A stretch of DNA of 63,994 nucleotides, the filler included, from Octopus bimaculoides (Eukaryota), in NCBI RefSeq assembly GCF_001194135.2. It is 8 parts of 8 records of this genome, joined end to end, with 100 filler letters (N's around TTAATTAATTAA, not from the genome) between each part and the next. Parts side by side here need not be neighbours in the genome. Positions count along the whole stretch, not along the records: positions 32,622 to 52,752 come from NC_068981.1; 7 more parts are not named here. One strand, 5' to 3'. The translations under genes and the position numbers were made by a program. Below are positions 1 through 63,994 of this stretch, piece by piece. A model generated the notes under the pieces. It was not told the DNA's origin. It did not search any database and saw only the letters and a program-made list of their open reading frames with translations. Positions within the stretch are counted from its first letter, which is position 1. Each line of letters begins with the position of its first letter.

Positions 1-25099: not shown

Positions 25100-26030
25100 A
25101 GTTCAGAATTACAAAAAACAAAAAGCCAAAATCAAAACAAAATAACAACAAAAGAGCAACAAAATGAAAGCGTAAGAGAAACTACATCCATCATATTTGA
25201 AGTCATGATAAAAGCAGTAAAGCATATGCAATAACGAGAAGTGGCAATGTATTTTAATCATTCGGTGGCAAAAGCCTCGGAATTGAAACTTTGAACACTG
25301 GTTCAATTGTTCAGATATAAGGTTCAAGGCCGAAACAGGAAAACATTTTTTTTCCCGCTTAAGTATGCCGGAAATTTCATAGAATGACCGCAAGATCAAT
25401 GCATATATGGGTTTAATCTTTCTAAAATAGATCATTGAAATTCGAAAGAGGTAGAATCTATTCCTTGTGATTTTCATATATGTTTTAATAAACATGATAT
25501 TTTCCGACTATTTAAAGGAATTTTCGAGTAGATAAAGTTTCGTCTTGAGGATGATTTTTGCGGGTGAGGTAAAAGTTTTATACGTAGAACTATTACCGAT
25601 CTGAATCCTAGCTCCATAAACAACTTCTTTGATCGGAGAACTGCCATTAAGAGGGCAGTTACTAGGATTTTTACAATTACACTTAAGGCCGACTAGATTT
25701 ATCGAGAATTTACTCACATTATGTTGGTTAACAGACGAAGCAAAACTTTTACAGTTAGAATAAATAACTTTAGGGATTCTCCTGTGAAGTATTGAATTGA
25801 TTTTTATGAATATCCTCATGGATAAGTTTTCCAAGTCTTTATATATTTCGAAATTGAGCTTGGTACGTTTTCGGTTGATCGATGTCCGTTTTCTTGTTTT
25901 TGCCTTTTTTACACCTTTGACTAATAATACCATTAGATTACTATCCATCTAATTTCTCTGTCAGTTGCAAGATTTGTAATCACTTTCACCTTCGATCTTT
26001 ATTTGATGAAGATTCAGTTGTAACTGTAAG
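25100..26030 (-). mobile_element. Penelope-like element ORF relic (linker plus GIY-YIG region)
   Basis: KVIYSNCKSFASSVNQHN...CNCKNPSNCPLNG...VVYGARI...LKTKLYLLENSFK resembles the PLE CNC-x4-CPLxG-C...VVY...YIG...HxxSF pattern, degenerate. Confidence 0.65.
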
Positions 26031-26896
26031 TTTTTAAGCATCAGGCGTGGCACTGTGGTAAGTAGCTTACTTCCCAACCACATGGTTCCGGGTTCAGTCC
26101 CACTGCGTGGCACCTTGATCAAATGTCTTCTACTATAGCCTCGGACCGACAAAAGCCTTGTGAATGGATTTGGTAAACGGAAACTGAAAGAAACCCGTCG
26201 TATATGTATGTACATATCTATATGTATGCGTGTGTGTGTGTGTGCGTTTGTCCTCCCCATCACCGCTTGACAGCCGGCGTTGGTGTGTTTACGTCCCNNN
26301 NNNNNNNNNNNNNNNNNNNNNNNNNNNNNNNNNNNNNNNNNNNNNNNNNNNNNNNNNNNNNNNNNNNNNNNNNNNNNNNNNNNNNNNNNNNNNNNNNNNN
26401 NNNNNNNNNNNNNNNNNNNNNNNNNNNNNNNNNNNNNNNNNNNNNNNNNNNNNNNNNNNNNNNNNNNNNNNNNNNNNNNNNNNNNNNNNNNNNNNNNNNN
26501 NNNNNNNNNNNNNNNNNNNNNNNNNNNNNNNNNNNNNNNNNNNNNNNNNNNNNNNNNNNNNNNNNNNNNNNNNNNNNNNNNNNNNNNNNNNNNNNNNNNN
26601 NNNNNNNNNNNNNNNNNNNNNNNNNNNNNNNNNNNNNNNNNNNNNNNNNNNNNNNNNNNNNNNNNNNNNNNNNNNNNNNNNNNNNNNNNNNNNNNNNNNN
26701 NNNNNNNNNNNNNNNNNNNNNNNNNNNNNNNNNNNNNNNNNNNNNNNNNNNNNNNNNNNNNNNNNNNNNNNNNNNNNNNNNNNNNNNNNNNNNNNNNNNN
26801 NNNNNNNNNNNNNNNNNNNNNNNNNNNNNNNNNNNNNNNNNNNNNNNNNNNNNNNNNNNNNNNNNNNNNNNNNNNNNNNNNNNNNNNNNNNNNNNN

Positions 26897-26950
<54 letters not shown>

Positions 26951-27287
26951 TAAGCATAGGTGCACGCACAAACATGCATACCTGCATACACAGTCATATA
27001 TACAAATTAAACACACTCACACACACATGTATTTATGTGAAATCTATACTCATTATATAAGTGCGAGTTCATCCATTTATACACCCACTCATATGTTCAC
27101 GTAAACACCCACAAAGCCGCACATATTTACTGGGGGTTACATATAAACGAATCTCTAGAAATATCTTGAGATAAACAAAGAAGCCTTGGTATTCAGTGAC
27201 TGGCTCAAATTCTTCTAAGAAAATAAATAAATCTCAAAGAATACATACATTCATACAGACACATTCTCTCATACAAACAATCTCTCT

Positions 27288-27330
<43 letters not shown>

Positions 27331-27464
27331 NNNNNNNNNNNNNNNNNNNNNNNNNNNNNNNNNNNNNNNNNNNNTTAATTAATTAANNNNNNNNNNNNNN
27401 NNNNNNNNNNNNNNNNNNNNNNNNNNNNNNACTGCTGCTACTTCTTCTACTGCTGCTGCTGCTG

Positions 27465-27514
<50 letters not shown>

Positions 27515-27807
27515 GCCGCTGCTGCTGCATATATATATGAAGGAAAAAAAATGGAGATTGGGAAGTTAATAATTTATTAACAGCAAATTAATCATGTTCT
27601 TGCCAGTACCACCTGACTGGCCTTCGTGCGGGTGACACGTAAAAGCACCCACTACACTCTCTGAGTGGTTGGCGTTAGGAAGGGCATCCAGCTGTAGAAA
27701 CTCTGCCAAATCAGATTGGAGCCTAGTGTTTTCACCAGTCCTCAGTCAAATTGTCCAACCCATGCTAGCATGGAAGGCGGACGTTTAACGATGATGATGA
27801 TGATGAT

Positions 27808-28110
27808 GACTTACAGCTGTTTCAATTAATACTCGGTAAATATTAAATTTATATTTATATGACCTGAACATAATATCTTCAAAGGGGGAAAAAATATACC
27901 CTTGGATGTTTTATATGTGTTTATGGATTTGTTATAGCAGACTGAATGTATTAACTTCCTAATCTCCATTTTCTTTTTCTTTGTTTATATGAATATAAAC
28001 TATACGTTTATATATACCTATTATTTTAAGAAAATTAATTCCCCCAAAATACTAGGTATTGAACCAGTTTTTCCTTGGATGAAACCATCCCTTCATGAGG
28101 TTAACACAAC
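27808..28110 (-). mobile_element. Penelope-like repeat with hammerhead-like remnant (opposite-strand copy 63725-63965)
   Basis: Shared blocks cccccaaaatact...ccttggatgaaaccatcccttcatga and cttacagctgtttc. Confidence 0.55.
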
Positions 28111-28204
28111 CTCTAATTAAATATTTATATAAGTATTGAGTCACATTGTTCTTATGATTATATTTGAATCTGTTTCAGGTGACCCATGTATTTTATCCTG
28201 CCAG

Positions 28205-28268
28205 GTGGAGCTGAATGAAGCTGTCAGACTTCACGAACTCAACAAGGACTCAGAACTTACCATACATG
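28205..28268 (+). CDS. Possible internal exon ([22 protein letters not shown])
   Basis: tattttatcctgccag| acceptor and G|gtaagc donor; only the phase-0 frame is open; no homologue recognised. Confidence 0.2.
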
Positions 28269-28612
28269 GTAAGCACTTTTTGTTCTGTCGTGTCTGGGGA
28301 GAGTCATTCTCATTTAGTGCTTTATTGCTTAACACACTCACTGGTTTGATTTCCACTCCTATACTTTTTTTTCCTTTTCTAAAATTTTGGTTGCGTCTTG
28401 CAACCTTTTCAATAGTCGTTGACTCTGTCTGTTATCAGCTCTGATAGCAGAGTCAATGACTATTGAAGAGGTGGCAAGACAAAATGAAAAAAAGCTTTAG
28501 AAAAAATAAATAAGTAAATGAGTGGAAATCGAACCCGTGAATGTGTTAAATAATAAGACACTAAAAGAGAATGACCCTCCTTAGACACAATAAAATATCC
28601 TTAACACATGAA
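28262..28612. repeat. About 350 bp palindrome centred on 28439-28440 with a near-perfect core of about 40 bp
   Basis: Successive reverse-complement blocks read outward from the centre (gtcttgc/gcaagac, ttttctaaa/tttagaaaa, gatttccactc/gagtggaaatc, gtcattctc/gagaatgac, gtgtct/agacac). Confidence 0.85.
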
Positions 28613-28768
28613 CTCACATAAAGAACTTTGCAAGCCAAATACAAAAATGAAACTTTTTGTTCTATCCACCTATTTAAGTTCGATGAGGGAAAGAAAATGG
28701 AAGGGGTCATGCAGAAGGGTTGGGCCCAACTGATCCCTTGTATAATTAAAGCATATCATTTTATCTTA

Positions 28769-29750
28769 TTAACTCTTAAAATTCTGTTGAAAATTTTCCA
28801 AATCAAAAGCCCAGCCTTTTCTAGCAGAAAACAAATAAATGATAGAGGAAAGGATTAAATTTTTGTCTTTTACATTAGACACTTCCTCACTTCCTTCAAA
28901 ATGAATGAAACCTGGTTGGAATGACTCTTGTGATACCATGCATTTCAGTACTGTTTGACAGTGCTGTCAAAAGCCCAGTACTCTAATGATTTTGTAACCA
29001 AACAGAAATGATCGATAGAGGAAGGAATTAGTTTTCTACCTTATGTTTAGAGAGTTCCTCACTATTTGAAAAATTAATGTAACCAATGTTAGTATGATTT
29101 TGTGATATTATGCATTTCAGAACTGGTTGACTGATTCAATCTTGTGCAGTACTGTGTCTTACAGGAAGTTAAGGATCTAGTCTTTTACAACATACTGTGT
29201 AGTTATCTGTTATGTCCTGCTGCTACATATCAGTGGCTGTGTGAGCTATGAATCCTCGTTGCCACTGTTATGTCCCGCATTATGACGACGTATTTTGTCG
29301 TCTGTGCAGGACTGGCCCAAACAGCATACCTTACTGATTGACATTACTTACAGTGTCAGTCCACTGTTTATTAGAAGTGGACCAGCCTACTTCCCACCTG
29401 GGGGTGTCTGCCACAACATTATCGATAACAACACAACCTTGACAGCTCACATCAAACATTTACTGTCTCCATAAAGGGATTCCTCGTCAGAACATTTTTC
29501 GAAGTGGATAACCTTGTAATTTTTAATAACCTAAATTCACAGTCACTACATTTATTAACTCTTAATATCCTGTTGAATATTTTCCAAGTCAGAAACCCAG
29601 TCCTGTTGTGATTCTATTACAAAACAGAAATGAATGATAGATGAATAGAACAGGGTTACCTCCCTTACAGGAGGGAGTTCATCACTTTTTTAAATGAATG
29701 TGCACAAGGTTAATAGAATTTTTGTTATTTCCTGTGTTTCAGGACTGACC
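28769..29750 (+). repeat. Three diverged copies of a unit of about 190 bp (28769-28953, 28960-29130, 29555-29750)
   Basis: Shared blocks ttaactcttaa..ctgttgaa.attttccaa, aaatga..gatag, gttc.tcact, tttcag.actg. Confidence 0.6.
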
Positions 29751-31599
29751 AGCTGCTGCAATACTGTGCAGGAAGATAAAGAGTTAATTAATTATCATTG
29801 TCATTTTTTTAATCAATTCCACTTGTATCATGGGAGTGGAATGGTAGAACCGATAGAACATCATTCAAAATATCTTGGTGCATTCTGATTGCTTTGTACT
29901 TTGAATTCAAATCTTATCGAGATAAACTTAGTTCGTTCATCCTGTTGATAAAAAATAGAAATTTAATTGGTTGTACTCTCTTTCCAAAAATGTGAGGCAT
30001 TATACTAATGTCAAAACAATCGTTATTTCCTTTTATGGACAGACCACAGTGGTTTAATGGAATGACAATTGTCTCTGGATCAAACACACACACACACACA
30101 CATAGATGTTATGTATATTTATGCATATTATATATTATAATGTGTATATTATATAATCATATATGTATATAGGTGCAGACGTGGGTATAGTAGAAGACAC
30201 TTGCCCAAGGTGCCATGCAGTAGGACTGAACCCAGAACCATGTGGTTGGGAAGCAAATTTCCATCCATCCATCCATCCATCCATCAAGCTTTATAATTTT
30301 TATGNNNNNNNNNNCATGTGGTTGGGAAGCAAATTTCCATCCATCCATCCATCCATCCATCAAGCTTTATAATTTTTATGCATAAAGGTGGTGCTCCAGT
30401 ATGGCCACAGTCAAATGACTGAAACAAGTAACAGAATATACAACCTTGTATCCATTAGTAACTTCTTGTGGTAACAACATCTGGATTTCCCTGGCTCTCA
30501 AGCTGCTTGCTTTATTTTCCAATTTAGTTGAAGTGAAACCCAACAGTTTTCTACTAAACGATACATTTAGCATTAAAATACATTAGACATGTAGAATTAT
30601 CTGTCTTCTGGTCAGATAATTATACAACGATTTGAACAGAGGAACTGTTTCACACCTCATTTCATTTATTAACAATTGGGTTTATCTTTGAACAAATTAG
30701 TTTACATTAATGACTCTCATTGGCTTTGTTGTTGTTGTTGCTGATATTGTTACTGTGGTTATTTTGTCCCAGTACTAAGTTCAAATCCTGCTTTGCTCAA
30801 CTTTATCTTCCATAACCCCCCTCAACCCCCACTCCACCTTTCTGGGGTGAGTAAAACCAAAAAATATATACCAGTCATACACTGAGGTTCATCCTTTCAG
30901 CTGTACTCCCCCCCACCCAACTCCTTATGAATGATTGACCTTCAACTGTGTCAGGTTGTTATCAATGTGATGGTCATGGTTGGGACTATGAAACCTCAAT
31001 AAATGCTTTATAAATGTATATCTTATTTGATTTGATACCTTATGATTTTGTGTTCAAACCCAGCTGGAGTGGACTTGGTCCACTGTTCCTTTTGCTTTCT
31101 TAATCTAGATACTTGTAATATTTTGGAGGAGAGAATATGGGTTGCTGAGCCAGTGAGGGGCTCAAAGCAACCAACAGAAAGGGTTTGTGCGTTTTGTCCC
31201 TTGTGACCTGATGTCATGTGCCTGGGGTTCATATACACTATACTTACTGACCCAGTCTTCCTAATCGTAAGGCGTTCTATCATCACCATCAGTTAATGTC
31301 CAGCTGGGTTGGACAGGATTCGATGAGCCCAAGGACTGTATAATGCTCCAGCGTCTGTTTTGGCATGCTTTCTATGGCTGGATACCCTTCCTGACACCAA
31401 TCACCCTATAGAGTGTACAGGGTATTTTGTTTGTACCATCAGCAGTAATGGGGCCACCTTGCAGTTTGCAACAATCTTTCATTATTTATTCACTTTTAAC
31501 TAATTTTAGTTCGTTATTCTTATTACTAGTGTTTCTTCATCCCTCAGTGACTTTTTCACTGAAAGACCAGTTATTAATTTGGTTTAAAAGCCTGATAAA

Positions 31600-31985
31600 C
31601 AACAGCCTGGGCACTTACCAAAACACTGGAATCTAAGCAAGATGGAGCTTACACCCAAATGTTAAGAGCAGTCTTAAACATATCTTGGAGAATCATCTGA
31701 CCAAGAAACAGCTGAATGGAGATCTGCTGCTTGCTTCCAATATTATAAGGGAAAGACACACTTTGAAGGACATTGCTGGAGAGCTATAGAAGCGGTAGCA
31801 AGTGACCTACTGCTATGGACATGAAAGCATGGCTGTACTCAAGCTGGTCATCCAAACACAACCTATGTAGATCGACTCCTATCAGAGACACTGGATGCCT
31901 CCCTGAAGACCTCTCTCAACTAATGCGGGACTGAGGGGGCTGGCACATGTGGGTTGAAATGTCCGAGCAAACTTGACCAGATGTT
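31600..31985 (+). mobile_element. RTE-X-like LINE 3' coding fragment
   Basis: AWALTKTLESK-DGAYTQMLRAVLNISW...GHCWRA...ASDLLLW...TTYVDRL remnants. Confidence 0.75.
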
Positions 31986-32140
31986 GAATGTACAGTACTT
32001 GATATGCAGACTTTCTAGTCCCGTTTCTGATTAGACACACATCATTATCATCACCATCGTTTGTCGTCTATTTTCCATGCTGACATGGGTTGGACGAATC
32101 CACAGGAACTGCTAAGTTTGAAGACTGCACCTTTTATCTA

Positions 32141-32362
32141 CAGGGTGATTCAAAAGTCGCCATGCATAAGTACAATTTATTTTTTTTTATAAGAAACATC
32201 ATCATCGTCGTTTAATGTCCACTTTCCATGCTGGCATGGGTTGGACGGTTTGACTGAGGACTGGTGAGCCAGAAGGCTGCACAAGGCTCAATCTGATCTG
32301 GCAAACTCTTTCTTATAAAAAAATGAATGTTTCCTATGTATGGTGGCTTTTGAATCACCCTG
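32141..32362. mobile_element. Tc1/mariner-type MITE (TA-CAGGGTG...CACCCTG-TA) with an RTE tail (32197-32304, -) in its centre
   Basis: About 55 bp inverted arms; TA on both sides. Confidence 0.85.
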
Positions 32363-32366
32363 TATA

Positions 32367-32416
<50 letters not shown>

Positions 32417-32417
32417 G

Positions 32418-32467
<50 letters not shown>

Positions 32468-32939
32468 AATGATAATGATAATAATGATAATGATAATAAT
32501 AATAATGATAATAATAATGATNNNNNNNNNNNNNNNNNNNNNNNNNNNNNNNNNNNNNNNNNNNNTTAATTAATTAANNNNNNNNNNNNNNNNNNNNNNN
32601 NNNNNNNNNNNNNNNNNNNNNATATATATATATATATAAAAGAAGTAGCTGATAAAGAGAGAAAAAAATAGCTTTAAGAGGAAATACACGGTGAATGTAG
32701 GTCAGAGAAAATTTCACTTTCATTTTTGTCAATGGCCTCAGTGAAACTTGGTTTTCCCCAGTGGTTGCCACTGATGAGGCATGTTTCCCCCACCCACAAA
32801 CCTTCTGTGGGTACACACACAGTCTTACCTACTCAAATATGCACCCTATCTCCAGATTTGTTTTCTCATAACATTCAGAGAAATGGATATTTTAAGAATG
32901 TTTCTACAAATACGCTACAGATGAAGTAGTTTACAATTA

Positions 32940-33010
32940 CAGCGTACCCCCGCATATTCGCGGAACTAATAATTGTTCGCGGAAATCACTGCATATTCGT
33001 GGAATCGTAA
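32940..33010 (+). mobile_element. Tigger/pogo-like transposon end
   Basis: ta|CAGCGTACCCCCGCATATTCGCGG with an internal repeat gcatattcg(c/t)gg; partner TIR not found. Confidence 0.4.
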
Positions 33011-33722
33011 ATAGCCTCCGCCTTATCTTTTAAGGCTATTTTCGTGGCAATATATACTTTTCCAGGCTACATTATTAATAATAATATACCGTATTTATTG
33101 GACACCCCTTCGCAGCTGAAAGTCTCTCTGATTCGAATAGTTGCGCTTCACGTCGCTTGACTTTTTTTTAGATACAAGTAAACTGTATCTAATATCAATT
33201 ATTCCTGCTTTCAATCAAAGCTTGCTAATTAATATAGCGACTTCTATCTATATTTCACAGACACACACTCTCTCTCACTGTATTTGTCTCTCAGTAGCAA
33301 CAACTTCTCATTGTAGTAAAAGCATACATATATTTTTACACACATACATACACACACGTGTATATATATATATCTATATATATATCTTAATAATACTAAA
33401 ACTCTAGAGATGTTTGTTTTACCCGAAATATCAGAAATGGTATAATCTATCTCAATTTTTTTTTGCATATTAATTATCATACCTACCTTCAGAAGCGCAG
33501 TACACATTTTTGTAACCTTTGGACTTCTATTTATTGATAAAAAAGAGTAAACAATTTTTGTTTGGGAAAGACTTCCGCCCGCCCCACCACCATTTTCTCC
33601 CAAATTTGTTTTGCCAAAAGCCCCCCGTTTTCGGATACGGAGGTTTAAAGAAAATTGCCAAAAATCGGCATTGTTAAATCCACCCCCCCGAATTCTTCAA
33701 TTTTGATTTTTTTTCACCAACA

Positions 33723-33759
33723 CTAACCCTAACCCTAAAACCCTAACCGTAACCGTAAC
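33723..33759. repeat. Short telomere-like (CTAACC)n tract
   Basis: ctaaccctaaccctaaaaccctaaccgtaaccgtaac; shorter tracts at 3739-3753 and about 50914-50927. Confidence 0.7.
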
Positions 33760-35171
33760 TATAGAAATGTTTTGAAATTTTTGTCCGAATCATAATTAGA
33801 AAAAAAAAAAAAATTCTTAAAAAAAATTTTTCCCGCATATTTTGAANNNNNNNNNNNNNNNNNNNNNNNNNNNNNNNNNNNNNNNNNNNNNNNNNNNNNN
33901 NNNNNNNNNNNNNNNNNNNNNNNNNNNNNNNNNNNNNNNNNNNNNNNNNNNNNNNNNNNNNNNNNNNNNNNNNNNNNNNNNNNNNNNNNNNNNNNNNNNN
34001 NNNNNNNNNNNNNNNNNNNNNNNNNNNNNNNNNNNNNNNNNNNNNNNNNNNNNNNNNNNNNNNNNNNNNNNNNNNNNNNNNNNNNNNNNNNNNNNNNNNN
34101 NNNNNNNNNNNNNNNNNNNNNNNNNNNNNNNNNNNNNNAAAAAAAAAACATGGCTTCCGTGACGTCAACACACATACATGAACGCCATGGCATGCCAACA
34201 CAAACACATGCCCGCTATCTGTGACATATACACACACATAGTCTTTGTATTCACTTAGGAAAAAAAACGTCAACTTCTTGGTGTATACAATATTGTCATC
34301 ATTTTGTAATATTTTTTAACTGAATGTGATTTCAAAAATGTAAGTTGCTTGTACAATAAGTATTTATATTTTAGCTTTCTTTAAACAGACAATATTTTAA
34401 TGTTTTTTAAAATTATTTTTACGTCGTTAATAACCATAAATTTTTTTAAAATTTACTTTTCTTTTAAAATGAAAGAGAGGAGAAACTGAAAGATGTATGT
34501 ATGTATATATGAAATGGACGTGTGTGTGTGTGAGAGAGAGAAAATAAAGTGAATGAAGGGGCGTGTTGTCATGTATACGTACATACATCAATACATATGC
34601 ATACATCTTTTTTGTATGTACATAGGCATGTGTATGTGTGAGTGAACGTGTGTTCTCATGTATGTGTAAGTGGCTCTCTCTCTCACACTCACACAGGTCC
34701 ATTTTATGTACACGTTCATACATCTCCTCTCTTTCACTTTAAAACAAAAACAAATAAATAAAATTTATGGAAATTAATGAACAAAACCAGCTGATGTGGA
34801 TGACAGTTCTGAGAGTCACAGCGAAAAATCGCCCCAAGGGAATACCATTACAAAAATTTTCTCGAGTGCATTCAACATTTCTCAGTGCCAAAAATTTGGC
34901 TGCTATCACATAACAGCTAATTGCAATAAAGGACCCGAAATACCTGTTATGTGGTAGGAGGGCGTACAAGAAACAGCAGCCAAATATTTCTTTTCTGGGG
35001 AAAGGAGCCGTTTACGTATGATTTTGATGTCACATTCATTGAAAGCATGCAAAATAACAAGGAAAAGAGAAAAACTCAAAAAAACAAAACTCCGTTTCTT
35101 GGAAACCCAGACTTTCCAGGTGATCCAATGGGTCAGAGGTAGTCTGGTGTGTATACACATACACACATATG

Positions 35172-35862
35172 CACGACCTTCGAACATTAGGCCTCACCAA
35201 GGCAATGACTAGTGACCGAGACCTTTGGAAATATGCTGTGCTTGAGAAGACCCGGCAACCCAAGTGAGACCATAACCCGTGGCCTATGCCAGTGGTCTAA
35301 CCAGTCCACTTATGTATACCTTTCTTTCATTGGACACTAAACTCTGCTTGCGAAGACCTGTTGAGGCAAGTGAAATCGAAATCAAATTCGCTGACAGCAC
35401 TGAATGACTAGCATCCGTGCTAGTGGAACGCTAAGAGCACCATCCAAGCATGATCATTGCCAGGGCTGCTGACAGGCTCCATGCTGGTGGCATGTAAAAA
35501 GCACCATTCGAGCATGACCGTTACCATTGTCGCCTTACTGGCACTTGTGCCGGTGGAACATGAACAACAACATTCAAGTGAGGTCATTGCCAGTTCCGCT
35601 GGACTGGCTCCTGTGCAGGTGGTATTTAAAAAACAACATTTGAGTGTGGCTGTTGCCAGTACTGCCAGACTGGCCCTCATGCTGGTGGCACGTAAAGGCA
35701 CCCACTACACTCTCGGAGTGGTTGGCGTTAGGAAGGGCTTCCAGCTGTAGAAACTCTGCCAGATCAGAATGGAACCTGGTGCAGCCATCTGGTTCGCCAG
35801 TCGTCAGTCAAACCATTCAATCCATGCCAGCATGGAAAGCGGACGTTAACGATAATGAATGA
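35172..35862 (+). mobile_element. 3' end of RTE LINE: ORF2 C-terminus plus about 600 bp 3' UTR with GAT-type tail
   Basis: HDLRTLGLTKAMTSDRDLWKYAVLEKTRQPK* (stop 35265-35267), continuing into the window's commonest repeat, which ends ...catggaaagcggacgttaa(c)gat. Confidence 0.8.
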
Positions 35863-36244
35863 TATATGTATATATATCATCATCATCATTCAACGTCCCA
35901 GGAGAGAGAGGGGGGAGGAGGGAGGGGAAATTGCAGGTACGACAGAGGATACGAGCAGTGGGGGAGGGGGTTTCCAGTGAGAGAAGAGAGATATCCGGTA
36001 TTGGTGGGGACAGGAATGGGCAGGTGCCCCGCAAACAAGCAATGGTTAGTTAAGAGATTGTCTGAAAAAATATGTGGCCAACTTGGGAAGACAGGAGGAA
36101 AAGAGAAGAAAGGTTGAGAGAGATTAGGAAGTTATATATTCAAGAGTCAATTTAAATAATTAGTTGATGAAAGTACATATTAGTAACAATGCATATAAAT
36201 GAATACATGGGTGTGTGTGTATGTGCACATATATTTGTTCATAT

Positions 36245-36480
36245 GTGTTATTTCTTTACTACCCACAAGGGGCTACACACAGAGGGGACAAACAAAGACA
36301 GACAAACGGATTAAGTCGATTATATCGACCCCAGTGCGTAACTGGTACTTATTTAATCGACCCTGAAAGGATGAAAGGTAAAGTCGACCTCGGCAGAATT
36401 TGAACTCAGAACGTAGCAGCAGATGAAATACCACTAAGCATTTTGCCTGGCGTGCTACCGATTCTGCCAGCTCGCCGCCT
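36245..36480 (-). mobile_element. tRNA-headed SINE (family D)
   Basis: aaggcggcgagctggcaga...ctgagttcaaattctgccgaggtcgacttt...ggggtcgatataatcgac; other copies at about 995(+), 39530(-), 57161-57654(+). Confidence 0.85.
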
Positions 36481-37748
36481 TATGCATGTGTGTGAGCATG
36501 TGCATGCACATCTATGCAGACATATGCACACTCGCATGAAGCCATACACATGTAGCATGTACACTAGGGATACAACTTTTCAATTTTTTTCCTCAAACAC
36601 AATTTCCTGTATCATATTTAGATGAGCTTTTCTGCGTAAGTAACGGAAGTGAACTCACTTTTGAGCTATCTTTCAAAAAGTTCACCCATGAATCTACGTT
36701 TGTATTCTTATGCGAAACTTGTTTGAACATGGGCAAGGTTGCATAGCGGTCTTGGCTTTCAATAAATTCTTAGCATTTATAAGACTTCCTTCACAAAGCA
36801 AATAAGTTCTTCTTTCCCTGTCAGCCTTGTTGTTTCGCTTTCAGTGTGAATCCTGCATGACTGGTGGCAGTATGTCATTCAAGAAAGGTTTCAAAGTTGT
36901 TGAGAAGAACAAAGAGAAACGGAGAAGAAATTTGGTGCGGTTCCAGTCCCATTCAGCTAGAGGTGATGTGCCTGTAGAAGAAGCCTCACTGGCCAGCAGA
37001 AGTCGAATGCCACTCAAGGAGAAGGTTGTTGGTCGATACCAGTTTCTTTGGAAATCAATTAAAAGGCAGAAAGGAGAGAGTGGCAAAATTATCAAGAGAG
37101 GTGACAGTAGTGTGGAGAGATTAATTGAAATTTCCAATCATTTCCAAGCTCGAAAATGTGCTTCATTTGTATGACAAATGTGCCAAGAAAGGAAACTTTG
37201 AGCCACAGTTTATCTGCATTTTGTATCTCTGACTGTCACCTCCTCCTACTGTGTTTGTTCTTTTAGTCTCCCTCTGCCAGTGTGATCAGTTTGAAACCCA
37301 TAGCATTTCATTATATGTAAGATTTTCGAAAAGAAAACGAACAGAACAACTAAGCAGAGATATTACAGGAATGAAGTAGAAATGCTCTTGGATAATTTGG
37401 AAAACTTCAAACTGTTTCATGAAGCGATATGAGACAAATAAAAAAAAAAATAACAGAACAACTTTAGCTTGTGCCAAATGGTTTAGAAAATAAATTGTAT
37501 AAGTTGCAACAAATTCAACAGCTTCTAATGCTAAAGTGTTACTCACAAAAAAAAAAAATATATATACACACACACACACAGATATACACATACACACATG
37601 TACATACATACATATACATACACATGTACACACATACATACACACACACACAAAGATGTAGCATATATATATTATTATATTTTAATTCTCTCAAAAACAG
37701 CAGAAATATCTCTCTTTAAAACAACATGAAAGAAAATTATTTACAAAT

Positions 37749-37912
37749 TTAACATTTCTTTTTCTTCTTTTCAGGAGAACCATCTTCTCTGTTGGTATTT
37801 TCATTGCTTAGAGACACATCAACCTGAAAATGAAGAGATGAGGCCACTGAAGAAGCCCACAATGCCAATTCAACTTGGTGAGCAGACCATTTGGTTTGGA
37901 TGGTTTTAGAAT
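37749..37912 (-). CDS. Amun: Terminal exon 5 of Amun-like gene (D-SKTIQTKWSAHQVELALWASS...GSPEKKKKKC*)
   Basis: Acceptor gtctttttatttcag|AT (phase 1), 164 nt to TAA; W-x-x-H-x-VELALW motif; basic C-terminal tract resembling an NLS. Confidence 0.92.
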
Positions 37913-38419
37913 CTGAAATAAAAGACACAAACGACATCAAAATACATAATTGTGAAAAAGTAAACAATACACATAGGAGATATCATAGCCCCATACCCAC
38001 AGTTTACACAGGTAGAGTAGAATAGTTAGTGGCCTGTTATGGAGATAGATGTATGTGTGGGTGGGTGGGTGTATGCATATACATGTATATGCACATGTAT
38101 GTAAGCATATAGATATGAAAGAAAACAGATCAACATACACACGGATAGGTACATAGGTTATATGAACAGAAAAGCACACATACGCAAATGAAAACTGAAA
38201 CACATGACCATATACACACACACACACACACTTTACTTCACACAAGGACACATGGAGACACATCCACACATATGGAGATGTACATCCATACATACAAACA
38301 GGGTACATAGTTGCAAAACACACACACTCAGACATGCACACACAAGGAGACAGAGGTACAAACACGCAAGCACACACACACACACACACAAACACGGACA
38401 CGCAAACACATGAATATGC

Positions 38420-40047
38420 AGAGTGCCGCTGAACTGGCTCCCATGCAGGTGGCACATAAAAAACACCATTTTGAGCATGGTCGTTGCCAGTACTGTGTGA
38501 CTGGCATGTAAAAGCACCCATTACACTCTTGGAGTGGTTGGCGTTAGGAAGGCCATCCAGCTGTAGAAACTCTGTCAAATCAGATTGGAGCCTGGGGCAG
38601 CCTTCTGGCTTGCCAGTCCTCAGCCAAATCGTCCAACCCATGCTAGCATGGAAAGCAAACGTTATATGATGAGGATGATGATGAAATGTACACACACACA
38701 TACATACATATATACTTATGCACACAAACACACACTCATGCATACATACATCAAAGACATGGTTAATAGTGAAGCATAATCTTTGAACATTGGGCTCACA
38801 GAGGTAATGACTGGTGACCAAGTCCTTTAGTGATGTGCTGTGCTTGAGAGGACCTGTCGAGTCAAGTGCACCCATGCTGGTGGCACGTAAAGAACATCTT
38901 TTGAATGTTGGGCCTCATGGAGGCAAAGTGGCTGAGTTCCTGTCAAGCGTTGGGCCTCGTGGAGGCAAAATGGCTGAGTTCCTTTTGAGTGCTGGGCCTC
39001 ATGGAGGCAATGACCAAGATCTTTGGCATTATGTCGTGCTTGAGAAGACCCATCAAGCCGAGCAAAATCACAGTCGTGACAGATACTGGTGTCACACAAA
39101 TGGCATTCATGCTGGTGGCATGTAAAAGCACCCAGTACACTCTCAGAGTGGTTGGCATTAGGAAAGGCATTCAGCCATAGAAAACCATGGCAAATTAAAC
39201 TGGAGCCTGGTGCAGCCTTCCAGTATGCCAGCCCTGGTCAAATCGTCCAACCCATGCCAGCATGGACAACGACTGTTAAATGATGATAATGATGATGATG
39301 ATTATGAAATTATTGTTTTCCATTTACAAGTATGAGAAAGATGGCAGCATCTTCAGAAAACACTTTTATTAAGAACAGCTAGGATGCTTAGGAAAATTCT
39401 TGGCATCTAAGGGTTACTTCCTGTAACCCAATGTGAGGAATTTTCCTTTACCAATAGTTTAATCCGTTGTGCGTAAATGAAATAATAATAATGGTTTCAA
39501 ATTTTGGCACAAGGCCAGCAAATTTTTTTTTGGGGGGGGTAAGTCAATTGTTTGAGCTCTAGTGCCCAGCTGGTCCTTATTTTCTCGACTGCCAAAGAAT
39601 GAAAGGCAAAGGCGGAATCTGAACTCAGAATGTAAAGACCAACAAACTGCTGCTAACCATTTTCCCCAATCATGCTAACGATCCTACCAGCTTGCTGCCT
39701 TATGAAATAATAATAATAATAATAATAATAATAATCATCATTTTAATTGAACGTCCGCTTCCCAAGCTGGCATGGGTTGGACGGTTTGACTGGGGTCTGG
39801 GAAGCCAGAAGGCTGCACCAGGCTCCAGTCTGATCTGGCAGAGTTTCTACAGCTGGATGCCCTTCCTAACGCCAACCATTCTGAGAGTGTAGTGGGTGCT
39901 TTTATGTGCCACTGGCACAAGGGTTAGTCAGGCGGTTCTGGCAACGACCACGCTCAAAGGTATTTTTACGTGCTACCTGCACAGGAACCAGTCTAGCGGC
40001 ACTGGCAATGACCACGCTCAAATATTGTTTGTCACGTGCCAGTACGG

Positions 40048-40099
<52 letters not shown>

Positions 40100-40585
40100 T
40101 AATGATGATGATGATGATGATGTCTGCATGGTGTCAGACATGAAAATTGAGTTTTTCACTCTGGGACACAAAATCTATTTTGAAGGGAAATACCTTTGGT
40201 CAGTGTCGTTGACCACCACATAAAACAGAGTAACTTTAAGGGAAAGTTTGTTTTGTAAAATCAATTAGTCTAACGAGGAAGCCTTCCTAATTAAAAGTAC
40301 ACAATTACTGCCACCTGACTAGCTCCCTGTGCCGGTAGCACGTAAAAATCATCATCTGAACGTGGTCGATGCCAGCCCCCTTGCTCTGTCTGGCTCCTGT
40401 GCCAGTGGCACGTAAAAAGCACCCACTACACTCTCAGAGTGGTTGGCGTTAGGAAGGGCATCCAGCTGTAGAAACACTGCCAGATCAGATTGGAGCCTGG
40501 CGTAGCCATCTGGTTTCATCAATCCCCAGTTAAACCATCCAACCCATGCCAGCATGGAAACCGGATGTTAAGCGATGATGATGCT
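38420..40585. mobile_element. Cluster of RTE 3'-end copies in intron 4: 38420-38685(+), 38760-39305(+), 39735-40045(-), 40305-40585(+)
   Basis: Same 3'-UTR consensus and (GAT)n/(CAT)n tails in both orientations. Confidence 0.85.
38900..39010 (+). repeat. Three tandem units of about 42 bp
   Basis: (t/c)gttgggcctc(a/g)tggaggcaaa(g/a)tggctgagttcct, repeated, with a partial third unit. Confidence 0.85.
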
Positions 40586-40652
40586 AAGACAGAAGAATGT
40601 TAATGAGGAACTGCATACATGTTAACGAGAGACCGTATTCACATTATGATCA

Positions 40653-40687
<35 letters not shown>

Positions 40688-40835
40688 AGACAGCCTACAC
40701 ACCAATATAAGATTGCTATTTTGAGATTATTGGTGTCTTTGACTGCAAAAATATTCCACATTATTATTTGGTACAAAACAATTTGGCCAAAAAGAAATCA
40801 TTTAATAATTTTATTTATGAATAAATAACAATATA

Positions 40836-41010
40836 GGCGAAGAAGTGGCTGTGTGGTAAGTAGCTTCCTTACGAACCACATGGTTCCGGGTTCATTCCCA
40901 CTGCGTGGCACCTTGGGCAAGTGTCTTCTACTATAGCTTCGGGATGACCAAAGCCTTGTGAGTGGATTTGGTAGACGGAAACTGAAAGAAGCCAGTCGTG
41001 TATATGTGTG

Positions 41011-41075
<65 letters not shown>

Positions 41076-41270
41076 ATGTGTTTGTCCCCCCAACATTGCT
41101 TGACAACCGATGCTGGTGTGTTTGCGTCCCCGTAACTTAGCGGTTCAGCAAAAGAGGCCGATAGAATAAGTACTAGGCTTACAAAGAATAAGTCCTGGGG
41201 TCGATTTGCTCAACTAAAGGCGGTGCTCCAGCATGGCCACAGTCAAATGACTGAAACAAGTAAAAGAGTA
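40836..41270 (+). mobile_element. Full-length tRNA-headed SINE with an internal (TA)n/(TG)n microsatellite (family A/C)
   Basis: A-box-like gtggctgtgtggtaag, B-box-like ggttcattccc, central microsatellite, tail ...gactgaaacaagtaaaagag; full or partial copies at about 271, 7130-7570(-), 8700(-), 9430(-), 11810, 12985, 13550, 14945-15400, 19345, 20850(-), 23270, 26040, 47870(-), 55365(-). Confidence 0.9.
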
Positions 41271-41359
41271 ATTATAATAATAATAATGATGATAAACTGA
41301 CTGCCTAAAGTAAATAGTTGTCTTAGAAACCAAAAACGAATAAATAAGAATATATTTAC

Positions 41360-41515
41360 CAGATTTTGCAAACATTTTCCTGATATTGCTAACAGCGTTC
41401 ATGTAATCCGTAAAGTAAGGAATTGTATACATCTTGGGTCTGTTTGGCAGAGCATAAATCATGCTCTCATCAGCCATAAATGGAACCTTTTCAGGAAGAA
41501 CAGCTGCCAAAATTG
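41360..41515 (-). CDS. Amun: Exon 4 of Amun-like gene (A-ILAAVLPEKVPFMADESMIYALPNRPKMYTIPYFTDYMNAVSNIRKMFAKS)
   Basis: Strong T-rich acceptor ttttgcttgtttttaag|CA, donor TCTG|gtaaat, 156 nt (phase 1 to 1); PFMADE motif. Confidence 0.95.
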
Positions 41516-43084
41516 CTTAAAAACAAGCAAAACAAAAAAAAAAAGGCTTAAAATTTTTTTTTTTAAAAACCAGCAATAATTTAACAGCAAATTCTTAACA
41601 ATTTCCATTATTTATCAAAAAGAAAAAGAGTTCTTTATAATTGGTTCTATGTGAAAATCAAATTGTCATCATCATTAATGTTGTCATCATTGCTATCGAT
41701 GTCGTCATCATCATCATCATCATCATTTAACATCTACATTTCCATGATTGCTTGGGTTGGAAAGAATACAGTGAGACAGGTTTTCTGTGGAAGGGTGCTC
41801 TTCCTGTCAGTTACCCTCACCTTTTTCCAAACAAGCTAATATTTCCCTCATGACCACATGTATTTCCATGGGAGATTGGGAACAAAGGACACCGCTTGTA
41901 TGACAGTGATTCTCATTTACAATCATTGCATGGTGTCAAGACAAGCACACATACACACATATACATGTGTGGACACACACATACACTTGCAAACATACAC
42001 ACATGTATATATACACATATACATGCATGCATACACACACACATAACGCCCCCCCACATGCTTCTTTTACTCTCTGGCCACCAATTCCATTTGTAAGGCT
42101 TATGACCTAAGGCTACAGAAGGAGACACTTGCCCAAGGTGCCACACAGCAGAACTGAACCTGAAACCATGTGGTGAGTAAGCAAACCTGCAACTATTGAG
42201 AAATGGGTGCGAAAAATAATCTACCACTGGAAACAATTCTTGTTAGTAGCCATTCATGTGAAATAGCAGCTATTTTCAGCAAGATTAATGAAGTCAAACA
42301 ATGAGCAATATTATGTTAAAGATAGAAAATTCAATCTTTTTGTGAGTAACAATTAAAACATAATCCAACAATTTGTTGTTCACCTGAGCCCTGGATACAA
42401 TAAAGAAGAAATTTGGTTTCCCAAACAAGTTCATAAAGATGATACATCAATTTCGTGATAGCAAGATTATGTTGTGAATAATGGAGAATTCTTGACACAT
42501 TTCACTGTAAGCAATGCTGTGAAGCAGCCACACTCTTCACTTCAATGTTTAGGACAATGCTTCGTGATGCAGTCTCGCATGAGACATCTGGCATCCAGAT
42601 CAGGCACAGATTTGATGGGGGTCATCCTCTGCAAGTTGCAGAGAGATTCAGTTTATTAAAGACATACCAAAAAGCTTTACCACTTCCACCTAACATGCTT
42701 ACAAAACGTTCTTAACATCAGGTGGCATGATAAAACTCTCAACTGTGCTCTGGAGAGCTAATCCGTCAAACATGTTCGATGATGATCAGTCATGCGTTGG
42801 TCGTTGCCAGTGCCACCTGACTGGCTCCCAGTGCTGGTGGCACGTAAAAAACACCATCCAAATGTGGTCGATGCCAGCCCGGCTGCTGTGCCGGTGGCAC
42901 ATAAAAAGCACCCACGACACTCTCGGAGTGGTTGGTGTTAGGAAGGGCATCCAGCTGTAGAAACCATTCCAGATCAGATTGGAGCCTGGTACAGCCTCCT
43001 GGCTTGCCAGACCCTAATCAAACCATCTAACCCATACCAGCATGGAAAACGAACAATAAACGATGATGATGATGATGATGTATG

Positions 43085-43545
43085 CTTTCCTGAGCAAATT
43101 CCAGCTGCAGTAGCATGGATATGTTGTGTGCAAGATTGATTTTAAGCTCTCCAAGTAAATCTTCTTTGGTGAACAAACAGTTGGCTTTCGGTGATGTTGT
43201 GGACCAACAAAGAAATACAAAGACACGTTCAACGCAACCTTGAAAAAAGTGCAGCTTAGACCAGTCTATTTGGGAGCATCTTGCTCAGGATTGCTCAATG
43301 TGGCAAAGGGTTGTGTACTCTGGAGTACAGTACTGTGAATGTGATATGACTAGAGAAGCTAAAGAGGGAAGGGCAGCAGGAAAAGCAAGAGTCCCACCGG
43401 GTCCTGATTCGGTTGTTATGTGCCTCTATTGTAATCAGGGATTCCATGCCAAAATTGGCCCAAAAAGTCACCTCAGAACCCAGAAAGTGCGAAGCTAATA
43501 ACTCAGTCATCTTCAGAGACATGAGGAACAACCCGAATAATACAA
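43085..43545 (+). mobile_element. RTE-BovB-like LINE 3' fragment with terminal C2H2-like finger
   Basis: Remnants of KKYKDT...TLKK, WEHLAQD..WQRVVYSGV, then CLYCNQGFHAKIGPKSHLRT, followed by a gtcatcttc...gaacaa-type tail. Confidence 0.75.
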
Positions 43546-44231
43546 CTCTAGCAACATCATTTGTGGTTCCCCAGTTAACTTCCTTCACAGTTGTGGCTTG
43601 TGTCTACAGACAACAATTTGATAAAAATTAAACCAATCACTTTGATTCCAATATTTTTTTGGCAATTTCTTTCCTTGTTATAATTCCCTATTTTCTCTTC
43701 AAATATCTGCAGTTATATAATCAGTTTTAAACCATTACAAATGGTATATCTTCAGGTCTAATAGCAGTGATTAGGGTAGCAGACCAGCATTACCAGATAC
43801 TCAATCACTTCACAGATACAAAACAGAAGAAAAAGATTGTCATTCATTAGAATAACATTTGTATTTATGGAATGGTGCTGTTGTAGTTTACACAGACACA
43901 CAGACATCTTATGAGATGACTTGCAAATACAAAGTTTGGTACTGATTAACTCAGTAATCAGTTATTTCAGTTTTCTAATGATCCAATTTTGATGCTGGTT
44001 AAAAGAACATGGCCCACAACCGTATCATATCTTTTTCTGTTGAACATTCCTGTTGTATATTCCAACTGACCACTTTTCCATCTTTGGCATTGTTTATGGA
44101 AACAAAATTGAAACAAATCCTGACACCAAGGATTATCTAAATATCATCAATTGCTCAATGGCACCACAAATACATTAAATCTGAACAATTTTTAGCAAAG
44201 GTTTAAGATCGAAAGACGAGAATAACACTTC

Positions 44232-44475
44232 ATTGGTCCATAATTATTGCGGCTTTTCATCAATAAATTTTATTCAACAAAAACAATAACAATTAACAAA
44301 AACTTTAAATGATTATTCTGACCGTCTGCCAAGCAAATGGGAAGCAGTAATTGAAGCAGATGCTGAATATGCTCCGGAATAATCATTTAAAAATGTTTTT
44401 GTTAAATGTTGTTATTGTTTTTGTTGAATAAAATTTATTGAAGAAAAGCTGCAGTAATTATGCCCCAACCCAATA
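44232..44475 (+). mobile_element. Mariner-derived MITE with transposase C-terminal remnant
   Basis: Inverted arms of about 85-95 bp; right end ...ccccaacccaata (mariner-like TIR + TA); centre encodes DRLPSKWEAVIEADAEYAPE*. Confidence 0.8.
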
Positions 44476-44739
44476 GTTTACAAGGACAAGACTTTCTTCT
44501 TTCTTCCTCATCTTCTATCATTTCTTAAATTGTTCTTTACTCTTTTGATCTAAACTCCCTCACCATTAAATCGCCCTCACTGGAACCCTTATCGCACCAA
44601 CTTTCTACAATTTTCTGCCCAATGTTGACCTAAAAATGTCCAAACATCTAAATCTCATCCATTTCATTCATTCACATTTTAGTGAAACATGTGGCTTTAA
44701 AATCTATTTGTGAAACAAATTAGTATTTAAGGAACCCAC

Positions 44740-44899
44740 CTGAGGCTGTTGCAGGTCCCACTGCTTTCAATGTTGTCAAAGTTTTCATGGCTGTAATCAC
44801 ATCTGGTAGTTGTTTGAAAGCTCTGCTACTCACACATTCCACTTGCTCAGCTTCGTTACTCTTCACCAGTTCAGTGAGGCGAGGACGGAATTTCCCACG
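44740..44899 (-). CDS. Amun: Exon 3 of Amun-like gene (RGKFRPRLTELVKSN...LPDVITAMKTLTTLKAVGPATAS)
   Basis: cag|CGT acceptor, TCAG|gtgggt donor, 160 nt (phase 0 to 1); RGKFRPRL motif and HhH-like LKAVGPATAS. Confidence 0.95.
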
Positions 44900-45310
44900 C
44901 TGTTCCATAGTTTTTTTTTTTTTAAATAAATAAATATTTATAGAAAAAGAATAGCTGACATTAGGTACCACTAGAATGCCATACAATGGAGACAAGCACA
45001 GTGTGAACATGCAAAAACATACTTTCTGCTTCATCATTTTACATCAAAATAAATATTTTCCATGGAAAATTAGATATTAAATTATATATTAAATGCAATT
45101 CTGAGAAACATCAAAAGTGGTTGTGGGATGTACTAGAAACAATAGCAATATCTCCATCAAATCACCTTTTTGTTTGAAAATATTTTCAACTTTTGTTTTT
45201 ATATACCGAAAAGGCTTCTTGCATGTCGCCTGACTGGCCCCCGTGCTGGTGGAACATGAAAAGCACCATTTTGAACATGGTCGATGCCAGTACCACCTGA
45301 CTGGCCCTCT

Positions 45311-47300
45311 AGTATGCACACTGACATTATACATCCAGCAGAGCATACTGGCTTCATCCCTTGCGAGCTTATGCATGTCCTCAGCAGTCACGGCCCATGT
45401 TTCACAGCAATGTAGCGTGGCTGTTCATACACATGCGTCATACAGTCTGCCTTTTACTCTGAGCGAGAGGCCCTTTGTCACCAGCAGAGGTAAGAGCTCA
45501 CTGAACTTTGCCCAGTCATCAGCATAGAGAAGTTCCCAGGGGCATCCTGTCTTGAATTCCTCTGTTATTGCCTCGAGGACTATGATAAATAGGAGGGGGC
45601 TGAGGACTAAACCTTGGTGGACCCCTACCTGAAATTCTTTACTATACTCGTTGCCAACCCTACACCTCACTGACAGTATCCCTGTACATGGCTTGTACAG
45701 CTCTCACTAACCACTCATCTATCCCTAGTTTCCGCATTGACCACCAGATAAAGGGTTGGGGGACCCTGTCGAAGGCTTTCTCCATGTCAACAAGAGCCAA
45801 GCACGTATTTCTCCTGCAGCTGTCTTACCAGAAATATAGCATCATTGGTGCTTTTACCTGGCACAAACCCAAACTGCATCTCATCTAAATTGATTCGCTC
45901 CCTAATTAGTTGGGCTATGACCCTCTCCGTAACTTTCATAACCTGATCTAACAGCTTGATGCCTCTGTAATTATTTGTATCTAAAGCGTCACCTTTACCT
46001 TTGTAGCAGTTGAATATGATGCTGCTACACCAGTCATTGGGTATGACTCCTTCGTGTATCACCTGGTTCGTAATACGGGTGACTAGGCTATAGCCGACAC
46101 TGCCAGATATTTTGAGCATCTCAGCAGTGATTCTTGATGGGCCGGGGGCTTTTCCTGTCTTCACACCCTTAATTGCTTCATCCACCAAGGGACTGTCAAT
46201 TTAGATAGCTGATCCCTCTGTTGGGTCAACATTTGGCAGACTCTCTTTCTCCCATTCGTTCTCATCATTTAGCAATGCTTCTTAGTGGCATCTCCAAGTC
46301 TCTCTCTTTGCAGCTTTGTTTAGTGTAAGTGAGCCATCATCCATGCAAACACATTTCTGTCCTATGACATCACAATTCTGTCTTGCAACACAAAACACCT
46401 CAAGTCTTTGGTCCTCACGATGCAGAACATTGGCAATTTTTTTCTTATCTGCTTCCCCTTTGGCTAAATAAACCTGTCTCCTAGCTTCCCTTCTGGCAGT
46501 CTGATACAATTCCCTGCTACCACCGTTCTTCCAGTCCTTCCAAGTCTGTTTCTTTTCTCTAATTGCCCTGTCGACAATATTGTTCCACCACCACATTGCC
46601 TTAGGTAGAGAGGGGACTTTGCACCATCCACAGATCTGGTCAGTAGCCCTCAACAGGTTGTCCTGTAGAAACCTCCGGTTGTCTTCCACATCATGTGATG
46701 CTATATCCTCCTCTATTTTGTCAAAGGCTTCGAGTAATACGTCTCTAAATCTCTGTCCATTTACAGGATCCTTAAGCTTCCAGCCCTTTCTTTTCCATGC
46801 TGGTCATTTTCTGGGCATCCATTTAGCCCTGATCTTGAAATTGCTAACTACTAATCTATGTTGTGGGTGTATTCTTCACCTGGGAACGTTTTGGCATTTA
46901 TAAATAGCCATCTTTCCTGTTTCCTGGCGAGGATGTAGTCACTCTGACTAGTGTGTCCACCCGACCGGTAGGCGAATAGGTCACTGGCAGGTTTCCTGAA
47001 GTTAGTATTACAACCATAAGGTCATTTGCATCACAGAACTCCAGCAGCTGTGTTCCCTCCTCACAGCAGGAACAGAAAAACCATAGCCACCATGTATGCC
47101 ATGGAAGCCCCTGGACGTTGTCCAACATGCCCATTGAAGTCGCCAGCCACAAAGAGAAGGTCCCTTTCATTCGTCGATGAGGTGGTCTGCAGGAGGGAGT
47201 CATAAAATTGGTCTTTCTGTCCATCGGGTAGCCCAGGCTGAGGGGCATAGGCCGAGATAATGGTTGCTAGCCCATGGTGAAGGACTAATCTGATCTTAAG
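45311..47300 (-). mobile_element. RTE-clade LINE ORF2 relic (APE endonuclease + RT) in intron 2, same orientation as the host gene
   Basis: ISAYAPQ, VAGDFNGHVG (APE); KAPGP, NYRGIKLLDQVMKV, QFGFVPGKST, QGxVLSPLLFI, LLYADD (RT); stops and frameshifts. Confidence 0.92.
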
Positions 47301-47421
47301 TATTCTATCATATATATATATAAAAACATAATTAAAGGATGAAATCATTAAAATTAATTTTATCAGTGGCCAGCATATACAAAAATAACCTTTTAGGTAA
47401 AATTCATATATATATCTATAT

Positions 47422-47618
47422 ATATATAATTGTATACAATATAATTATGATTAACGACACAGAAGCAACCATGCCTATATGCTGAAAATAGATGCCAAAT
47501 CCGTCCAGCCACTGAAAATCTTCACTTTACAATATACATAGGTGTATTTTCAGCATATAGGTATAATTGCTTCTGTGTCGTTAATTATAATTATATTCTA
47601 TACAATTACATATATATA
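47422..47618. mobile_element. MITE-like inverted repeat (arms about 70 bp, 54 bp spacer) in a TA run
   Basis: attaacgacacagaagcaa...cctatatgctgaaaata versus tattttcagcatatagg...ttgcttctgtgtcgttaat. Confidence 0.8.
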
Positions 47619-48276
47619 AAGGAGCAGTACAAAATGTGGATACAGAGAATCGTGCAGCTATCACAGAAAGTTCTTCTTACAGATTTGGCTATCAGTGCAC
47701 ATGGTAACCAACTACAAAGAAGTGCAATGTACAGTGTCCATGTAACTGAATACAATTGTATTGTATAATGCTGTGCATACATATTAATGGAAACATGTAT
47801 GCATAATTTCTTCCATACTGAAATTAATGCTACATGAAGAAGGCTGTGAAGCAGTTGTAATGCTATGGAAGTTTCTGTCAGTCAAATTCATTGACAAATT
47901 TTCAATGCTTTGACCAGTTTGAAGCTAGAGTGGAAGACACTTGTCCCAAGGTACTGTGCAGTAGGACTGAACCTGGAACCATGTGGTTGAAAAGTGAATT
48001 TCTTAATCACACAGTAATACACACACACACACGTTAGATTTTGTTTAACCCAAAGTCAAGTTTGATCACTCAAACCTATGATCAAAGACATTCTATATAT
48101 GGCCATCCCATTTTAATGTGTGTAGAACTACATTAACCAGTGTGTCTTCTTCATATAGTAGAGTGTGATACGAAGAGGAATGTTTTGGCTGTTACTTCTA
48201 GCAAGTGAAGTTAGGGTGTAGAGGCTCTCTAATTGGCTCATAAAAACAATTTTTTAAAATCCATGTAATTTCTTAC

Positions 48277-48370
48277 GGTTAATTTCCATTGCATCAATTT
48301 ACACAGTTCATCATGTTTTATACATTTGGTCTGTCTTTCATTAATGGCAGCAGGCAGCTTGTTTTGGTAC
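48277..48370 (-). CDS. Amun: Exon 2 of Amun-like gene (YQNKLPAAINERQTKCIKHDELCKLMQWKLT)
   Basis: Acceptor ctctttcttattctag|G, donor ACC|gtaaga, 94 nt (phase 2 to phase 0); ELxKLMxWKL motif. Confidence 0.93.
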
Positions 48371-48481
48371 CTAGAATAAGAAAGAGGGTTATAAATGGGA
48401 AAGAGTAAGAAAAAGAGGGAGAGAGTGGGAGGGAATAGAGAGTTACTACCTTTGTCGAAGTTATTTCTAATATATATATAT

Positions 48482-49340
48482 ACCGCCTGACTGGCCTTGT
48501 AGGGTTTTCGAGCGAGATCGTTGCCGGTGCCCCCGGACTGGCTCTTGTGCGGGTGGCACATAAAAGACACCATTTCGAGCGTGGCCGTTTTCGTGCGGGT
48601 GACACGTAAAAGCACCCACTACACTCTCTGAGTGGTTAGCGTTAGGAAGGGCATCCAGCTGNNNNNNNNNNTTTTCGTGCGGGTGACACGTAAAAGCACC
48701 CACTACACTCTCTGAGTGGTTAGCGTTAGGAAGGGCATCCAGCTGTAGAAACTCTGCCAAATTAGATTGGAGCCTGGTGTTGCCATCCGGTTTCACCAGT
48801 CCTCAGTCAAATCGTCCAGCCCATGCTAGCATGGAAGGCGGACGTTAAACGATGATGATGATGTATATATATATATCATGCTCATCATCATCATCGTTTA
48901 ACGTCTGCTTTCCATGCTAGCATGGGTTGGACGATTTGACTGAGGACTGGTGAAACCCGAAGGCTACACCAGGCTCCAATCTGATCTGGCAGAGTTTCTA
49001 CAGCTGGATGCCCTTCCTAATGCCAACCACTCCGAGAGTGTAGTAGGTGCTTTTATGTGCCACCGGTACGAAGGCCAGTCAGGCGGTACTGGCAACGGCC
49101 ACGCTCAAAATAGTGTATTTTATGTGCCACCCGCACAAGAGCCAGTCCAGGGGCACTGGCAACAATCTCGCTTGAAAGTCCTTACACATGCCATGGGCAC
49201 AAGTGCCAGAAAGGCGACGCTGAGCACAGGTGCCATCATGATTTCACTTTTGCTTGCCCCAACAGGTCTTCGCAAGCCGAGTTTCATGTCCAATGAAGGA
49301 GACGATGTTGGCATGGGTGCCAGTCGTCGAATTTAGTTCG
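48482..49340. mobile_element. Tail-to-tail inverted pair of RTE 3'-UTR copies (48482-48864 +, 48880-49340 -)
   Basis: ...gacgttaaacgatgatgatgatg-[TA-rich spacer]-catcatcatcatcgtttaacgtc...; the arms are reverse complements. Confidence 0.9.
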
Positions 49341-49646
49341 ATAATATGTAGTTAAATTAAATTAATTTTAATTAATTTAATCTCTACCATGCTTTCTTAC
49401 ATGTTAGGGTTACCATTTGAAACGATCAAACGCATGGATCAAAATCTTATAAAACTTTTAGCATCTTCTCTTCTCCATCTTTAATTGTCTGTTGAGTTTA
49501 TATAGGATCCGTGTTCTATAAATGCTCATAACACACCTTATACTTGTAATATATCTTAAATAAATACTTACAATATTAATATGAAGAATCTTTATTAGAA
49601 ATCTAACTTTGGACCCCACAAAGTAAAAATGTTCTAATTGAACTCA

Positions 49647-49697
<51 letters not shown>

Positions 49698-50159
49698 ATC
49701 ATCATCATCATATATATATATGAGGGAGGCTGAATATCATGACTCTATCTATGTAGTCATGATATTCATCCTCTCTCACCAATAAACTCTTGCACTCTCT
49801 GCTCACTCAAACTTCCAGTTCTGTTTCCATTCATTTACTTTGCTTCTTTCTAGCAACTACTGCTCACCCTTATATTATGTGGGATAGCTATATATCTTCT
49901 CTGTATCAAGACATTTGTACATGTTCCACTATCCTGTTTTAGTCCCTCAACACTTACCATAAAACCTAAAGAAAGCCTACAACTTTTTCTTTTGGTTTAG
50001 ATGTTGAGTATGATTTGAGGGAAACTTGGCTGCTATTCATAGCATGTCGAGTAATGACAGTGCAAGGTGGCTTATGTGACATGGGGCCAGCTTGGTCTAC
50101 TCCTGCCTCTTCCCTGTATAGATGTCCAGTTCCTCTAAAACAAATGGGAAGCCATCCAG

Positions 50160-50680
50160 TGCAGCAAGATCTTCGATGGGCTAGAGCACTGTCTTGACCA
50201 GCAGGTTTCTGCTTGACCTCCTACCTCCCAAGATGGTATTATGGCTCAATGCAGTGCCATCACTCTCGACTGTTTACGGATTGGGGTTTCCTTGACCATT
50301 GGCCTCCAGATCTGTTAGCCTCACAAATGTCGCTGTGGATTCTCTCAGCCTCCATCCATTGTCGTGCCATTATAATGCTGGCTGGCTGCCCTCCACACCA
50401 TGCTGCCCTCAATGAGATCATAAAGCATGGTCTATACGCTGCAGGGTTCGCTTCCCAGCTCGGGCCAGGGAGGCTGGACAGGTAGGTCCCCTCATCTGGG
50501 ATGCCACATGCTGCTCATCACGCCAAGAAGGGCAGCAGTTGGGAACACTGGTATTCTTGGTCTCTGGATTACATCCCTTTTCACTACTACCAGGGCTGCG
50601 ATGGCTATCTGCAAATGCAAGCCCTGTGTGTCGCCTTTTCCATTTGTTCGTCGAGATCATGAGGCGGACTAACAAGTCTT
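50160..50680 (+). mobile_element. CRE-like (RLE-type) non-LTR retrotransposon relic in intron 1
   Basis: LWLNAVP, LRIGVSL, HHAALNEIIKHGLYAAGFASQLGPGRLDR, LIWDAT remnants matching the zinc-knuckle/RLE region of CRE-type elements. Confidence 0.65.
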
Positions 50681-50860
50681 TTTTTTAGTATTAGCTGTAG
50701 TATTCCTTAAGAGCACACATCTTTTTACAACTATTTTGCATAGTTGAGGAGAGATGGGCGAATTAACAAGGTTTAGAGAAGAGGGGTGTTGGGAGGACAA
50801 AACAATATTTGAGACAAGAAATAGGATGTTTTATGTATAAAATACAGCAACAAAAGATTT

Positions 50861-50966
50861 ATTAATTGGCGGAGGTAAAGAGTACGTACACCACCCGTTT
50901 TCGACGTAACAAAAACCCTAAACCTAAACACCAGGTGTACGTATTCTTTACTTTCGTCTATTAATT
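50861..50966. repeat. Small hairpin/MITE (arms about 32 bp) with a telomere-like spacer
   Basis: gtaaagagtacgtacacc / ggtgtacgtattctttac; spacer contains aaccctaaacctaa. Confidence 0.7.
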
Positions 50967-51761
50967 ATCGGTTTAGTCAAGATAATATAGTTATATTAGT
51001 TAACGAGCAGCTGAGACGAAGGTAGGGTTACAAAATATTATGGATGTATTCAGTTTGTATCCATTATGATTGGTCAATAATTTTGTGTTTCGCCCTTGAT
51101 ATAAAAAGATCGCCGTTCTATTTTTGTTTCACTTCTCACTTTCTGTAATGCCGTCTTGTAAACAATAGTTGTCATAATTCAGCGGAAAACATTGCTTGTT
51201 TACGAAAGTAAAAGCGCTTAAGGTGAGATCAAATATTTATTGCGAAATAAAATGATTAATAAAAATCATTAGGGCACACATTAGACCTTCACAAGGCTGA
51301 AGGTGTTCCACCAAAATAAAGAATCCAACATAGAGGTCCTCTTCGGACGAGCATTGAAAGTTTCGGTTAATGTTTATGAAAATCACCCCCACCACCGCCC
51401 AAATACTGGAATGAGTTTCGGTTAATGGACCACATCGGAGGAGAAAAGTCCTGATTAAACTCAAAGGAAGAAGAACCAGGCAAGATATTCATTCGATGAC
51501 CTTAGCAGGTGTTTTTTTTTTAAATAATGGCCGAGGAAAAAATGGAGGGAAAATAATGTAATTAAGGTGATTGATTAAAGATAATTGCTTCATTAAATTA
51601 ATCGTTATCTATGAAAAGATGCAGTTAATTTTTTTTTAATATTTCTTATCTTTATTTTGTAGATACGGTAAAACAAATATTTCAAAATGATTAACAGAAA
51701 AATGAAATTTTTTAATAATCCTTCACTACACTCACTTGTAATGTGTGTGTGTGTGTGTGTA

Positions 51762-51900
51762 CAGTAATCCCTCGATTATCGCGGGTCCAAAACCCCCAAC
51801 GAAAGGTGAAAATCCGCGAATTAGAAACAGTACTGGACTGTATATTTTTAAAATTATTTTTATAATTTGTATATATGGGCGGAAGTCTTTCCTATATTTA
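51762..51900 (+). mobile_element. Tigger/pogo-like transposon end
   Basis: ta|CAGTAATCCCTCGATTATCGCGG terminus; partner TIR not found. Confidence 0.5.
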
Positions 51901-52369
51901 TTTTATTGTAAATGCAAAACGACACCACGGAAGAATCGGCGTAAGCTTAAATAACAAACCGATTGGCTAAGACCAACGCCTAATATCTTCTACAATTTAA
52001 TAAATATAACTTTGTTAATCTTATCAAAAAAAAAAGAAAAGAAAGATTTTATCTCTATTATTGTAATCTCCAGCTACGAAAACATTAAAATTTCGTGAGA
52101 AATGAATTTTTCAAGAGGAATAAAGTCACCAAACTGCAAAAGACAAGTTCACTCATCAATCAGTTAACGATACAAGCATTAATTGAATAGACACGTGCTT
52201 TTGCCCCTTTTTTGACAGGCTTTACTGTAATATCGGGACGTACAAAATAAGTTGCAATTTGCAATAATTCAGTGAAAAGGAGGAAGATATTTTATGTAGT
52301 CATTAGAAAAGTTGCCCAAGTTTTGTATAAAGTTTAGTATAAAAACGTGGAAAAGATAATGTAACAAAC

Positions 52370-52497
52370 CAGTCATCCAATTCAATTAGAATCTTCTTTT
52401 TTTCTTTGTTAAGTGTGTCTGCTTTGGCTTTGAGAATGTTTGAGTAATTAAGGAAACACTGTTGTAGGTGTTGGAGATCAATATTTAACGAAGCCAT
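52370..52497 (-). CDS. Amun: Exon 1 of Amun/CG2446/zgc:112496-like HhH-fold protein (MASLNIDLQHLQQCFLNYSNILKAKADTLNKEKKKILIELDD-W)
   Basis: ATG at 52497 in context gcggctgaaATGG; 128 nt ending TG|gtttgt (phase 2); completes the Trp codon with the first G of exon 2, giving the family-like ELDDWYQ segment. Confidence 0.88.
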
Positions 52498-52852
52498 TTC
52501 AGCCGCCAAAACAGCAACAATGAGCAGCGACCGACCTCTAAAAAGACACAAACCATGGACAAAACAAAAATATATACTGTGAGAAACTCTACCTATTTAC
52601 ATTAATATCAATATTATAATAAACAGGGAAAAAGGAAATTTACAAAAGCAATTCAAATATGTGTCACTTTATTTCTTTCTTTTTTTTGCTAAATAAAAAT
52701 CTTCCTCCTTTACAGATCACTAAATGAGTTTACTGGTGGTGACAAGGCACTGNNNNNNNNNNNNNNNNNNNNNNNNNNNNNNNNNNNNNNNNNNNNTTAA
52801 TTAATTAANNNNNNNNNNNNNNNNNNNNNNNNNNNNNNNNNNNNNNNNNNNN

Positions 52853-52883
<31 letters not shown>

Positions 52884-53929
52884 TATATATGTATATATAT
52901 ATATGTATATGCATGTGTGTGTATATATATAAATGCATGCATGCATACATGTATACATACATACATACATACATAAATACATACATACATACATACATAG
53001 GGTCTGTGTGCGTATGTGTATGTTTGTGTGAGTGTATTTGTCGAAGTGTGAAAGTGTAGCAACAAATTTGCAGACGACGAAGTCTCAGACACAAGTCTTT
53101 ATATTTTGATACTCTTAACGATCTTTTCCCCGTAGCGTAGCATAAAAGGAGATCGATATAGACTCATCTCGAATTAAAATTATTTTCTTTTTCTCATCTG
53201 ACAGTGCAGTAATGGTGTGATTGGTCTGTAATCACAAATACTATAAAACTGTCCATCTTTTACCCCAATCCTTACCCACCACGCACCAACTCTCACTTTC
53301 TCGCGCACAGATATTTGTGCGTATGTGTGCGCTTTTGCATATAACTATCCGTAAGTATATATGCATATGCATGCATATACATACGTATACATGAGTATAT
53401 ANNNNNNNNNNNNNNNNNNNNNNNNNNNNNNNNNNNNNNNNNNNNNNNNNNNNNNNNNNNNNNNNNNNNNNNNNNNNNNNNNNNNNNNNNNNNNNNNNNN
53501 NNNNNNNNNNNNNNNNNNNNNNNNNNNNNNNNNNNNNNNNNNNNNNNNNNNNNNNNNNNNNNNNNNNNNNNNNNNNNNNNNNNNNNNNNNNNNNNNNNNN
53601 NNNNNNNNNNNNNNNNNNNNNNNNNNNNNNNNNNNNNNNNNNNNNNNNNNNNNNNNNNNNNNNNNNNNNNNNNNNNNNNNNNNNNNNNNNNNNNNNNNNN
53701 NNNNNNNNNNNNNNNNNNNNNNNNNNNNNNNNNNNNNNNNNNNNNNNNNNNNNNNNNNNNNNNNNNNNNNNNNNNNNNNNNNNNNNNNNNNNNNNNNNNN
53801 NNNNNNNNNNNNNNNNNNNNNNNNNNNNNNNNNNNNNNNNNNNNNNNNNNNNNNNNNNNNNNNNNNNNNNNNNNNNNNNNNNNNNNNNNNNNNNNNNNNN
53901 NNNNNNNNNNNNNNNNNNNNNNNNNNNNN

Positions 53930-53978
<49 letters not shown>

Positions 53979-54713
53979 AATGTATAATCACCCCCACATA
54001 TAGATACGCAGTGATACTAAAGCAATTCCCATATGAATTATTTATTCACTATTACCATGACATAAAATATAATCAGAATAAAACAAAATGGCTTGAAAAA
54101 ACGCAACAAATGTGTTTATCTCGGCTTCCCCACCCCACTCTGAATAAAAAAAAGAGCACAAAAATGCAAATACCTACAGCATTATAAACGAGTATTAATA
54201 ATATGCAACAGATAACTTTATGAGATCAGTAAAACATTATTAGCTCCGGAACTACATTATCAATGACACAATGAGAGTCGTATTGCGGCTCTGAAGCACA
54301 TTGTAATCGAAATAATGCAGAGTTCGTATTTTGTCACTAGAGAGTTCCAATTTGTTGAGCCACCAATGAATAATATCTGCGTATATCTATTATGGATCGA
54401 AGGCAATGATAACATTTCAAGGCCAGGAAATGCTTTTGAATAGATAATCTCAGTTAATCGAATTTTTTCAACTCATTATATTACAGATATGAAAACCTTG
54501 TTGCATGTTTATTTGGCCTGCAGAGCTCTCCTCCTCTGAAATATTTTTGTTAAACCTTGTTGTTGATATTCATAACCAACCTAATTACTTTGCTGCTCTT
54601 TCATTATCTGTCTGGTTGTTTGTCTGAATCTGTATGTATGTATGTATGTACGTATGTATGTATAGAGAGAAAGAGATGGATACACACGCACACACACACA
54701 CATATATATATAT

Positions 54714-54778
54714 GGAATTAGCGCAGATGGTAGAACGCTGCATGCGAGAGGTACCAGGATCGATGCCCGGATTTTCCA
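54714..54778 (+). pseudogene. tRNA-Ala-like pseudogene
   Basis: ggaattagcgcagatggtagaacgc--tgcatgcgagaggtaccaggatcgatgcccggattttcca matches metazoan tRNA-Ala, including the Ala-type GGATCG T-loop; about 6 nt missing from the anticodon arm. Confidence 0.75.
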
Positions 54779-56377
54779 GTAGAGTTACTTTATCACCATA
54801 AGCTAGAGAGTCAGCAAAATGATCGATAGAATAAGTACCCTGCTTAAAAAAACGGGTTTAATTCATTCGATTGAACCCAAAATGCTTTTTGAACTTACTA
54901 TAAAACCTATGAACAGTTATAGAACTCACAATAAAACCTACGAACTGTTGCTGACACAAGCTTTATTCAACTGCTAGAAATTGCAGTTGTCTCGTTCAAA
55001 TAAACCCTACCATCTTGAAAAAAGGAAGGACTAATTGGACAAATTCCTCGGAAATGTAGAATGTCCGCGACTGTAGCTTTTTATCACAGGTTTGCTCGGT
55101 TAGATTTGGTTTGGAATTCGACTAAATGTAACAAAAGCAACTTCCATAATCTCATCTTTATGTATTCTTGACTTTGTGTTCCTCTTCGGCTCTGCCTCTT
55201 TCCGCCCTTTCTCTCGCTCTGTTATACATCTTTATCGCATTCGTTCTTGTGGCTGCTCTGAATTAACAATCATTTACTGAGCTTCAGAAGAATCACTCAC
55301 CTCTCCTTTCAGTATCTATACTATGTCTCATTTCGAAGTTCACAACATATTCTCCCTTTTTCATTTTTGTTTACTTGTTACAGTCATTAGACTGCGGTCA
55401 CGCTGAAACATTGGCTTGAAGAGTATTTTAGTCTAAGGAATCGACCCCAGCACTTATTTTTCAACTCTGGTACTTATTCTAACAGTCTATTTTGCCGAAC
55501 CGATAAATTACAGTGACGTAAACTCAGGGAAACCACTTTTTAAGCAGTACTGGGCGACAAACACAGACTTAAAGACATATATATATATGCATACATACAA
55601 ACATACATACATACATACATACATATATACATACATGTATACACACGTATGTATGTATATATATATATNNNNNNNNNNNNNNNNNNNNNNNNNNNNNNNN
55701 NNNNNNNNNNNNNNNNNNNNNNNNNNNNNNNNNNNNNNNNNNNNNNNNNNNNNNNNNNNNNNNNNNNNNNNNNNNNNNNNNNNNNNNNNNNNNNNNNNNN
55801 NNNNNNNNNNNNNNNNNNNNNNNNNNNNNNNNNNNNNNNNNNNNNNNNNNNNNNNNNNNNNNNNNNNNNNNNNNNNNNNNNNNNNNNNNNNNNNNNNNNN
55901 NNNNNNNNNNNNNNNNNNNNNNNNNNNNNNNNNNNNNNNNNNNNNNNNNNNNNNNNNNNNNNNNNNNNNNNNNNNNNNNNNNNNNNNNNNNNNNNNNNNN
56001 NNNNNNNNNNNNNNNNNNNNNNNNNNNNNNNNNNNNNNNNNNNNNNNNNNNNNNNNNNNNNNNNNNNNNNNNNNNNNNNNNNNNNNNNNNNNNNNNNNNN
56101 NNNNNNNNNNNNNNNNNNNNNNNNNNNNNNNNNNNNNNNNNNNNNNNNNNNNNNNNNNNNNNNNNNNNNNNNNNNNNNNNNNNNNNNNNNTATATATATA
56201 TATAAAGAATATGTAGGATTAAATTCACTGGTGATCAAAGTAATAGGCTGGAGTTAGGGATCTGTATTAGGCTACCGTGTTAACAGTTACCTTTTATATG
56301 AAAAGGACAACAAAAACCAATGCAGGATGAGTATCTCAAGTTATATAATAGTCTAATTAGAGTAAAGTGAATTTGAA

Positions 56378-56453
56378 GTCTTACAACTGTTTCTGGGGAA
56401 TCCCAAGTAATAGGCTAGCATGTCCGCATGCTAGGTATTCCGCCATCAGAGAC
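56378..56453 (-). ncRNA. Degenerate hammerhead-ribozyme-like motif within a Penelope-like repeat
   Basis: Minus strand gtct-CTGATGG-[long helix II including ctagcatg/catgctag]-GAAAC agtt GTA-agac; helix I gtct/agac; core A9 replaced by G. Confidence 0.5.
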
Positions 56454-57129
56454 AAGCTAAGTATGAAAGTTCTAGACAGGGAAATTCACAGATTATAAGG
56501 AATAAAATAGAAGAATAAAGATTAAAATTAGATAGAAGAATACAGGCAGGAGAATGAAGTTCACATTTCATACTTTTCCAGCGGGGATGGCAGTTGTTCC
56601 GTACTTCCGTGAAGGTGTAAGCACTTAGGTATAATCCCAGATAAATCCAGGCCGTATTTTGAATGATGCATTTATGTTGGAGTGGTTCGCTAGTATGTTA
56701 ATGATCCGCGTGGGTATATACTCTGCAGCACAGACTTCAACGTATCAGGTTGGGGCTCTCCATCATGGTAACGCGTGCTGAGAAAGGTGAGGCTATAATG
56801 CCAGTCCAGAAACCGGTCCACGTGAGTCCAAATACTTGAATGTGTGCTGAGAGATTGTCTTAGCCCGTTTGCCTTCGGACGGTTAATTTCTGCAGTTATT
56901 ATCTGTGTATTTTGGCGATTTAAATAAGAATTTTGTCTGTTATTTCCAACAGGTAGACATACTTAGTACGTCGTTTAAATCCTTTTAATCCTCCAGCTAT
57001 TTAATGCTTTTTTGGACCCGCAATCTCCTATATTATTGATTTTGTAATTACCATTTTTTAGTTGTTACACTAGACAATGATAGAATCAATATCTTCGCAA
57101 ATATTTTCTCCTGAATTATTTGCTCTGTA

Positions 57130-57160
<31 letters not shown>

Positions 57161-57654
57161 GCTGGGGTCGATCTAATCGACTGGTTCCTCCCCCAAAATT
57201 TCGGGTCCTGTGCCCAGAGTAGAAAAAATATATATTTGTGCACTGAGTTCAAATTTCGCCGAGGTCGACTTTGCCTTTCATCCTTTCCGGGTCTATAAAT
57301 TAAATACCAGTTGCATACTGAGGTCGATCCAATCGACTGGCCTCCTCCCACCAAAATTTCTTTCCTTGTGCCCAGAGTAGAAAAGAATATATATTTGTGC
57401 GCAAGGCGGCGAGCTGGTAGAAACGTTAGCACGCCGGGCCAAAGGCTTAGCAGTATTTCTTGTCTTAACGTTCTGAGTTCAAATTCCGTCGAGGTCAACT
57501 TTGCCTTTCATCCTTTCGGGTTCGATAATTTAAGTATCATTTGCGTATTGGGGGCGATCTAATCGACTACCCCCCCCCCCCCAAAAANNNNNNNNNNAAA
57601 AAAAAAAAAAATTCGGGCCTTTTACCTTGAGTAGAAAAGAATATATATCTGTGC
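57161..57654 (+). repeat. Head-to-tail array of three family-D SINE units (tail only, 5'-truncated, full)
   Basis: gtcgatc(t/c)aatcgact...agtagaaaa(g)aatatatat(t/c)tgtgc occurs three times. Confidence 0.85.
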
Positions 57655-58439
57655 ATGTCGATGAGCTTTAAAAAGCTCCTATAAGCCAAAGTATGAAAAA
57701 CACCAAACCGGCATGAACTCGCGAAATTTACAAAACAGGACAGCGAGATGTAACGTCAACAAAATATTTAACGTGGTTTCGAACACCTTCGGGTGGTGTC
57801 AAAAGATTAATTGTGCATAGTAACTATGTCGGAACAGTATCATGGATAAAATTTTACGGAAAAAGGACGGAATAAATATATAACACAGTGATGGAAACAT
57901 GTGAATATTCATTCGACAGAAGTGAAACAAAGAGGAATTTTATGTCCCATTTGAGTCGTACAATTACTTAAACCTGTAAGAGGAGACAGAATTTAATTTT
58001 GATTTTCGTCTAACAGAAAGTTGCAAAAGTGATTCAGAGGTGAAAAGTTTCGTACATGTCATTTATCAAAACTTACATCAGTATCATGTCCGAAACTCTT
58101 GCTCCCTGAATAACTTCTATCATTTAAATATAAAAACCTGTATATACGCATGTCCTGAGTAACGTTTCTTCTTTTTGCCCTATTGTGTATGTGTGTGTGC
58201 GTGCGTGTGTGTGTGTGTACACATATATGTTTAATGCAATAGAAGTAACATATTCGAATCACGAATATATCATGAAACTATTATTGTTAACGAAATAGTA
58301 GGTCGTAAACACCCTGAGGCTATTGTTAGCATCTTCAACATCTTCTGAGCAATGTTAACAGCAGGCTATTTTGTCTAAATGACTTTTGTGCATGTTTCAA
58401 ACTATAATCACACAAACACACTCACACGCACATATATAC

Positions 58440-58530
<91 letters not shown>

Positions 58531-58599
58531 TACAGACAGATAGACAGACAGACAGACATACAAACAAACAGACAGACAGACAGACAGATAGATAGATAA

Positions 58600-58631
<32 letters not shown>

Positions 58632-58839
58632 TACCTGACAATTATTAAACGGATATACTTTTGTATATATACTTTTATATAGCAAGTACACCGACAGAGT
58701 AATGCATGAACTACAATTTAGCACAACATCACTACCAGGCTATTTTCCAAAGTTGCACGTACCTAACACGCAACATGGCATAGAATGTAAAGACCTATAT
58801 AACAACGAAGCCGCAGTAAATATGGCTTCACTGCACGCT

Positions 58840-59100
58840 AACCACGGCAGCACACCAACAGCAATAACACTACCAACAACAACACCACACCAACAATAAC
58901 AACGTCATACCAACACCACACCAGCAACAATGTCATAGCAACAACAACGCCACACTAACAACAACGCCACACCAACAACACCGCCACACCAACAACGCCA
59001 CACCATCAACAACCCCACACCACCAAAAATGTTACACCACTAACCCCATACCACCAACAACGACGCCAAACCACCAACAACTCCACACCAACAACAAACA
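58840..59100. repeat. Degenerate CAA/CAC-rich minisatellite (unit like aacaacaacgccacacc)
   Basis: Direct reading. Confidence 0.8.
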
Positions 59101-60036
59101 GTTTGTGTCGAATTGTACTGATGCTAGCGTAACTCCTTGTTAACCTTCTCTCTCCTTCTTCCACTCTCACTCTCCCTCCCTCTCTCTGTCTCTGCGCCTC
59201 TCTCGATTAAATGATTAAGGTTATATAATATCAGAGATAGAGAGGTGTGAGGTGGGCAGTGGTACGTTCATTTTATTTTATGTTGGAAATATATCCGTGC
59301 AGGACGGTGATAGCAATTAGCATGATATACTAGCTTGTACTTGAAACAGCGTGGCAACTAAGTGTATCTAATTGAATTCAAACCTCCAGCTTGCTTACTT
59401 GCAAGAAACTGCTTCCCTTTTTGCGTGTAGCTCTTTGCCTTTGTGTAATATGAGTGTTTGTGCGTTTATGTGTATTGACTCGCATAATCATATATTTGTG
59501 TGTGTGTGTGCGCGCGGAAGTGCGCATCTACGTCCGTGCATATACGTATACATACGTGGCCGTATGTATCTCACGGAGTGAGTTTGAGTGGGTGGCTCTT
59601 GCTGGCTATTAAATCAGGCAGACAGTACATAGGACATAGTGCATCGCATCTTCATTTATCTAATAACGTTTAATCATCATTTGTTATGCTAGTCTGCTTG
59701 ATGAAATAGTCGTAGAATTTCTTGTTCTTTGTTGGTTGTTGGTTGTCTTACGCATAGAAGAGGTGTTGATATCGAAGCAATTTTGTTTGTGTGTATATGT
59801 TTTTGAACATCTTGTAGGTACGCATATATGCTGGCCTATAAACACGAACACGTACACACAGATATGCACATGCATNNNNNNNNNNNNNNNNNNNNNNNNN
59901 NNNNNNNNNNNNNNNNNNNTTAATTAATTAANNNNNNNNNNNNNNNNNNNNNNNNNNNNNNNNNNNNNNNNNNNNAATAGTTTCTTCTGTGATAAACTGA
60001 TATCCAATTTCAGCAATCTTTTATTGAGAATAAAAG

Positions 60037-60277
60037 TCTGATGGCTCTCAAAGAGAAAATATTTGAATCAATTCTAAGAACTTGAAGTCATAATATTCCC
60101 GTTGGGATAAAATTCAGATTTAGTTCACAATGAAGATTCATTATATAAATTATTAGATTTGTGAGACATTGTTGGGCAACTCAATAAACTTAATATGTCT
60201 GCACAAGGAGAAAACATTGAAATGTCTTATTTAAATAAAAGATTCAAGCGTTCATTTAAGAAAGCTGAAACACATGG
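60037..60277 (+). mobile_element. hAT (Charlie/Buster-like) transposase relic
   Basis: RWLSKRKYLNQF and DIVGQLNKLNMSAQGEN...KIQAFI remnants, with a frameshift. Confidence 0.65.
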
Positions 60278-63216
60278 TAGATCGCAAAGACCGGTACCAT
60301 TTCCTCACAGTTGAATTTCGTCGAGATCCCTGTCTTAATCTTCCACCACTGACCAGATATTTCTGTCACCGATCTACACGCTGTTAACAATGAAAACCAG
60401 CTTCTTACTCATTTTATGCTGTTGACCTTTCAACGAGCCGAGGCTTAAGGTACATGCCATCTGCCCATGGGTAGCTACTTTCACTACGGTCGGGTGAAGA
60501 CGGTTCTGAGGTTTGGGTAGGGCTATTAAGACGCAAGTTACCTTTTGACAACATAACCTCATCTCTGATAAGATGGATCGCTAGCTGTACACTCTTGTGT
60601 GTATGTGTCTCGCAGTTAGTCTTTCACCGGGTTTGCTTACATTAGTAGTCGGAGGAAGATAGAAATGCAGACGTTTCTCACACACCGTCAGACAAACCGC
60701 TTCGTTCTGGAATCGACTGACGAATTCGTAGTTAAGCACCCTTCTCCTGCGGCTGACCAGTCAAAGTTGTGAGTCTTCCTGTTTGGGTTGGCAGCGTTGG
60801 AACATCTCCGCTTAGGTTGACCGTAGTATATCGGATGGTTTTGGTCGATTATGAAGAGGATGTGCGCGAAGTCTCATGCCATTTCCCAGCGGCCGACCCG
60901 AAGCTCTGCTCCGGCAGATCGCTGTGCGCGCGTGCATTATTGACCCATGCTAGTCACTTGCCTGCTCACTTGATAGAGGAATGTGGAAGGTGGGTGTCGT
61001 GTGGGAAAACCGCTCTCTGCCACTGCCAAAAGTCATTCTTCTCTCGTTCGCCCACGAATAGAGGCCTGCCAGCTCTGGCACACCAGACCATGTGTCCTTG
61101 AAACAGCGGCCCGTCGTTACTCGCCTAATAAAGGTGGAAGTTAGTCATTTGGAGTAGAATGTGCAAACTCGTCTCTGAAATGAAGGTGGACAGAGTAACA
61201 TCTGATGGGTGCAGCCGACTTCGGGGCCATTTTTCTTTGCTTAATGGCCGAATGTGTCACGTTTATTAGGCAGCAGAACCAATTTCGGTAATTGAACCAT
61301 GTGAGTCAATGTCGTCACAAGTCGCCCATCAAATAACGACCTCTCATGGGGAGCTTTCTTTCTCTTTCTCTCACTCTCCGATGTCCAACAATTCACCGAC
61401 GGACACCTTCTGTGTAAATACTTTCTAGTTGTTTATATGTCCAAATACGGAAAATAAACGGCTGGTGGCGAGTGGGGAGACCACGTGCATCTCCGCGGCC
61501 TGTTGCCGCCAACATATTACTATCTTCCACCCTCCCTGGCTAATTCCGGAGGCACCGATTCGTGTGTCATGCAAACCACTTGACGAGCGGTCTACCACTG
61601 CTTTTCTCCTTTTGGCCATCCGTCGAAAATGTTAACCGCCAATCTCGCTAACTCCCTTTTCTTCGGAAAAATCGAATCGAAAATGATTTCTTGCATACTA
61701 TTAGACTTGCAGTTTGAAGTGACGAACAGCAAGCACACTNNNNNNNNNNTTGCATACTATTAGACTTGCAGTTTGAAGTGACGAACAGCAAGCACACTGT
61801 CATCTTTTGGATCTCATCTCACAAACAAAAGGACTATGAAGATTGTACTGCGCTTCTCCCCATTACACCGCACAACACCGTGTTACATCCAGCGANNNNN
61901 NNNNNCACGCAACTCGGAGGCAAGTAAATGTTTTCGTTCTCCACATAAATGAAGCCGTAACTCATATGGAAGAAAGTTCGTTTGGAACGTTCGATACTAA
62001 GATGACGTCGGCATACGACTTGACTTACAGTTTGGTGNNNNNNNNNNNNNNNNNNNNNNNNNNNNNNNNNNNTGTATTTAGTAGAAAAGTTACCAATTTC
62101 GATCTATTACACCGTCCCACACTAAGAATTGCGAAGTAGCGCAGTGCATCGATTTTAGTTTTATGCTCACGAAGTCTATTGCTGAGGTCCCGGATTCCGT
62201 CAGTCGAGCGACGAATACTGCTATCTCTTTCTTGTACGTATCCAATTTGGCACATAACGGCATTGATTCAGCTATGGAAGAAACTCAATACAAACGGGAA
62301 AGGAGCAAAATCGTAGGGCCCCAACGTCTGCTCCACCCTCCGGATGGGGATCTGTCAAGCTGATTTCTATCAAGATAACTTCACATACANNNNNNNNNNN
62401 NGCCGACAACCCCGATGAAAGAACACTTACAGTCCTTGTAAGAAGAATATCTTACTTGTGTGTTTATCCGCGAAGTTTTCTTACTGTTGGTGTCAGGTGA
62501 AAATGGTAACGCACCCAAATGTGTCGATGGCAAGAATAACACACAAACATACACACAAGATCTGGCTACTGATGAAGCGGACCTGAGATTTGAGCAGGTG
62601 GCAGGAACCGCGGATTTCAGATGGATATTGCATTATCCGGCATATTAAGCTGTCTGCAGCACCATTCGTCTTCGTGTTTGTCAGGGAACGAAGGACGATT
62701 TTAATTGCCACAATGTGAGTCGTGTTCGTGGTACTCGTCGGTCAATCGACAGAAACCGTAATTGGGCGAAAGCCCTGGTCAGAGCTGAAAGAAGAGAAGA
62801 AGATATTGACTGCGGCCATGCTGGAGCACCGCCTTTANNNNNNNNNNNNNNNNNNNNNNNNNNNNNNNNNNNNNNNNNNNNTTAATTAATTAANNNNNNN
62901 NNNNNNNNNNNNNNNNNNNNNNNNNNNNNNNNNNNNNTGTATGTATGTATGTATGTATTTATATATATGCATACATGCGTATATGGAAACACACACGTAC
63001 GCACGTAAGATTTTGTAATGTATAGTGTATTAGATACGACTACAACTTAGGAAAAAGAAAACATAGTATGCTTATATAGGGTTTTATTGTAGTCGTTGGA
63101 AGGTTTCTTACTGCACAATGATTAGACGTTTCGTTTCATGCGACAATCTTCAGATTGTCACCATACATGTACGTATGGATGCGTGTGATCCACATACACG
63201 CACTCACACACACAAA

Positions 63217-63269
<53 letters not shown>

Positions 63270-63693
63270 CCATATAAGGATTTACTTTTCGTAATGAGAT
63301 AAAAAAAACCAAGGCTGTGTACATTATAGAACATTTATAAATAGAAGGTCTTACAGCTGTTTCCAGGATATTCATTATATCCCTTCATCCCTCTGATGGT
63401 GATGTCGGGTTGCCGTTATCGTGAGATACAGTGTGTGATTGTTTGAATGACTAAAGCTAATTTGTTCAAGACACATAGACAAACAGATAAATAGATGAAG
63501 AGGAAGGGAAGATCCAACCACAGTAAAAGACTGGTGCTTTATTTATCTATCCCCAAAGGAGGAGAGTCAAAGTTGAAATCCTGGCATATGAGCCCAAGTC
63601 GCAGCAACAAACATCGCAAACCAATCCATCCGACGATTTAACTACTAAACAAAAAGCCGTGTGTGCGCGCACGTGTGTGTGTGTGTGTGTGTA

Positions 63694-63724
<31 letters not shown>

Positions 63725-63994
63725 TTAATTATAGGTTTTGTTAACTTCATGAAGGGATGGTTTCATCCAAGGAGATACTGGTTCATTACGTAGTATTTTG
63801 GGGGAATGAACGTCCTTAAAATAATAGGTTGTAACGAATTCACAAACACACATATAACATCCGAAGGCACATCTTTGTTCCTCTGATGTTATTATCTTCG
63901 TGTCGCATAAATGTATTTAATTCAATGTTTATTGAGTGTTAATAGAAACAGCTGTAAGTGAAGATGACCAATTTGCTGTTAATAATAAACAATT

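What the first reader, a model, noticed from the sequence alone, without database searches (positions are those of the whole stretch)
37749..52497. Intact 233-aa orphan HhH glycosylase-like gene (Amun/zgc:112496 family) hidden in five short exons
Seen: five exons join with GT-AG ends and matching phases (2,0,1,1) into a 702 nt stop-free CDS. Motifs are LMQWKLTRGKFRPRL, an HhH-like LTTLKAVGPATASAIL, PFMADE, WSAHQVELALW and a terminal SPEKKKKKC. Knowledge: HhH-GPD glycosylases use an HhH hairpin followed by a catalytic Asp, and bifunctional ones also have a Lys in the hairpin. Drosophila Amun was described as a nuclear protein with a putative glycosylase domain and, as far as I recall, no known substrate. 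Inference: the Asp of PFMADE may be the catalytic-position residue, while the Lys position holds Ala (GPATA). That would fit a monofunctional glycosylase or a damage/modified-base reader of unknown substrate. This is the best candidate for uncharacterised biology in the window.
Basis: partly seen in the sequence, partly recalled or inferred. Interest (0 to 1): 0.7.

Follow-up and report, generated by a model that had tools for sequence, protein, structure and literature searches.

The report
Octopus Amun-family glycosylase-like gene
This is a real, intact and already annotated five-exon octopus gene for a small nuclear-type protein of the Amun/zgc:112496 family, which looks like a distant relative of DNA-repair glycosylases but has never been tested biochemically.

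Summary
Five minus-strand exons with GT-AG introns (phases 2,0,1,1) join into a 702-nt CDS of 233 aa. This protein is 100% identical to NCBI's "uncharacterized protein LOC106872751" of Octopus bimaculoides, so the gene is neither hidden nor an orphan. The N gap lies in intron 1. It is flanked by an exact 74-nt duplicate and does not touch the CDS. Argonauta hians has the same exon structure, and core dN/dS is about 0.12.

The family is large: 3,514 clusters at 50% identity. It covers animals (fish zgc:112496, tick and mite "Amun", a Drosophila 558-aa form), protists, and, as found here, Gemmatimonadota, Chloroflexota and Rhodothermales bacteria.

Glycosylase landmarks are present:
- a helix-hairpin-helix;
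- an acidic residue (Asp143) 21 residues after the hairpin Gly, as in hOGG1 (20 in the bacterial members, as in EndoIII);
- an invariant Ala where bifunctional enzymes have Lys;
- an F-R-x-R loop in register with the hOGG1 Y203/R204/R206 wedge.

Fold support is consistent in kind but weak. Foldseek's top hits are archaeal Ogg, OGG1, MutY and MagIII, with E≥0.1 and TM 0.40–0.44. Pfam HhH-GPD does not match, and the OGG-like model PF21790 is hit only below threshold.

Most likely it is a monofunctional DNA glycosylase. A non-catalytic base reader is the main rival. Activity is untested.

The parts
52370..52497 (-). Exon 1, coding part (aa 1-43 first two bases); ATG at 52497-52495; donor GT at 52369-52368, phase 2
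   Evidence: identical to NCBI protein; same 128-nt exon in Argonauta
48277..48370 (-). Exon 2 (aa 43-74), ends with the invariant W71-K72-L73 (codons W71-K72 at 48283-48288); phase 0 donor
44740..44899 (-). Exon 3 (aa 75-128 first base). Holds the R75-G76-K-F78-R79-P80-R81-L82 loop (44876-44899), N89, and the helix-hairpin-helix LKAVGPATAS (G122 at 44756-44758; A124, the Lys position of bifunctional enzymes, at 44750-44752)
41360..41515 (-). Exon 4 (aa 128-180 first base). Holds the second HhH helix, the Pro-rich loop LPEKVPFMA, and the acidic pair D143 (41469-41471) and E144 (41466-41468)
37749..37912 (-). Exon 5, coding part (aa 180-233 plus TAA at 37749-37751). Holds the W188...E194..L197-W198 helix, then the low-confidence basic tail (aa 207-233, 37752-37832) ending KKKKKC
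   Evidence: pLDDT 58-66 in the tail; tail dN/dS about 0.94 against core 0.12
48588..48745 (.). Assembly gap (N at 48662-48671) with its two exact 74-nt duplicate flanks, inside a SINE-like repeat in intron 1; not part of the CDS
37681..37686 (-). ATTAAA, a possible polyadenylation signal 63 nt after the stop codon (consensus match only)
   Evidence: no transcript data available

Best explanation
The locus is the intact Octopus bimaculoides orthologue of Drosophila Amun (CG2446) and zebrafish zgc:112496. It encodes an all-helical domain of about 206 aa plus a disordered lysine-rich tail that probably targets the nucleus.

The domain is a very divergent, OGG-like branch of the helix-hairpin-helix/Gly-Pro-Asp (HhH-GPD) DNA glycosylase superfamily. 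It most likely works as follows. The HhH (aa 108-133) clamps the DNA backbone. The invariant loop R75-G-K-F78-R79-P-R81 acts as the wedge and orphan-base contact. A target base is flipped into a pocket. Asp143, the first residue of the helix that follows the Pro-rich loop, supports hydrolysis of the N-glycosidic bond.

The hairpin Lys of bifunctional enzymes is an invariant Ala here, so the protein should be monofunctional: it would leave an AP site and have no lyase activity. The substrate is unknown.

Shown: gene structure, identity with the annotation, family membership, conservation pattern, motif register, predicted fold class.
Inferred: base flipping, catalysis by Asp143, nuclear targeting.
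For: Gene and family:
- CDS and splice sites.
- 100% identity to LOC106872751.
- Conserved exon structure in Argonauta and purifying selection, with core dN/dS 0.12.
- 472 homologues in the first search, named zgc:112496, Amun or CG2446.
- 3,514 clusters at 50% identity with E<=1e-3.

Glycosylase-like features:
- Pfam HHH/HHH_5 is hit in 25-26 of 40 members, reaching 25.3 bits against a cut-off of 24 in one member.
- NCBIfam mutY aligns aa 110-141 to profile positions 104-135 (E 0.024).
- hhalign places GPATA on EndoIII GRKTA and on hOGG1 GTKVA.
- The hairpin Gly to Asp spacing is 21 in animals, as in hOGG1 G247-D268. It is 20 in the 32 bacterial members, as in EndoIII G118-D138.
- The best ungapped register with hOGG1 199-279 aligns F78/R79/R81/G122/A124/D143 with Y203/R204/R206/G247/K249/D268. 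Only 54 of 2,000 shuffles reach its score.
- Position 143 is acidic in 50 of 50 animal members (49 D, 1 E). E144, W71, K72, R75, G76, G122, P123 and A124 are each 50 of 50.
- D137 is invariant in the 32 bacterial members.

Structure:
- The AF2 model has pLDDT 91.4 and pTM 0.86, with 11 helices and D143 at a helix N-terminus.
- Foldseek top hits for two independent models are MjOgg (prob 0.99), SsOgg, OGG1, MutY, MagIII and MIG.
- 22 of 32 bacterial members hit Pfam PF21790 'OGG-like' at up to 24.7 bits.
- UniRef labels two members 'HhH-GPD domain-containing protein'.

Cellular role: Amun is described as nuclear with a glycosylase domain (bioRxiv 10.1101/2025.04.04.647281) and co-purifies with Rad50 (PMC13076223).
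Against: - No Foldseek hit reaches E<=0.001. TM is only 0.40-0.44 and rmsd 9-12 A.
- Pfam PF00730 (HhH-GPD) never matches, and PF21790 stays below its cut-off.
- HMMER against PDB sequences finds only generic HhH proteins.
- hhalign against single EndoIII and OGG1 sequences aligns only the hairpin, at 13% probability.
- The ungapped register with hOGG1 is only modestly significant, at about 0.03.
- The residue after the Asp is Glu-Ser rather than the usual His, Thr or Arg context.
- Drosophila genetics describes Amun as a transcriptional regulator, not a repair enzyme.
- No activity has been reported for any member.
- The position of Asp143 in a cleft could not be inspected.
Confidence: 0.5

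Rival explanations
1. It is a non-catalytic reader. The glycosylase-like fold flips or senses a damaged or modified base, or an AP site, without cutting. It then recruits other factors (transcription or repair complexes). This would explain Amun's role as a Notch/Achaete regulator.
For: A PF21790-like 'inactivated EndoIII' domain serves as a sensor of hypermodified bases in END nucleases (bioRxiv 10.1101/2025.03.31.646159). This family's closest Pfam model is that same PF21790. The catalytic Lys is absent in all members. Amun is described as a nuclear transcriptional regulator and as a Rad50 interactor.
Against: Unlike the END domain, this family keeps the acidic residue at the catalytic position in 50 of 50 animal and 32 of 32 bacterial members. 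Bacterial members are free-standing 190-200-aa genes with no fused or conserved partner to signal to.
Confidence: 0.3
2. It is a general HhH DNA-binding or scaffold protein that does not recognise bases. The resemblance to glycosylases would be limited to the common hairpin motif.
For: The only hits above or near threshold are generic HHH and HHH_5. PDB sequence searches return ComEA, uS13 and RecR hairpins. The fold match is weak.
Against: Conservation extends far beyond the hairpin: WK..RGKFRP, N89, D143-E144, Y157, W188 and W198 are conserved from bacteria to animals. Both Foldseek lists are dominated by full-length glycosylases, not by other HhH proteins. The spacing to the Asp matches EndoIII and OGG1 exactly.
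Confidence: 0.12
3. It is an enzyme of the same fold acting on something other than a DNA base, for example RNA, a nucleotide or a DNA-protein adduct.
For: There is no direct evidence. The invariant K72 and E144 have no counterpart in the canonical HhH-GPD mechanism. The fold is strongly diverged.
Against: The HhH motif and the basic nuclear-type tail point to DNA. The Rad50 association also points to DNA.
Confidence: 0.05
4. It is a pseudogene or a chance open frame.
For: None found.
Against: The intact 702-nt CDS has canonical splice sites. It is identical to an annotated protein. Core dN/dS is 0.12 against Argonauta, with identical exon structure.
Confidence: 0.01

Closest known systems
Drosophila Amun (CG2446) and arthropod 'protein amun'
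   Same: Homologous N-terminal domain of about 220 aa. Tick and mite orthologues named Amun are 40-48% identical to molluscan and echinoderm members. The D. ficusphila 558-aa member matches the family profile at E 5.7e-68 over positions 4-215. It shares the WK.RGKF, FMADE and W...LW motifs. Reported to be nuclear.
   Different: Dipteran proteins carry a low-complexity C-terminal extension of about 330 aa. Their hairpin is altered (GVG[TI]TMAS instead of GVGPATAS; WKQ instead of WKL). The octopus protein is the short 233-aa form typical of most animals.
Zebrafish zgc:112496 and vertebrate orthologues
   Same: Same length (225-245 aa). 40-46% identity over more than 90% of the protein. Same motifs and the same basic C-terminal tail.
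   Different: None of substance. All are equally uncharacterised.
Archaeal Ogg2-type 8-oxoguanine glycosylases (M. jannaschii 3KNT, S. solfataricus 3FHG)
   Same: Best Foldseek matches for both models (prob 0.99/0.96 and 0.89/0.82). Similar size (about 205 aa), all-helical, with an HhH followed by an Asp.
   Different: TM is only 0.40-0.44 and E>=0.1. HMMER detects no sequence similarity. From my own knowledge, those enzymes use a hairpin Lys and are bifunctional, whereas this position is Ala here.
Human OGG1
   Same: One ungapped register aligns F78/R79/R81, G122 and D143 with Y203/R204/R206, G247 and D268. The Gly to Asp spacing of 21 is the same.
   Different: There is no N-terminal beta-sheet domain (the model is all-helical). 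K249 is replaced by Ala and H270 by Ser. Identity is only 17% over the 81 residues.
Pfam PF21790 (putative OGG-like), DUF6308, and the iEndoIII sensor domain of END nucleases
   Same: These are the nearest curated models. 22 of 32 bacterial members and 6 of 40 animal members hit PF21790, with co-linear alignments of 110-137 residues.
   Different: All scores are below the gathering cut-off (at most 24.7 against 27 bits). According to the preprint, the END domains lack the catalytic residues and are fused to nucleases. This family keeps the Asp and is free-standing.
Monofunctional HhH-GPD glycosylases (MutY, MagIII, MIG, AlkA)
   Same: An Asp without the hairpin Lys. MutY, MagIII and MIG appear in the Foldseek lists. 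The NCBIfam mutY model aligns the hairpin-to-Asp segment.
   Different: No [4Fe-4S] cysteine loop (Cys only at 14, 59, 66, 96 and 233). No PF00730 match.

Membership tests
Amun / zgc:112496 family | Full-length sequence homology to named members | tested here: met
   E 1e-40 to 1e-56 and 40-50% identity over 80-97% of the protein to non-cephalopod members, including fish zgc:112496. Arthropod members are named Amun. A snake member is named CG2446. Profile hit to a Drosophila 558-aa protein.
Amun / zgc:112496 family | Family-invariant residues present (W43, W71-K72, R75-G76, P80, N89, G122-P123-A124, D143-E144, Y157, W188, W198) | tested here: met
   All are present in the octopus protein. Column counts are 49-50 of 50.
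HhH-GPD DNA glycosylase superfamily | Helix-hairpin-helix motif | tested here: met
   The octopus protein alone is sub-threshold (PF00633, 12.2 bits). The motif is hit in 25 of 40 orthologues, up to 25.3 bits against a cut-off of 24. hhalign aligns it to the EndoIII and OGG1 hairpins. AF2 gives helix 108-115, hairpin, helix 123-133.
HhH-GPD DNA glycosylase superfamily | Gly/Pro-rich loop followed by a conserved Asp about 20 residues after the hairpin Gly | tested here: met
   G122 to D143 is 21 residues, as in hOGG1 G247 to D268. In the bacterial members G117 to D137 is 20, as in E. coli EndoIII G118 to D138. The loop is LPEKVPF. The position is acidic in 50 of 50 animal members and Asp in 32 of 32 bacterial members.
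HhH-GPD DNA glycosylase superfamily | Match to the curated domain model (Pfam PF00730) | tested here: not met
   No PF00730 hit at E<=1 in the octopus protein, in 40 orthologues or in 32 bacterial members.
HhH-GPD DNA glycosylase superfamily | Two-lobed all-helical fold superposable on solved glycosylases | tested here: inconclusive
   Glycosylases fill the top of both Foldseek lists (prob up to 0.99). The best E is 0.11, TM 0.40-0.44 and rmsd 9 A or more. No coordinates were available to inspect the cleft.
HhH-GPD DNA glycosylase superfamily | N-glycosidic bond cleavage | not testable with these tools
   No biochemical report for any member was found.
Bifunctional glycosylase/AP lyases (EndoIII, OGG1, Ogg2) | Nucleophilic Lys two residues after the hairpin Gly | tested here: not met
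   Ala124 in 50 of 50 animal members and Ala in 32 of 32 bacterial members. It is aligned to K120 and K249 by hhalign.
EndoIII/MutY subfamily | C-terminal Cys-X6-Cys-X2-Cys-X5-Cys iron-sulfur loop | tested here: not met
   Cysteines occur only at 14, 59, 66, 96 and 233.
OGG1 family | N-terminal beta-sheet (OGG_N) domain | tested here: not met
   The model is entirely helical. No PF07934 hit.
Pfam PF21790 (OGG-like) | Score at or above the gathering cut-off (27 bits) | tested here: not met
   The best score is 24.7 bits (E 2.3e-5) in bacterial members and E 0.005 in animal members. The octopus protein has no hit. This makes it a sister family, not a member.

The most novel reading that the evidence does not exclude
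The Amun family is a previously unassayed class of animal, protist and bacterial DNA glycosylase (or base-flipping reader). Its substrate would be an enzymatically modified or regulatory base rather than ordinary damage. Base excision or recognition at specific loci would then explain Amun's effects on Notch/Achaete-dependent cell fate and its association with Rad50.
Probability: 0.12. Interest if true: 0.8.

Novelty: new member of a known kind. Interest (0 to 1): 0.4.

Why it matters
The octopus gene itself is ordinary: it is an annotated orthologue. The family behind it is more interesting. It has a compact domain whose key residues are conserved from Gemmatimonadota and Chloroflexota to mammals, and it shows the signature landmarks of HhH-GPD glycosylases, yet no Pfam model covers it and no substrate is known. 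The only functional data come from Drosophila: developmental genetics (Notch/Achaete) and a recent Rad50 co-purification. If activity were shown, it would add a DNA glycosylase or base reader to the animal repertoire and give Amun a biochemical mechanism. The bacterial homologues found here are short, free-standing proteins and offer easy material for that test.

Tried and rejected
- **Exon hidden in the N gap: rejected.** The gap is intronic, its flanks are an exact 74-nt duplicate, and there is no indel at the exon 1/2 junction.
- **Extra or duplicated exons in the octopus locus: none**. Argonauta has a degenerate copy of exon 3 in intron 4.
- **Sequence searches of PDB** with the protein and with two family profiles: only generic HhH or chance hits.
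- **hhalign of the family profile** against single E. coli EndoIII and hOGG1 sequences: only the hairpin aligns, at 13% probability. A true profile-profile search (HHpred) could not be run.
- **Bacterial gene neighbourhoods** in 33 loci: the only recurrent 'neighbours' are antisense shadow ORFs. Real neighbours vary (HTH regulator, hydrolase, methyltransferase-like, MgsA/RarA, unknowns), so there is no operon clue.
- **Defence-system and phage libraries:** PADLOC gives nothing. PHROGs gives only a weak hit to an unknown family, phrog_24538, in the bacterial members. BFVD gives nothing significant.
- **My own idea that the family is missing from placental mammals: rejected.** Bats, horse, cattle, hippo, manatee, beaver and shrew have it. 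No primate, murid or bird appears among the 120 listed hits, but the list is cut off near the scores of the eutherian hits, so their absence is not established.
- **Literature:** the Shalaby et al. 2009 Amun paper and Loza-Coll et al. 2014 are not held. What I say of them rests on citing papers and my own memory. 'zgc 112496' returns no paper.

Full report
**1. What is in the sequence.** The usable stretch of the window, 32622-52752, is about 39% G+C and rich in microsatellites and interspersed repeats. Reading the minus strand gives five open segments with canonical splice signals. Joining 52497-52370, 48370-48277, 44899-44740, 41515-41360 and 37912-37749 gives introns that all begin GT and end AG, with phases 2,0,1,1. 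The CDS is 702 nt and the protein 233 aa, ending SPEKKKKKC.

**2. Is it real?** Yes. The protein is 100% identical over its full length to NCBI 'uncharacterized protein LOC106872751 [Octopus bimaculoides]'. The gene called on chromosome record CM046601.1 spans exactly the same 14,749 nt. The Argonauta hians orthologue (70% identity) has the same five exons (128/94/160/156/173 nt) with the same phases. Nei-Gojobori dN/dS between the two is 0.12 for residues 1-206 and 0.94 for the tail. dS is about 1.3 and saturated, so these values are rough. No further exon-like fragments are present. So the gene is intact and constrained, but it is already annotated and not 'hidden'.

**3. The assembly gap.** The N run at 48662-48671 lies in intron 1, 292 nt upstream of exon 2. 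The 74 nt on each side are identical (48588-48661 = 48672-48745). This is what two overlapping contig ends joined without merging would produce, here inside a SINE-like element that recurs in both orientations through the introns. The family alignment has no insertion or deletion at the exon 1/2 junction, and W43 and Q45 are invariant. Nothing coding is missing.

**4. Family and distribution.**
- The first search found 472 relatives across animals: Trichoplax, sponges, cnidarians, molluscs, annelids, echinoderms, hemichordates, amphioxus, fishes (named zgc:112496), reptiles and a marsupial.
- A scorpion member as query brought in chelicerate orthologues that NCBI names 'Amun'.
- A marsupial member as query brought in monotremes, several eutherians, crocodilians, amphibians, sharks, and a snake entry named 'CG2446'. 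CG2446 is Amun (PMC3944433).
- An exhaustive profile search counted 3,514 clusters at 50% identity with E<=1e-3, of which 492 have E<=1e-30. These include a 558-aa Drosophila ficusphila protein and 459-531-aa Anopheles proteins with the domain at the N-terminus, as well as protist sequences from a raphidophyte, a foraminiferan and Artemidia motanka.
- Unexpectedly, 34 loci in Gemmatimonadota, Chloroflexota and Rhodothermales MAGs encode 190-200-aa homologues. They are 30-39% identical over residues ~7-201 and score E 1e-39 to 1e-53 against the animal profile.
- The family is therefore not an orphan.

**5. Conservation.**
- Among 50 animal members, W43, R55, W71, K72, L73, R75, G76, P80, L82, N89, G122, P123, A124, A126, E144, Y157, W188 and W198 are invariant. 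Position 143 is Asp in 49 and Glu in one.
- The bacterial set keeps W-K-M-x-R-G, N, G-V-G-P-A-T-A-S, F-F-D-E and the C-terminal W...W.
- Eukaryotic members add a basic C-terminal tail that the bacterial proteins lack. This fits nuclear targeting, which is an inference. Amun is reported to be nuclear.

**6. Relation to glycosylases: sequence.**
- Curated models do not cover the family. The octopus protein gives only a sub-threshold HHH hit (E 0.18) and a weak mutY hit across the hairpin. PF00730 never matches.
- Three landmarks nevertheless agree with the HhH-GPD superfamily.
  - (a) The hairpin. hhalign aligns LKAVGPATAS with EndoIII LPGVGRKTAN and hOGG1 LPGVGTKVAD. This puts Ala124 on the Schiff-base lysines K120 and K249.
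  - (b) The acidic residue. G122 to D143 is 21 residues, as in hOGG1 (G247 to D268). The bacterial members have 20, as in EndoIII (G118 to D138). In the model, D143 is the first residue of a helix after a Pro-rich loop.
  - (c) The upstream loop. The hOGG1 segment 199-279, recalled from memory and verified against PDB, was slid without gaps along the octopus protein. The best register by a wide margin is residues 74-154. It aligns F78, R79 and R81 with Y203, R204 and R206, the wedge and orphan-base contacts of OGG1 according to established structural work. Identity is 14 of 81, and 54 of 2,000 shuffles reach the score. This significance is modest.
- The bacterial members bridge to Pfam PF21790 'putative OGG-like'. 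22 of 32 hit it, at best 24.7 bits against a cut-off of 27, with alignments of about 110 residues. 12 of 32 hit DUF6308. A sponge member aligns over 137 residues.

**7. Relation to glycosylases: structure.**
- AlphaFold2 with the 40-sequence alignment gives a confident all-helical model: pLDDT 91.4, pTM 0.86, 11 helices, and a low-confidence tail from residue 207.
- Foldseek against PDB finds nothing at E<=0.001. The list is nonetheless headed, almost without exception, by HhH-GPD glycosylases: M. jannaschii Ogg (E 0.11, prob 0.99, TM 0.40/0.44), S. solfataricus Ogg, mouse and human OGG1, and MutY.
- An independent model of the sponge orthologue (pLDDT 88) gives the same kinds of hits, plus MagIII, MIG and EndoIII, again with E>=0.2.
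- I read this as the same fold class, strongly diverged. It is not proof.

**8. Mechanism and rivals.**
- The pattern of a canonical Asp retained, an invariant Ala in place of the canonical Lys, and an aromatic/arginine loop retained is that of monofunctional HhH-GPD enzymes. I consider a monofunctional glycosylase of unknown substrate most likely (about 0.5).
- The main rival (about 0.3) is a non-cutting base reader. There is a direct precedent: the PF21790-like inactivated EndoIII domain of END anti-phage nucleases senses hypermodified bases (bioRxiv 10.1101/2025.03.31.646159). Drosophila work also treats Amun as a transcriptional regulator of Notch-dependent fates (Shalaby et al. 2009, cited; the paper itself is not held).
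The bacterial genes are also free-standing with no conserved partner, as is usual for repair glycosylases.
- A recent co-IP finds Amun with Rad50 (PMC13076223). This fits a DNA-transaction role but does not discriminate between the two.

**9. Novelty and verdict.**
- The octopus gene is a new member only in the sense of an orthologue. Its model is already in NCBI, and the 'putative glycosylase domain' of Amun was published in 2009.
  - the bacterial and protist reach of the family;
  - the exact landmark register with EndoIII and OGG1;
  - the sister relation to PF21790 and DUF6308;
  - the negative results for the Fe-S loop, the OGG_N domain and the catalytic Lys.
- The open question, what this conserved protein does to DNA, is real and cheaply testable. 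I score interest at 0.4.

Noticed in passing
L001-L032, L035, L036 (bacterial MAG contigs): The supposedly animal family has free-standing 190-200-aa homologues in Gemmatimonadota, Chloroflexota and Rhodothermales. They are 30-39% identical and share the WK.RG and GVGPATAS motifs and an invariant FFD. They have no basic tail and no conserved neighbours.
   Followed up: yes
L033:6001-7162 and L034:5786-6606: Two contigs filed under bacterial MAGs ('Stappiaceae ... chromosome: 21' and 'bacterium') carry 55-58% identical matches split into exon-sized pieces. They look like eukaryotic sequence binned as bacterial.
   Followed up: no
window 45428-47444 (minus strand, intron 2): A decayed non-LTR retrotransposon in the same orientation as the gene. 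Reverse-transcriptase (RVT_1) fragments lie in three different frames at 45428-46200, with further long open stretches up to 47444 that have no Pfam hit.
   Followed up: partly
window 38420-38690, 39100-39310, 39720-40020, 40300-40590, 42810-43080, 48500-49180: A SINE-like element of about 350 nt occurs at least six times in introns 1, 3 and 4, in both orientations (75-93% identity). Two copies form a 190-nt inverted pair at 48674-48863 and 48883-49072.
   Followed up: partly
window 33847-34138: A second, larger assembly gap (292 N) lies downstream of the gene, outside the finding.
   Followed up: no
L038:7865-7969 (Argonauta hians, intron 4): A degenerate extra copy of exon 3 (46% identity to aa 96-130, hairpin destroyed). 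The octopus locus has no counterpart.
   Followed up: partly
L039:144-1970 (about 8 kb upstream of the gene, outside the window piece): The divergent upstream neighbour on the octopus chromosome is a 608-aa ABCE1/RLI-like gene called as a single exon.
   Followed up: no
protein residues ~5-44 (window 52366-52485): The N-terminal helix ending ...ELDDW gives sub-threshold hits (E 0.05-0.3) to HIV gp41 chains in PDB profile searches. I take this as chance resemblance of a short helical motif.
   Followed up: partly
(family alignments): Dipteran Amun proteins alter the otherwise invariant hairpin (GPATAS to G[TI]TMAS) and WKL to WKQ. Cattle have Glu instead of Asp at position 143. The best-studied member may therefore not be typical of the family.
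   Followed up: partly
one search hit list: Eutherian members are seen in bats, horse, cattle, hippo, manatee, beaver and shrew. No primate, murid or bird appears among the 120 listed hits. The list is cut off near the scores of the eutherian hits, so loss is not established.
   Followed up: partly
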